Origin: Candidatus Dormiibacterota bacterium
Lineage (GTDB): Bacteria; Chloroflexota; Dormibacteria; Aeolococcales; Aeolococcaceae
DNA length: 64,000 bases
Assembly: GCA_963791435.1 (NCBI GenBank)
Contig: CAWBSL010000001.1
Location: 1,553,817-1,617,816 of the forward strand
Direction of reading: 5' to 3'
Under the pieces are notes generated by a model. The model searched no databases, was not told where the DNA came from, and saw only the letters and a list, made by a program, of their open reading frames with translations. Positions 1-64,000 of the stretch are shown piece after piece. The first letter of the stretch is position 1. Each line of letters starts with the position of its first letter. The translations under genes were made by a program, and so were the position numbers.

Positions 1-387
1 CTGGCAGGTGGGTACTACTTCGAGCCCACGGTGTTGCAGGGCAACAACAAGATGCGCGTCTTCCAGGAGGAGATCTTCGGACCGGTGCTTGCAGTCACGA
101 CCTTCAAGGACGAGGCTGAAGCCATCGAGATCGCCAACGACACCCTCTATGGCCTGGGGGCCGGAGTGTGGACGCGCGACGGCAGCCGTGCATACCGGAT
201 GGGCCGGGCGATCAAGGCAGGCCGGGTCTGGACCAACTGCTACCACCTGTATCCTGCCGGCGCTGCGTTTGGTGGCTACAAGATCTCGGGTGTGGGACGC
301 GAGAACCACCAGATGATGCTGGAGCACTACTCGCAGACCAAGAACCTCCTCGTGAGCTACAGCGCCAAGGCGCTGGGCTTCTTCTAG
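1..387 (+). CDS. aldehyde dehydrogenase, C-terminal fragment (5' end outside window)
   Basis: Frame 1 from base 1 translates [29 protein letters not shown]...[12 protein letters not shown]..., the conserved ALDH C-terminus. Stop TAG at 385-387. Confidence 0.85.
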
Positions 388-401
388 AGGCTCGAGGCAA
401 G

Positions 402-740
402 GTGAGCGACCACACCGCCACGGCAGTGTCCCCCGCGCGTGTGGTCGCCACCTCGGCCGCCCTCGAGGCGATCAGCGACCTGGTTGCGGAACGGGGACGG
501 CTGATGTTCTTCCAGTCGGGAGGTTGCTGCGATGGCAGCCTCCCGATCTGCTTCGATCTCGGCGAATTCGTGGTGAGCGATCACGACATCCTGCTCGGCA
601 ACGTGGGTGGCTGTCCCTTCTACATGGACCACCGCCAATTCGCCGTCTGGCAGCACACGCAACTGATCCTCGACGTCAGCGACGGATTGCCCGAGGGGTT
701 CTCCCTGTCCGCGGGCCGGAATCGGCACTTCGTGACTTAA
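402..740 (+). CDS. DUF779 family protein (classically encoded just downstream of an ALDH)
   Basis: GTG start 15 nt after the ALDH stop. MFFQSGGCCDGSLPICFDLGEFVVSDHDILLG...FYMD..QF.VWQHTQLILDV matches the DUF779 Cys-rich core. Confidence 0.8.
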   Translation: MSDHTATAVSPARVVATSAALEAISDLVAERGRLMFFQSGGCCDGSLPICFDLGEFVVSDHDILLGNVGGCPFYMDHRQFAVWQHTQLILDVSDGLPEGFSLSAGRNRHFVT

Positions 741-869
741 TCGCGCGTCTATGCTCCTGGCGAGACACCGGTCGGCGCGGTTTCGGGCGAGCGGCCTGGT
801 CGGTGACGGTGCGACGGACGTTGCGCATCAGTGACGTTCGGCGCGGGATCGTCGACGTTGCTACATCCC

Positions 870-1241
870 TCAGTCGGGGATCACGTGGACGGCGGCGTCC
901 TCCGCGGATTCGTCGTCATCGTCCGGTGTGTCCGAGAGGTCGCGCTCACCACGCACGAGCGCAATGTCATCGTCACCCGACTCCGGACCCTGGAGTTCGC
1001 CCGCCTCATCCTGTTCGGCAAGCGAGGTCCGATCAGGCTCCTCTTCGCTGAGGCGCTCATCGAGCGTATCGCGACGGTATTCGTCGACATCGTGCAAGCG
1101 TCCCGCCAGCGACGCGTCACGGCGTGCCGGGTCGTCCTCGTCGCCGCTCACCTCCGCTGGGTCGGGCTCGCCGCTCCCGAGCGGCGCGTCGGAATCGGCG
1201 GGTGCGTCATTCCAGGGCAGGTCTTCGGGATGATCGCTCAT
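870..1241 (-). CDS. highly acidic hypothetical protein (Asp/Glu-rich, low complexity)
   Basis: 123-aa ORF with about 35% D/E that fills the gap between flanking plus-strand genes. No recognisable catalytic motif. Weak RBS. Confidence 0.4.
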   Translation of the reverse strand: MSDHPEDLPWNDAPADSDAPLGSGEPDPAEVSGDEDDPARRDASLAGRLHDVDEYRRDTLDERLSEEEPDRTSLAEQDEAGELQGPESGDDDIALVRGERDLSDTPDDDDESAEDAAVHVIPD

Positions 1242-1312
1242 ATCTTCATGATGGACGAAGGCTCCGGGTCAGTGAGGCCTCGCAGCCCGCATCACGCCCA
1301 AGGAGGTACTCG

Positions 1313-1819
1313 ATGACAAGCGCTGAGTTGCTCGCGGACGCGTTCGGGCGGATTCGCGACGTCGTCCATCGCGTCACGGACGGCCTGAGCCCAGAGGAAC
1401 TCTCTACGCGGCTCGATCGCGACGCGAACTCGATCGGATGGCTGATCTGGCATCTCACTCGCATCCAGGACGACCATGTGGCCGGCGTGGCAGGGGCCGA
1501 ACAGGTCTGGACGTCGGGCGGCTGGGTGGATCGATTTGGACTTCCGTTCGACCGTCTCGACCACGGGTATGGGCACACCTCGGATCAGGTCGCGTCCGCG
1601 ACCGTCGATGCCGAGGAGCTCCGTGAGTACTACGACGCCGTCCATGTCGCGACCCTGGCGTACATCGCGGAACTCACGGATGCGGACTTCGATCGGGTCG
1701 TCGACGAGCGCTGGGATCCGCCGGTCACCCTGGGCGTGCGCCTGGTGAGCGTCATCAACGACGATGTGACGCATGCGGGACAGGCAGCGTTCATTCGAGG
1801 GATCCTCGAGCGCCGCTAG
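1313..1819 (+). CDS. DinB-like / DUF664 (mycothiol-dependent maleylpyruvate isomerase N-terminal-like metal-binding) protein
   Basis: AGGAGG RBS 6 nt upstream of the ATG. The IGWLIWHLTRIQDDHV...HAGQAAFIRG pattern with His is typical of the DinB_2 four-helix bundle. Confidence 0.7.
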   Translation: MTSAELLADAFGRIRDVVHRVTDGLSPEELSTRLDRDANSIGWLIWHLTRIQDDHVAGVAGAEQVWTSGGWVDRFGLPFDRLDHGYGHTSDQVASATVDAEELREYYDAVHVATLAYIAELTDADFDRVVDERWDPPVTLGVRLVSVINDDVTHAGQAAFIRGILERR

Positions 1820-1828
1820 GCCAGGTGG

Positions 1829-3760
1829 CTACGCGCCGTCGCCGCCCGGACGATTGGCGTCGTCCTGTTTCGAGTAGAGGCGTTCGATGTCGACCGCGAA
1901 ATGCTCGGCCACGACTTTGCGCCGCACTTTAAAGGTCGGTGTCAGCTCGACACCAACCACAAACTCTCGAGGCAGCAGCAGCCAGCGCCGGATCTTCTCG
2001 ACGTTCGCGAGGTTCGTGTTGACCGCGTCCACACGCCGTCCCACCGCTTCGAGGACTTTCGGATGCCGGAGTAGCTCGTCGGCCTTCTCGATCAGGCCGT
2101 GCCGGTCGGCGAAGGACTCGAGACCCGACATATCGAGCGTGAGGAGGGCGACGAGGTACGGGCGCCCGTCGCCGATCACCACCGGATTCGCGATCAGCTC
2201 GCTGCGCAACTCGTCCTCGATGTTGGAGGGCGAGACATTCTTCCCGCCCGCGGTGATGATCAGATCCTTCTTTCGATCCGTGATCCGCAGATACCCATCC
2301 GCGTCGAGCTCGCCGATGTCCCCGGTGTGCAGCCAGCCGTCGACCACCGCTTCGGCAGTCGCCTGCGGATCCTTGTAATAGCCGGCGAACAACACATCGC
2401 CGCGCATGCAGATCTCGCCGTCATCGGCGATGCGCACTTCGACCCCGGGGATGACCTGTCCGACTGAGCCGAGGCGAGCGTGCCCGCGTCGATTGACGCT
2501 GGTCACGGTCATGTTCTCGCTCATCCCGTAGCCCTCGAGGATCTCCAGACCGAGGGCGTGAAAAAACCGCAGAACGTGGGGCGAGATCGGCGCTGCCCCG
2601 GTGATGAGCGTGTGCGCCTGATCAAGTCCTGTCTCCTCGCGAATGTGTCGAAGCACGAGGCGATCAGCGAACCGGTGACGCATCATCTGCACCCGCGACG
2701 ACGGCACCCCACGCTGGCCGCGATCGACAGCCTGCTCGCCGACGGCGATCGCCCAGCGTGCGATCCGGCGCCGTGGCCCCGGCAGGGCATCGATGGTGGA
2801 GTCGATGGTGGCGGCCATCTTCTCCCACACTCGAGGGACTCCGACAAAGCAGGTTGGCCGCAGGTCCCGGATCTCAGCGGGCATCTCGGCGATCGATGCC
2901 GCGAACCAGAGCGGGTTGCCCGCGCAATACAGGCGTATCTCGCTGTTGAGGCGTTCGAGGATGTGGGCCAGGGGCAGGTAGCTCAGGACCCGGTCATCCG
3001 CCGAGAGGTCAACGATGGGTCCCAGGGCATTGATCGCCGCGATCAGGTTCCTGTGTGTCGCCATGACCGCCTTGGGTGGCCCCGTCGTTCCACTCGTATA
3101 CACGAGGGTCGCGACGTCGTCCGCTGCCACAGCACTACTGCGTGTGTCCAGATCGCCGGCGATTGTCGCCAGAGAAGCAGTGCCGCGCTGCATCGCCTGC
3201 GCCCAGGAGATGACGAGGGTCTCGTCTCCGGCAGGGGCGTCGCCTTCCATGAGGACGACGCAGCGCAGCCCAGGAAGGCGATCGCGTATCTCGAGCACTC
3301 GAGTGAGCAGTGCCTGGTTCTCGACCACCGCGATGGGCGCGTCAGAGTGCGCGAGGACGTAGGCCGCCTCCTCGGCGCTCAGTGTCTGGTAGAGCGGCGC
3401 CGTGGAGGCCCCGGCGAGCAGGGTTCCGGTGCTCGTGATGACGAACTCCGGGCGATTGAAGGACCAGATCGCGACGTGCTGGCCCGGCTGCAGTCCGAGG
3501 CTCATGAAGAATGCTGCCAGGCGGCGAGCCTGCGCAGCGTACTCGTCCCAACCGATGGACTCCCACCGATCGCCCTCCCGGTGGAACATCGCCGGCTTGT
3601 CTCCACGTGACGCGGCCTGGCGTAGGAAGAGTTCGACCAGGGTGGGCTCCGCAACGGGTCCGATCCGCCTCCCCGCGCGGGGCGACTGCGACCGTGTGTC
3701 GATTCCAGAAAGAGGAGGTCGCGTTGCCGTGGCCACTGATGCTCGCCTCACTGCCCGCAA
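1829..3760 (-). CDS. long-chain fatty-acid--CoA ligase (AMP-dependent synthetase)
   Basis: AMP-binding motif LVYTSGTTGPPKAVMATHRNL. TGD and C-terminal lysine region present. Exact start uncertain, so the longest ORF is used. Confidence 0.85.
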   Translation of the reverse strand: MRAVRRASVATATRPPLSGIDTRSQSPRAGRRIGPVAEPTLVELFLRQAASRGDKPAMFHREGDRWESIGWDEYAAQARRLAAFFMSLGLQPGQHVAIWSFNRPEFVITSTGTLLAGASTAPLYQTLSAEEAAYVLAHSDAPIAVVENQALLTRVLEIRDRLPGLRCVVLMEGDAPAGDETLVISWAQAMQRGTASLATIAGDLDTRSSAVAADDVATLVYTSGTTGPPKAVMATHRNLIAAINALGPIVDLSADDRVLSYLPLAHILERLNSEIRLYCAGNPLWFAASIAEMPAEIRDLRPTCFVGVPRVWEKMAATIDSTIDALPGPRRRIARWAIAVGEQAVDRGQRGVPSSRVQMMRHRFADRLVLRHIREETGLDQAHTLITGAAPISPHVLRFFHALGLEILEGYGMSENMTVTSVNRRGHARLGSVGQVIPGVEVRIADDGEICMRGDVLFAGYYKDPQATAEAVVDGWLHTGDIGELDADGYLRITDRKKDLIITAGGKNVSPSNIEDELRSELIANPVVIGDGRPYLVALLTLDMSGLESFADRHGLIEKADELLRHPKVLEAVGRRVDAVNTNLANVEKIRRWLLLPREFVVGVELTPTFKVRRKVVAEHFAVDIERLYSKQDDANRPGGDGA

Positions 3761-3905
3761 CCCTTTCCCGGGGCCGATGGGTCACCAACGAGTATGACCG
3801 GCTGCTCACGGCAGCAGGTCATCGATCAACCAGTTCGGCCGGGTGCAGTGGGGCTGCTGCGCTCGATGGCAGTTGATGAGAACTCCGAATCGGCCGCTTT
3901 CCTCT

Positions 3906-4991
3906 TCAAGCGACTGCCGCAGCGTTCGGCACCGCGTCGAGGCACTCGTCGATGATCGCGTGGACGAGCCGGTCGACGCGTTGCTCACCAAGCCGTGGTG
4001 CGCGCCGCGACAATCGTTCCACGATTTCGTGCTCGCGCACGGCGTCACGCTCGGGCAGCAACGCGGCCAGCTTGCGCTGCTGCACCGCTTCCACCGTCGC
4101 AGCACGGTACTCGAGCAGCCGGAACACCGCGTCGTCGATGGTATCGATCACGTCGCGACACTCCTCGACCGAATCCGCGACCGCAGGTCGAGTCATCGCG
4201 CACAGTGCCCGGGCGGTCTGCACGATCCGGCCGAGCACCTCTGGCGTGATGGCCTGCGCGGCGTCGCACAGCGATGCCGCAGGATCCGGATGACACTCGA
4301 TGAGCAGCGCGTCCGCGCCGGCGGCCAGGGCGGCCACGGCAAGCGACGGAACCCACGCGGCGTTGCCTGCGGCGTGGCTCGGATCCACCGCGATGGGGAG
4401 ATCGGTCATGTCGCGAAGCACCGCGATCGCGCTCACGTCCAGTGTGTTCCGCGTGGCAGTCTCGAACGTGCGGATACCGCGCTCGCACAGCACGACCTGG
4501 CGATCGCCCTCGGTGGTGACGTAGTCCGCGGCGGCAAGCCACTCCTCGTACGTGGCCGACATCCCGCGCTTGAGGATCACCGGCATGCCGCTCTGTCCTG
4601 CCGCTCGCAACAGCGGCGTGTTGTGCATCGACCGTGCACCGATCATCAGGGCGTCGACATGGTGGCGCAGCAGCTCGATGTCGTCGGCGTCGAGCGGCTC
4701 TGCGATGACCGGCAGGTCTGTGATGCGCCGTGCCTCGTCGAGCAGTGGCAGCCCGGAGATACCAAGGCCCTGGAACGAGCCGGGCCGGGTGCGAGGTTTC
4801 AGGACGCAACCGCGCAGCGCCGATGCACCAGCTCGTTGCGCCGCAACCGCGTGAGCGACGTAGCCATCCTCGACAGCGCACGGGCCGGCGATGACGGGCA
4901 CCGTGTCACCGCCGATCGCAACGGCGCCGATGCGCACCTGATGTGTGTCGTGTCGTCGGGTCGCGCTGATCAGCAGCGGCTCGATGGGCAC
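3906..4991 (-). CDS. 3-deoxy-7-phosphoheptulonate (DAHP) synthase, type I-beta, with C-terminal chorismate mutase (AroQ) domain
   Basis: GGAGG RBS then GTG at 4991 gives VPIEPLL...VIAGPCAVE...KRG...DPSHA (KDO8P/DAHP synthase fold). The last ~100 aa (CRDVIDTIDDAVFRLLEYRA...RE.EIVERL) resemble AroQ chorismate mutase. Confidence 0.8.
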   Translation of the reverse strand: MPIEPLLISATRRHDTHQVRIGAVAIGGDTVPVIAGPCAVEDGYVAHAVAAQRAGASALRGCVLKPRTRPGSFQGLGISGLPLLDEARRITDLPVIAEPLDADDIELLRHHVDALMIGARSMHNTPLLRAAGQSGMPVILKRGMSATYEEWLAAADYVTTEGDRQVVLCERGIRTFETATRNTLDVSAIAVLRDMTDLPIAVDPSHAAGNAAWVPSLAVAALAAGADALLIECHPDPAASLCDAAQAITPEVLGRIVQTARALCAMTRPAVADSVEECRDVIDTIDDAVFRLLEYRAATVEAVQQRKLAALLPERDAVREHEIVERLSRRAPRLGEQRVDRLVHAIIDECLDAVPNAAAVA

Positions 4992-5211
4992 TGTATGGCA
5001 CCTCCGTGTGGTGATGGGCCACCACACGGGATCCGGGGCTGACCCATCTCTGATGAACCAGCCCTGGTGAAAACTGCGCGGTCGGGTTAGAAGACCCCCG
5101 GCAGCCTTACGGCTGGCGGGCCAAAGTATCGACGCGCAGTTGTCGCCATTTCCTCAAACCCTAGCACAGCACCGGGGTCGCGGACCCGTAACTTGATCTG
5201 ACCGCTCGAGC

Positions 5212-9734
<4,523 letters not shown>

Positions 9735-9735
<1 letters not shown>

Positions 9736-11168
9736 TGGGGGCGCGGACCGGCTTCCTCGAGCACACCCGCCACACCGCCCACAAACGACCGGTGTCGGAA
9801 CGGGTCGCCGACTACCGTGAGGTGTACCTCCCGCTTCCGGTGCAGGTGCTGCGCGAGCAGGGGTCACGGTGCATGGACTGCGGCGTCGCGTTCTGTCACA
9901 GCGGCTGCCCGCTCGGCAACCTCATCCCGGAGTGGAACGATCTCGTGTATCGCGACGACTGGAAGGCAGCCGTCGAACGCCTCCACGCCACCAACAACTT
10001 CCCGGAGTTCACCGGGCGTCTCTGTCCGGCGCCATGCGAGCCCGCCTGCGTGCTCGCCATCAACGATGACCCGGTCGCGATCAAGCAGATCGAGCAGTCG
10101 ATCATCGACCGCGCGTTCGATGAAGGATGGATCCGTGCCGAGCCGCCGTCGCATCGGACCGGACGTCGTGTTGCGGTCGTTGGTTCCGGGCCTGCCGGAC
10201 TCGCGGCCGCGCAGCAGCTCAATCGCGCCGGACACCGAGTCACCGTGTTTGAGCGCTCGGACCGGATCGGTGGGCTCCTTCGCTACGGCATCCCCGATTT
10301 CAAGATGGAGAAGTGGGTGCTCGACCGCCGCGTCGACCTGCTCGAGGCAGAGGGGATCACGTTCGAGACCGGCTACGACATCGGTGTCGACGTCACCGCG
10401 GCGCAATTGCGGGAGCGTTTCGATGCAGTCGTGCTCGCCGTCGGCGCCGATCGGCCTCGCGATGTCGCGGTGCCGGGTCGTGGACTGACGGGCGTGCACT
10501 TCGCGATGGACTACCTGGTGCAGCAGAACCGCAGGGTTGCGGGCGATCGCGTCCATGCGGTTCCCGAGATCAGCGCGCGCGGTCGTAACGTCGTGATCAT
10601 CGGCGGCGGCGATACGGGCGCCGACTGTCTCGGCAACGTCATCCGTGAGCAGTGCACTGACGTGCAGCAGCTGTACATCTACGCGCAACCGCCGGACACA
10701 CGGCCCGGGGACAACCCGTGGCCGCAGTGGCCGTTGATCCTCAGGACCTATCCCGCCCACGACGAGGGCGGCTCGCGCGAGTTCGGTCTGATGGTCACGA
10801 GCTTCGATGGCGAGAACGGCGCCGTGCAACGGGTTCGCGCTGCTCGTGTTGAGGCGCGGCGGGAGGACGGGCGGCGCAGCTTCGTCGCGCTTCCCGGTGA
10901 AGACGTGGCCCTGGAAGCCGACCTCGTGCTCATCGCGATCGGCTACGACGGCGCCACCCGCTCCGGCCTGCTCGACGACCTGTCGGTGACGTTTGACAAC
11001 GCGGGCAACCTCGCCGTCGACGATGCCTTTGCGTGCACGCAGTCCGGTGTGTTCGCAGCCGGCGACGCGGTGCGCGGCGCGTCACTGATCGTGTGGGCAA
11101 TCGCCGACGGACGCGCGGCGGCCCGCAGCTGCGACACGTACCTCACCGGCAGCGTGCGACTGCATTAG
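9735..11168 (+). CDS. gltD: glutamate synthase small subunit (NADPH-dependent)
   Basis: ATG overlaps the gltB TGA (TGATG). CxxxCxxxC Fe-S cluster, VAVVGSGPAGLAAA and IIGGGDTGADC FAD/NAD Rossmann motifs. Confidence 0.93.
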
Positions 11169-11175
11169 GCGATCG

Positions 11176-13362
11176 TCAGCCCGCAGTTGGCGCCGGTGTG
11201 GGAGTGGGCGCCGGGCTCGGGCTGCTGGGTGCCGTTGGCGGTGCGGTGGGGGATGGAGTCGGTGAAGGCTGCGTCGAGGGGCTCGGCGACGCCGACGGGC
11301 TCGGCTGCGCACTGGGGGTTGCGCTCGGCGACGCCGATGGCGACGGGGTCACATCGGGCAGCGGCCCGAGCTTGAGGTCCGGGACGATCTTGCCAATGCT
11401 GGGCAGGTCGGTCTGCGGCCCGCCAAACGGTGCATTGGTGCTCGGTGCGGCGATCACGAGCGCCCCTACGACTGCAGCAGCAGCGAGTCCGGTGAGCGCG
11501 AGCGGTAGGGCGACGGGCCGGCTGCGTTCCGGCCTGTCGCCGGTGTTCTGCGGCGACCGGGCATACGCACGGCGCTCCGGCGTGAGGATGATGCCCTCGG
11601 CGGCGAGACTCGCCCATGGCGCGTTGGAATACACGAACGCCTCGAAGACGAGCAGCAGCGCGAGCACGATCGTCGCTGCGCTCGGCGAGCGTACCAACAT
11701 CGCGGCTGCGCCCGCGACGCCCGCGATGGTGAGCAGCGTCTCCGCGCGCGACGAGCGCATCGCGCTCAGCAGCGAGCGTCCGTCCTTGCTCTTCGCGGTG
11801 CGAAGGAATTCCGCGTGCTTCTGCAGAAGACCACGGACGCACGCGAGCGTGACCACCCAGGACAGGGCGAACCAGACTCGCAATGCGTTGATCGCATCCC
11901 GCGTGCTTGCATGGCAGGCGCGGCGGAGCGCCCAGATCGCCCGCAGCATCCCCGTTGCTGCGAATGCCAGCGGCACCACGAGCACCGCTCCCGTGAGCTG
12001 ACGCACCGGGAGCCGCTCGTGGAGGGACGCCGCGAGTGCCGTCGCGAGCAGCAACACGGTGAATGTGGCGGTGAGCACTTCAGCGAACCACTGCACGCTG
12101 CCCAGGAGGTAGTGGATGCGCTGCGCGAGGGTGAGTCGCATCCGGTGCCGAGCGAAAGGAAGCATATCGCGCCAGTGGAACTTGAGGATCTGAATACCGC
12201 CGAGGGCCCAACGGAACCGCTGCTTCTTGAGGCCGTCGAAGTCAAGCGGCATCAACCCCTGCCCATACGCGGCCGGGTCATACACGCCGCGATACCCGGC
12301 GCCGAGCATGCGCAACGACGCCTCGGCATCCTCGGTGATGCACTCCTGGTTCCAACCGCCGATCTCGCTGAATGCCGAGCGGCGGATGAGCCCCATGGTG
12401 CCGCAGAAGATGATCGCGTTGCGATGGCTGCGCGCGATCATTGTGATGTCGAAGAAGTATCTGAAGCTGTAGAAGAGGCCGCGCAGATACGTGTTGTCGC
12501 GCCAGTCGCGATAGTGCTGCGACGTCTGCATGAACGCGACGGTCGGGTCGTCGAAGTACCCGATCGTGTTGCGCAGCCACTGGGGATGCACCTGGTAATC
12601 GGCATCGACGATGCCGAGGATCTCGACTTCGGCAGGGAGCCGCGGCGTCGCTTCGTTGAGCGCACCAGCCTTGTATCCCGGCCAGTTCTCGAGGTGAACG
12701 AACGTGAAGCGTGGCCCGAGTTGCGCGCAGAGTTCCTCGATGGGTTTCCAGAGCGCCGGGTCGGTGGTGTTGTTGTCGACGACCTGGACGATCAGATGGG
12801 GGTAGTCGATCTGCGCGAGTGATTCGAGGGTGGGTCGGACCACCTCGACGGGCTCGTTGTACGTCGGCACCTGCAGGGCGACCCACGGCTCGCGCGTGAG
12901 CGGCGGAGGCACCCGGCGGCGTTCGCGTCGGGAGAGGACGTCGCAGATCTCGAAGGTGAAGGACACCGACAGCGCAAGGGCAAGGATCTCGAAGACGAGC
13001 AGAACGATCGATGCGAGCAGCGCGCCGATCGGGAGTCCGTCGAAGAACGTCTGCACCGCGGCATACGTGAGGTAGCAGGTCGCGGCGGCCGTGACGGCCA
13101 GGAACAGCTGCGCACCGACCCAACTCCACCGCGGTTGGATGACGCGCATGACGACGATCAGGAGGATCGCCGCGATCCCAAGCGAGGTCATCCCCGGCTC
13201 GTCGTGCTCGATCTCGAGGAACGCGGCGCCCGCCCCGGCCAGGGCGATCGCGCAGAACGGAAGACCGAGCCACGCCCGCGCGGTCATGGCCGCCGGCAGC
13301 ATCGCGACGATCAGCGTTGCGGCGAGGAGGAGGGCGAAAAAGATGACGCTCTCGAGGATCAT
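11176..13362 (-). CDS. membrane-embedded family-2 glycosyltransferase of the processive beta-glycan synthase type (cellulose/chitin/NodC-like), with C-terminal Pro/Ser/Thr-rich tail
   Basis: 728 aa. N-terminal TM helices, GT2 core with VVDNNT, DAD(Y) and QRFRWALGG (Q-x-x-R-W), then more TM helices and a ~70-aa SPSASPSAT... low-complexity tail. No PilZ domain. Confidence 0.8.
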   Translation of the reverse strand: MILESVIFFALLLAATLIVAMLPAAMTARAWLGLPFCAIALAGAGAAFLEIEHDEPGMTSLGIAAILLIVVMRVIQPRWSWVGAQLFLAVTAAATCYLTYAAVQTFFDGLPIGALLASIVLLVFEILALALSVSFTFEICDVLSRRERRRVPPPLTREPWVALQVPTYNEPVEVVRPTLESLAQIDYPHLIVQVVDNNTTDPALWKPIEELCAQLGPRFTFVHLENWPGYKAGALNEATPRLPAEVEILGIVDADYQVHPQWLRNTIGYFDDPTVAFMQTSQHYRDWRDNTYLRGLFYSFRYFFDITMIARSHRNAIIFCGTMGLIRRSAFSEIGGWNQECITEDAEASLRMLGAGYRGVYDPAAYGQGLMPLDFDGLKKQRFRWALGGIQILKFHWRDMLPFARHRMRLTLAQRIHYLLGSVQWFAEVLTATFTVLLLATALAASLHERLPVRQLTGAVLVVPLAFAATGMLRAIWALRRACHASTRDAINALRVWFALSWVVTLACVRGLLQKHAEFLRTAKSKDGRSLLSAMRSSRAETLLTIAGVAGAAAMLVRSPSAATIVLALLLVFEAFVYSNAPWASLAAEGIILTPERRAYARSPQNTGDRPERSRPVALPLALTGLAAAAVVGALVIAAPSTNAPFGGPQTDLPSIGKIVPDLKLGPLPDVTPSPSASPSATPSAQPSPSASPSPSTQPSPTPSPTAPPTAPSSPSPAPTPTPAPTAG
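11187..11400. repeat. degenerate short tandem repeats (gctcggcgacgccgayggc-like) encoding the Pro/Ser/Thr-rich tail of the GT2 protein
   Basis: Repetitive GC-rich DNA visible in the sequence. It encodes SPSASPSATPSAQPSPS... Confidence 0.5.
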
Positions 13363-13651
13363 GCGTCCTTGTTCCCGTGGGCTCGCGCGGGAAGGGCACG
13401 AGCATCTAATCTACTAGTAGAACTAGCAGGTTTTATCCGCGTTACGGTATCAGACGTGTGCTCCTGCAGAAGAAGCCAGGGCCTCGGACGCAGTTCAGCG
13501 TGAGTTCACGGCCCTCGCCCGCGTCGCCGAACCGGCCGAGGATCGACCTTCCCTTTCTGGTACCTATATGATAGTCTCGCTGTAAGATTCAGATACAGCC
13601 TCTATGGCAAGCTATCTGACGCAAGCCAGCGAGAAACAAGGAGGTAGATCA
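13363..13651. promoter_or_regulatory. AT-rich divergent intergenic/promoter island with perfect 10-bp palindrome ctactagtag (13411-13420)
   Basis: Local GC drops well below the ~70% window average. A TATATGATAGT-like stretch and the palindrome lie between the divergent GT2 gene and the small membrane protein gene. Confidence 0.4.
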
Positions 13652-13894
13652 ATGGGCATCGGAGTAGGCATCTTCCTGATCGCCATCGGAGCCGTGCTGA
13701 CCTTTGCGGTCCACGTCGCCACGACCGGGATCGATCTGCATACGGTCGGGATCATCCTGATGGCCGCCGGTGGATTCGGCGTGGTGCTGTCGCTCATCTT
13801 CTGGTCGTCCTGGGGAGGCCCGAACGCCTGGAGGCGCGACGGGACACCTGTGGTCAACTCCCGCGGGACGCCAATCGACAACCGACCGATCTGA
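13652..13894 (+). CDS. small membrane protein (DUF6458-like, 2 TM)
   Basis: AGGAGG RBS 7 nt upstream of the ATG. MGIGVGIFLIAIGAVLTFAV... with two hydrophobic helices. Confidence 0.55.
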   Translation: MGIGVGIFLIAIGAVLTFAVHVATTGIDLHTVGIILMAAGGFGVVLSLIFWSSWGGPNAWRRDGTPVVNSRGTPIDNRPI

Positions 13895-13955
13895 CGGTGG
13901 CCGTCGCCACCACCACTGAAAGCACTGTCAAATTCGCAACACAAGGAGTCGAGGC

Positions 13956-14111
13956 GTGATCATTCTGGGCATCATCCTGCTGATCATCGGATTGGTGGCA
14001 GCGCTACCGATCCTGGTCACCATCGGCGTCGTGCTGATCGTCATCGGGCTCGTCCTCGAGCTCATGGGAAGTGCTGGGCACGCACTGGGTGGCCGGCGCC
14101 ACTACTACTGA
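13956..14111 (+). CDS. very small hydrophobic protein (51 aa, 2 predicted TM)
   Basis: AAGGAG RBS, GTG start. VIILGIILLIIGLVAALPILVTIGVVLIVIGLVLELMGSAG.... Not in the ORF track because it is shorter than 60 aa. Confidence 0.4.
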   Translation: MIILGIILLIIGLVAALPILVTIGVVLIVIGLVLELMGSAGHALGGRRHYY

Positions 14112-14112
14112 C

Positions 14113-14127
14113 GGGGAGGTCCTCCCC
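14113..14127 (+). terminator. GC hairpin ggggaggtcctcccc immediately after the small ORF stop
   Basis: Perfect inverted repeat seen in the sequence. No clear U-tract. Confidence 0.3.
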
Positions 14128-14143
14128 GAACCAAGGCTTGTTC

Positions 14144-14173
14144 AGAGACACGTCCCGCGCGGGGCGTGTCTCT
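14144..14173 (+). terminator. second hairpin agagacacg-N12-cgtgtctct
   Basis: 9-bp perfect stem. Could be a terminator or attenuator upstream of the PsiE-like gene. Confidence 0.25.
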
Positions 14174-14236
14174 TGCCGTTAATCGACGACGACGGTCCCT
14201 CGAAGACCGACACGGCCTTACACTGCAACGCACTTC

Positions 14237-14773
14237 ATGTCTGACACGCCGGAGCCGGTCCGCGGGACGCAACCACCCGAGGCGAGAACATCGGGCGGAG
14301 GCGGCATGCTGTCCTGGCCGGAAATACGCCGTGGAACGCCGCTGCGGGCGTTGATCGATCTCGTTCAGTACGGCGTCGCCATCGTGTTGCTCGTGCTTGC
14401 GGCGATCGTGCTGGTCAAGAGCTTTATCGATTTCGTGACGTCTCTCAACAACTACCCGACCCCATTGATCAGCGCCGTGGACGGCGTGCTCGTGGTGATC
14501 ATCCTCATCGACATCATGCGGACTGTCCTGACACATCTCGAAGGGTGGGGGTTTCCGTTTCGACCCTTCCTCGTGATCGGCATCATCGCAGCGGTTCGAG
14601 ACATTCTGGCCGTCTCGACGCGGCTGACTCTCTCCGCAAGCCCGAGCGGTGGATCGATCACGCAGTCGTTGTTCGAACTTGGGACCAACGCCGGCGTCAT
14701 CCTCGTGTTAGCGCTCGCGCTCTTCCTCACTCGTGGCCAGAACGTCGACGCCGAGACGGACCCCCGGCAATAG
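14237..14773 (+). CDS. PsiE-family (phosphate-starvation-inducible E-like) membrane protein
   Basis: 178 aa with four hydrophobic helices (VAIVLLVLAAIVLV, VLVVIILIDIMRTVL, LVIGIIAAVRDIL, GVILVLALALFL) in the PsiE arrangement. Confidence 0.6.
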   Translation: MSDTPEPVRGTQPPEARTSGGGGMLSWPEIRRGTPLRALIDLVQYGVAIVLLVLAAIVLVKSFIDFVTSLNNYPTPLISAVDGVLVVIILIDIMRTVLTHLEGWGFPFRPFLVIGIIAAVRDILAVSTRLTLSASPSGGSITQSLFELGTNAGVILVLALALFLTRGQNVDAETDPRQ

Positions 14774-15061
14774 GGCGCGGTTGATGAGGGTGGTCTCGTC
14801 AACGGGCTCACCCATCGTCCAGTACTCCCATTCACCCAGCTCGAGATAGGTGTGGTGGTACCGAGGATTGCTCGAATCGCGAGGCCACGGCTTGACGATC
14901 CCCGCGCTGCGGATGAGCGCGACGAACGCTCGGAACTCGGGCTCCAGGTCAGTCCGCCACTGCAGCACCGTGTACTCGTGGGGCCACTGGGGCATCGTCT
15001 TCGCGAACTGCCAGCGGACCTTGGCGATGTAGGCGCAGGCGTCGTCTGTCGTGTAGGGCAT
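14708..15061 (-). CDS. conserved hypothetical protein, Trp-rich (MPYTTDDACAYIAKVRWQFAKTMPQWPHEYTV...)
   Basis: 118 aa from the ATG at 15061. Good GC3 coding bias. Its 3' end overlaps the PsiE-like 3' end by 66 nt. Confidence 0.5.
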   Translation of the reverse strand: MPYTTDDACAYIAKVRWQFAKTMPQWPHEYTVLQWRTDLEPEFRAFVALIRSAGIVKPWPRDSSNPRYHHTYLELGEWEYWTMGEPVDETTLINRALLPGVRLGVDVLATSEEERER

Positions 15062-15114
15062 AGGAGCAACTCTGACCGCCGCCGGCGACAGGTGTGTGTC
15101 GCAACGCAATGCCG

Positions 15115-15741
15115 TCAGCGAGGTTGAGGACGGTCCAGGTTCCAGTGGCGCCCGACGATCGCGAGCCACGACCCATTGGGCGTTGCGGTGAGCATGAACC
15201 TGCTGATCATCCGCTGCCCGCCCTCGTGGTCTCCGTAGAGCAGGTCGATCGTCACGTTGTGACGAGCGGTGGCCGCAGCACGCGCGATGCCGAAGATCGG
15301 CTCGTTCTGGTCGCGAAACGCGCCTTGCCAGAAGCCCGTATCGCCGGCGGGAACGTAGATGTCCCGCGTGAGACGGCGAAAATCAGCGCTCTTCGGCGGA
15401 TCGGTGAGCACTCGCTCTGGATAGAAGTACCAGCCGTGGAGGACCGCGATACCGGAGCCGGCATTGCGCAGCCCGATGACGAGATAGATCGCTTCGGGAC
15501 CGACTTCGAACGCCGCATGACCACCGTCGATGGTCACCCAGTGCTGGTCGGCGAACGAGACCTTCTGCGGCAGATCCTGCAGACGCGAGGGCATCAGCAC
15601 CGGGCGCAATCCCGCAAGCAACGATCGCTCCGCTGCGCGTGCCGCTCGGTTCGCCGACCGCACCGATGAGAACGTCGCGACGGCGAGCACGAGCGTCCCG
15701 CCCGCTGTCGCAAGCGCTGAGATGGTCACCCAATCCGCCAT
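15115..15741 (-). CDS. hypothetical membrane-anchored protein
   Basis: N-terminal TM helix (WVTISALATAGGTLVLAVATF) then a ~180-aa soluble domain with no recognised motifs. Probably co-transcribed with 14708-15061. Confidence 0.5.
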   Translation of the reverse strand: MADWVTISALATAGGTLVLAVATFSSVRSANRAARAAERSLLAGLRPVLMPSRLQDLPQKVSFADQHWVTIDGGHAAFEVGPEAIYLVIGLRNAGSGIAVLHGWYFYPERVLTDPPKSADFRRLTRDIYVPAGDTGFWQGAFRDQNEPIFGIARAAATARHNVTIDLLYGDHEGGQRMISRFMLTATPNGSWLAIVGRHWNLDRPQPR

Positions 15742-15796
15742 GACGCCCGGAGCTTACCGACCTCGCCTCATGGACCGCGAGGTCGTCTGCCCTCGC

Positions 15797-16273
15797 TTAT
15801 GCGCGGCCGGAGATCAGGCCGGCGAGCTCGTGTCCACGGCTCTGCACCACCTCGACGTCGCGCGACTCGATCGCTTCGCCGCACGATGAGCACACGAGCA
15901 CAGCTTCGGTGAACGCTCCGCATGCCTTGTGCGTCACGCGAAGGGGAGGACCGGCGGGCGCCGCGTAGCGGTCGCCCCATTGGCGCATCGCAGTCAGCAC
16001 GGGCCAGAGATCGCGGCCCTTGTCGGTGAGGCGATAGTCGTGCCGCGGTGGATGTTCCGAGTACGGCACTCGCGTCAACACCCCTGCGTCGACGAGCGTG
16101 TTGAGCCGGTCGTTGAGGATGTTCCGGGAGATGCCGAGGCGGCGCTGGAAGTCGTCGAACCGGGTCACGCCGAGAAACGCGTCGCGGACGATGAGCATGC
16201 TCCACCACTCGCCGACGACCTCGAGGCACTGCGCGACGGAGCAGTCCATCCCGCTGAAGCTCTTGCGATCCAT
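15797..16273 (-). CDS. HxlR-family winged-helix transcriptional regulator with C-terminal Cys-containing extension
   Basis: CSVAQCLEVVGEWWSMLIVRDAFLGVTRFDDFQRRLGISRNILNDRLNTLVDAGVL is the HxlR signature. C-terminal CGAF..x..CSSCGE. Confidence 0.8.
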   Translation of the reverse strand: MDRKSFSGMDCSVAQCLEVVGEWWSMLIVRDAFLGVTRFDDFQRRLGISRNILNDRLNTLVDAGVLTRVPYSEHPPRHDYRLTDKGRDLWPVLTAMRQWGDRYAAPAGPPLRVTHKACGAFTEAVLVCSSCGEAIESRDVEVVQSRGHELAGLISGRA

Positions 16274-16290
16274 GGCTTCAGGATAGTGAG

Positions 16291-16308
16291 TTGCATAATA
16301 GAACGCAA
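16291..16308. promoter_or_regulatory. candidate operator TTGCataatagaacGCAA in HxlR/MFS divergent intergenic region
   Basis: Inverted TTGC/GCAA half-sites in a 47-bp divergent spacer. Confidence 0.25.
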
Positions 16309-16320
16309 GCTCGTAGAGTG

Positions 16321-17787
16321 ATGCCCGTGGCCGAGCAGAACGCCGCCTCGACACCCGCCGCACCGGTCATCCGCCGGCGCATCGTCTTCATCGTCACCGC
16401 GCTCGGCGCTTTCATGGCGTCACTCGATCTCTCGATCGTCAACGTCGCCTTCCCGGCGCTCGAACGATCGTTCCCGAGCGATCCGCGCGCGACGCTCGCG
16501 TGGGTGATCACCAGCTACGGCATCGTGTTCGGCTCCCTTCTCGTGATCGCGGGACGCACCGCGGACCGGCTCGGCAGCCGGCGGGTGTTCATCGCGGGCC
16601 TCACGGTCTTCACCATCGGCTCGGCGCTGTGCGGGCTGGCTCCTTCGGTCTCGCTGCTCATCGCGGGGCGCGTCATCCAGGGCTTCGGCGCCGCCGCCCT
16701 GCTGCCGGCCTCGCTGAGCCTGCTTCTCGGGGCATTCCCTGTCGAACGCCGCTCGCAGGTAGTCGCCCTCTGGGGCGGCGTCGGCGCGCTCGCCGTTGCA
16801 ACCGGCCCGTCGCTCGGAGCGGCGCTCATCACCATCGGTGGGTGGCGATCGGCCTTCTTCGTCAATGTTCCGATCGGTGTTGTTGCCTGGATTGCGGGAC
16901 GGCGAGTGCTCGTCAATTCGCGAGCCGGGACTCCGGGAGTGGCGCCGGACTATGCCGGTGCAGCGCTCATCGCAGTGACGCTTTCGGCATTGGTCCTCGG
17001 CATCACCGAAGGCCCCACGTGGGGCTGGGATTCAGCGCCGGTCCTCGCATGCTTCGCCGGGGCGGTGATCGTCGGCGCGGGCTTCCTGTACCGGTCTGCG
17101 CGCCATCCCGAACCGGTCCTGGACCTCACCCTTTTCAGGGCTCGATCATTCAGCGTCGCCAATGTCGCGACGTTCCTCTACGCGATGGGGTTCTTCGCGA
17201 TGCTGCTGGGGAACATCCTGTTCCTCACGAGCGTGTGGCACTACCCGATTCTGGAAGCGGGTCTCGCCGTCACGCCGGGTCCACTCGTGGTCGCGGTGGT
17301 GTCCGGACCCGCGGGACGGGTGGCGTCTCGCGTTGGGTTCCGCAGGGTGCTGCTCGTCGGTTTCACGGTGTTCTTCCTCGGGCTCACGTGGTTCGCAACA
17401 CGTGTCGGTCTGCAGCACGACTACCTCACGGTGTGGTTGCCCGGCACGCTGATCATCGGTCTGGGCATCGGACTCACCTTCCCGGTGCTGAGCGCAGCAG
17501 CCGTGTCGAGCCTGCATCCGAATCGCTTCGCCGTGGGAAGCGCGGTGAATCAGACAGCTCGTCAGATCGGCGGCGCATTCGGTATCGCGTTGCTGGTGGT
17601 GATCCTCGGCACGCCGCACAGCCTCACCGGCGCGCTCACCGCCTTTCACCACCTGTGGTGGTACGCGGCCGCAACGGCGTTGCTGTCCGGCGTCGCCTGC
17701 ACGCTCATCAGCCACAAGCCGCGAGCTCAGGTGGAATCGATCGCGTCCGTCGCCGCGTCTGCTGAGGAGACCCGCGTCGCCGTGTAG
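16321..17787 (+). CDS. MFS transporter, DHA2 (EmrB/QacA) family, 14 TM
   Basis: LDLSIVNVAFPAL, GRTADRLGSRRVF and GFGAAALLP motifs. Divergent from the HxlR regulator. Confidence 0.85.
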   Translation: MPVAEQNAASTPAAPVIRRRIVFIVTALGAFMASLDLSIVNVAFPALERSFPSDPRATLAWVITSYGIVFGSLLVIAGRTADRLGSRRVFIAGLTVFTIGSALCGLAPSVSLLIAGRVIQGFGAAALLPASLSLLLGAFPVERRSQVVALWGGVGALAVATGPSLGAALITIGGWRSAFFVNVPIGVVAWIAGRRVLVNSRAGTPGVAPDYAGAALIAVTLSALVLGITEGPTWGWDSAPVLACFAGAVIVGAGFLYRSARHPEPVLDLTLFRARSFSVANVATFLYAMGFFAMLLGNILFLTSVWHYPILEAGLAVTPGPLVVAVVSGPAGRVASRVGFRRVLLVGFTVFFLGLTWFATRVGLQHDYLTVWLPGTLIIGLGIGLTFPVLSAAAVSSLHPNRFAVGSAVNQTARQIGGAFGIALLVVILGTPHSLTGALTAFHHLWWYAAATALLSGVACTLISHKPRAQVESIASVAASAEETRVAV

Positions 17788-18857
17788 CCGGCGAGCACCC
17801 GGCGCGATTCGCGCGCCATCTCCACGTCCTCGCGTGCCGTGACCACGACGACAGCAGGTGGGTGATCAGGAATCCCGATCACTGCGTCGCCGTCGGCGGC
17901 GAGCAGTGTCTCCGGAAGTCCGAACAAACCGAGCCGCGCGCACACGCGGCCACGGATCAAGGCCGAGTGCTCACCGACTCCGCCGGTGAACACGAGCGCA
18001 TCGAGCCGATCGAGCGATGCCGCGAGCCCGCCGATCACGCGGCACAGGACGTGCACGTACACGTCGAGCGCCAGCAGGCACGACGCATCACCGGCAGCAG
18101 CCTCGCGTTCCACCTCGCGCATGTCGGACTGGCCGCAGAGGCCCATGAGTTCACTGCCGTGTTCCAGTGAGCGGGTCATCGCACCGACCGAGACGCCGTG
18201 ATGTTCCTGGAGCCAGAGCAACGCGCCCGGGTCCACTGTCCCGCTCCGCGTCGCCATCACTGCGCCTTCGAGCGGCGTGAAGCCCATGCTCGTATCGACG
18301 CTGCGACCTTCGCGAACGGCGCATGCGGAGACTCCCGACCCGATGTGCGTGATCACGACCTGCAGCTGCTCGACCGGTCTGCCGAGCAGCTCCGCGCTGC
18401 GTCCGCTCGCCCACGCGTAGGACAGGCCGTGAAAGCCGTAGCGCCGCATGCCGAACTCTCGCCAGTGCGCGGGGACCGCATACGTTGTGGCGTAGGTGGG
18501 GATGCGCGCGTGGAACGAGGTGTCGAGACACACGACCTGTGGACGGTCGATCGACTTGCGGGCGACGTCGAGGAGCGCCAGCGCCGGCGGGAGATGCAGC
18601 GGAGCCAGCTCGATAGCCGCTTCGAGCTGCTCGCGGACCTCGTCATCGACGAGCGTTGCATGCCGGACGGCGGCTCCGCCATGCACGAGGCGGTGAGCGA
18701 CAGCGTCGATCTCGCCGGCTCGCGCTGCGAAATCGTCAAGCGTGCTGACGGGATCGGCGTCGCCGTCCACCTCCTGCGCCTCTTCGACTGTGTCGCTCTC
18801 GCCGATGACACTCAGCTTCAGGCTGCTCGAGCCTGCGTTGACCGCAAGAATGCGCAT
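17727..18857 (-). CDS. ackA: acetate kinase
   Basis: MRILAVNAGSSSLK N-terminus and GFHGLSY, ITHIGSG and TGGVGEHS motifs. Confidence 0.9.
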   Translation of the reverse strand: MRILAVNAGSSSLKLSVIGESDTVEEAQEVDGDADPVSTLDDFAARAGEIDAVAHRLVHGGAAVRHATLVDDEVREQLEAAIELAPLHLPPALALLDVARKSIDRPQVVCLDTSFHARIPTYATTYAVPAHWREFGMRRYGFHGLSYAWASGRSAELLGRPVEQLQVVITHIGSGVSACAVREGRSVDTSMGFTPLEGAVMATRSGTVDPGALLWLQEHHGVSVGAMTRSLEHGSELMGLCGQSDMREVEREAAAGDASCLLALDVYVHVLCRVIGGLAASLDRLDALVFTGGVGEHSALIRGRVCARLGLFGLPETLLAADGDAVIGIPDHPPAVVVVTAREDVEMARESRRVLAGYTATRVSSADAATDAIDST

Positions 18858-18860
18858 CGA

Positions 18861-21284
18861 TCAGGCCGATGCTTCGGGGCGCGTCCCATTCGCGTTCGGT
18901 CCGGGCCAGCGCCAGTTGCGAATCTCGGGCATGTCCTCGAAGTGTTCGCGAACGTAGTCGTGATGACGAAGCAACTGGTCTCGACAGAACCTGTTGAGAT
19001 CGTCAGCACCGGCGGGTGTTCGCCGAGACCGATGCAGTGCCTCCATCACGAGGTGGTACCGGCTCATCTCATTGAGCACCACCATGTCGAACGGCGTGGT
19101 GGTCGTGCCACGTTCGTTGTATCCCCGAACATGGAACCGAGGAGCGTTCGGGCGGCCGTGCACGACCTGGTGAAATGCCCGCGCATAGCCGTGAAACGCC
19201 ATCACCACGTCGGTGTCATCGGTGAAGAGCTCGGTGAACGTCTCGGCACTGAGCGCATGCGGATGGAACGGCGCCGGGCTCATCGCCAGGAGGTCAACGA
19301 TGTTGACGAGCCGGAAGCGCAGGTCAGGCACGTACTGGCGAAGCAGGGCCGCGGCGCCGAGTGTTTCCAGCGTCGGGATATCACCGGCGCACCCGAGCAC
19401 GACGTCCGGCCGGCCGTCACCGGGGTTCGACGCCCAGCCCCACACCGACGCGCCACGTACGCAGTGCTCGATCGCCGCGTCCATCGACAGATACTGCAGT
19501 TCGGGCTGCTTGTCGATCACGATGAGGTTGACGTAATTGCGGCTGGAGAAGCAGTGGTCGGCGACGGAGAGCAGGCAGTTGGCGTCCGGAGGCAGATACA
19601 CGCGGACGACGTCGCCACTCATCGCCATGACGGTGTCGATGAGGCCCGGCCCCTGGTGACTGAAGCCGTTGTGGTCATTGCGCCAGCACGTGGAAGTCAG
19701 GAGCACGTTGAGCGACGCGACCGGCTCACGCCAGCGCAGGTCACGGGCAGCCTCGAGCCACTTTGCGTGCTGGACCGTCATCGATGCGGAGACCATCGCG
19801 AAGGCTTCGTATGTAGCGAAGAGCCCGTGCCGTCCGGTCAGCAGGTAGCCCTCGAGCCAACCTTCGCAGAGGTGCTCTGACAGCACCTCCATCACGCGTC
19901 CACCGGCGCTGACGTGATCGTCGATCGGGATGGTGGCTTCCTCGAAGCAGCGGGTCTCGATGTCGAAGACTGCGCCGAGGCGATTGCTGTTGGTCTCATC
20001 CGGACAGAAGAGGCGAAAGTTGTCCGGGTTGGCGCGGTAGATGTCGCGAATCCACTCACCGAGACGGCGCGTCGACTCGGCGACGGTGACTCCGGGGTCG
20101 ACGGGCATTGCGTAGTCCGTGAACACCGGCAGCTTCAGGGGGCGGAGGATCCTGCCGCCGTTGGCATAGGCGCTTGCGCCCATGCGCTTGTCTCCTTCGG
20201 GCATGACTTCGGTCACCGCGCTGACCGGAGTGCCGCCGCTGTCGAACAGTTCCTCGGGTCGATAGCTGCGCATCCATTCCTCGAGTTGCGCAAGGTGTTC
20301 CGGGTTGGTCCGCACGTTGTCGAGCGGAACCTGGTGGGCGCGAAACGTTCCCTCCACCGGGAGACCGTCGACGAACTTCGGTCCGGTCCAGCCCTTGGGC
20401 GTCCGCAGAACGATCGCGGGCCACGTGGGCCGGCCGTCGCTTGCGCCACGCCGCGCCGTCGCCTGGATCTCGCGAATCCTGTCGTAGCAGCCGTCGAGGG
20501 TTCGTGCGAACTCCTCGTGCACGGTCTGCGGGTCGTTACCGCTGACGACCTGGACGTCGTATCCGTGCGCGCTGAGCAGCCCGATGACGTCGCGCTCGTG
20601 AGCTCGCCCGAGAACGGTTGGTCCGCTGATCTTGTAGCCGTTGAGCTGCAGGATCGGGAGCACTGCCCCGTCGCGTCGTGGATCGAGAAAGCTCACGCCC
20701 TTCCACGATCCTTCGAGCGGGCCGGTCTCCGCCTCGCCGTCGCCGACCACGCACGCCGCGATCAAGTCGGGGTTGTCAAAAACTGCGCCGAACGCGTGCA
20801 CGAGCGCGTAGCCCAGCTCGCCGCCCTCGTGGATCGAACCGGGAGTTGGGACGCTGACATGACTCGGAATGCCGCCCGGTGTGGAGAACTGGCGTACCAG
20901 CCGGAGAAGGCCGGCCTCGTCGCGCGTGACCTCCGGGTAGATCTCCGAATACGTGCCTTCGAGATACACGTTGGCGACCACGGCCGGACCGCCATGCCCG
21001 GGGCCTGCGACGTACAGCACGTCGCAGTCGCGCTGCTGGATCAGACGGTTGAGCTGGACGTAGATCAGGCTCAACGCCGGGGACGTTCCCCAATGGCCGA
21101 GCAGCCGGGGCTTGATGTGCTCGGCCGCTAGGGGCTCGCGGAGCAGCGGGTTCGCCTGGAGGTAGATCTGCGCGACGGTCAGGTAATTGGCCGCCCGCCA
21201 CGTGGTGACGAGCGCATCCGTATCGATCGTGCCGGTGGATGGGGTCATGGTGGTCACCAAGGGCATCGTAGCGGCGGGGGCCAT
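18861..21284 (-). CDS. xfp: xylulose-5-phosphate/fructose-6-phosphate phosphoketolase
   Basis: Colinear with bifidobacterial Xfp across ~800 aa (WRAANYL, GHWGT.P, GPGHGGPA, EGGELGY, GDGEAETGP...). Start placed at the ATG at 21284 (MAPAAT...). The 869-aa ORF from 21470 gives an N-terminus longer than homologs. Confidence 0.9.
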   Translation of the reverse strand: MAPAATMPLVTTMTPSTGTIDTDALVTTWRAANYLTVAQIYLQANPLLREPLAAEHIKPRLLGHWGTSPALSLIYVQLNRLIQQRDCDVLYVAGPGHGGPAVVANVYLEGTYSEIYPEVTRDEAGLLRLVRQFSTPGGIPSHVSVPTPGSIHEGGELGYALVHAFGAVFDNPDLIAACVVGDGEAETGPLEGSWKGVSFLDPRRDGAVLPILQLNGYKISGPTVLGRAHERDVIGLLSAHGYDVQVVSGNDPQTVHEEFARTLDGCYDRIREIQATARRGASDGRPTWPAIVLRTPKGWTGPKFVDGLPVEGTFRAHQVPLDNVRTNPEHLAQLEEWMRSYRPEELFDSGGTPVSAVTEVMPEGDKRMGASAYANGGRILRPLKLPVFTDYAMPVDPGVTVAESTRRLGEWIRDIYRANPDNFRLFCPDETNSNRLGAVFDIETRCFEEATIPIDDHVSAGGRVMEVLSEHLCEGWLEGYLLTGRHGLFATYEAFAMVSASMTVQHAKWLEAARDLRWREPVASLNVLLTSTCWRNDHNGFSHQGPGLIDTVMAMSGDVVRVYLPPDANCLLSVADHCFSSRNYVNLIVIDKQPELQYLSMDAAIEHCVRGASVWGWASNPGDGRPDVVLGCAGDIPTLETLGAAALLRQYVPDLRFRLVNIVDLLAMSPAPFHPHALSAETFTELFTDDTDVVMAFHGYARAFHQVVHGRPNAPRFHVRGYNERGTTTTPFDMVVLNEMSRYHLVMEALHRSRRTPAGADDLNRFCRDQLLRHHDYVREHFEDMPEIRNWRWPGPNANGTRPEASA

Positions 21285-21360
21285 CTCCCTCGGTTGTGAG
21301 CCGGTTATGAGGCCTCCTCCTACGGGCATCGGGCGTGTCACATTGTCCCTTGCACCAACG

Positions 21361-22458
21361 ATGCAAGGTCGAATCGAGAACGAGCCCATTGAGAGGGGCC
21401 GACGCCGCTTGAACGCGCGATCCGTGATCGCGTTGCTGTCCGCGATCGCCGTCGCGGGGGCGATCGGCATCGCGATCTCCCTCGCGCAACACAGGGCAGC
21501 GCCGCTCGCTCAGCACGCGCCGGATCCGTTCCGGCCGCAGCCGGTTACCCCCTCGCCTGTTCCGAATGAGCCCCAGGCGGGTCTGGGCTTCACCGTCGCC
21601 GATGACCCCGCAACCCACGAGGTCGTCCTCTTCGGTGGGGTTGGCGACTACCCGAGCACCTGGCTGTGGAACGGCTCTCGATGGACGCTGGCGCATCCCG
21701 CAACGAGCCCCGAGGGACGCTTCGGCGCATCCGCCGCGTACGACCCGCAGACGAAGACGGTGGTGATGTTCGGGGGGCGGCTCGAGGACGGCACTCCCAT
21801 CCACGACACGTGGGCTTGGGACGGCACCACCTGGAATGATCTCGATAGCGGCGCAGGCGGTCCACCGCCCGGTGAGGGGTCGGACATGGCCTGGGACGCG
21901 GCGACCACACAGATGATCTTGATCACGAGCTCTGGGGTCATCTCGAACCCTGCGGAGACCTGGATCTGGGCCGGCACGCACTGGAGCCACCCGTCAGGGG
22001 CTGTGCTTCCACCAGGCGCGGACTACAGCCCGATGTCGTTCGATCCCGTGAGCAAGTCGCTGCTTGCAGTGGGTTGCTGCGTCGGCCCTCCGCCGTCCAC
22101 CGGCGCGGCGAGCACCACCTGGCGGTGGACCGGCGCGACGTGGAGGTTGGTGCCCACCCCGGCCGTCGCGCCCGTCAACGGGTCGACCATGCAACTGGAC
22201 CCGGTGACCCATCACCTCGTGCTGTGCGCGTGTGGCGAATCGACGCTGCCGCAGCCGGAGTTCTGGGTCTGGAACGGCGCCGAGTGGGCCAGGTTCTCGA
22301 CTGCGTTGCCGGCGGCCGGCGGGACGGAGATCACCGATGACAACGACCTGCTGATCTTTGGGCCATCGAAGTCGAACTCGCAGTCACAAGCGCCACCGGT
22401 CGATGTCTGGGTGCTGACCCCGAGATCGATGTGGTCGCAGCTCGACCGGAACGGCTAG
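21361..22458 (+). CDS. membrane-anchored Kelch-repeat (galactose-oxidase-like beta-propeller) protein
   Basis: N-terminal signal anchor (SVIALLSAIAVAGAIGIAISLA), then repeated ..W.W.G..W.. blades (WLWNGSRW, WAWDGTTW, WIWAGTHW, WRWTGATW, WVWNGAEW). Confidence 0.65.
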   Translation: MQGRIENEPIERGRRRLNARSVIALLSAIAVAGAIGIAISLAQHRAAPLAQHAPDPFRPQPVTPSPVPNEPQAGLGFTVADDPATHEVVLFGGVGDYPSTWLWNGSRWTLAHPATSPEGRFGASAAYDPQTKTVVMFGGRLEDGTPIHDTWAWDGTTWNDLDSGAGGPPPGEGSDMAWDAATTQMILITSSGVISNPAETWIWAGTHWSHPSGAVLPPGADYSPMSFDPVSKSLLAVGCCVGPPPSTGAASTTWRWTGATWRLVPTPAVAPVNGSTMQLDPVTHHLVLCACGESTLPQPEFWVWNGAEWARFSTALPAAGGTEITDDNDLLIFGPSKSNSQSQAPPVDVWVLTPRSMWSQLDRNG

Positions 22459-22486
22459 CGAGTCCTCAACTGCAAAGCGAGGACGT

Positions 22487-23023
22487 CTAGCTGCAAGCCC
22501 CGGCGACCATCTGCTGATTGATCTGCCCGGGGGAAGACGCAGATCCGAAGTTCCAGTTGTTCTCGGCAAACGCCAGTGAAGCCTCTGTCGTGACGAGCGG
22601 AATCGTCCCGGCATTCGGAGCCGGCGCACTGAGATCCTCGCAGGCGGCGCTCATCACCTCCGTGGCCGTGGCATCCGGTCCCAGCGACAACAGCTTTGAT
22701 GGAATCTTCGCGAAGAAGGTGATCGCGCCCACGTTCGGGCGCCCGTCCGGACACACCGCCGGTGAGACGTTGCCGTCCTGTGCGATGACGACGGAGCCGC
22801 AGTTCTCGGGGTGGCCGGGAAAGGGCCACGGCGTCGGACCGGGCGGCGTCGCCACCGGGGCCGACAATGACGACGCCGTCGGAGTCGGCGCCGAAGAGCT
22901 GGTGGGCGCGGATGTTGCGGGCGATGGCGTGGTGCTCCCGCACGCCACCACGGCGAGCGAGCACGTTGCGGCGATGATCGCCGTGCGCAGCGGGTCGAAT
23001 CTTGCGTACCACATACGACGCAT
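22487..23023 (-). CDS. secreted lipoprotein with Ser/Pro/Thr-rich linker
   Basis: Signal peptide ending in lipobox-like LAVVAC|GS, then low-complexity TPSPATSAPTSSSAPTPTASS and a small Cys-containing domain. Confidence 0.5.
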   Translation of the reverse strand: MRRMWYARFDPLRTAIIAATCSLAVVACGSTTPSPATSAPTSSSAPTPTASSLSAPVATPPGPTPWPFPGHPENCGSVVIAQDGNVSPAVCPDGRPNVGAITFFAKIPSKLLSLGPDATATEVMSAACEDLSAPAPNAGTIPLVTTEASLAFAENNWNFGSASSPGQINQQMVAGACS

Positions 23024-23130
23024 ATAACGACCGCCTGCATCAAGGGATACGCTGCGTGCGGGTGAAGTCGGGCGCGCCGTCCGAGCATGTAGGCTGGCCG
23101 GGTATCACGGCCACGTACCTCACTGGAGCA

Positions 23131-23834
23131 GTGACGACGCCACCGGCAACACGAGACGTGCATTTCCCGTCGCGAGGCTCCACCTTCGGCGCCTCCTGGC
23201 GTTGCCCGACGGCGACGGACCGCACCCCGGCGTCGTGGTCATTCACGAGGCATTCGGTCTCAACGCCAACATCCGAGACATCGCCAGGCGGTTCGCGAGC
23301 GAGGGCTATGCGGCGCTTGCCGTCGACCTCTTCACCGATCACAGCCGGGCCGTCTGCATGGCGCAACTCATGCGGTCGATGCTCACCGGTCGCGAGCCTG
23401 CATCGATCCAGGACCTTGCTGCCTCGCTCGACTATCTGAGTGGGTTGCCCGAGGTCGACGGAGAACGCGTGGGTGCCATCGGGTTTTGCATGGGCGGCGG
23501 CTTCGCAATCGCGTGGGGTCGCCGGGACCGCCGCCTGCGCGCGATCGCGCCCTTCTACGGCACCAATCCGCGCCCCGTTGAGGCGATCCGCCGCATGTGT
23601 CCTGTCGTGGGCAGTTACCCGGGCAAGGACTTCACCGCGCGCTCCGGTCGCAGGCTCGACAAGCATCTCGCCGAGATCGGCGTCGCGCGCGACATCAAGG
23701 TCTACCCGGGCGCGCGCCACTCGTTCTTCAACGACACGGGCAAGCTGTATGACGCCGAAGCCGCGACGGACGCGTGGCAACGGACTCTCGACTTCTTTGC
23801 CGAGCACGTGCGAACAGTGCGCGCACCGCAGTGA
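23131..23834 (+). pseudogene. dienelactone hydrolase family protein, interrupted by a 1-nt deletion-type frameshift near 23190-23200
   Basis: The frame starting at GTG 23131 gives VTTPPATRDVHFPSRGSTFGA. The downstream frame gives LALPDGDGPHPGVVVIHEAFG...GFCMGG...H (catalytic triad region). Restoring one base (gcctcctg to gcctacctg) yields the canonical ...STFGAYLALPDG.... Confidence 0.7.
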
Positions 23835-24424
23835 CCGAACCGATCGACGTTCGCGAGCGTCGTGAGATCTGCGACCTGTTCGTCGAAGTCGGGCCCGACG
23901 CTCCGACACTGTGCGAAGGATGGACGACCGCCGATCTTGCCGCGCACCAGGTGCTTCGCGAGCACTTCCACCGCTGGCCCGATGCAAAGCTGGCGGCCGA
24001 GAAAGCCAAGGGGTTTCCCGCGGTGGTGGCGCGTCTGCGCGCCGGTGCACCGCTGATCCCGTGGCGCATCCCACGCCTTCGCAACGTCCTCAACGGCTTG
24101 GAATTCTTCATCCACCACGAGGACGTGCGCCGCGCCAACGGACGTGAGCCACGTCCCGCGATGCCTGACCTGGAAGCGCTGTCGTGGCGGATGTCGGGAT
24201 ACAGCGCACGCCGGATCGCGCGCGCGATCCGCCCCTGCGGGATCGAGCTGGTCAACCCGGACGGCGCGAAGCGAAGCTTCGGGTCGGGAGCGATGGCAAC
24301 CCTCACAGGACCGGCAACGGAGATCGTCCTCTACATGAGCGGCCGGAGGGCCACGGCGCACGTCACCCTCAGTGGCAATCCCGACGCTGTCGCTGCAGTC
24401 GAGCGCACCAAACTACGGGTCTGA
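23831..24424 (+). CDS. TIGR03085-family protein (mycothiol-dependent maleylpyruvate isomerase-like N-terminal domain protein)
   Basis: GTG overlaps the preceding stop (GTGA). ...RRERAEICDLF.E.GPDAPTLCEGWTTADLAAHQVLRE. Confidence 0.7.
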   Translation: MTEPIDVRERREICDLFVEVGPDAPTLCEGWTTADLAAHQVLREHFHRWPDAKLAAEKAKGFPAVVARLRAGAPLIPWRIPRLRNVLNGLEFFIHHEDVRRANGREPRPAMPDLEALSWRMSGYSARRIARAIRPCGIELVNPDGAKRSFGSGAMATLTGPATEIVLYMSGRRATAHVTLSGNPDAVAAVERTKLRV

Positions 24425-24461
24425 GCCGTCAGAAGCGGCGTCGAGCGCATGGGGAGAGTTC

Positions 24462-24860
24462 GTGACTGAGTCGGTGACCCGGATGATGGCCGATGACTCC
24501 GCGTCGCGGTCGCTCGGTATCGAGGTGCGCGACGTCTCCGTGGGAGCAGCCACGGCGACCATGACGATCCGCGCAGACATGGTGAACGGACACGGCATCA
24601 CGCACGGCGCATTTGTCTTCGCAGTCGCGGACACCGCGTTCGCGTGCGCGTGCAACAGCCACGGTCCGCTCACCGTCGCAGCCGCGGTGGACATCGCCTT
24701 TGTCGCGCCCTCGCGTCTGGGGGACGTGCTCGAAGCACGAGCCGTGGAACGCACTCGATTCGGTCGCTCCGGGATCTATGACGTGACCGTGCGACGTGGC
24801 GACGACGTCATCGCCGAGTTTCGTGGAACCAGCCGTACCATCGGCAAGGACAGCCTGTGA
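24462..24860 (+). CDS. paaI: PaaI-family hotdog thioesterase
   Basis: GGGGAGAG RBS, GTG start. ...GIEV..V..G.A...M.....N.HG..HGG..F..AD.A.A.A.NS pattern. 132 aa. Confidence 0.75.
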   Translation: MTESVTRMMADDSASRSLGIEVRDVSVGAATATMTIRADMVNGHGITHGAFVFAVADTAFACACNSHGPLTVAAAVDIAFVAPSRLGDVLEARAVERTRFGRSGIYDVTVRRGDDVIAEFRGTSRTIGKDSL

Positions 24861-26167
24861 GCCGCCTCGGCGCCGCGCCCCCGCCAGAGCTCCTCGACGC
24901 GGGAGAACGCCTGAGCCGGGACGCCTTGCTCGCGCTCCAGCTCGAGCGGTTGCGCTGGTCGCTGCGTCACTCGTACACGAACGTGCCCCATTACCGCAGC
25001 GCGTTCGATGCCGCGGGCGTCACCCCGGATGACTGCGAAAGCCTTGCCGACATCGCGAGATTCCCCTTCACCACCAAGGCCGATCTCCGCGACCATTATC
25101 CGTTCGGCATGTTTGCGGTGCCGCAGCCGGAGGTGCGCCGCGTGCACGCGTCCAGCGGCACGACAGGGCAGCCGACGGTGGTGGGGTACACGCAGGACGA
25201 TCTCGACATCTGGGCAGATCTCATGGCGCGGTCGATACGCGCCGCCGGTGGTCGCCGCGGCGACATCGTGCACGTCGCATACGGATACGGACTCTTCACG
25301 GGAGGGCTCGGTGCGCACTACGGCGCCGAGCGACTCGGCTGCACCGTCGTTCCGATTTCAGGTGGGATGACGCCGCGACAGGTACAGCTGATCCGCGATT
25401 TCCAGCCCGCGATCATCATGGTCACGCCGTCATACATGCTCGCGCTCATCGACGAGTTCGAGCGCCAGGGCGTCGACCCGAGGACCTGCTCGTTGCGCAT
25501 CGGCATCTTCGGCGCGGAGCCCTGGACCGAGGCGATGCGTGGAGAGATCGAGCAGCGGCTGGACATGCACGCGGTGGACATCTACGGGCTGTCCGAGGTG
25601 ATGGGACCGGGCGTGTCCCAGGAATGCGTCGAGACCAAGGATGGCCTCCACGTCTGGGAGGACCATTTCTACCCGGAGGTGATCGACCCGGTGAGCGGCG
25701 AGGTGCTTCCGGACGGGGAGACCGGCGAGCTGGTGTTCACGTCATTGACCAAGCAGGCGCTGCCGATCATTCGCTACCGGACCCGCGATCTCACGCGGCT
25801 GCTGCCAGGCACGGCGCGTCCGGCTTTCCGGCGCATGGAGAAGGTCACGGGGCGGAGCGACGACATGATCATCCTGCGCGGTGTCAACGTCTTTCCCACG
25901 CAACTCGAGGAGCTCGTCGTCGGCACCGGCGGCCTCTCGCCGCACTTCCAGCTGATTCTGGGACGCGACGGTCGCCTCGACACGCTGACGGTGCGCGTCG
26001 AGGCTCGTCCGGACTGCGCGCCCGACCGCCGTGTCACCGCCGCGAGCGTCCTGGCGCGCGAGGTGAAGGACCGCGTCGGGGTCAGCGTTCTCGTGGAGGT
26101 CGTCGACCCCGAGACCCTCGAGCGTTCAGCCGGCAAGCTCCAGCGGGTGATCGACCGCCGGTCGTAG
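24857..26167 (+). CDS. paaK: phenylacetate--CoA ligase
   Basis: GTGA overlap with paaI. SSGTTGQPTVVGYT, YGLSE and PaaK C-terminal domain. 436 aa. Confidence 0.9.
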   Translation: MSRLGAAPPPELLDAGERLSRDALLALQLERLRWSLRHSYTNVPHYRSAFDAAGVTPDDCESLADIARFPFTTKADLRDHYPFGMFAVPQPEVRRVHASSGTTGQPTVVGYTQDDLDIWADLMARSIRAAGGRRGDIVHVAYGYGLFTGGLGAHYGAERLGCTVVPISGGMTPRQVQLIRDFQPAIIMVTPSYMLALIDEFERQGVDPRTCSLRIGIFGAEPWTEAMRGEIEQRLDMHAVDIYGLSEVMGPGVSQECVETKDGLHVWEDHFYPEVIDPVSGEVLPDGETGELVFTSLTKQALPIIRYRTRDLTRLLPGTARPAFRRMEKVTGRSDDMIILRGVNVFPTQLEELVVGTGGLSPHFQLILGRDGRLDTLTVRVEARPDCAPDRRVTAASVLAREVKDRVGVSVLVEVVDPETLERSAGKLQRVIDRRS

Positions 26168-26218
26168 ACTGCGCCAGCCGATCACCAAGTCAGAGCGGGT
26201 CACGGGAGGTATCTCGGG

Positions 26219-26686
26219 GTGGATCGCTTTCTCCTGTACCGGACCTTCGACGAGCTGGAGGTCGGGCAGACCCAGCGCACCCGGGGCCGGACCATCACCG
26301 AGGGCGACATCGTCAACTGGTGCGCGCTCACCGGGGACTGGTTCTACCCGCACATCGACAAGGTGGCGGCGGAGCGATCGATGTTCGGGCAGCGCGTCGC
26401 GCCGGGGATCATGGTGTTCGCGCTCGGCACCGGACTCGGCGTTCCGGCCGATGCCACCACGATCCTTGCCAATTACGGCACCGACCGTCTTCGCTACACC
26501 GCACCGACGTGGATCAACGACACCATCTATCTCGACATCGAAGTGGTTGAGAAGTCCGACAAGGACCCGAAGTCCGGACTGGTGACGTATCGCTGGGACA
26601 TCCTCAACCAGAACGCCGTCACCGTCTGTGCGAGCCAGCTCAAGATCCTCACCGCCAAGGAGCGCGCCGCGTATGCCGGAATCTGA
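26219..26686 (+). CDS. MaoC-like (R)-specific enoyl-CoA hydratase/dehydratase (hotdog)
   Basis: RTITEGDIVNWCALTGDWFYPHID...FGQRVAPG. Confidence 0.8.
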   Translation: MDRFLLYRTFDELEVGQTQRTRGRTITEGDIVNWCALTGDWFYPHIDKVAAERSMFGQRVAPGIMVFALGTGLGVPADATTILANYGTDRLRYTAPTWINDTIYLDIEVVEKSDKDPKSGLVTYRWDILNQNAVTVCASQLKILTAKERAAYAGI

Positions 26687-27465
26687 CGGCGGCCCTGTCC
26701 TGCTGACGATCGATGGCGGCGTCGCGGAGTTGGTGCTCAACCGGCCGGACAAGATGAATGCGATGAACCTCGAGATGGTTCACGACATCGCCGAGAGCTC
26801 TCGACGCCGTCGAAGCGGCCGGTGCGCGGGCCCTGCTGGTGCGCGGCGAGGGGCGTGCGTTCTGCAGCGGGCGCGACCTGGCCGGCGCGGATCCGCTCCA
26901 CGAGGACGGCGAGGCGATCCTGCGCGACGTGTTCAATCCCCTGATCGAGCGGATGGCCGGCGTCGCGGTGCCGACCATCGCAGCGGTGCACGGCGCCTGT
27001 CTCGGCACGGGCCTCGGTCTCGCCCTTGCATGCGACATCGTCTATGCGGCTGATGACGCCCGAATCGGCTCGCCGTTCGCGCGCATCGGTGCGGTGCTCG
27101 ACAGCGGCGCGCACGCGGCGTTCGTGTCGGGCGTCGGATCGCATCGGGCGCTCGAACTCGTCTACACCGGACGACTGCTCTCCGGCCGCGAGGCGGCGGA
27201 GTGGGGGCTTGTCAACCGCAGCGTGGCCGGCGCCGACCTCGTCCGGCGTGCACGCGAGGTGGCCGCCTCCATCGCACGAGGGCCGACATCGGCCTTCCTC
27301 GAGTTGAAGCGTCTGGTGCGGGCCATCACCGACGGCTCGCCGTCCTTTGCGGACGTGCTCGCCGCCGAGGCCGCGGCGCAGGGACGCGCCTCGCGAACGC
27401 ACGACTACCAGGACGGCATCTCGGCGTTCCAGGAAAAGCGCAAACCGTCCTTCACGGGCCACTGA
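26673..27465 (+). pseudogene. enoyl-CoA hydratase/isomerase (crotonase), interrupted by a 1-nt insertion-type frameshift near 26793-26800
   Basis: The ATG at 26673 overlaps the MaoC stop. MPESDGGPVLLTIDGGVAELVLNRPDKMNAMNLEMVHDIAE continues in the +1 frame as ALDAVEAAGARALLVRGEGRAFCSGRDL...VPTIAAVHGACLGTGLGLALACD. An extra base sits in gccgagAgctctc. Confidence 0.75.
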
Positions 27466-27473
27466 GCGCGCAG

Positions 27474-28286
27474 ATGAGCGACCTCGCCACCGCATTTCCC
27501 AGCCTCATCTTCGACCGTCCCGAGGACGGGGTCCTGGTGATCACGATGCAGGCGGAGGGCCGCCTCAACGCCGCCGATGCAGCGATGCACCGCGACCTCG
27601 CCGAGGTCTGGCGCGCGGTGGACACCGACGCCGAGACGCGCGCGGTCATCATCCGCGGCGCGGGCGGGACCTTCTCCGCGGGAGGCGACTTCGACCTCAT
27701 CGAGTCGATGGTCGCGGACTTTGCGGTGCGCGCCCGGGTGCTCCGCGAGGCGCGAGACCTCGTCTACAACGTCATCAACTGCAGCAAGCCCATCGTCTCG
27801 GCGATGGACGGGGTGGCGGTCGGCGCCGGGCTCGTGGTCGGCCTGCTGGCGGATATCTCGATCGCCGGACGATCTACCCGTCTCATCGATGGTCATACGC
27901 GGATCGGCGTCGCCGCCGGCGACCATGCGGCGATCATCTGGCCGCTGCTTTGCGGCATCGCCAAGGCCAAGTACCACCTCCTGCTCTGCGAGCCGGTGAG
28001 TGGTGAGGAGGCGGAGCGGATCGGCCTTGTCTCGCTGAGCGTTCCCGACGATCAGGTGCACGCCAGGGCACTCGAGGTCGCTCGAAAGCTCGCGGCCGGG
28101 TCGCCGACGGCGATCAGCTGGACCAAATACGCCCTCAACAACTGGCTGCGGGCGGCCGGTCCGATCTTCGACAGCTCGCTCGCCCTGGAATTCCTCGGCT
28201 TCACCGGGCCCGACGTCGTCGAGGGTGTGGCCGCGAGACGCGCCAAACGGCCGGCGGATTTCGGCGACCGCGGTCCGCAGCAGTAG
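27474..28286 (+). CDS. enoyl-CoA hydratase/isomerase family protein
   Basis: [19 protein letters not shown]...[21 protein letters not shown] crotonase motifs. 270 aa. Confidence 0.8.
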
Positions 28287-28297
28287 GATCGAAGCAC

Positions 28298-29419
28298 GTG
28301 AGTGTGGAGGTGTCGTCGGCGACCAGTGGGCCGTCCTCATTTTCAGGGCCGTCGAAGGCCGCCTGGCAGGACGTCGCAGCTGAGGGATCCCTCAGCCAGG
28401 CGCTTCCCCACGACGTCGAGCTGACTCACGACCAGCTCCGGAGCCTCTACCGGCTCATGGCGCTGAGCCGGCGCATCGACCGCCAGGCGATCAACCTCAC
28501 TCGCCAGGGTGCGCTCGGGGTCTTCGCCTCGAGCCACGGCCAGGAAGCCGCCCAGGTGGGTTCGGTCTTCGCGCTCGAGGCCGACGACTGGCTCTTCCCC
28601 ACCTACCGCGAGACCGTGGGAACGTTCGCGCGCGGCGTGGACGTCGTCGAGCTCCTCGCGCTGTTCTCGGGGAGCTGGCACTGCGGTTTCGACCCGTATC
28701 AGTACCGGGTGGCGCCGCTCACAACGCCGCTCGCCACCCAGGCGCTGCACGCGGTCGGACTGGCGATGGCCGCGAAGATCAAGCACGATCCGATCGTCGC
28801 GCTCACCTTCTTCGGGGACGGCGCCGCCAGCGAGGGCGATGCCCACGAGGCGATGAACCTGGCCGCGGTCTATGCGGCGCCGGTGGTGTTCGTCGTCCAG
28901 AACAACGGCTACGCAATCAGCGTTCCGTACCACCTGCAGACCAAGGCCTCCTCGGTAGCGCTGCGCGCGGCAGGGGTTGGGATGCCCGGTATCCGCGTCG
29001 ACGGCAACGACGTCATCTCCGTGTACGGCGCGGTTCGCACTGCGGTGGAGCGAGCGCGGCGCGGCGACGGACCGACGCTGGTGGAGGCGGTCACCTACCG
29101 CCTCGAGGCGCACACCACGGCCGACGACACGAGCCGCTATCGCAGCGACGACGAGGCCGCGGGGTGGCGGGAGCGCGATCCGGTGGCCCGGTTCCTCGGC
29201 GTCCTTCTGGAGGCAGGCGTCGTCGACGAATCGTTTCTCGCGGAGGTCGACGCTGAAGGCGAGGCCGAGGCCGCGCGGATGCGCGACTTCCTGTTCGGCG
29301 CCCCGGCCGGCGATCCTCGCGAGATGTTCGACCACGTGTATGCCACGCCGACCCCGCTGCTCGAGGCCGAGAGGGCGATGCTCCAGCAGGAGCTCACGGC
29401 CGCCGAGGAGACGACCTGA
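28298..29419 (+). CDS. 2-oxoacid dehydrogenase E1 component alpha subunit (TPP-dependent; branched-chain/pyruvate type)
   Basis: [39 protein letters not shown]-binding motif, YR.EAHTT.DD. Confidence 0.9.
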
Positions 29420-30393
29420 TGGAGGTCACCATGGCGGGCGCGCTCAACGCCGCGCTGCGCAACTCGATGCGCGAGGACGACTCCGTGGTGGTCTACGGCG
29501 AGGATGTCGGCCGCCTCGGGGGCGTCTTTCGGATCACCGACGGTCTCCAGACGGAGATGGGCGCCGACCGCTGCTTCGACACTCCTGTCGCCGAGTTGGG
29601 GATCGTCGGGACGGCCATCGGCATGGCGCTCTACGGGATGCGTCCCGTCGTCGAGATGCAGTTCGACGGCTTCTCGTACCCCGCGCTCAACCAGGTCATC
29701 AGCCACGTGGCGAAGTACCGGAGCCGGACGCGTGGCCGCGTTGGCCTGCCCCTGGTCATCCGCATTCCGTACGGCGGTGGGATCGGCGCGGTGGAGCACC
29801 ACTCCGAGAGTCCCGAGGCGTACTACGCGCACACGGCGGGACTCACCGTCGTGTCCCCGGGGACACCGGCGGACGCGTATGCGCTCCTTCGCGCGTCCAT
29901 CGCCTTCGAAGACCCGGTGATCTTTCTCGAGCCCAAGCGCCGGTACTGGCTCAAGGAGGATCTCGACCTCCCGGTGACCGCTCCACCAATTGGCAAGGCG
30001 ATCGTGCGGCGCCCGGGAACGACTGCGACAGTGATCGCCTATGGGCCGATGGTCACCACGGCGATGGAGGCGGCCACTCGGGCCGCGGAGGAGAGCGGGC
30101 TCGACCTCGAGGTCATCGACGTCCGGACGCTGTCGCCGCTCGATATTGAGACACTGGTGACCAGCGCCACCAAGACCGGACGCGTGGTTGTGGTCCACGA
30201 GGCCGCGCGGTTCGCGGGATACGGCGCGGAGATCGCCGCGGAGCTGAACGAACGCGCCTTCGGCTACCTCGCGGCGCCGGTCCTGCGCGTCAGCGGGTGG
30301 GACGTGCCCTACCCCGCCGCCAAGATCGAGCGTCATTTCCTTCCCGACGCCGACCGCATCCTGGATGCCGTCGCCCGGCTGCTCGAGTACTGA
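29419..30393 (+). CDS. 2-oxoacid dehydrogenase E1 component beta subunit
   Basis: EDVGRLGGVFRITDGLQTEMGADRCFDTPVAELGIVGTAIGMALYGMRPVVEMQF. Confidence 0.92.
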   Translation: MEVTMAGALNAALRNSMREDDSVVVYGEDVGRLGGVFRITDGLQTEMGADRCFDTPVAELGIVGTAIGMALYGMRPVVEMQFDGFSYPALNQVISHVAKYRSRTRGRVGLPLVIRIPYGGGIGAVEHHSESPEAYYAHTAGLTVVSPGTPADAYALLRASIAFEDPVIFLEPKRRYWLKEDLDLPVTAPPIGKAIVRRPGTTATVIAYGPMVTTAMEAATRAAEESGLDLEVIDVRTLSPLDIETLVTSATKTGRVVVVHEAARFAGYGAEIAAELNERAFGYLAAPVLRVSGWDVPYPAAKIERHFLPDADRILDAVARLLEY

Positions 30394-30394
30394 T

Positions 30395-31630
30395 CCAGTG
30401 CTGACGGTTCGCGACTTCCTCATGCCCGATCTCGGCGAGGGGCTCACCGAGGGAGAGATCAATCGCTGGCTCGTGGCCGAAGGCGATGTCGTGGTTGTGG
30501 ATCAGCCGATCGCCGAGATCACCACCGAGAAAGCCGTGGTGGAGGTGCCGACGCCGTTCGCCGGACGAGTGGCCGCGCTGCACGGCACGGAGGGTCAGAG
30601 CATCGCCGTGGGCACACCGCTGATCAGCATCGAGGTCGCGGCTGCTCCCTCCGAGGGTGCGTCGGGCAACGTGCTGGTCGGGTACGGGACGAGTGAGTCG
30701 GCGCCGAGAGCGCGGAGGAGTCTCACGCCGGCGCCGTCGACTGCCGGTGCGGCCGGGCAGGCGTCCGCATCGCCGCCGGCGTCTCCGCTGGTGCGGCGTC
30801 TCGCCGCGGAGCTGAGCATCGACCTCAGCACGGTCGCCGGCAGTGGCCCGGGCGGGATGGTGACCAGGGCCGACCTCGAGCAGGTCGCCTCTCGCGAGGC
30901 TGCCGGCGCGGGTTCCGAGACGGCGCCGACATCCGAAGGGGCCGTTCGTATCCCGCTGACCGGCGTGGACCGGATCGCCGCGGAACGGCTCACACGGTCG
31001 CACCACGATGCCCCGAGCGCGTCCGCATGGCTCAGCGCCGACGCGACCCGTCTCATGGAGCTGCGCGCCGAGCTCCCCGCCGGATCGACCGATCCGTCCG
31101 TGACGCCCTTCGCCATCATCCTGCGGCTCACCACTGTCGCATTGCGGAAGTTCCCGCGGCTCAACGCCCACTTCGACACCGAGACGAACGAGGTCGTGCG
31201 TTTCACGCCGATCCATCTCGGGGTTGCGGTGCAGACGGACCGTGGGCTCGTTGTCGCAGTGATTCGCGACGCTCAGAAGAAGTCGCTGCGCGGCATCGCC
31301 GACGAGTTGCAGCGTCTTGCCGGCGCCGCGCGAGATGGCTCCATCGACGCGGCCGAGCTCCGCGGCAGCACGTTCACCGTGTCCAACTTCGGCGCGTTCG
31401 GCGTCGACGGCGGTACGGCGATCATCAATCCGCCGGAAGCGGCGATCCTCGGTGTCGGCCGGATCTCCACGCGGCCCTGGGTCATCGACGACGAGGTGGT
31501 GCCCCGCTCGGTCGTGGAACTGTCGCTCGTCTTCGATCACCGCGTCGCGGACGGCGGTGTCGCCGGAGGCTTCATCCGGCACCTCGCGAATCTCATCGAA
31601 ACACCCGACGAGGCGATGACAGATGACTGA
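30395..31630 (+). CDS. dihydrolipoamide acyltransferase E2 component
   Basis: Lipoyl domain (MPDLGEGLTEGEI..W....GD.V..DQP.AEITTEKAVVEVP), Ala/Pro-rich linker, and a catalytic domain ending DHRVADGG. The GTG at 30395 or the ATG at 30422 could be the start. Confidence 0.88.
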   Translation, partial: PVLTVRDFLMPDLGEGLTEGEINRWLVAEGDVVVVDQPIAEITTEKAVVEVPTPFAGRVAALHGTEGQSIAVGTPLISIEVAAAPSEGASGNVLVGYGTSESAPRARRSLTPAPSTAGAAGQASASPPASPLVRRLAAELSIDLSTVAGSGPGGMVTRADLEQVASREAAGAGSETAPTSEGAVRIPLTGVDRIAAERLTRSHHDAPSASAWLSADATRLMELRAELPAGSTDPSVTPFAIILRLTTVALRKFPRLNAHFDTETNEVVRFTPIHLGVAVQTDRGLVVAVIRDAQKKSLRGIADELQRLAGAARDGSIDAAELRGSTFTVSNFGAFGVDGGTAIINPPEAAILGVGRISTRPWVIDDEVVPRSVVELSLVFDHRVADGGVAGGFIRHLANLIETPDEAMTDD

Positions 31631-32594
31631 AACCCCAACCAAAGCGCCCGTCACCCAGGCCGAGTTGCGCCGCGCGCAGGCGGACACGTGGGTGTATTTC
31701 GACGGCGAGCTGCGCCGCTACGGCGACGCGCATCTCGGTCTGCTCACGCACGCGCTCCACTACGGCACCGGGTGTTTTGAGGGGATCCGCGCGTACTGGA
31801 GCGAGCGCCAGCACCGGATCAACGTCTTCCGTATGTCGGATCACTTCGCGCGCATGACCGGCAACGCGCGGATGCTTCACATGCAACTCCCGCACAGCGT
31901 CGAGGAGTTGTGTGACATCACCGTGGAACTGATGCGCCGCAATGACTTTCGCACCGACGTGTACATCCGTCCGCTGGTGTTCAAGGCGAATGAGGAGATC
32001 GGAATTCGCTTTCACAACCTGCGCGACGGATTCATGATTGTCCCCGTGCCGTTCGGCGCCTATGTGGACACCACGGGCGGGATCCGCTGTCAGGTGTCGA
32101 GCTGGCGTCGCATCGACGACAACGTCGCGCCGGCACGGTCGAAGGCTTCAGGCATCTACATCAACAGCGCGCTTGCCAAGACCGAGGCCTTTCTCAACGG
32201 CTTCGATGAGGCGATCCTCATGACCCAGGACGGCCATGTCTGCGAGGGCAGCGCCGAGAACCTCTTCATCCTTCGCCGGGGCCGGCTGATCACGCCACCG
32301 GCATCGGAGAACATCGTCGAAGGGATCACACGCGCGGTGCTGATGCAGTTCGCGCGCCAGGAGCTGGGCATCGACGTCGTCGAGCGGGCGATCGACCGCA
32401 GCGAGCTCTATGTCGCCGACGAGGTGCTGCTGTGCGGCACCGGCGCCGAGGTGTCAGCGGTGATCGAGATCGACCGGCGGATCATCGGCACGGGTGAGCC
32501 CGGCGAGGTGACCCGCAAGCTCCAGGACCTCTATTTCGGTGCCTGCAAAGGCGAGGACGACCGTTTCGCCAGCTGGCTGACGCCGATCGGCTGA
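31623..32594 (+). CDS. ilvE: branched-chain amino acid aminotransferase (fold type IV)
   Basis: HYGTGCFEGIRAY, ...K.SG.Y.NS.LAK.EA and E.SAENLFI motifs. The ATG overlaps the E2 stop. Confidence 0.9.
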   Translation: MTETPTKAPVTQAELRRAQADTWVYFDGELRRYGDAHLGLLTHALHYGTGCFEGIRAYWSERQHRINVFRMSDHFARMTGNARMLHMQLPHSVEELCDITVELMRRNDFRTDVYIRPLVFKANEEIGIRFHNLRDGFMIVPVPFGAYVDTTGGIRCQVSSWRRIDDNVAPARSKASGIYINSALAKTEAFLNGFDEAILMTQDGHVCEGSAENLFILRRGRLITPPASENIVEGITRAVLMQFARQELGIDVVERAIDRSELYVADEVLLCGTGAEVSAVIEIDRRIIGTGEPGEVTRKLQDLYFGACKGEDDRFASWLTPIG

Positions 32595-33319
32595 TGCCGG
32601 AGACCTTTCCAATGCCGAACGAAGCACTGCAATCGCGCTTCGCAAAGCTGACGACCGCCCACGTCGCTGATGCGTGCATACGTGCCCAGGTCAAGGTTCG
32701 TTGCGCGCCGGCGTCGCTGCAGGCACTTGTGCCGGGGAGTCACATCGCGGGCCCAGTGTTCCCCGCCCGGCATTACGGCAGCGTCGATGTCTTTCTGGAA
32801 GCGATCAGCCTCGCGGCCGAAGGCGATGCCCTGGTGATCGACAACAGCGGACGGTTGGACGAAGCCTGTATCGGCGATCTCATCGCACTCGAAGCTCACG
32901 CCGCGGGAATCGTGGGGGTCGTGATCTGGGGACTGCATCGCGATTCGGCCGAGATACGAGCCATCGGGCTTCCCGTTTTCAGCCTGGGAGCGACGCCGGT
33001 GGGGCCGCAGCGTCTCGATCCCCGCGATCCGGGGGCGTTGCAATCCGCCGAGGTTGGTGACTGGACCGTCGGGCACGACGACGTGGTGTTCGGCGATGAC
33101 GACGGTGTGCTCTTCGTGCCGGAATCCCAGGTCCCCGAGATTCTGAACATCGCGGAGACGATTCGCGACACCGAGGTGCGCCAGGCGGACCGGGTTCGAG
33201 AGGGTAACCTGTTGCGGCAGCAGTTTCACTTCGAGGCATACCTGGCTGCGCGCGAGGCGGCACCGTCACTGACGTTTCGCGACTACCTCCGGTCCATCGG
33301 CGGAGCGGTCGAGGTCTAG
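32594..33319 (+). CDS. RraA-family protein (RraA / 4-hydroxy-4-methyl-2-oxoglutarate aldolase-like)
   Basis: TAHVADACIR..., GDALVIDNSGRLDEACIGDLIALEAHAAGIVGVVIWGLHRD. The ATG overlaps the ilvE stop. Confidence 0.8.
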   Translation: MPETFPMPNEALQSRFAKLTTAHVADACIRAQVKVRCAPASLQALVPGSHIAGPVFPARHYGSVDVFLEAISLAAEGDALVIDNSGRLDEACIGDLIALEAHAAGIVGVVIWGLHRDSAEIRAIGLPVFSLGATPVGPQRLDPRDPGALQSAEVGDWTVGHDDVVFGDDDGVLFVPESQVPEILNIAETIRDTEVRQADRVREGNLLRQQFHFEAYLAAREAAPSLTFRDYLRSIGGAVEV

Positions 33320-33326
33320 CAACGCC

Positions 33327-34439
33327 TCACTGGTCGAAGTCGAGGACGACCGTCGGCGTGGTGGGATGCGACTGGCAGGCAAGCACGAAGCCCGCGTCGA
33401 TCTCTCGCTGTTCCAGTGCGAAATGCTGGTCCATCTCGACACTACCGCTCACCAGCTTCGCACGACACGTTCCGCATACGCCGCCCTTGCACGCGTAGGG
33501 CGCATCGGCGCGCACGCGCAACGCGGCGTCGAGGATCCGCTCCCCATCCGGTTCGACAGGAAACGTCGAGCTGCGGCCGTCGAGAATGATCGTCACCTCG
33601 GCCGCTCCTGGAGCGGTGCCTGATGACGCCGCGGCATCGCGGACCGGGCGCGGCGCATCGTCCGCATGGAAGAGCTCGGCGTGCAGATGCTCCTCCGCAA
33701 CACCGCGCTCGAGGAGCACTGCTCGCGCAGCATCAATCATGTCGCGCGGTCCGCAGAGAAACCACTCGTCGACACCGTCGGTCCGCACCAGCTGATCGAG
33801 GAACGCGGTGAGCCTGGGCGCGTCGATGTGTCCGTGGAAAAGCGGCACCTCCTGCTCCTCGCGCGAGAGGACGTGATAGAGGGCAAACCGCTCCGGATGC
33901 TCGTTCTTCAGGTCCTCGAGCTCCTCGAGAAACATGATGTCCTTGACGGTCCGGTTCCCGTAGATGAGCGTCACCGAGCTGAGTGGCTCGACGGCGAGGA
34001 TGGTGCTGAGAATCGACAGGATCGGTGTGATGCCACTCCCCGCCGCGATCATCACGTAGGACGTTGCGCGGCTCGGATCGAGCGGTGTATTGAAGTGGCC
34101 GATCGGCGTCACGACCTCCATCGTTTCGCCGGGCTTGAGCTGCTCGAACGCGTACGCGGAGAAGACTCCGCCGGGCAGGCGCTTCACGGCCACGCGCAAC
34201 CGCCCGGAGCCTGCGGCGCTGCAGATCGAGTAGCTCCGGCGCACGTCGTCCCCGGTCGCCTCGCAGCGCAGCGACACGTGCTGTCCGTGGGTGAACGAAT
34301 ATTCAACGGCCAGCTCCGGTGGAATGTCGAACTCGATCACCACCGAGTCGTCGGTCAGCGGTTCCACGCCCTTGACGCGCAGGGGGTGGATCGTCGCGCG
34401 CCGATGTCCAACAGTTGCTTCGGCAACCGGCGGCGTCAC
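33327..34439 (-). CDS. paaE: 1,2-phenylacetyl-CoA epoxidase reductase subunit (FNR-like + 2Fe-2S ferredoxin)
   Basis: RSYSICS FAD-binding motif, MIAAGSGITP NAD motif, and C-terminal CKGGVCGTCRAKL...LACQ plant-type ferredoxin. GAGGG RBS then GTG at 34439. Confidence 0.88.
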   Translation of the reverse strand: MTPPVAEATVGHRRATIHPLRVKGVEPLTDDSVVIEFDIPPELAVEYSFTHGQHVSLRCEATGDDVRRSYSICSAAGSGRLRVAVKRLPGGVFSAYAFEQLKPGETMEVVTPIGHFNTPLDPSRATSYVMIAAGSGITPILSILSTILAVEPLSSVTLIYGNRTVKDIMFLEELEDLKNEHPERFALYHVLSREEQEVPLFHGHIDAPRLTAFLDQLVRTDGVDEWFLCGPRDMIDAARAVLLERGVAEEHLHAELFHADDAPRPVRDAAASSGTAPGAAEVTIILDGRSSTFPVEPDGERILDAALRVRADAPYACKGGVCGTCRAKLVSGSVEMDQHFALEQREIDAGFVLACQSHPTTPTVVLDFDQ

Positions 34440-34449
34440 CGTCAAACCC

Positions 34450-34929
34450 TCAGTGCTCCTTGAAGTGCGGGAACGTCTCGCCGCACGCGTGGCACGTGCG
34501 CATCGCCTGGCACTGGGTGGAGCCGAAGCGGGCCACCTCGTGCGTCCGCGACGAGTTGCACTGCGGGCATTCAATGGCGACTTTCAGCACCTGCACGTCG
34601 AATACCTGCTGACGCGGGGGTGCGATGCCGTACTCCCGGAGCTTGACGCGGCCTTCCTCCGACATCCACTCGGTCGTCCATGCCGGCGAGAGCACCACAC
34701 GCACGGTGACGTCGTCGTATCCCTGGTCCCGTATGCAACGCTCCACGTCCTCACGGATGGTGTCAAGCGCGGGACAGCCGGAGTATGTCGGCGTGATGTC
34801 GATCTCGACACGGCCGGCGCTGTCGACGCGAACGTCACGCAGGATGCCGAGGTCGGCGATGGTGAGCGCGGGCATCTCCGGGTCCGGGATCGCACCGGCA
34901 GTGCGACGGATCTCGTCGACCGGGGTCAC
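34450..34929 (-). CDS. paaD: 1,2-phenylacetyl-CoA epoxidase subunit D
   Basis: GTGA overlap with the paaC stop. ...ITPTYSGCPAL... plus C-terminal CPQC...CHACGE zinc ribbon. Confidence 0.85.
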   Translation of the reverse strand: MTPVDEIRRTAGAIPDPEMPALTIADLGILRDVRVDSAGRVEIDITPTYSGCPALDTIREDVERCIRDQGYDDVTVRVVLSPAWTTEWMSEEGRVKLREYGIAPPRQQVFDVQVLKVAIECPQCNSSRTHEVARFGSTQCQAMRTCHACGETFPHFKEH

Positions 34930-35690
34930 CAGACAGCCCCGGGAAATGACCGATGGAGGTGCTGCATCTCCGCAACCATGTACCCAAACGGCTCGGTGTG
35001 CAGTCCTCGCCTCCCGCCGGTGGGTCGCCAGGTGCTCTCCGGCACCACCAGCGTTGCGTCGGCCAGCACGCGGTGGACGTACCCGTCCCACTCGGGACGG
35101 AAGGACTGCGGATCGGGCCCGTAGCCAGTGGCAGCCGCGTCGCGCGACACATCGTCGCTCTCGAAGAGCTCGAAGGTGAACGGCCAGAGGTCGGCGAGCG
35201 CTCGCTCCATGCGCGCGTGACTCTCGTCAGTGCCGTCTCCAAGCCGAAGAGTCCAGTCGGTTGCATGATCGCGGTGATACGACGCCTCCTTCACGGACCG
35301 AGCCGCGATCGCCGCGACCTGTGCGTCGGTCGAATGCGTGAGCGCCTCCCACTGCGCGAGCTGGAACGTCGAGCAGAGGAGCTGCCGGACCATCGTCCGC
35401 GCAAAGTCGCCGTTCTCCTGCTCGACGAGCAGGCAATTGACGAACTCGCGCTCGTCACGCATGAACGCGTAGTCGTCCTCGGAGCGACCGGTCCCATCGA
35501 GCTCCGCGCAGCGCTCATACAGCGCGCGTGCCTGGCCGAGCAGGTCCAGGGCGATGTTCGTCAGCGCGATGTCGTCCTCCAGCGCCGGCGCCCGTGAGGA
35601 CCACTGTGCGAGACGGTGCGAGAGCACCAGGCAATCGTCCGCGATGCGCAGCGTGGAGACGGCCGCCGCGCCGGCGACCACGAGGGTCAC
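34926..35690 (-). CDS. paaC: 1,2-phenylacetyl-CoA epoxidase subunit C
   Basis: Ferritin-like fold with LRIADDCLVLSHRLAQW....ALTNIALDLLGQAR. ATGA overlap with the paaB stop. Confidence 0.85.
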   Translation of the reverse strand: MTLVVAGAAAVSTLRIADDCLVLSHRLAQWSSRAPALEDDIALTNIALDLLGQARALYERCAELDGTGRSEDDYAFMRDEREFVNCLLVEQENGDFARTMVRQLLCSTFQLAQWEALTHSTDAQVAAIAARSVKEASYHRDHATDWTLRLGDGTDESHARMERALADLWPFTFELFESDDVSRDAAATGYGPDPQSFRPEWDGYVHRVLADATLVVPESTWRPTGGRRGLHTEPFGYMVAEMQHLHRSFPGAVW

Positions 35691-35977
35691 AGCTGCTGCA
35701 CTTCCTTCGGTATGGAGTAGAAGGTGGGGTGCCGGTAGGGCTTGTCCGCCGCTGGTTCGAAGAACGAGTCCTTCTCGTCCGGGGAGCTCGCCGTGATCAG
35801 CGCCGACGGAACGACCCAGATGCTCACGCCCTCGAGCCGCCGCGTGTACACGTCACGCGCGTTGCGCAGCGCCATCTCCGCGTCGGGCGCATGCAGGCTG
35901 CCCACGTGGTTGTGGGAGAGGCCTCGCTTGCTGCGGATGAAGACCTCCCACAGTGGCGCCGGCGTTTCCTCGCTCAT
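35687..35977 (-). CDS. paaB: 1,2-phenylacetyl-CoA epoxidase subunit B
   Basis: [38 protein letters not shown] is the PaaB signature. 96 aa. Confidence 0.88.
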
Positions 35978-36954
35978 GCCGCAGCGCTGGACGTCGCGTG
36001 CTTCGCAGCATACGCAGCCGCGGCCGCGCGCACCCACGCACCCTCCTCTTGCGCTTTGCGGTGATGCTCGGCGCGCTGGCGGTTGCACGGTCCATCGCCG
36101 CCGACGACGCGACGCAACTCCTCGAAATCGGGTTCGCCGAAGTCGTAGTGTCCGCGCTCCTGATTCCAGCGAAGGTCGAGGTCGGGGGGAACAAGACCGA
36201 GCACCACCGCCTGCGGCGCGACCATGTCGACGAATCGCTGCCGCAGCTCATCGTTCGAGAAGCGCTTGATGCCCCACGCCATCGATTGCGCGCTGTGCGT
36301 CGACTCGGTGTCGGGCGGGCCGAGCATCTCGATGGACGGCCACCACCAGCGGTTGACCGCGTCCTGCGCCATCGCGTGCTGCTCGGGCGTCCCATGCGAC
36401 AGGGCGTACAGCGACTCGAATCCCTGGCGCTGATGGAAGGACTCCTCCTTGCAGACGCGCACCATCGCCCGCGCGTACGGGCCGAATGAGCAGCGACAGA
36501 GGGGGATCTGGTTGGTGATCGCCGCACCGTCGACCAGCCAGCCGATCGCTCCCACGTCGGCCCAGGTGAGCGTCGGGTAGTTGAAGATGCTCGAGTACTT
36601 CTGCCGTCCCTGGTCGAGGAGGTCGATGAGCTCGGCGCGGTCCACGCCGAGGGTCTCGGCCGCGCAGTAGAGGTAGAGGCCGTGCCCCGCCTCGTCCTGC
36701 ACCTTGGCCATGAGGATCGCCTTGCGCCGCAGCGACGGGGCCCGGGTGATCCAGTTGCCCTCGGGTTGCATGCCGATGATCTCCGAGTGGGCGTGCTGCG
36801 CAATCTGGCGGATCAACGACTTCCTGTAGCCGTCAGGCATCCAGTCGCGCGGCTCGATGCGCTGGTCCGACTCGATCAGCGCCTGGAATTCGGCTTCCCG
36901 AACGCCGTCGCCGGCCGTCGCAACCCCCTCGTCGATCTGGCCCCGTGAACTCAT
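35974..36954 (-). CDS. paaA: 1,2-phenylacetyl-CoA epoxidase catalytic subunit A
   Basis: Nearly colinear with E. coli PaaA ([53 protein letters not shown]...). Confidence 0.92.
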
Positions 36955-36973
36955 GCTCCTACAATAGAACCAC

Positions 36974-38074
36974 ATGGTTCAGGTAGCCGAGGTAGCCGTG
37001 CCCGTGCTCGAGGGCACCGACCACGTCGAGTTGTGGGTGGGGAATGCGCGCCAGGCCGCGTACCACTACCGCAAGGCCTTCGGATTCGACGTCATCGCGT
37101 ACGCCGGGCCGGAGACGGGCATCCGCGACCGGGCCAGCTACGTCCTCCAGCAGGGCAAGGTCCGCCTCGTGCTCACGGCGCCGCTGCAACCCGAGGGCGA
37201 CATCGCCGATCACCTGAGGCTTCACGGTGATGGCGTCCGCACGATCGCGCTCCGCGTCGCCGATGCCACCGCCGCATATGAGGCCGCCACCGCCCGTGGC
37301 GCGCGCAGCGTCGCCGAGCCGAGCAGGGCGGAGGACGAACACGGTGTCGTGACCTCGGCATCGATCGCCACGTTCGGGGACACCGTGCACACCTTCGTCG
37401 AGCGCGATGAGTATTCCGGTGTCTTCTGGCCGGGGTACCGCGCCGACAACCGCAGCGGCGGCGGTGTGGGGCTTCGCTTCATCGATCACACGGTGGGCAA
37501 CGTCGACACCGGCAAGATGGACGACTGGATCTCGTTCTATTCCGAGGTGTTCGGGTTCACCGTCTTCCAGGAATTCGACGAGAAGGACATCGCCACGCAG
37601 TACAGCGCGCTCCGCTCGAAGGTCGCGCGCGACCCGCGGACGCAGATCACGATGCCCATCAACGAGCCGCACGTCGGCCTCAAGAAGTCGCAGATCCAGG
37701 AATACCTCGACTACTACCGAGGCAGCGGCATTCAGCACATCGCGGTGCACACGGACGACATCGTCAGCACCGTCTCGGACATGCGCGATCGCGGGGTCGA
37801 ATTCCTCACCGCCCCGGGCGCCTACTACGACGCGCTGGGCGATCGCGCCGCCGGCATCAGCGAGGACCTCGACCGCCTGCGCTCCCTGAACATCCTCATC
37901 GACCGCGATGACGACGGCTACCTGCTGCAGATCTTCACGCGCCCAGTCGGGGACCGACCGACGCTCTTCTTCGAAGTGATCCAGCGCAAGGGCTGCAAAG
38001 GATTCGGCAAAGGAAATTTCAAAGCCCTGTTCGAGAGCATCGAGCGCGAGCAAGCTGAACGGGGCAACCTCTAG
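36974..38074 (+). CDS. hppD: 4-hydroxyphenylpyruvate dioxygenase
   Basis: Colinear with Streptomyces HppD, including C-terminal [46 protein letters not shown]. Divergent from paaA, with only ~19 bp between the chosen starts. Confidence 0.9.
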
Positions 38075-38115
38075 TCACTGATGTTCGCCGTCGAAGGTCG
38101 GCACAGAGGGTGTAA

Positions 38116-38234
38116 GGCGAGAGGGGACGGGCGGAACCCAGCGAATTTGGCCGCTCCCGAACGAGTGCGACAATCGGCTTGCGCGAGCGAGGGAGCGGAC
38201 AAGCTGAGCATGGTGCCGCCCGTCCCCTCTCGCC
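38116..38234. repeat. palindromic REP/MITE-like element, copy A (19-bp perfect terminal inverted repeat ggcgagaggggacgggcgg / ccgcccgtcccctctcgcc, inner IR ccgctccc/gggagcgg, core gcgacaatcggcttgcgcg)
   Basis: Seen directly in the sequence, lying between the convergent 3' ends of hppD and the Mop gene. Homologous core to copy B at 61509-61623. Confidence 0.7.
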
Positions 38235-38259
38235 GGCGGCGCTGACGCTCCGGAGACCT

Positions 38260-38456
38260 CTACTCGACGGCGAGCATCACGTCGGACGCCTTCACGATCA
38301 CGATCACGTCGCTGCCGGGCTTGATGCCGAGCTCGTCCACGGCGTCCACGGTGATCGCGGCTGTCATTGACATGCCGTTCACCACGACCGACACGTTGGC
38401 CGTGGCGGCACCGCGCGTGATCTGTCCACCCGACCGGGGAGCTTGTTGCGCGCGCT
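38260..38456 (-). pseudogene. TOBE/Mop (molybdopterin-binding) single-domain protein, interrupted by 1-nt deletion-type frameshift near 38407-38420
   Basis: GGGGAAGG RBS, then the ATG at 38456 gives MKISARNKLPGRVD. It shifts into the frame giving QITRGAATANVSVVVNGMSMTAAITVDAVDELGIKPGSDVIVIVKASDVMLAVE. Restoring one C (gtggacCagatc) gives a canonical 68-aa Mop protein. Confidence 0.65.
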
Positions 38457-38474
38457 GATTTTCATTGCCTTCCC

Positions 38475-38486
38475 CCGTGATCTGGC
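38475..38486. promoter_or_regulatory. perfect 12-bp palindrome ggcgatatcgcc upstream of Mop gene / divergent from small ORF
   Basis: Seen in the sequence. Position is consistent with an operator. Confidence 0.25.
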
Positions 38487-38618
38487 GATATCGCCCCAAC
38501 TCTAGCCCACGTCAAGAAGATGTGGCCGCGCAGGATCGAACGCGTCGAACGGAGCAACCGATGTGCGATGATGTTCGGGCGGCGTGCTGCTTCGGCATGG
38601 CGGAAGGGGGTTTGGTAC

Positions 38619-38834
38619 ATGGACAGTGGAGAAGACGCGTGGACGCACGTCTTGCGATTGATGCGTGAGCTCGAGGCGCTGCTGCTTGTCATCAAGGAGG
38701 CTGCGATCCCGGTGCTCACCGGCGGATCACCGGATGAGGCCTGGAGGACGCGCCGCTTCCTGAGGCTGGCGGACCGGATGGTCGAGGACATGCACGGGCT
38801 TCAGTTCGGTTCGGAGGAGCCGAACGGGGGCTGA
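38619..38834 (+). CDS. small hypothetical protein (71 aa)
   Basis: GAAGGGGG RBS 9 nt upstream of the ATG. Strong GC3 bias. No recognised motif. Confidence 0.35.
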   Translation: MDSGEDAWTHVLRLMRELEALLLVIKEAAIPVLTGGSPDEAWRTRRFLRLADRMVEDMHGLQFGSEEPNGG

Positions 38835-38846
38835 GTCAGCCCCGGA

Positions 38847-39260
38847 TCAGAGCGGCGGCCAGATGTCCGGCGAGGGCTCCATCCGCACCTTGTCCGCCCA
38901 GTCGTCGCGAGGCGGGGAGAAGCTCTCGACGATGGTGCAGCCGGCGGTGCCGGCGCGCTCGACCTTGTGCGGCACGCCGGGAGGAATCACCCACATGTCG
39001 CCAGGCTTGCGCACGCGCGTCTCGCCGCCGACGGTGAAGGTGAACTCGCCTCGCAGCACGATGCCGACCTGCTCGTTTGGGTGCTGATGCTCGGGCATCA
39101 CGGTTCCGGGGTCGAGCTCGAAGACTGCCAGTGTGATGCGCTCGCCGCTGACCGCTCGTACCCGCAGTCCTTCCATGAGAGCGAGTGGTACGAGCTCGCT
39201 GACGGTGGCGAACTCGTGGTCGGCGGAACCTTCAGATGCCGTCATTGACGGCGAAACCAT
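38847..39260 (-). CDS. cupin-domain protein
   Basis: G.V.PEHQHP.EQVGIVL.G...F.VGGE......GDMWVIPPGVPH is the conserved-barrel cupin motif pair. Start taken at the ATG at 39260 or 39245. Confidence 0.6.
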   Translation of the reverse strand: MVSPSMTASEGSADHEFATVSELVPLALMEGLRVRAVSGERITLAVFELDPGTVMPEHQHPNEQVGIVLRGEFTFTVGGETRVRKPGDMWVIPPGVPHKVERAGTAGCTIVESFSPPRDDWADKVRMEPSPDIWPPL

Positions 39261-39267
39261 ACCCAAT

Positions 39268-39678
39268 TCACTGCTGCGGCCCCTCGACATTGACGACCGA
39301 TTCACCGTCACCTGAACGAGTGACCACGAGCATCGCGACTGCGTCGGTCGTGTTGCCCTCGCGATGGATGGTGTGCGGCGGGACGTAGACGAAGTCACCC
39401 GGCTGTGCGTCGAAGACGTCGTGTCCGTTGACCCCGGACTCCATGCGGAGCGAGCCACTTGCCACGTAGATCACGGATTCGTGTGCGCCGTGATGGTGCC
39501 AACCGGAGACGGCGCCCGGCGCGGTATGTACCACGCCGGACCAGACCTTCTCGGTGGCGACTGCCTCCCTGCGGCCCATTCCCGGGGTGGACGGCCCCGG
39601 CGCGAACTCGTCAGGGGTGATTCTCCGGACGCCACCTGCAGACCCCGCAGCCGGTCCCCGATCCTCCGGGGGCATCAC
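39268..39678 (-). CDS. cupin-domain protein
   Basis: WHHHGAHESVIYVASGSL......GDFVYVPPHTIH cupin motifs. ATGA overlap with the upstream dehydrogenase stop. Confidence 0.65.
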   Translation of the reverse strand: MMPPEDRGPAAGSAGGVRRITPDEFAPGPSTPGMGRREAVATEKVWSGVVHTAPGAVSGWHHHGAHESVIYVASGSLRMESGVNGHDVFDAQPGDFVYVPPHTIHREGNTTDAVAMLVVTRSGDGESVVNVEGPQQ

Positions 39679-40643
39679 AACTCCGAGGGCGCGTAGCCGA
39701 GGTGTTTGTCGATGACGTTCAGCAGCGGCTCACCGCGCTGGAACCTCTCGAGATTGCTCAGGAACAGCTGCGCGATGTCCTCCTGCCAGGTGGGGTGATC
39801 CCCTGACATATGTGGCGAGACGATCAGGTTCGGCAGATCCCACAGCGGCGAATCCTTGGGGAGGGGCTCCGGGGTCATGACGTCGAGCGCGGCGCCGGCA
39901 AGGCGGCCCTCGCGCAGCGCCGCGGCAAGCGCGTCCTGGTCAAGGGTCACACCGCGGCCCACATTGATCAGACGAGCGGTCGGCTTGAGCGCGCTCAATG
40001 CCGTCGCGTCGATCATGCCGGCCGTCTCCGGTGTGCTGGGGAGGATCATCACGACGTAGTCCGCGTTCTCGAAGAACGACGGCACGTCGCCGGGACCCCC
40101 GATGTCGCCAAAATCGGGGTCGCCGTCGCGGGCGCTCCGGCCGATGCCGCGAACCGACATGCCCAGCGCCTTCGCCAGTTGGGCCGTTCTCCGCGCGATC
40201 GGTCCGACGCCCAAAAGGACCACCGACTTTCCTGAGACCGTGTCGCTCAGTCGTGACACCCACTCGTGCTCGGTCTGATACCGGAAGGTCGTCTGCAGGT
40301 CCTTGCTGAGCGCGAGCATCAGCGCGATGGTGTATTCGGCGAGCGCCTGGTCGAAGATGTGCCGCGCGTTGGTGAGCGTGACGTCACTCGCGACGAGCTC
40401 CGGAAACAGCATGCGATCCACGCCGGCGCTGCCCACCTGGATCCACCGGAGCCGGGTGAATTCGCTCCAGTGCCTTCGAATGTACCCGCCGCGGACATTC
40501 CAGATGAGAAGCGCGTCGGCGCCGGCGGCCTCATGCGAGGGCGGCGACGCGGGATCGATGAAAACGTACTCCACACCCGCTCTCGGCTCGAGCACGCCAT
40601 TACTCGGGGTGTTGCCGTCGATGACGCCGATCACGAGGCTCAT
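39675..40643 (-). CDS. D-isomer-specific 2-hydroxyacid dehydrogenase (glycerate dehydrogenase/hydroxypyruvate reductase-like)
   Basis: VVLLGVGPIARRTAQLAKALGM NAD-binding motif, INVGRG, PEPLP and SPHMSG catalytic region. The 596-aa ORF's N-terminal extension overlaps the next gene and is rejected. Confidence 0.85.
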   Translation of the reverse strand: MSLVIGVIDGNTPSNGVLEPRAGVEYVFIDPASPPSHEAAGADALLIWNVRGGYIRRHWSEFTRLRWIQVGSAGVDRMLFPELVASDVTLTNARHIFDQALAEYTIALMLALSKDLQTTFRYQTEHEWVSRLSDTVSGKSVVLLGVGPIARRTAQLAKALGMSVRGIGRSARDGDPDFGDIGGPGDVPSFFENADYVVMILPSTPETAGMIDATALSALKPTARLINVGRGVTLDQDALAAALREGRLAGAALDVMTPEPLPKDSPLWDLPNLIVSPHMSGDHPTWQEDIAQLFLSNLERFQRGEPLLNVIDKHLGYAPSEL

Positions 40644-40731
40644 GCATCGCTCGCGGCGTGCTCGAATCGCTCGATGGCACGCCTGCAGCCGGTGAGGTCC
40701 CGGGCTCCTGGCACGCTCATACTGTGCCACG

Positions 40732-41826
40732 TTGATCACACGTGAGATCCAGGTGACCCCGGACCAGCGAGCGGCGCTCGATGCCGCGCGCCGAGAGTTC
40801 TCCGCCGACGTCATCTTTCTCAACTCAGCAACGATGGGACTGCCGCCGCGGCGCACCATCAAAGCGCTGCAGGACTCGATGACCGAGTGGGCCTCCGGAA
40901 GAGGGGACGGCCCCGCATACGACATCCCGGTCGCGACAGCGCGGGAGCTGTACGCCGGCCTCGTCGGCTGCGACCCTGGAATGGTCTCGGTCGGCAGCCA
41001 GGTGTCGGTCTTCGCGGGCCTCATTGCCGCATCGCTGCCGCCAGGGAGTGAGGTCCTCACTGCCACGGGGGATTTCACGAGCATCCTGTTTCCGTTCCAT
41101 GCCCAGGCGGCTCGTGGGATCACGGTGCGCGAGGCGCCGCTCGAGCACATCGCCGATGCCGTCACGTCGCAGACGACGCTTGTCTCGGTGTCCGCGGTGC
41201 AGTCCGCCGACGGACGCATCGCGGATCTCGATGCGTTGACGGCTGCGTGTGCGGCAAAGGGGACTCGGATCCTGCTCGATACCACGCAGGCGGTCGGCTG
41301 GCTCCCAATTGATGCACGCCGGTTCGCGTACACCGTGAGCGGCGGATACAAATGGCAGCTTTCACCCCGCGGCACCGCGTTTCTCACCATCCAGCGTGAG
41401 CTGCTCGACGAGCTGACGCCGAACAACGCGGGCTGGTATGCCGGTGCCGAACGCTGGAGCAGCATCTACGGCGCGCCGCTGCGCCTCGCTGCTGATGCGC
41501 GCCGCTTCGACGTCTCGCCCGCGTGGCTTCCCTGGGTTGGTGCGGTGCCGTCGCTCGAGCTTCTCACCGACGTCGGCCGCGACGCATTGCACGCGCACGC
41601 CGTCGGCCTCGCACACCGATTCTGTGCCGGCGTCGATCTGCCGTACCACGGTTCCGCGATCGTCTCGGCCGTTGCAGACGCCGAGGTCCCCGCGCTGATG
41701 CGATCGGCCGGCATCGTCGGGGTCACCAGAGCCGGGAGGCTCCGTCTGTCATTTCATGTCTCAACGAGCCAGGAGGACGTCGACCGCACGGTCGAGGTGC
41801 TCTCCGGTCACCTGCGCTCGTCGTAG
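40732..41826 (+). CDS. class V (PLP fold type I) aminotransferase
   Basis: ...VIFLNSATMG..., SGGYKWQLSPRGTAFL (PLP-lysine region). 364 aa. Alternative GTG start at 40753. Confidence 0.8.
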   Translation: MITREIQVTPDQRAALDAARREFSADVIFLNSATMGLPPRRTIKALQDSMTEWASGRGDGPAYDIPVATARELYAGLVGCDPGMVSVGSQVSVFAGLIAASLPPGSEVLTATGDFTSILFPFHAQAARGITVREAPLEHIADAVTSQTTLVSVSAVQSADGRIADLDALTAACAAKGTRILLDTTQAVGWLPIDARRFAYTVSGGYKWQLSPRGTAFLTIQRELLDELTPNNAGWYAGAERWSSIYGAPLRLAADARRFDVSPAWLPWVGAVPSLELLTDVGRDALHAHAVGLAHRFCAGVDLPYHGSAIVSAVADAEVPALMRSAGIVGVTRAGRLRLSFHVSTSQEDVDRTVEVLSGHLRSS

Positions 41827-41870
41827 CGACGCGCGGTGCCCAACTCGCATCCATCAGAGGAGAGGACGCC

Positions 41871-43209
41871 ATGACCGTTCAGGTCACACAGAGCCGCATG
41901 ACCAGCGAAGAGATCGCGCGGTTGTCGAAGGAGCACACGTTCTTCTCGTGGTCGGTGCAGGGTGCAGTCGATCCCATCGCCATCGATCACGCGGAAGGAG
42001 TCTGGCTGTACACGCCTGAAGGCAGGCGCATCCTCGACTTCAACAGCCAGCTCATGTCGGTGAACATCGGACACGGCGACCAGCGGGTCGTGCAGGCGAT
42101 CACCGAGCAGGCCACCAAGCTGCAGTTCGTGCAACCGGCATTCGTCACCGAGATTCGCGCGCGCCTCGGTGAGAAGTTGACGTCGCTCCTGCCCGGAGAC
42201 CTCGACAAGGTCTTCTTCACACTCGGCGGGGCGGAGGCCATCGAGAACGCGATCAAGATCGCGCGTCAGTACACCGGCCGATACAAGATCCTCGCCCGGT
42301 ACCGCGCCTATCACGGGGCCACGATGGGCGCAATGACGCTGACCGGCGATCCACGCCGCTGGGCGACGGAACCCGGACTCGTCGGCGTTGTCCGGTATCC
42401 CGATACGCATCGCTGGGGTGAGCACGAACCGAGACCCGTGGCAGAAAGCCTTCAGGGTCTCGAGGACGTGATCCGTTACGAGGGACCGCACACCATCGCG
42501 GCCATCTTCCTCGAGACCATCGTCGGCACCAACGGCATCCTGATTCCACCGGACGGCTACATCCAGGGCGTCCGCGAGCTCTGCGATCGGCACGGCATTC
42601 TGATGGTCGCGGACGAGGTGATGGCGGGTTTCGGGCGTACGGGGAAGTGGTTCGCGGTCGAGCACTGGAATACCGTCCCGGACCTGATGACCATGGCCAA
42701 GGGTCTGACGTCCTCGTACCTGCCACTCGGGGCGGTGGCGATGCGCCGTCACATCGCCGAGAAGTTCGAACTCGATGATGTACTACGGCGGCCTCACGTA
42801 CTCGAGCCATCCCGTGTCACTCGCCGCGTCGCTGGCCACGCTCAACGTCTACGAGGAGGATCACCTCATCGAGCGCTCGGCTGCGCTCGGGCCGGTGATG
42901 CGCGCCCACCACGAGCGCCTGGCTGCGAAGCACCCGAGCGTCGGCACGCATCGCAACCTGGGGTTGTTCGGCATCCTCGATCTCGTGCGTCAGCAGGATC
43001 CGTACACGCCGATGACGGCGTTCAACGCGTCGAGCGGGGAGATGGCCGCCATCGGCAGGTATCTGCGCGAGCACGGCGTGTACACGATGATCTCCAACAA
43101 CTCGATCCATACCAACCCGCCGCTCTGCATCAGCGAGGACGAGCTCGCGCACGGATTCGAGGTCATCGACGGCGCGCTTTCGATTGCCGACAAGGCCGTT
43201 CTGGGCTAG
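41871..43209 (+). pseudogene. class III aminotransferase (omega-aminotransferase family), interrupted by 1-nt insertion-type frameshift near 42771-42785
   Basis: GGAGAGGA RBS then ATG. ...GGAEAIENAIKIAR...DEVMAGFGRTGKWFA...AKGLTSSYLPLGAV...AEKFELD continues in the +1 frame as MYYGGLTYSSHPVSLAASLATLNVYEE.... The extra base lies in the gatgatg repeat. Confidence 0.8.
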
Positions 43210-43238
43210 CGTCTGATCCCCCACGTGGTCGACCAGCC

Positions 43239-45887
43239 GTGAGCGACGACGCCGAGCGCGCGCAACTCCGTGATGATCCGGCCGGCTGGCGGCGCTGGGG
43301 TCCGTACGTCAGCGAGCGTGCCTGGGGGACGGTGCGCGAGGACTACAGCGCCGACGGTGACGCGTGGGCTTATATCCCGCATGACCAGGCGCGGTCGCGC
43401 GCGTTCCGCTGGAGCGAGGAGGGGCTCGGTGCGATCTGTGACGAGCACCAGTTGCTCTGCCTCGCATTCGCGTTCTGGAATGGCGTGGATCCCATCCTCA
43501 AGGAGCGCATCTACGGACTGACCAATCCGCAGGGAAACCACGGCGAGGACGCAAAGGAATACTGGTGGTACGTCGATTCGACACCGACGCACTCGTGGAT
43601 GCGCTGGCGGTATCTGTATCCCCACCTGGCTTTTCCCTACGACGATCTCCTCGCCGAGAACCAGCGCCGCAGCCAGCAGGAGCCCGAGTACGAGCTTGCC
43701 GACACCGGCGTGCTCGACAACGGTTTCTGGGACATCACGGCGGACTACGCAAAGGAGACGCCGGAGGATCTCGTGATCGAGCTCCGAGCCCGAAATACCG
43801 GCAGCACGGGACAGACACTGCACGTGCTGCCGACGGTGTGGTTCCGCAACACCTGGGTGTGGGGCATCACCGACACGGTCCCCTCATTGCATGTTGAGAA
43901 CCAGCGAATCGTCTGCGACCACACGGTTGTCGGCCGCATGTTCCTCACCGGCGACGGCGACTACACGCCGCTGGTCTGCGACAACGAGTCGAACGCGGCG
44001 CGACTCTGGGGGGCGCCTCCCCGAACCGCATTTCCCAAAGATGGCATCAACGACCACGTCGTCAACGGCGCAAGCACCGTCAACCCGGCGCAGGTGGGGA
44101 CGAAAGCCGCGCTCCACTACATACTCGAGGTCGAAGCCGGATCGACCGCGACCATCAGACTCCGCTTCGGTCGCCGCGAGACCGATGCCGTGGACGGTGC
44201 GGCGGCGGCGCTGGCATTGCGCCGGAGCGAGGCGGATGCGTTCTACGCGAGCCTCATGCCGGATCGCCTCACGCCGGACGAGCGTCTGGTGACGCGGCAG
44301 GCGCTGGGCGGCATGCTCTGGGGGAAGCAGTTCTACCACTACAACGTGACCCGCTGGCTCGACGGCGATCCTGCCGAACCTCCGCCGCCCGCCTCGCGAC
44401 TCGCAGGACGGAACGCCGGCTGGCGGCACGTCGACACGGCCGACATCATGTCGATGCCGGACAAGTGGGAGTACCCGTGGTTTGCCGCCTGGGACCTCGG
44501 GTTTCAGTGCGTCGCGCTGGCGCATGTCGATCCCGAGTTCGCCAAGGATCAACTCATCCTGCTGTGCCGCGAGTGGTACATGCACGCCAACGGACAGCTG
44601 CCCGCCTACGAGTGGTCGTTCGACGACGTCAATCCACCCGTGCACGCATGGGCGGCGCTGCGAGTCTTCGAGATTGACGGAGCAAAGGACTACCAGTTCC
44701 TCGCGCGAGTCTTCCACAAGCTGCTCATCAACTTCACGTGGTGGGTCAACCGCGAGGATGCCGAGGGCAACAACATCTTCGAAGGCGGTTTCCTGGGGCT
44801 CGACAACATCGGGCCATTCGACCGCTCGATGCTGCTTCCCGCGGGCGGTCATCTCGAGCAGTCCGACGGCACGGCATGGATGGCCATGTATTCGCTCAAC
44901 CTGCTCGAGATGGCGCTGATCCTCGCCACCTTCGATCGCGCATACGAGGACGTGGCCACGAAGTTCTTCGAGCACTTCGCGGCCATCGCAACGGCGATCA
45001 ACGAGCAGGGACTCTGGGATGAGGACGCGGGTTTCTATTACGACAGCTGGCGATTCGCCGACGGCACGCGAATCCCGATCCAGGCCCGTTCGATCGTGGG
45101 ACTCATCCCGCTCTGCGCCGCAACAACACTCGGCAACGACACGCTGAGTCTGTTGCCCGACTTTGCCGCGCGCCTGCGTCTGTTCATCAAGCTCAAACCA
45201 AGATATGCGGCTGCTGTCTCGCTCGAGCTCGAGGAGCGGGAACGCGAGAGCCGTCTGCTCGCGATCGTCGACCCGGAACGGCTGCGCCGCATCCTCTCGT
45301 ACGCGCTCGACGCGTCGGAGTTCCTCAGTGACCACGGGCTGCGTGCGCTTTCGCGATATCACGCCGACCATCCTCTCGACATCGATCTCGGCGGCATGGT
45401 GGCGCGCCTCGACTACGAGCCGGCGGAGTCGACGTCACGCCTCTACGGCGGCAACTCCAACTGGCGTGGGCCCGTGTGGTTTCCGGGCAATCATCTGATC
45501 GTCGAGGCGCTGCGTGTATACCACCGGTTTCTCGGCGACACCTGGACGGTCGAGTACCCGCGCGGTTCGGGCCGGCAGCACCATCTCGGCGAGGTCGCGG
45601 ACGATATCGCCGCGCGGCTTGCATCGATCTTTCTCCGAGCCGCCGACGGCATTCGCCCGGTGGTCGCGGGCATCGACCTCTACGCACGCCCGGACCTTGC
45701 CGACGCGATCCCGTTCCACGAGTACTTTCACGCGGAGACCGGCAAGGGACTCGGCGCGTCGCATCAGACCGGATGGACCGGGCTCGTCGCCGATCTGCTC
45801 CTGCGCAGGACCGCTTCACGCGACCGATTTGACATCGCCTCGCTCCGCGGCCCCGACGGTGCCGGGCCTCGTGAGGACCTGCACTAG
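43239..45887 (+). CDS. GH63-family (MGH1-like) glycoside hydrolase, putative glucosylglycerate/mannosylglycerate-type glucosidase
   Basis: 882 aa. [30 protein letters not shown] and (alpha/alpha)6 barrel motifs typical of GH63 (processing alpha-glucosidase/YgjK/GgH family). The 1454-aa ORF from 41523 is a read-through artefact. Confidence 0.78.
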
Positions 45888-45898
45888 ACTGCAACCTC

Positions 45899-46792
45899 AT
45901 GACTGGGACGAGCACGGTGCACGGCACCATCGCGGCTGCGGTGACGCCACTCACCGGTACGAACGGCTCCATCGACGCCGACGGCATCGGCGAGGTTGTC
46001 GACTTCTACGTCCGTGCGGGGCTCGACGGCGTCCTCGCCCTCGGCACGACCGGGGAGGGAATCCTCTTCTCGGTGGATGAGCGCCGGTTGGCAGCCGATG
46101 AGTTCGTGACTGCGGCACATCACCGTCTGACTGTGGTGGTGCACTGCGGAGCACAGACCACGCACGACACGGTGGTGCTCGCCGAGCATGCGGCAGGCCA
46201 TGGCGCGGATGCCGTTGCAGTGATTCCCCCGCCGTATTTCGCGCTCAACGCGGAAGCGGTCTGGCGCCACTTCAATGCAGCGGCGAACGCGTGCGCACCA
46301 CTGCCCTTTTTCATCTACGAGTTCGCGGCCCGCAGCGGGTACGCCGTGCCGATCGACGTCATCCGGCGGCTGCAGGAATCGGCGCCGAACCTCGCCGGCC
46401 TCAAGGTCTCTGATTCGCCGTTCAGCGCCGTGGCACCGTACCTGATTCCAGGGCTCGACGTCTTCATCGGGGCCGAAGGCCTGATTGCTCAAGGGGTGGA
46501 ATCCGGCGCCGCCGGCGCGGTGTCGGGGCTTGCCGCTGCGTTTCCCGAGCTGACCATCGACGCAGTGCGCTTGCGCACACCGGAGGCGAGTGCGCGCGCC
46601 GCCCGTGTGCGTACGTCGATCGAACCGTTCCCCTTTCAGTCGGCGCTGAAGTTCATCCTCCAACGGCGCGGCGTCGCGATCGAGGATGCTGTCCGATCGC
46701 CGCTGCTCACCCTCGACGACGCGCAGCGTCGGTCCCTTGGCGCTATGGCCGACGATCCGGCGGGGGAAATCGCGGGGATCATCGCTGCCTAG
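45899..46792 (+). CDS. dihydrodipicolinate synthase/N-acetylneuraminate lyase family (DapA-like) class I aldolase
   Basis: AAVTPLT...LGTTGEG...Y..K (Schiff-base lysine region, GLKVSD). Confidence 0.8.
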   Translation: MTGTSTVHGTIAAAVTPLTGTNGSIDADGIGEVVDFYVRAGLDGVLALGTTGEGILFSVDERRLAADEFVTAAHHRLTVVVHCGAQTTHDTVVLAEHAAGHGADAVAVIPPPYFALNAEAVWRHFNAAANACAPLPFFIYEFAARSGYAVPIDVIRRLQESAPNLAGLKVSDSPFSAVAPYLIPGLDVFIGAEGLIAQGVESGAAGAVSGLAAAFPELTIDAVRLRTPEASARAARVRTSIEPFPFQSALKFILQRRGVAIEDAVRSPLLTLDDAQRRSLGAMADDPAGEIAGIIAA

Positions 46793-47970
46793 AGGATTGC
46801 GGTTTCCACGACCGCTCCGGCCTGGGCGAAACGGCTGAGCCGCAGGGAATGCAGGTCGAATGTCGTGGACGCACCGTTGACGATCAACTCCGTGACGGCC
46901 TGTCCCGCCGCGAACGAGTGCATGATCCCGTGGCCGCCGAAACCGACGCACTGGACGAACCATGGGGTCTCTGCGGGCGCGTCGATGATGGCGTGATGAT
47001 CGGGTGTCTCGGGATAGAGGCCGGCCCAGCACTTGCGCGGGCTGATCGGGACATCCTCGAGGAACGGAAAGCGGTTGCCGACTCGTGCGGCGACGGCGTC
47101 GAGAAATGCAGGATCGAATCCCGTGTCGGTGCTCGGAGGATCGGTCGGGTCCGAGAAGCCGATGAGAAACCCGGCTCCCTCGCGGCGGATCAGCACTCCG
47201 GTGTCGTTGTCGACGCACATCGGAATCGCGTCGGCGATGCCGCTCACGGGCTCGGTGCATGCAAGGTTTCTCCGGCGGGAGATCACTGGCAGGTCGATGC
47301 CGGCCATCGCCGCGACCCCCCGCGCAAACGGCCCAGCGGCGTTGACGACGAACTCGGCCTCGATGTCACCTGACGTCGTGCGCACGCGGGCCGGCGAGCC
47401 GTGCGCGACGTCGAGCACATCGGTATCGAAGAGGAACGCGGTCTCGAGGCGCCGGCACTCCGCCCAGAGCGCGCTCACAACGCCGTGCGGGTCGATCACA
47501 CCATCTCCGGAGCAGAACGTTGCTCCGGACAGGCCGTCGACATTGACGAACGGCGTCTTCTTGATGACGTCGGCTGCCGAAAGCCACCGCACGTCCACGC
47601 CGAGGGAGCGCTGCAACTCCCAGCTTCGCCGGAGCGCGATCGCGCCGGCGTCGGTTCCGGTGAGGAAGAGATAGCCCACCGCACGGAAGCCCACCACGCC
47701 GCCAGAGATCTCGTGCAACTCCCGGAGCTTCTCGATCGTGAACTGCGAGAACGCGATGTTGATCGGTGTCGTGAACTGAGCCCGCACCCCGCCGTTCGCG
47801 CGGCTCGTCGATCCCATCCCGGCCGACGCATTGCGGTCGACGACCACCACTCCGTCGACGCCTGCTCGTCGAAGCTGCAGCGCCACCGCGAGACCGACGG
47901 CGCCTGCGCCGACGACCACGACACGGGCACGGCGCTCAGCGCGCGTCGCGACGGCGACCGGCCCGCTCAC
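46789..47970 (-). CDS. FAD-dependent oxidoreductase (DAO / sarcosine oxidase beta / glycine oxidase family)
   Basis: VVVGAGAVGLAVALQLRRAG dinucleotide motif. Convergent with the DapA-like gene (4-nt overlap). Confidence 0.8.
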   Translation of the reverse strand: MSGPVAVATRAERRARVVVVGAGAVGLAVALQLRRAGVDGVVVVDRNASAGMGSTSRANGGVRAQFTTPINIAFSQFTIEKLRELHEISGGVVGFRAVGYLFLTGTDAGAIALRRSWELQRSLGVDVRWLSAADVIKKTPFVNVDGLSGATFCSGDGVIDPHGVVSALWAECRRLETAFLFDTDVLDVAHGSPARVRTTSGDIEAEFVVNAAGPFARGVAAMAGIDLPVISRRRNLACTEPVSGIADAIPMCVDNDTGVLIRREGAGFLIGFSDPTDPPSTDTGFDPAFLDAVAARVGNRFPFLEDVPISPRKCWAGLYPETPDHHAIIDAPAETPWFVQCVGFGGHGIMHSFAAGQAVTELIVNGASTTFDLHSLRLSRFAQAGAVVETAIL

Positions 47971-49361
47971 CGCCTTCCTGCCCCGTCAACGGTCGTGAGC
48001 AGGGCGACGGGCAATCCACGGATGGAAGCGTCGAGCAACTCCACGGGGTGTACCACCGGCAGTGGATGCCCGGCCCGCCGCAGTCCCGCCTGGATCTGGA
48101 GCAGACATCCGCCGTTGCCGGCGGTGAGCAACTCCGCGCCGCTCACGATGACGTTGGCGGCCTTGCGAGCGCCGAGATCATCGGCGGCTTCCGGCGCGAC
48201 GAGGTTGTAGATGCCGGCGCTTCCACAGCAGACGTCCGACTCCTGCAGGGTCACGAGCTCGAGGCCGGGGATGCGATGCAGCACCTCCCGGGGTTGGAGA
48301 CGCACCCCCTGCGCATGCGCAAGATGACAGGCATCGTGATACGCGGCACGCGCGGGGAGCGGATGGAGTTGCGCAGGGAGTTGCACCTCGAGCTCGGCGA
48401 GTACCTCCATGACGTCGCGAACCCGTGCCGAGAACTGTGCGGCGCGTGCCGACCAGAATGGATCATCGGCGAGCAGCGCTCGGTACTCCTTCATCGCCGA
48501 CCCGCAGCCGGCACTGTTCACGACGATGTGGTCGATGTCGAGCGCCTCCATCTGCGCGATGAGGTTGCGCATCCGCTCCAGCGCGGGACGCTCGCGTCCG
48601 GCGTGGAGCTCGAGCGCGCCGCAGCAACTCTGCAGTGGCGGAACGAGCACTTCGCAGCCGTGCGCCGCGAGGACCCGTGCGGTGGCGCGGTTGACATGTG
48701 CGAAGAACGCGCCCTGCACGCAACCGGTGAGCACCGCGACCCGCTTGACCTGCCGGCCCTTCGGGACGAGGTGACGCGGTCCGCGGAGATTCATGTCAGC
48801 GACGCGAAGCGACGGTGCCATGTCATCGAGGCGACGGAGCGTCCGCGGAACCAGACGCTGCAAGGGCTTGACGTGCAACGCGGCGCGAAGTCCCACGGCC
48901 TGAGTCACCGCTACCGCGGAGGCGACCGTCCGCATCCGGCGCGGATGGGGAAGCACCGCGAAGAGTGCTGCGCGTGATGCTCGAGCCCGCCATGAGCGCG
49001 CGAACCGCCGTTCCACCTGCGGCCGGACCTGTTCGACGAGACGGTTGTACTGCACGCCGGATGGACAGGCGTCGACACACGCCATGCAGCCCAGGCACGC
49101 GTCCCAGTGGCGCACGACTTCCGTGCTCATCCCCACTTCGCCACGGGCCGCGAGATCCATGAGCAGGATGCGACCGCGCGGGGAATCCATCTCCTCGCCC
49201 CAGAGCAGATAGGTCGGACAGGCCGGCAGGCAGAAACCGCAGTGGACGCAGTCGGCGATCAGCGCCGGATCCGGCGCGTGATGGTCGTCGAAGGCAGCGG
49301 TTCTCGCGTCACCACGAGGATGCCCCTGGATCCGAGGCGGTCCGGCGCTCACCGCAGCCAC
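47967..49361 (-). CDS. glcF: glycolate oxidase iron-sulfur subunit / (Fe-S)-binding protein with two CCG domains
   Basis: CVHCGFCLPACPTY and CLGCMACVDACPSGV 4Fe-4S motifs plus CCG repeats. Confidence 0.85.
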   Translation of the reverse strand: MAAVSAGPPRIQGHPRGDARTAAFDDHHAPDPALIADCVHCGFCLPACPTYLLWGEEMDSPRGRILLMDLAARGEVGMSTEVVRHWDACLGCMACVDACPSGVQYNRLVEQVRPQVERRFARSWRARASRAALFAVLPHPRRMRTVASAVAVTQAVGLRAALHVKPLQRLVPRTLRRLDDMAPSLRVADMNLRGPRHLVPKGRQVKRVAVLTGCVQGAFFAHVNRATARVLAAHGCEVLVPPLQSCCGALELHAGRERPALERMRNLIAQMEALDIDHIVVNSAGCGSAMKEYRALLADDPFWSARAAQFSARVRDVMEVLAELEVQLPAQLHPLPARAAYHDACHLAHAQGVRLQPREVLHRIPGLELVTLQESDVCCGSAGIYNLVAPEAADDLGARKAANVIVSGAELLTAGNGGCLLQIQAGLRRAGHPLPVVHPVELLDASIRGLPVALLTTVDGAGRR

Positions 49362-49362
49362 G

Positions 49363-50584
49363 TCAGATGCCTCCAGCCTGGCGTCCGGGACTCAGTGTCC
49401 GCGATGGATCGAGCTGCAGCTTGACGGAGCGCATGAGTTCCAGCGCGACAGGGTCATCCACCACTCCGGCCGAGGGCGAATCGCCGCGTCTGATCACCAA
49501 GCGGCCGCCCACCGCGCGCACCGCTGCGCGAACGGCCCCAAGCGCTTCAGGCGCGAAGCACACCTCTCCGGTGCCGAGCAGGGGTCGGAATGCGATCGCC
49601 TCACATGTAGCAGACAGAGTCGACAGTAACTCGACGGCGCGCGGCGGCAGCACCGCAACGGCACACACCATCCCTCCGCCGTTCCACGGGGATCCGAGAA
49701 GCGACGCATACATCACGCCGGCCTCACCCTCTGCAAGGATCCGGCCTCCGACGTCGTGCACCACGCGCTCGGCCTGGACCGCGGCACCGGCCTCCGAGCT
49801 GTCGAACCGCACCAGTGCCACACCGTGTGGCCAGTGGATGTCGACGAGAGAGGGAGTCAACCTGCAGCCGACCCACGCGTGCGGCGAAGCCGCACAGCTC
49901 CGAGGTGGATCGCGACTCGAGGACGACCGTCCGTGAGGCATCGGGCACGGGATGCAGGCGGAAAGCCACCTCGGTGATGACCGCGAGCGTCCCGAGCGAT
50001 CCCACGAGCAACTTGGCGACGTCGAACCCCGCGACGTTCTTGACGACCTTGCCTCCGCTCCTGCCCACCGTGCCGTCGGAGAGCACGAAGCTCGCGCCGA
50101 TCACGAGGTCGCGCGCGGTACCGAAACGCGTGCGCAGCGGACCGCTCGCAGCGGTCGCGACGACGCCGCCGATGGTCGCAGCGCCTCCGTGGGGTGGATC
50201 GAGCATCAGACGCTGGCTGAATCCCGGGGCTGCGGCGAGGGTCTCCTGAAGAAGCGCGAGCGGCGTCCCCGCCCGCACCACGCAGACGAGGTCTGCGGGC
50301 TCGTGGTCGACGATGCCGGTGATGCGGGATGTCGAGAGCACGATCTCGCAGCGCTCAGGCGGCGAGCCCCACCCGAGCTTCGTGCCGCCACCACGCGCGA
50401 CGACCGCCAGGCCGCGGGCCGTCGCGGCCGACAGGACCGAGGCGACCTCAGCTTCGTCAGCGGGCGAAACGACAAGTCGCGGCATGACGCCGCCGACCGA
50501 GTCATCGGCGCCGGGCATTCGCACGTGCGCGGCGCCGACCAGCTCTGTGAACAGGCTCAATTCCTGCGACGTCGAGACCGTCAC
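49363..50584 (-). pseudogene. glcE: glycolate oxidase FAD-binding subunit, interrupted by 1-nt insertion-type frameshift near 49845-49870
   Basis: GTGA overlap with the glcD stop. FAD-binding PCMH N-terminal part ends ...ELCGFAARVGRLQV. The C-terminal part (...PSLVDIHWPHGVALVRF...LMRSVKLQLDPSRTL) is in the +1 frame. Confidence 0.75.
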
Positions 50585-52033
50585 AGCCGCTCCGCGAGTC
50601 CGGTCATCTCGATCGCGTGCGGCCGGTACATCCCGGGCACCTCGCCGCAGAGTTGCGGGGTGGGAAGCGCCTTGCCGGGGTTGCAGAGATCGCTTGCGTC
50701 GAACGCGTCGCGGACCCGCCCCATGACCGCAATCGAACCCGGGCTGAACATCTTCGGCATGTAGCAGGCCTTGTCGGATCCGACTCCGTGCTCGCCGGTG
50801 ATCGAGCCACCCGCGGCAATGCAGGACTCGAGGATGAGCCCCGCGAGCTCGAGCGCGCGAGCGGACGCGCCCGGCTCAGTGTCGTCGTACAGGACCAGCG
50901 GATGCAGGTTGCCGTCTCCTGCATGGAAGACGTTGGCGACGCGCAGCCCATAGCCGGCCGACAGGGTGCCGATCTCTTCGAGCACCTCGCGCAGACGAGT
51001 TCGCGGGATCACGCCGTCCTGCACGTAGTAGTTCGGGCTGATCCTTCCCATGGATGCGAACGCCGCCTTGCGTGCCTTCCAGATCAGCGCCCGCTCTGCC
51101 TCGCTCGCGGCCACCCGCGTCTCGGTCGATCCGCTCGCGGAACAGATGTCGAGCACCTGGCGAAGAAAGGCGCTCGAACTCGACTGCAGGCCCGTCGAGC
51201 TCGACGATCAGCGCGGCGCCGCAGTCCGGATATCCCGCGTGAACGATCTCCTCGCAGGCCTGGATCGCGAGACGGTCCATCATCTCGATGGCGGCCGGTG
51301 TGATGCCCGCAGCGATGATGCGTGACACTGCCTCGCCGGCGTCGCCCATTGTGGAGAATGCCGCCAGCACCGTCTCAGTCGACTCCGGAACGCGAACGAT
51401 GCGGAGCACAACCTCCGTCACGATGCCGAGCGTCCCTTCGCTGCCGATCACGACGCCCAGCAGGTCATAGCCGGGGGCGTCACGCACGGAGCCCCCGAGC
51501 TGCGCGATCTCGCCGCGCGCGGTGACGAAGGTCGCCGCCAGAACGTGGTGCGTTGTGAACCCGTACTTCAGGCAATGCGCGCCGCCCGAATTCTCGGCGA
51601 CGTTGCCCCCGATGGTGCACACCTGCTGCGACGATGGATCCGGTGCGTAGAAATACCCGAGTGGTCGCACCGCCTTGCTCACCTCGAGATTGGTGACACC
51701 GGGCTGCACGGTGACCTGCTGATTCTCGAGGTCGATGGCGAGGATGGCCCGCATCCGGCTCAGGCCGATCACAACGCCGTCTGCGACGGGGAGCGCACCA
51801 CCGGAAAGTCCTGTGCCGGCGCCGCGTGCCACGAAGGGCACGTTGCTGTCCGCACAGGCGCGGACGACCTCTGCCACCTGCTCTGTGGTGGTCGGGAGCA
51901 CAACCGCTGCGGGAGAGACGCGGCGGCCCGTGAGACCGTCGCACGCATACGTCTGCAATGCCGCGGGCTCGGTGATCATGCCGTCGTCGCCGACGGCGTC
52001 GCGCAGACGGTGCTGCAGCGCAACGTCAAGCAT
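50581..52033 (-). pseudogene. glcD: glycolate oxidase subunit (FAD-linked oxidase), interrupted by 1-nt insertion-type frameshift near 51150-51165
   Basis: N-terminal part (ARGAGTGLSGGALP... IVELDGPAVEFERLSS) joins C-terminal part (VLDICSASGSTETRVAASEAERALIWKARK...HAGDGNLHP) when one C is removed from tcgCcaggtg. The reconstructed linker matches the GlcD consensus. Confidence 0.8.
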
Positions 52034-53138
52034 GCGACGCCATCGCCGCCGCCGCGGCATCGATCGTGCGGGCAGCCTCCGCCTCGGTGACGGTCCCCAT
52101 GTGACCGATGCGGATGCCTCGCCCGGCCCACGGGCCGAGGCAACCCGCAATCACCACACCGCGATCGCTCATGCCGGCGCGCAGCGTCGCGTCGTCGACC
52201 CCTTCGGGAAGCGCGAGAACACTCAACGTCGGTGCGAGCAACGCGCTGTCGGTGAGGGGGGTAAATCCGAGCTCTGCCATCCCGTCGCGCACCATCCCTG
52301 CGATGCGACGGTGGCGCTCGTAGCGCGCGGGAAGTCCCTCCGCGAATATGCCGTCGAGCGACACCTCGAGCGCCCGCAGCAGCGACACGGCATGCGTCGA
52401 GAAGTACTTGCGCGGGTCGTCGACGGACGCGTCCCAGCGGCGGAGGTCGGCGTAGTACGCATGAATTTCGCCGAGCGACTCGCGGCGGCGGCGCGCGCGT
52501 TCGGAAACAGCAAGGAGTGCCAGACCCGGTGGCACGCTCAGTGCCTTCTGCGCACCCGTGAGCAGGACGTCAACGTCCCACGCATCCATCTTCTCGTCGA
52601 CACCACCGGTCGCGCAGACGCCATCGATGACGACCAGCGCATCCGGAGCCGCAGCGCGAATCGTCGCGGTGAGCGCGGCGCAATCCGCGAGCACGCCGCT
52701 GCTCGTGTCGACGTGGGTCATGCAGACCATTGCCGGCTGATCGCCGTCGAGTATCAGGGCTCGAAGCGCATTGGTGTCCGCGTGCTGACCCCAATCGACT
52801 CGCATCACATCGGCGCGCATTCCGAGCGCGCCGGCCACCTCGGTGAACCGGTCGCCGAAGTATCCGTGGCTGACGACCACGACCCGATCGCCCGGTGACG
52901 CGTGGTTGACCAGTGCCGCCTCCATCGCCAGCGTCCCTGCTCCCGCGAAGCAGTGGACCCGCGCATGTGCCGATCCCATGAGCTCGCGGATACCGGCCTG
53001 GATGCGCAGCATCGTGGCGGCGTTCTCGGGACCCGTATGGCTGCGAACGGGCTCGGCGAGCGCAGCGAGGACTTCCGGTGCCACCGGCGTCGGTCCGGGG
53101 ATCATGAGCAGCGGCGACGTTGTCATGAGCGCTCCCAT
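52026..53138 (-). CDS. alanine--glyoxylate / serine--pyruvate aminotransferase (class V)
   Basis: LLMIPGPTPV... and TGAQKALSVPPGLA (PLP lysine). Confidence 0.85.
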   Translation of the reverse strand: MGALMTTSPLLMIPGPTPVAPEVLAALAEPVRSHTGPENAATMLRIQAGIRELMGSAHARVHCFAGAGTLAMEAALVNHASPGDRVVVVSHGYFGDRFTEVAGALGMRADVMRVDWGQHADTNALRALILDGDQPAMVCMTHVDTSSGVLADCAALTATIRAAAPDALVVIDGVCATGGVDEKMDAWDVDVLLTGAQKALSVPPGLALLAVSERARRRRESLGEIHAYYADLRRWDASVDDPRKYFSTHAVSLLRALEVSLDGIFAEGLPARYERHRRIAGMVRDGMAELGFTPLTDSALLAPTLSVLALPEGVDDATLRAGMSDRGVVIAGCLGPWAGRGIRIGHMGTVTEAEAARTIDAAAAAMASHA

Positions 53139-53208
53139 GCTGCCACACGCGCCGCCGCCCCCGTGATCGGTAGCTTCGCCCGCCGATCGGGTGAGGGCGG
53201 CTCAGCCG

Positions 53209-53395
53209 CTAGATGGAGTCGCGGCGAAAGGCGGCGATCACGATGGGCGCGTCCTCGCGCACCGCGACGTCGGTGCCGTCGACGAAGGAAATCCGAGTGG
53301 ATCCCACGGATTCCTGGCGAACCTGGGTCACGGCCTCCACGTTGATGTAGGTCGACGCCTCATCGGCGGCCAGGTGGAGCACGACCCATTTCGCC
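53209..53395 (-). CDS. small hypothetical protein (62 aa, MAKWVVLHLAADEAS...)
   Basis: Only the C-terminal 62 aa of the 229-aa track ORF have coding character. It lies upstream of the AGT-glcDEF operon. Confidence 0.35.
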
Positions 53396-53731
53396 ATGCC
53401 CCGCAGTCTATCAACCGGCCGGAACGCGTCCAGACACGCGGATGACACGAATGGGCCCTTGCGAGGACGGGTGATGCGGGACGGCCGGGTGACGCTTGTC
53501 ACAGTCCTGAACGCGCGTCGATCTGCGCTCCCACTAAGTACCCTGTCGAACAGACGCCCCCGCGCGGCTCCGGCAGATTTGGGCCTCGTGAGCAACACGG
53601 AAGCTGACACCGCGGTGGGCGGGGACAACTGGTAACACCAGATCGGGTGACCGCGTCGCACCGACCGAAGGAGACTTCGACCGTGACCACCCGTAGCGCA
53701 CGGTCGCAGATTCACCGGATCTAGCGCGCTC

Positions 53732-55708
53732 GTGTCATCTCGCCGGCTGTTCATCATCGTGACGGCGTCGATCGCCGTCCTCGTCAGCGTCTTCGTGAGT
53801 GCGTCGCTGCTCGGCTTCGGTGAGAACGTGTTGCTGTGGGTGTCGCTCGCGCTTGTCGGCCTGACGCTCACACCAATGTACCTGGCGCTGTATCTCAACC
53901 TCGGGCTCGGCAGGGCGCTGGCACATCAGGCGTCGCACGATTCGCTGACCGGATTGCCGAACCGAACGCTGCTGCGGCGGCGCCTGGAGCGCGAGCTTGC
54001 AGCATTCGCGACCGCGGAACAGAGCATGACATTGCTGATGCTTGACCTGGATGGTTTCAAGGAGGTCAACGACACCTTCGGTCATAGTGCCGGTGACCAG
54101 GTGCTGGTCCAGGTTGCGCAGCGGATCGTTGCCAGCGTTCGGGATGGCGATGCGGTTGCCCGTCTTGGGGGCGATGAGTTTGCCGTCCTCCTGGCGGACG
54201 GGCCCGGGGAAGACGCCGCCATCCTTGCACGACGTGTGCTCGCCGCACTGGAGCTGCCCCTTGCGTTGCAGACGACCACGGTAAGCGTCGCCGCGAGCGT
54301 CGGCATCGCCTCAGCAGGGCGCGGCGCGACGGCGGATGAGCTGCTGCGCAACGCGGACCTCGCGATGTACGCGGCAAAGTCCACGGGCGGCAACGGTTTC
54401 GCACTCTTCAAACCGTCCATGCACACGGCGGTGGCGGAGCGTGTGCGCGTGGAGACCGGACTGCGCACGGCGTGGCTCACCGGCGATCTGATCGTGCACT
54501 ATCAGCCGATCGTCGACCTCGAGAATGGTCGACTGATGTCGGTCGAGGCGCTCGCACGGTGGAAGCATCCGGACGGCGACATCATCACTCCGGACGTCTT
54601 CATCCCGATCGCGGAGCGCACCGGTCTGATCATCCCGATCGGCGCGCGGATCCTCAATGAAGCGTGCCAGCAGCTCGCGGCCTGGCAGGGTGAGTACGGC
54701 CCCGCCGCCGACATCACGATGAGCGTCAACGTGTCGCCACGACAGCTCTACTCCGGCGACCTCGAGGCAATCGTCGAGGAGGCGATTCGCAGCGCAGCGA
54801 TACAGCCCAGCAGCCTGATCCTCGAGGTGACCGAGACGTCGGTCATGGACGACATGGACAGCGCGATCCGGATTCTCGGCCGCCTCAAGGCGCTCGGCGT
54901 TGCGCTCGCCATCGACGACTTCGGAGTTGGCGCATCGTCGCTGGCCCGGCTGCGCCGTCTTCCGGTTGCGGTGGTGAAGATCGACAAGTCGCTGGTCGAC
55001 CACGTTCCTGATGGGCACGTGGCGAGCGCGCTCCTCGACGCCGTTGTCGGCATCGTCCGTGCACTGCAGCTACGTACGATCATCGAAGGGGTGGAGCGCG
55101 CCGATCAGGCCGAGCACTTGCGCGTCGCGGGCTACGATCTCGCGCAAGGGTTCTACTATGCACGGCCAATGGAGGCCGAGGGCATCGCGCGTGCACTAGC
55201 TGCCGCCCGGGCAGAAGACGCCGGGAGGGCGGTGTTCCCGGTCGATCTCGATCATCAAGCTGCGCCGCCGCACAAGCGGCCCGGACGCGCTGTGGTCGTG
55301 GACGACGACCAGTTCGTGGGGGCGACCGCCTGCCGGATCCTTGAGCGGTACGGCATGCGCACTGTGCTCGTGCCGACCCTCCGCGAAGCGATGGCGGAGC
55401 TGTCCCACGAGACCGATGTGATGGTTGTCGATATCGGCCTTCCCGACGGCGATGGATGGGACCTCATCACCCACGTGCGCAACGGCACCGTGCACGCGCA
55501 CATGCCGATGGTGGTGATGACGGGTTTGCTCGACAGCGCGGACGTCCTCAACCGCGCCTATGAGCTGAAGTGCGAATACCTGGGCAAGCCATTCGCTCCC
55601 GAGGCACTGATCGCGAAGATCGAATCGGCCAGGCGCATGGTCGCGGTCGCCGTGCCACCGGTCATCGACTCCGAGCTCGACACCCCCGTCGCCGCAGCCA
55701 ACGCCTGA
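53732..55708 (+). CDS. membrane-anchored diguanylate cyclase/phosphodiesterase (GGDEF-EAL) with C-terminal response-regulator receiver (REC) domain
   Basis: Two N-terminal TM helices. GGDEF with intact RxxD I-site (RDGDAVARLGGDEF). EAL domain with EAL, DDFGVG, KID and EGVE motifs. C-terminal REC (VVVDDD...VVDIGLPDGDG...VMTG...KPF). Confidence 0.88.
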   Translation: MSSRRLFIIVTASIAVLVSVFVSASLLGFGENVLLWVSLALVGLTLTPMYLALYLNLGLGRALAHQASHDSLTGLPNRTLLRRRLERELAAFATAEQSMTLLMLDLDGFKEVNDTFGHSAGDQVLVQVAQRIVASVRDGDAVARLGGDEFAVLLADGPGEDAAILARRVLAALELPLALQTTTVSVAASVGIASAGRGATADELLRNADLAMYAAKSTGGNGFALFKPSMHTAVAERVRVETGLRTAWLTGDLIVHYQPIVDLENGRLMSVEALARWKHPDGDIITPDVFIPIAERTGLIIPIGARILNEACQQLAAWQGEYGPAADITMSVNVSPRQLYSGDLEAIVEEAIRSAAIQPSSLILEVTETSVMDDMDSAIRILGRLKALGVALAIDDFGVGASSLARLRRLPVAVVKIDKSLVDHVPDGHVASALLDAVVGIVRALQLRTIIEGVERADQAEHLRVAGYDLAQGFYYARPMEAEGIARALAAARAEDAGRAVFPVDLDHQAAPPHKRPGRAVVVDDDQFVGATACRILERYGMRTVLVPTLREAMAELSHETDVMVVDIGLPDGDGWDLITHVRNGTVHAHMPMVVMTGLLDSADVLNRAYELKCEYLGKPFAPEALIAKIESARRMVAVAVPPVIDSELDTPVAAANA

Positions 55709-55748
55709 ATCGCTCGCCCGATCGGGCCGTCGCGTACCGCGTGGCAAG

Positions 55749-56783
55749 ATGCGCACCGTGTCCCGTCAACTGCGCTTCGGATACAAGGTGTCGGCGGAGC
55801 AGTTCGGCCCCTCCGCACTGCTCGATTTCACCGTGGCGGCAGAGCAATGCGGGTTCGACACCGCGGCCATCAGCGACCACTTTCAGCCCTGGCGGCACAC
55901 CGGCGGTCACGCGCCCTTCTCGCTTGCATGGCTGGGCGCGGCTGCTCAGGCAACCACGCGTATCGCGCTCGGCACAAGCGTGCTCACCCCGACATTCCGC
56001 TATCACCCCGCGGTGGTCGCCCAGGCGATGGGAACGCTCGGGAGCATGTTCCCCGGCCGGTTCTGGCTCGGGGTGGGGACCGGTGAGTCGATGAATGAGG
56101 CGCCGCTCGGCATCGAGTGGCCGGATACCAAGGAGCGGTTCGCTCGCCTCAAGGAGGCGGTCACGCTCATCCAGACGCTCATGACAACCGATCGCGTCAC
56201 CTTCGACGGCACGTATTACCGGACGCGCAACGCCACCATCTACGACCGTCCCGCGCAGCCGATCCCCATCTACATCGCGGCGGCGGGCGCATCAGCTGCG
56301 CGGCTCGCCGGCAGGGTCGCCGACGGGCTGATCTGCACCAGCGGCAAGGGTATGGAGCTCTACGCGGACACGCTTCTCCCGGCGGTCGCGGAGGGCGCTC
56401 GCGCGGCAGGACGCGAACCCGACGCGGTGGAACTGACCATCGAGATGAAGGTGTCCTTCGACAGGGATCTGGACAGGGCTCGAGAGGACACGCGCCACTG
56501 GTCGGCGCTCGCACTGTCGCCCGAGGAGAAGACCGGCGTCGAGGACGCCGTCGAGATGGAACGGCTCGCCGACGCGCTCCCAACAGACCGGGCGGCGAGC
56601 CGCTGGATCGTCTCCTCAGACCCTGACGAGCACGTGGACAGCATCCGCCCGTACCTCGATCTCGGGTTCACCCACCTCATCTTCCACGCGCCCGGCCCCG
56701 ATCAGCGCCGCTTCCTGGACCTGTACTCGCGCGAGGTCCTGCCACGTCTGCGCGCCATCGGCCGACGAGTCAGCGCCGCCTGA
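55749..56783 (+). CDS. fgd: F420-dependent glucose-6-phosphate dehydrogenase (LLM luciferase-like family)
   Basis: Colinear with mycobacterial FGD1 (GYK.SAEQF.P..L....V.AE..G.D.A.ISDHFQPWRH.GGHAPFSL.W...TPTFRYHPAV.AQA...WIVSSDPDE...HLIFHAPG.DQRRFL.L). Confidence 0.85.
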   Translation: MRTVSRQLRFGYKVSAEQFGPSALLDFTVAAEQCGFDTAAISDHFQPWRHTGGHAPFSLAWLGAAAQATTRIALGTSVLTPTFRYHPAVVAQAMGTLGSMFPGRFWLGVGTGESMNEAPLGIEWPDTKERFARLKEAVTLIQTLMTTDRVTFDGTYYRTRNATIYDRPAQPIPIYIAAAGASAARLAGRVADGLICTSGKGMELYADTLLPAVAEGARAAGREPDAVELTIEMKVSFDRDLDRAREDTRHWSALALSPEEKTGVEDAVEMERLADALPTDRAASRWIVSSDPDEHVDSIRPYLDLGFTHLIFHAPGPDQRRFLDLYSREVLPRLRAIGRRVSAA

Positions 56784-56789
56784 CCCGTC

Positions 56790-57200
56790 TTATCCCTGGG
56801 CTGTGGGGCCGCTCCGGTCGACGCTGATGCGCAGCAGAACACGGCGGTCTCGCACCATCGCCGCGCGGTAGTCGTTCCAGTCCGGATGCTCGCCGCTGAC
56901 CCGCCGGTAGTAGTCGACCAGCGGTTCCATCGCCTCGGGGAGGCTCACGATCTCGACGCTGCCCTCCAGGCTGTGCCACTCACCGAAGAACTGCTGGCTG
57001 AAGACGCAGAGCGCCGCGCGCGGCGTGCGCCGGAGATTGAGCGTCTTCATCGCCCCCTCGCGGGTGCTGATCACCACGCGATCTTCCGCATCGACGGTTG
57101 CGCTGACCGGCGAGAGTTGCGCCTGGCCATCGCGTCGATAGGTTGCGAGCACCGCGCGCGGGTTCGCGCGGACGAAGTCGAGCACGAGTTCATGAGCCAT
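56790..57200 (-). CDS. PPOX-class F420-dependent oxidoreductase (pyridoxamine 5'-phosphate oxidase-like split barrel)
   Basis: 136 aa. ...ANPRAVLATYRRDGQAQLSPV....VVIST... pattern. Confidence 0.75.
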   Translation of the reverse strand: MAHELVLDFVRANPRAVLATYRRDGQAQLSPVSATVDAEDRVVISTREGAMKTLNLRRTPRAALCVFSQQFFGEWHSLEGSVEIVSLPEAMEPLVDYYRRVSGEHPDWNDYRAAMVRDRRVLLRISVDRSGPTAQG

Positions 57201-58119
57201 CGAGCGACTCTAGGCTGTGGAGCAGCGAGCGGGCGAAACGCTGCTCTCCACCGGAGCCCTCCATCACCGTGTCGTCGACCAGCGTGTGCATCCCAAGCGA
57301 ACGGATCTGCCCGATCAGCCCGAGGTCCGCGCGGTCGATGACGATGGTTGCCGCGACGCCGGCGTAGTGGCGAGCCACGCCGAGCGCGGTGGCCTCCTCG
57401 CCCATCTGCTGGAGCATCGACACGGTCGGACCTTTCAGGGAGCGCCCGCCCACCACGGGGGATACGACGGTAACCCGTTCGCGATCGAGCTCATCGCCGA
57501 GGACGGCGAGGATCGGGTCGACGCTCAGGAGCGGATTCGACGGCCCGATGACCACGGCGTCCGCGTTTCGCACTGCGGTGACCGCCTCGGGCGAGGGGGC
57601 GGCCGACTCGATGCCGGCAAGGCGGATGCTTCGCACCACCGGCGCGCACCGCTCGCCGACGAACCACTCCTGCATGCTCAATTCCCCGGCATCGGTCCGG
57701 ATGTGGGTGCGGACGGGGTCGTCGCTCATCGGGATCACGCGCGCCTGAATGCCGAAGCTGCGCGCGAGATGCGCCACCGCCTCACTGAGCCGAAGGCCGT
57801 TGCGGAGGAGCATCGCGCGGAGCAGGTGAACGCCGATATCGCGGTCGCCGAGCTGGAACCAGGTCTGCTCACCGAGGCTCCCGAGCATCGCCTGCGCGTG
57901 AAAGGTGTCGTCACGAACGCCGAACCCGGTCAGCTCGTTGAACACACCGGCGAGCCGGTAGAGGATCGCGTCGACGTCCGGGCTCACGAGCAGACCCCAG
58001 AACTCGTCGTCATCGGCGGTGTTGGCGATGATCGCGAGGTCCTCCGGCGGCAGCTCGGCCGCAAGCCCGCTTGCCAGCCTGGCACCCCCGGTCCCTCCCG
58101 ACAGCAACGCGACTTTCAC
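57190..58119 (-). CDS. cofD: 2-phospho-L-lactate transferase (F420 biosynthesis)
   Basis: MKVALLSGGTGGARLASGL N-terminus and CofD/UPF0052 core. 309 aa. Confidence 0.9.
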   Translation of the reverse strand: MKVALLSGGTGGARLASGLAAELPPEDLAIIANTADDDEFWGLLVSPDVDAILYRLAGVFNELTGFGVRDDTFHAQAMLGSLGEQTWFQLGDRDIGVHLLRAMLLRNGLRLSEAVAHLARSFGIQARVIPMSDDPVRTHIRTDAGELSMQEWFVGERCAPVVRSIRLAGIESAAPSPEAVTAVRNADAVVIGPSNPLLSVDPILAVLGDELDRERVTVVSPVVGGRSLKGPTVSMLQQMGEEATALGVARHYAGVAATIVIDRADLGLIGQIRSLGMHTLVDDTVMEGSGGEQRFARSLLHSLESLDGS

Positions 58120-58853
58120 CGGAAGAGATCCAGCTCCGAGGGCCGCACCAGCTCCTGTCCGGATCCGGGCACGCCTTCCAGGTCGCCAAGTCCCTGGACG
58201 ACCACCACCGGGACGCGCCGCGTTTTGCCCATCACCAGCTCCGCGGCCGCCGCGAGCTCGTCCGCGATCGCCACCACCGTTGCCTGCAACGGCATCCCGA
58301 AGTCATCCGGCTGTCCGCGGTAGTCGAGCATCGCGGGAATCCCCGCCACGCCGAGCGCGACATTGACGAGTCCCATCCGCCAGGCGCGGCCGAACGTGTC
58401 GCTGACGATCACACCGACGCGGACCCCGGAGAGCGCCTCGACCCGGTCGCGTAGCACTCGCGCGCTGGCGTCACAGTCCACCGGGAGCAGGCAGACGTCG
58501 TCCGTGCCGTCCATGTTGGACCGATCGACGCCTGCATTCGCGCAGACGAATCCCTGGTGCGTCTCGACGATGAGGACGCGGTCGGCACGGACGATACGGA
58601 CCGTCTCGTCGAGCACCACCTGGACCATTCGTGCGTCGGCATCGAGGCCCACCGCCAGCGTCCGTGCCTGCTCGGACGGCGTCACCTCCGAGAGGCGCCG
58701 AATCCTCCCCTCGGCCTTGGAGACGACCTTCTGGGCGATCACGACGGCGTCGCCGTCGTGCAGCGTTCCGGAGTGCTCGACGATCAGCGCGGCCAGGTCG
58801 TCACCCGGGTGGATCTCCGGCAGACCCTCGACGCCGCGAAGCTCGAGGTTCAC
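58116..58853 (-). CDS. cofE: coenzyme F420-0:L-glutamate ligase, single-domain form
   Basis: ...GDDLAALI...DGDAVVIAQKVVSKAEGR...CANAGVD.SN... 245 aa, so it lacks the C-terminal nitroreductase-like domain of actinobacterial FbiB. ATGA overlap with the cofD start. Confidence 0.88.
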   Translation of the reverse strand: MNLELRGVEGLPEIHPGDDLAALIVEHSGTLHDGDAVVIAQKVVSKAEGRIRRLSEVTPSEQARTLAVGLDADARMVQVVLDETVRIVRADRVLIVETHQGFVCANAGVDRSNMDGTDDVCLLPVDCDASARVLRDRVEALSGVRVGVIVSDTFGRAWRMGLVNVALGVAGIPAMLDYRGQPDDFGMPLQATVVAIADELAAAAELVMGKTRRVPVVVVQGLGDLEGVPGSGQELVRPSELDLFR

Positions 58854-59455
58854 CCGGTCGGCTCGAGCCGGCGCCAGGCGGTGAGGTCGGCCGGCTCGTC
58901 GAGATCGAGAGCGAGACTCGGATCTTCATGGACCACGAACCGCCGGCCGCGGATTCGGGCCTCCTCGGCGAATTTCGGCAGGGATGCCGCTCCGAAGTGG
59001 AGTCCGAAGTGGTCCGGCGGTCGGAGGTACAGCGCGTTGGTGCCCTGGCGGCCGTCTGCGGGTGCAGCGACCACAAGGCTCCCAGGCTCCTCGGCGACGG
59101 CAAGGAGCCGGCGCAACGCTGCCTCGTCCACGAGTGGGAGGTCGGAGCTGAGGAGCAGCACCGCCGATGCGCCGCGCTGCGACGCCTCCTCGAGGCCGCG
59201 CATCGCGGCGGGATTCTGTCCGCTCGGGGAAGCCTCGACGACCAGTGCGGCGCCGCGGGTCCGGGCCAGTTCCGCAGCCTCGATCGATCCGCATACGGCG
59301 AGGGTCGGTGCAAGCCCGAGGGCCGCGTCGAGCGCCCGCGCGGCGGTCATCTCGGCGAGCCTTCGTCGCGCCTGTGGCTCCAGCACCGACGCGAGCCTCG
59401 TTTTCGCGGTGGTGAAGTCCTTGATCAGCACCACGATCCAGAAGGTGGGCGCCAT
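58850..59455 (-). CDS. cofC: 2-phospho-L-lactate (or PEP/3PG) guanylyltransferase
   Basis: WIVVLIKDFTTAKTRL is the hallmark of the CofC/FbiD N-terminus. MobA-like NTP transferase fold. ATGA overlap with cofE. Confidence 0.85.
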   Translation of the reverse strand: MAPTFWIVVLIKDFTTAKTRLASVLEPQARRRLAEMTAARALDAALGLAPTLAVCGSIEAAELARTRGAALVVEASPSGQNPAAMRGLEEASQRGASAVLLLSSDLPLVDEAALRRLLAVAEEPGSLVVAAPADGRQGTNALYLRPPDHFGLHFGAASLPKFAEEARIRGRRFVVHEDPSLALDLDEPADLTAWRRLEPTG

Positions 59456-59462
59456 CGACTGC

Positions 59463-60482
59463 CTAGGATCCGACTTCGGCGGGCACCGGCACATCGGCGG
59501 CCTCGTGCGGCGTCTCGACGACATCGCGCCGCTTCAGCAGGTTCAGCGTCGTGACCACGGCGATCAGGAGCAAGGCACCGACGATCTCGATCCCGTACAG
59601 GGGAAGGCCGAGGCCGACCGGAGCGGGGAGCGAGAACACCAGGAACAGCGTGCACGGGTACCCAAGCTCGGCGATCGATGCGAGCGATGCCGGCGTGCTC
59701 GCCAGCGCTCGGTAGTACAGAAGCATCGCGAGCAGGCCCGGGATGAGCGCGATCCCGATGAAGCTCGGAATCTGGTGCACCGAGAAGGTTCCGAGGTGGC
59801 CGCCTCCGACGTTGGTCAGCATGAGAATGAGCAACACCGGGAGTGCGAGCGTGAAACGCATCGCTGCCGTTGTCACGAACGAGACGTTCGAAAGGCTGTA
59901 GCGGCCGAACACCGTGCCCGACGCCCAGAGAATCACGGCGCCGAGAATCAGGATGGCCGCGAGCAGTTGATCGTGCTCCACCGCGGAGAACGGGGCGAAC
60001 GGGTTCTGCGGAAAGACGATGAGATACACGCCGACGATGGCGACTGCAGCGAGCGGCCAGAAGTACGGCTTGCGGCGCTCCTTCAGGAAGATGCGCGCCA
60101 TTGCGATGCCGAACACCGGCTGCAGCATGTACAGCAGGTACACCTCGTTCTCCACATTGAAGTCGGGGGCCGCATGCGCCGGGAAGGCATAGCTCAGCGC
60201 CTGCGTGAAGAGCACGGTGGCGAACGCCTGCGCGCCCAGCGCGATGATGCCCATGGCGATCCACTGACGGAGCGGCAGGTGATGGAGCTCACGGCGAATG
60301 CGACCCGCCAGTGGCAGAAAGCACAGCGCGATGAGCAGCGACTCGACGAAGACGATCTGGCTCGCAGTGAGCTGCTTGGTCAGCTCGGGTCGGAAATACG
60401 GGTCGGTCGCCCACATCGCGGCGGCGACGGCGACAGCCAGTGGTCCCATGCGGCCGATCAGACCGCCCGCTCTCGATGCCAC
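59463..60482 (-). CDS. DMT-superfamily (EamA-like) transporter, 10 TM
   Basis: Two EamA repeats. Directly upstream of, and co-directional with, cofC. Confidence 0.8.
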   Translation of the reverse strand: MASRAGGLIGRMGPLAVAVAAAMWATDPYFRPELTKQLTASQIVFVESLLIALCFLPLAGRIRRELHHLPLRQWIAMGIIALGAQAFATVLFTQALSYAFPAHAAPDFNVENEVYLLYMLQPVFGIAMARIFLKERRKPYFWPLAAVAIVGVYLIVFPQNPFAPFSAVEHDQLLAAILILGAVILWASGTVFGRYSLSNVSFVTTAAMRFTLALPVLLILMLTNVGGGHLGTFSVHQIPSFIGIALIPGLLAMLLYYRALASTPASLASIAELGYPCTLFLVFSLPAPVGLGLPLYGIEIVGALLLIAVVTTLNLLKRRDVVETPHEAADVPVPAEVGS

Positions 60483-60604
60483 GCTTACGGGACCCTGGCC
60501 TCGCGGGGGCGAGAGGACGGCCGGCCTGGGAAGTGCACCGGTAAATTACACTCGAAAGCACGCCCCCCGGCGTCGGGATACCAGCCACTTGCGGAGATGC
60601 GCTC

Positions 60605-61009
60605 ATGCTGTTCGGTCAAGACCACGTGGATCGATACGTCGCCACCAACGGTGACGAGGGGTATTCGTGGAACAAGGGCACCGAGATTCTGATCCTCACC
60701 ACCACAGGACGGAAGACCGGTCAGGCACGCAGCAATGCGCTCATCTTCGGCCGTCACGGTGACGACCTCCTTGTCGTCGGCTCGAAAGGCGGAGCGCCGA
60801 AACCGCCCGCGTGGTATGTGAATCTCACTGCCAACCCGGAGGTGCAGGTCCAGGTGAAGGGAGACCGCTTCGCGGCTCACGCTCGCACGGCAACTGCGGA
60901 AGAGAAGCCCGAGCTCTGGAAGATCATGACGGCATCGTGGCCGGACTACGACCAGTATCAGCAGCGCACCGAGCGCGAGATCCCCGTGGTCATCCTGACT
61001 CGCGACTGA
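60605..61009 (+). CDS. deazaflavin (F420H2)-dependent nitroreductase family protein (Ddn-like, DUF385)
   Basis: ...ILILTTTGRKTGQARSN.LIF...DDLLVVGSKGGAPKPPAWYVNL.ANPEVQVQV. Confidence 0.8.
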   Translation: MLFGQDHVDRYVATNGDEGYSWNKGTEILILTTTGRKTGQARSNALIFGRHGDDLLVVGSKGGAPKPPAWYVNLTANPEVQVQVKGDRFAAHARTATAEEKPELWKIMTASWPDYDQYQQRTEREIPVVILTRD

Positions 61010-61018
61010 GAGGGCACC

Positions 61019-61477
61019 ATGACCACGACCGTCACAAGCGTCGCCGAGTTGACCGCGTTGACCGGCAGGCATCTGGGCTACTCCGAGTGGCGCGAGATCA
61101 CGCAGGAGCAGGTCAACACCTTCGCCGACGCGACCGACGATCATCAATGGATTCACGTCGACGCGGCACGTGCGGCGTCCGGTCCTTTTGGAACGACGAT
61201 CGCGCACGGGTTCCTCACGCTGTCGCTGCTCGTGCCGATGTGGAGCGAGATCCTCCGCTACGACGGCGTGCGACTCGGCATCAACTATGGCCTGAACAGG
61301 GTGCGGTTTCCCTCACCTGTGCCAGTCGGTTCGAAGATCCGCGCTGGTGCCACGCTCGTCTCCGTTGAAACAGCGGCGGACGGTAGCCTGCAGGTCGTGG
61401 TCGACTTCGTTGTCGAGCGCGAGGGCGCGGACAAGCCGTGTTGCATCGCACAGGGTCTGTACCGCTTTTACGGCTGA
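61019..61477 (+). CDS. MaoC-family dehydratase (hotdog)
   Basis: FADATDDHQWIHVDAARAA.GPFGTTIAHGFLT. Confidence 0.8.
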   Translation: MTTTVTSVAELTALTGRHLGYSEWREITQEQVNTFADATDDHQWIHVDAARAASGPFGTTIAHGFLTLSLLVPMWSEILRYDGVRLGINYGLNRVRFPSPVPVGSKIRAGATLVSVETAADGSLQVVVDFVVEREGADKPCCIAQGLYRFYG

Positions 61478-61508
61478 TTCCTCAAAGAGGGCAGAGCGCG
61501 CCGCGGAT

Positions 61509-61623
61509 CAGGAGGGGTGACCCGCGCCAGCGCTCAGCTTGCCCGCTCCCTCCTTCGCGCAAGCAAATTGTCGCGCTCTCTCGGGAGCGGTCAAATTCGC
61601 CGTGGTGCGGGTCACCCCTCCTG
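61509..61623. repeat. palindromic REP/MITE-like element, copy B (17-bp perfect terminal inverted repeat caggaggggtgacccgc / gcgggtcacccctcctg, inner IR cccgctccc/gggagcgg, core cgcgcaagcaaattgtcgcgc)
   Basis: Between the convergent 3' ends of the MaoC gene and the acyl-CoA synthetase. The reverse complement of its interior aligns with copy A (cgcgcaagcNNattgtcgc conserved). Confidence 0.7.
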
Positions 61624-61649
61624 CTCCGCTGGGTCACCACGTGGTTAGA

Positions 61650-63335
<1,686 letters not shown>

Positions 63336-63392
63336 GCGCTCCTCATCTTCTGTGGGATCTGGCGCACGATTCTGACGGTCCTTAGGTGCGGT

Positions 63393-64000
63393 TCATGCAC
63401 TCCGTGAGCGTATCGCCCGAGCCGTGTCCATGAGGCGCTCAGCGCGTGCCGGGTCCACCCGGCTCCAGGTATCGCCGTCGACCTTCAGGCTGGTGCCGAC
63501 GATCACACCGTCGGCGACGGCGAAAATCTCGTCGAGTCGCTCCGCGTTGACGCCGGTGTTGGCGAAGACCGGCATGTCGGGCACCGCATCCTTGGCGGTG
63601 CACAGGTCGCTCATCGCGAAAGGCACGCCGGCTGCCGGGCCGGAGATGAGGATCGCATCGACACCCAGGAAGGCCGCGCTGCGGGCGCGATCCGCGATCC
63701 CGCGAGTGCCGAGCGCGCTGCTGAACTCCGGCGAGATGTTGTCGAAGAGGGCCACGTCATCGGCGCCGATGGCGGTGCGATACCCGGCGAGATCGCCGAT
63801 CGCCGGCGCGATGACACCGAGGTCACTTTCGTAGACGCCGGTGAGCACCTCGCGGATGAACGTCGCGCCTGTCGCCCGAGCGACGGCGAGGGTCGACTTC
63901 GCGTCCCAGAGGATGTTCACTCCGAAGGGAACTCGGACCGACGCGCGCAGCTCGCCGATGACCGCCGCCATCGCCGCGGGTATTTCGGGTCCGACCACAA
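63393..64000 (-). CDS. BtpA/SgcQ-family TIM-barrel protein (3'-partial in window; N-terminus beyond 64000)
   Basis: ...GVNILWDAKSTLAVA...GVDAILISGPAAG...VFANTGVNAERL pattern. The ORF runs off the window end. Confidence 0.7.
   Translation of the reverse strand, partial: VVGPEIPAAMAAVIGELRASVRVPFGVNILWDAKSTLAVARATGATFIREVLTGVYESDLGVIAPAIGDLAGYRTAIGADDVALFDNISPEFSSALGTRGIADRARSAAFLGVDAILISGPAAGVPFAMSDLCTAKDAVPDMPVFANTGVNAERLDEIFAVADGVIVGTSLKVDGDTWSRVDPARAERLMDTARAIRSRSA

Follow-up and report, generated by a model that had tools for sequence, protein, structure and literature searches.

Two genes of the window, i.e. the whole 64-kb stretch of DNA analysed here, converge on a long palindrome that lies between their 3' ends, as was originally predicted. 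One encodes a MaoC-like dehydratase and the other an AMP-binding acyl-CoA synthetase. This palindrome, hereafter copy B, has a relative elsewhere in the window, copy A, placed between an HPPD-like dioxygenase gene and a TOBE-domain gene. The better-folding strand, which we call the top strand, is the plus strand of the window in copy A and the minus strand in copy B. The features are as follows.

61019–61477, plus strand: MaoC-like dehydratase gene (PF01575, E 1.5e-26), its stop codon 25 nt from the hairpin.
61650–63335, minus strand: AMP-binding acyl-CoA synthetase gene (PF00501 and PF13193), convergent with the MaoC gene.
61503–61629, minus strand: whole hairpin of copy B, read on its top strand.
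61603–61629, minus strand: 5' arm of the closing stem P1, a B-type arm (GGAGCAGGAGGGGTGACCCGC) with its perfect 17 nt at 61607–61623.
61503–61529, minus strand: 3' arm of P1, with its perfect 17 nt at 61509–61525.
61532–61600, minus strand: conserved 69-nt core, GCGAATTTG...CAAGCTGAGC, defined by alignment and pattern matches.
61596–61600, minus strand: 5' half of the junction loop J1, GCGAA, with its partner CTGAGC at 61532–61537; invariant or nearly so in alignments A2, A3 and A4.
61583–61590, minus strand: 5' arm of the inner stem P3, CCGCTCCC, with its partner GGGAGCGG at 61543–61550.
61557–61576, minus strand: apical hairpin GCGCGACAATTTGCTTGCGC, with GA..GA internal-loop residues on both sides.
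61508–61633, no strand assigned: segment of 126 nt absent from the orthologous junction of locus L047, with a 3-nt direct repeat TGA at its bounds.
38116–38234, plus strand: copy A, of the canonical subtype, with its core at 38141–38209.
38100–38115, plus strand: conserved left flank of canonical copies, GGCACAGAGGGTGTAA, present at copy A.
36974–38074, plus strand: HPPD-like dioxygenase gene (glyoxalase and HPPD domains), upstream of copy A.
38260–38499, minus strand: TOBE-domain gene (PF03459), convergent on copy A.

The synthetase of the window is 100% identical to protein P0001, several of its near relatives carry the NCBI name Candidatus Dormibacteria, and the synthetase/MaoC locus is also found on ENA contig ERZ25039468:contig_40566.

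The original prediction described 61509–61623 as a second, inverted copy of the element at 38116–38234, with the same nested inner repeat and core. The pairwise alignment of copy A against the reverse complement of copy B agrees on all these points. The 69-nt cores (38141–38209 and 61532–61600) differ at 9 positions by hand count, i.e. they are 87% identical, and the nested inverted repeat CCGCTCCC/GGGAGCGG lies within the part common to both. The outer arms have little common sequence apart from a GAGGGG motif, and each pair is self-complementary. By a repeat finder, the arms of copy B are 27 nt long (61503–61529 and 61603–61629, 93% complementary) and those of copy A 23 nt (38116–38138 and 38212–38234, 96% complementary), with 73 nt between the arms in both cases. 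The predicted 17-bp perfect terminal inverted repeats need rewording: the 17-bp pairing of copy B is indeed perfect (on the plus strand caggaggggtgacccgc, 61509–61525, with gcgggtcacccctcctg, 61607–61623), but these are not terminal repeats of the family. They belong instead to a closing helix whose sequence is specific to the locus.

Two patterns drawn from the core have two exact matches each in the 64-kb window, where shuffles lead one to expect 0.01 and 0.00. With its filters off, a covariance model found no third copy in the window; it matched copy A with 144 bits and copy B (61502–61629) with 123.9 bits on the minus strand versus 50.7 bits on the plus strand. Fold prediction gives one long hairpin for each copy, of -81 to -85 kcal/mol as RNA with z-scores of -8 to -10 (copy B: -83.4 kcal/mol, z -9.3) and of -46 to -51 kcal/mol as DNA with z-scores of -6.6 to -9.6. 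Copy B is without the canonical left and right flanks. It is nevertheless a true member of the family, with a divergent subtype of the closing helix. The window holds other inverted repeats, at 30428–30520, 23313–23468 and 58498–58594, with arms of 15–18 nt and spacers of 59–120 nt, and their sequences are unrelated to the hairpin family.

An exact core pattern of 19 bases, searched in one genome for each species of bacteria and archaea, gave 46 loci. True copies were found at 38 of these, all in metagenome-assembled genomes (MAGs) of Candidatus Dormibacterota; the other 8, in other phyla, are without the remainder of the element. A scan of metagenomes with the apical motif gave at least 120 loci, and by our reading about 80 of the matches listed are family members. 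Public genomes and metagenomes together hold at least 115 distinct copies; those taken from genomes all belong to MAGs of Candidatus Dormibacterota, and the rest are from metagenome contigs. The copy number looks low: the 64-kb window has 2, and no MAG gave more than about 8 matches to the exact pattern. Similarity searches of plasmids, phages and IMG/VR viral contigs gave no match, nor did blastn against 5,426 E. coli genomes. No sequence of the window matches Rfam 15 at the gathering threshold: the best sub-threshold match is MIR1437 (37 bits versus a threshold of 168), and all matches of this kind are to plant microRNA precursors, a generic similarity between long hairpins. Our literature search found no description of such a repeat in Candidatus Dormibacterota. 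The hairpin family is an undescribed dispersed structured repeat, found so far, among genome-derived copies, only in Candidatus Dormibacterota.

The hairpin is about 125 nt long (123–127 nt), and its core has 69 nt in 104 of the 115 copies listed. On the top strand, the closing stem P1 of 20–27 bp is outermost. Inside it come a small internal loop and a GC/GC clamp, followed by J1 (5' GCGAA, 3' CUGAGC), P2 (UUUG/CAAG), P3 (CCGCUCCC/GGGAGCGG), a 6x6 loop GAnnGA/GAnnGA and finally the apical hairpin GCGCGA-CAAUCUGC-UUGCGC, whose pairs 55–60/69–74 are invariant and include one fixed G-U. Canonical copies have the left flank GGCACAGAGGGTGTAA and a right flank (..ACCACAGAGCG). J1, the GA dinucleotides beside the apical stem and the apical hairpin itself are constant across subtypes, and J1 and the GA loops could form tandem sheared G-A pairs resembling a K-turn. 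By eye, we found no pairing between the flanks and the apical loop. A likeness to the hammerhead core (CUGA...GAA) was dropped, as the motif does not fit and Rfam gives no match.

We aligned 46 copies to the model and compared them with 500 shuffles and with slid controls. Paired cells make up 97.8% of the total, against 36–51% in the slid controls, and double-sided changes occur at 20 of the 21 pairs of P1; none of the 500 shuffles reached the observed values. Among 43 diverse copies most positions of P1 show at least three pair types (for example AU 15, UA 15, GC 6 and CG 5). The sequence of P1 drifts from locus to locus and its complementarity is kept throughout. The original prediction had opposed a mobile or selected structural element to a chance palindrome, and its selected structural element is strongly supported: there are at least 115 distinct copies, the core is almost invariant, and nearly every pair of the closing stem shows compensatory double changes.

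The inner stems covary as well. P2 changes from UUUG/CAAG to CCGG/CCGG in D-type copies, which also have a different P3. In B-type copies P3 changes from CCGCUCCC/GGGAGCGG to CAGCGCCC/GGGCGCUG; relatives have the covarying pair CAGCGCCC/GGGCGCTG in addition to other pairs, and in locus L150 P3 is swapped for GCGGUUCGGC/GCCGAACCGC. All of these variants adopt one common fold. A large C-type subfamily carries AGCGACC in place of the 5' arm of P3, which leaves this stem weak. The P1 of copy B (GGAGCAGGAGGGGTGACCCGC) recurs at the synthetase/MaoC junction in L053, L061 and L088, and similar arms are found in several further metagenome loci. Copies with B-type arms mostly carry the CAGCGCCC/GGGCGCUG version of P3, and copy B of the window combines a B-type P1 with the canonical P3. 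The different arm types align by eye at roughly half their positions, as expected of divergence accompanied by compensation. We had considered that the unique arms of copy B were those of a local hairpin into which the core had been inserted, and discarded this because B-type arms recur at the orthologous junction. One copy (L172, reverse strand) is a chimera: its left arm is of the C type, its right arm is canonical, and only 15 of their 27 positions pair. This implies recombination between subtypes.

The two strands of the hairpin are not equivalent. The top strand has 133 G-U cells versus 8 A-C cells, and 43 versus 8 once the two fixed G-U pairs are set aside. Among 86 non-redundant copies, 71 have a top strand that folds more stably than the bottom one, and the mean advantage is 4.5 kcal/mol. 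In P1 taken alone the asymmetry between G-T and A-C is weaker (66 versus 43). The internal loops are non-complementary, and purine-rich on this same strand, in all subtypes. Together, the excess of G-U, the stability of the top strand and the purine-rich loops point to a single-stranded functional form. Complementary arms could also persist through template switching at the DNA level, a sort of palindrome correction free of any selection on RNA, but such a process cannot account for persistent non-complementary loops and G-U pairs.

Copies are intergenic and occur in either orientation. According to the crude GC3-based gene caller on which our junction statistics rest, 49% of the junctions with an element are convergent, versus 18% of the remaining junctions of those loci (odds ratio 4.4, p 4e-8), and the convergent junctions divide into 35 with the element and 101 without. 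When both neighbours lie within 200 nt (44 junctions), 31 junctions are convergent, 5 tandem with the top strand in sense, 5 tandem with it in antisense, and 3 divergent. The nearest gene is usually on the strand opposite to the better-folding one: at the 3' side of the top strand the median distance to the stop codon of the opposite-strand gene is 32 nt, and at the 5' side the median distance to the same-strand gene is 54–92 nt. Five doublets, spread over three junctions, are all divergent ('< >'), and no convergent doublet was found. The 20 neighbouring gene families, of metabolic, envelope or regulatory function, are unrelated to one another and include no transposase. We therefore rejected a functional tie to the neighbours, which include the HPPD-like dioxygenase, the TOBE-domain protein, an aminotransferase, an L,D-transpeptidase, a kynureninase, a tryptophan dioxygenase, a DNA ligase and a thiolase, among others.

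A GC-rich hairpin between convergent 3' ends that folds on both strands recalls bidirectional intrinsic terminators. Yet, neither strand has a U-tract after the hairpin, the tails reading CGCCAGACC... on one strand and CGCCTTACACCC... on the other, and a terminator scan calls none at copy A or B. Hence, the hairpin is not a canonical intrinsic terminator. It also differs from such terminators by its length of about 125 nt, by its conserved core and by its absence from most convergent junctions.

We found no conserved sigma-70-type promoter upstream of the hairpin. A sigma-54 promoter in the left flank was considered for its TGGCAC and fitting spacing, and abandoned since the -12 element is GT and not GC, the flanks of C-type copies do not fit, and transcription would start within the covarying stem. 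The core itself holds sigma-70-like boxes on its top strand (TTGACC, 16 nt, GACAAT; from 61594 to 61567 on the minus strand in copy B, score 9/12, and at about 38147–38174 in copy A), which are aimed at the convergent gene. They are the main AT-rich blocks conserved in the core, in a genome with 67% GC. In D-type copies the TTTG within them becomes CCGG with compensation on the other arm, so that a structural role is more probable than one as promoter. At a single orthologous junction (L065, L091, L138, L139, L148, L165, L169 and L027, 945–1073 in the last), GGATTCAGCAAGG..ATGGCAC precedes the left flank, and some of the copies there have a Shine-Dalgarno-like box and a mini-ORF of five codons ending 2 nt before the hairpin. 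This left-flank mini-ORF (ATG GCA CAA CGG GTG TAA) was not retained as a feature of the family, as we saw it at this junction only.

The orthologous synthetase/MaoC junctions differ widely in what they carry (identities are those of the synthetase).

Window and L052: 100% identity; element present.
L053: 88% identity; element inverted along with its flanks.
L088: full copy, solo arm and duplicated synthetase 3' end.
L055: 86% identity; a single solo arm, with a triplicated MaoC 3' end.
L047/L048: 91% identity; element absent.
L050: 87% identity; element absent.
L051: 85% identity; element absent.

The short spacer of L047 might have been taken for a virgin insertion site. However, it retains TCCGCGG, the outermost bases of the right arm that form the hairpin base in filled sites, and for this reason we discard that possibility and read it as a deletion. 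In L049 (11712–12653, synthetase 92% identical), the place of the element is taken by a luciferase-like monooxygenase gene. The region about 1–7 kb past the MaoC gene shows conserved synteny in L047–L052, with genes of F420 biosynthesis (cofC, F420 ligase and cofD) and for an F420H2-dependent quinone reductase and a luciferase-like oxidoreductase. Compared with L047–L051, L052 (1465–9112) has many short or split gene calls where its relatives are intact (an AA_permease of 121 + 227 aa, a fragmented DeoR region), which could be frameshift errors of long reads or real pseudogenes.

Similar changes are seen at other junctions. At the HPPD-like/TOBE junction the element has one orientation in the window, L076 and L135 and the other in L008, L020, L030, L068 and L075. 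The junction between a DUF6812 gene and a membrane-protein gene has the element in both orientations, as doublets and as partial copies, along with a tandem duplication of 52 nt. The 3' end of an adjacent gene is duplicated beside the element at three unrelated junctions (L037, about 2790–2915; L055, 4005–4212; and L088, on the reverse strand about 150 nt upstream of the element); the duplicated units are 52 nt in two copies, TCAGACGTAA in three and CTTTTCCGTCTGA in two, with solo arms between some of them. Flank duplications elsewhere measure 10 to 52 nt, and with such varying sizes these are no fixed target-site duplication. CACAGAG-like motifs on both flanks were also considered as a target-site duplication and rejected, because the two sides do not covary. 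In seven loci (L021, L053, L061, L075, L104, L153 and L164) the sequence stops in or beside the element. This is a true contig end in L053 and maybe a locus end in the others, and would suggest that the repeat breaks short-read assemblies.

Arm identity averages 0.81 at the same junction in different MAGs, 0.77 at different junctions of the same MAG and 0.72 otherwise. From this order we conclude that inheritance is mainly vertical, with divergence in place and some exchange within genomes. Judging from these comparisons, the hairpin family is old and mostly vertically inherited, but its palindrome is recombinogenic, having been inverted, doubled, truncated or deleted at the same junction. The mobility that the original prediction allowed for is therefore borne out only in part: copies of the element lie at no fewer than 20 unrelated junctions and are rearranged at orthologous ones, but the element has no consistent target-site duplication, adjoining transposase or clean virgin site.

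How does this family compare with known repeats? ERIC elements are intergenic, occur in either orientation in tens of copies, are kept at orthologous sites and have been proposed to form an RNA hairpin in co-transcribed mRNA. No transposase is known for them. ERIC or IRU elements are imperfect palindromes of about 127 bp in Enterobacteriaceae and Vibrio (Hulton 1991, Sharples & Lloyd 1990, Wilson & Sharp 2006, De Gregorio 2005). The hairpin family shares nearly all of this, being an intergenic imperfect palindrome of about 125 nt with a conserved central inverted repeat, found in both orientations and in tens of copies and retained at orthologous sites. Yet, it has no homology to ERIC (none of the E. 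coli genomes matched), its host is a Dormibacterota and not an enterobacterium or Vibrio, its closing stem is hypervariable with full compensation, and its loops are GA-rich and invariant. REPINs and REP-BIMEs, which go with RAYT transposases, resemble it in other respects: they are long extragenic hairpins with compensatory changes, vertical persistence, doublets or clusters, and a proposed single-stranded stage. However, a REPIN consists of two highly conserved terminal REPs in inverted orientation with a less conserved spacer (PMC3116915), and because the hairpin family has the reverse pattern, with a conserved centre and variable ends, it falls outside this definition; its copy number is also much lower, and no RAYT turned up among the 20 neighbouring gene families. 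The integron attC site likewise has the opposite pattern, i.e. conserved R/L boxes at the ends and a variable centre, and in contrast to integron cassettes the neighbours of the hairpin are core metabolic genes in conserved synteny.

Correia and NEMIS elements are palindromic intergenic repeats that form RNA hairpins, and the Correia ones are substrates of RNase III. They and other MITEs (about 100–150 bp) thus look like the hairpin family, but MITEs have terminal inverted repeats common to all copies and target-site duplications of fixed length. Here the arms differ across the at least 115 copies, each pairing with its own partner, and copy B has only the 3-nt TGA repeat; on both counts the family fails to qualify as a MITE. 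With structured RNA motifs of the Rfam type it shares conserved loops, covarying helices and fixed G-U pairs, although no Rfam family reaches its gathering score. Overall, by its size, intergenic position, either orientation, persistence and compensatory changes, the hairpin family conforms to the ERIC and REP/REPIN class, a known kind of element. Noteworthy are its extensive covariation and its invariant GA-rich core.

Our best reading is that this is an ERIC/REP-like dispersed structured repeat that works as a single-stranded hairpin, probably in RNA, at 3' ends. More precisely, we give about an even chance to the hairpin being a folded single-strand element, most likely of RNA, at the 3' ends of converging transcripts. 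RNA as the active form and the 3'-end function are what we infer here. Transcripts leaving the flanking genes would fold into a very stable stem-loop that would mark and insulate their 3' ends. It could hinder read-through and 3' exonucleases, and might also be a target of RNase III or of a protein reading the conserved loops. Several points count against this reading. Neither strand has a U-tract after the hairpin, the nearest gene is usually on the strand opposite to the better-folding one, the asymmetry within P1 is weak, and template switching at the DNA level could also keep the arms complementary. Moreover, the better-folding strand is evenly divided in tight tandem contexts, with 5 cases in sense and 5 in antisense, and a simple barrier hairpin would leave the near-invariance of the core sequence unexplained. 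A bolder version would make the family a phylum-specific class of structured RNA rather than a selfish repeat, its tandem-GA (K-turn-like) and apical loops being read by a dedicated protein or RNA partner, its helix serving as a processing platform (e.g. for RNase III), and its placement at convergent ends controlling 3' ends or antisense interference. This bolder version is possible, and we hold it only tentatively.

The main rival to RNA is a non-autonomous element of the REPIN/REP kind, in which a hairpin of single-stranded DNA is moved by a single-copy HUH transposase (RAYT or IS200-like) encoded elsewhere. It would fit an extragenic, strand-asymmetric long hairpin that persists vertically, shows no target-site duplication and forms divergent doublets at three junctions, and REPINs have been described with the same hairpin and compensatory changes (PMC3116915). 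The short related motifs that flank the hairpin, GGCAC... to its left and ..CCACAGAGCG to its right, each at a different distance, also speak for it. We nevertheless consider it unlikely, since conservation is reversed, the centre being invariant and the ends variable, the 20 neighbouring gene families include no transposase, the copy number looks low, and arms of the same genome are only 0.77 identical on average, which gives no sign of a recent burst. An independent small-RNA gene comes third: a multicopy family with its own promoter, expressing the top strand toward the 3' end of the convergent neighbour and acting in trans or as a cis-antisense. The RNA-like evolution of loops and helices, the better folding of the top strand, its short 3' distance to the opposite stop codon and larger upstream gap, the divergent orientation of all doublets and the 5 tight tandem contexts where the top strand is antisense to both neighbours are compatible with such a gene. 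But the candidate promoters fail as described above, from the missing sigma-70-type to the sigma-54 -24 box (TGGCAC) with its wrong -12 and its start inside the covarying stem, and a perfect helix of 20–27 bp is unusual for a stable small RNA, all of which makes this account rather improbable.

Explanations based on double-stranded DNA fare worse. The palindrome might be a protein-binding or cruciform site, or a portable promoter, as the 9/12 score of the TTGACC, 16 nt, GACAAT match and its place in the main AT-rich conserved blocks could suggest. Duplex DNA leaves the G-U asymmetry and the compensated arms unexplained, and the compensated change of the -35-like TTTG in D-type copies indicates a structural role, so that we regard this as very unlikely. 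Least probable of all, to the point of being hardly credible, is a classical MITE with terminal inverted repeats and target-site duplication mobilised by a DDE transposase. The element is small, palindromic, intergenic and multicopy, and one close relative is missing 126 nt between TGA bounds. But arms are not common to copies, flanking direct repeats are not consistent, the 'empty' site still contains the hairpin base and looks like a deletion, and no parent insertion sequence or transposase was seen among the 20 neighbouring gene families.

The reading as a folded single strand, most likely RNA, at 3' ends thus remains the one we favour. In the libraries searched, we found neither a repeat nor an RNA motif described for Candidatus Dormibacterota, an uncultured phylum that abounds in soil and permafrost. 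The hairpin family has a well-defined structure with unusually rich covariation, ready to be submitted as an RNA or repeat model, and can be used as a taxon-specific marker. As a case study, it shows that the arms of a long palindrome can diverge completely and still match each other, and as a recurrent site of local rearrangement it matters for the comparison and annotation of MAGs. Should it prove to be a dedicated class of structured RNA, this uncultured phylum would be seen to handle its 3' ends with a new RNA-based system. More generally, if the hairpin acts as RNA, it would bear on 3'-end formation in high-GC bacteria without canonical U-tract terminators.
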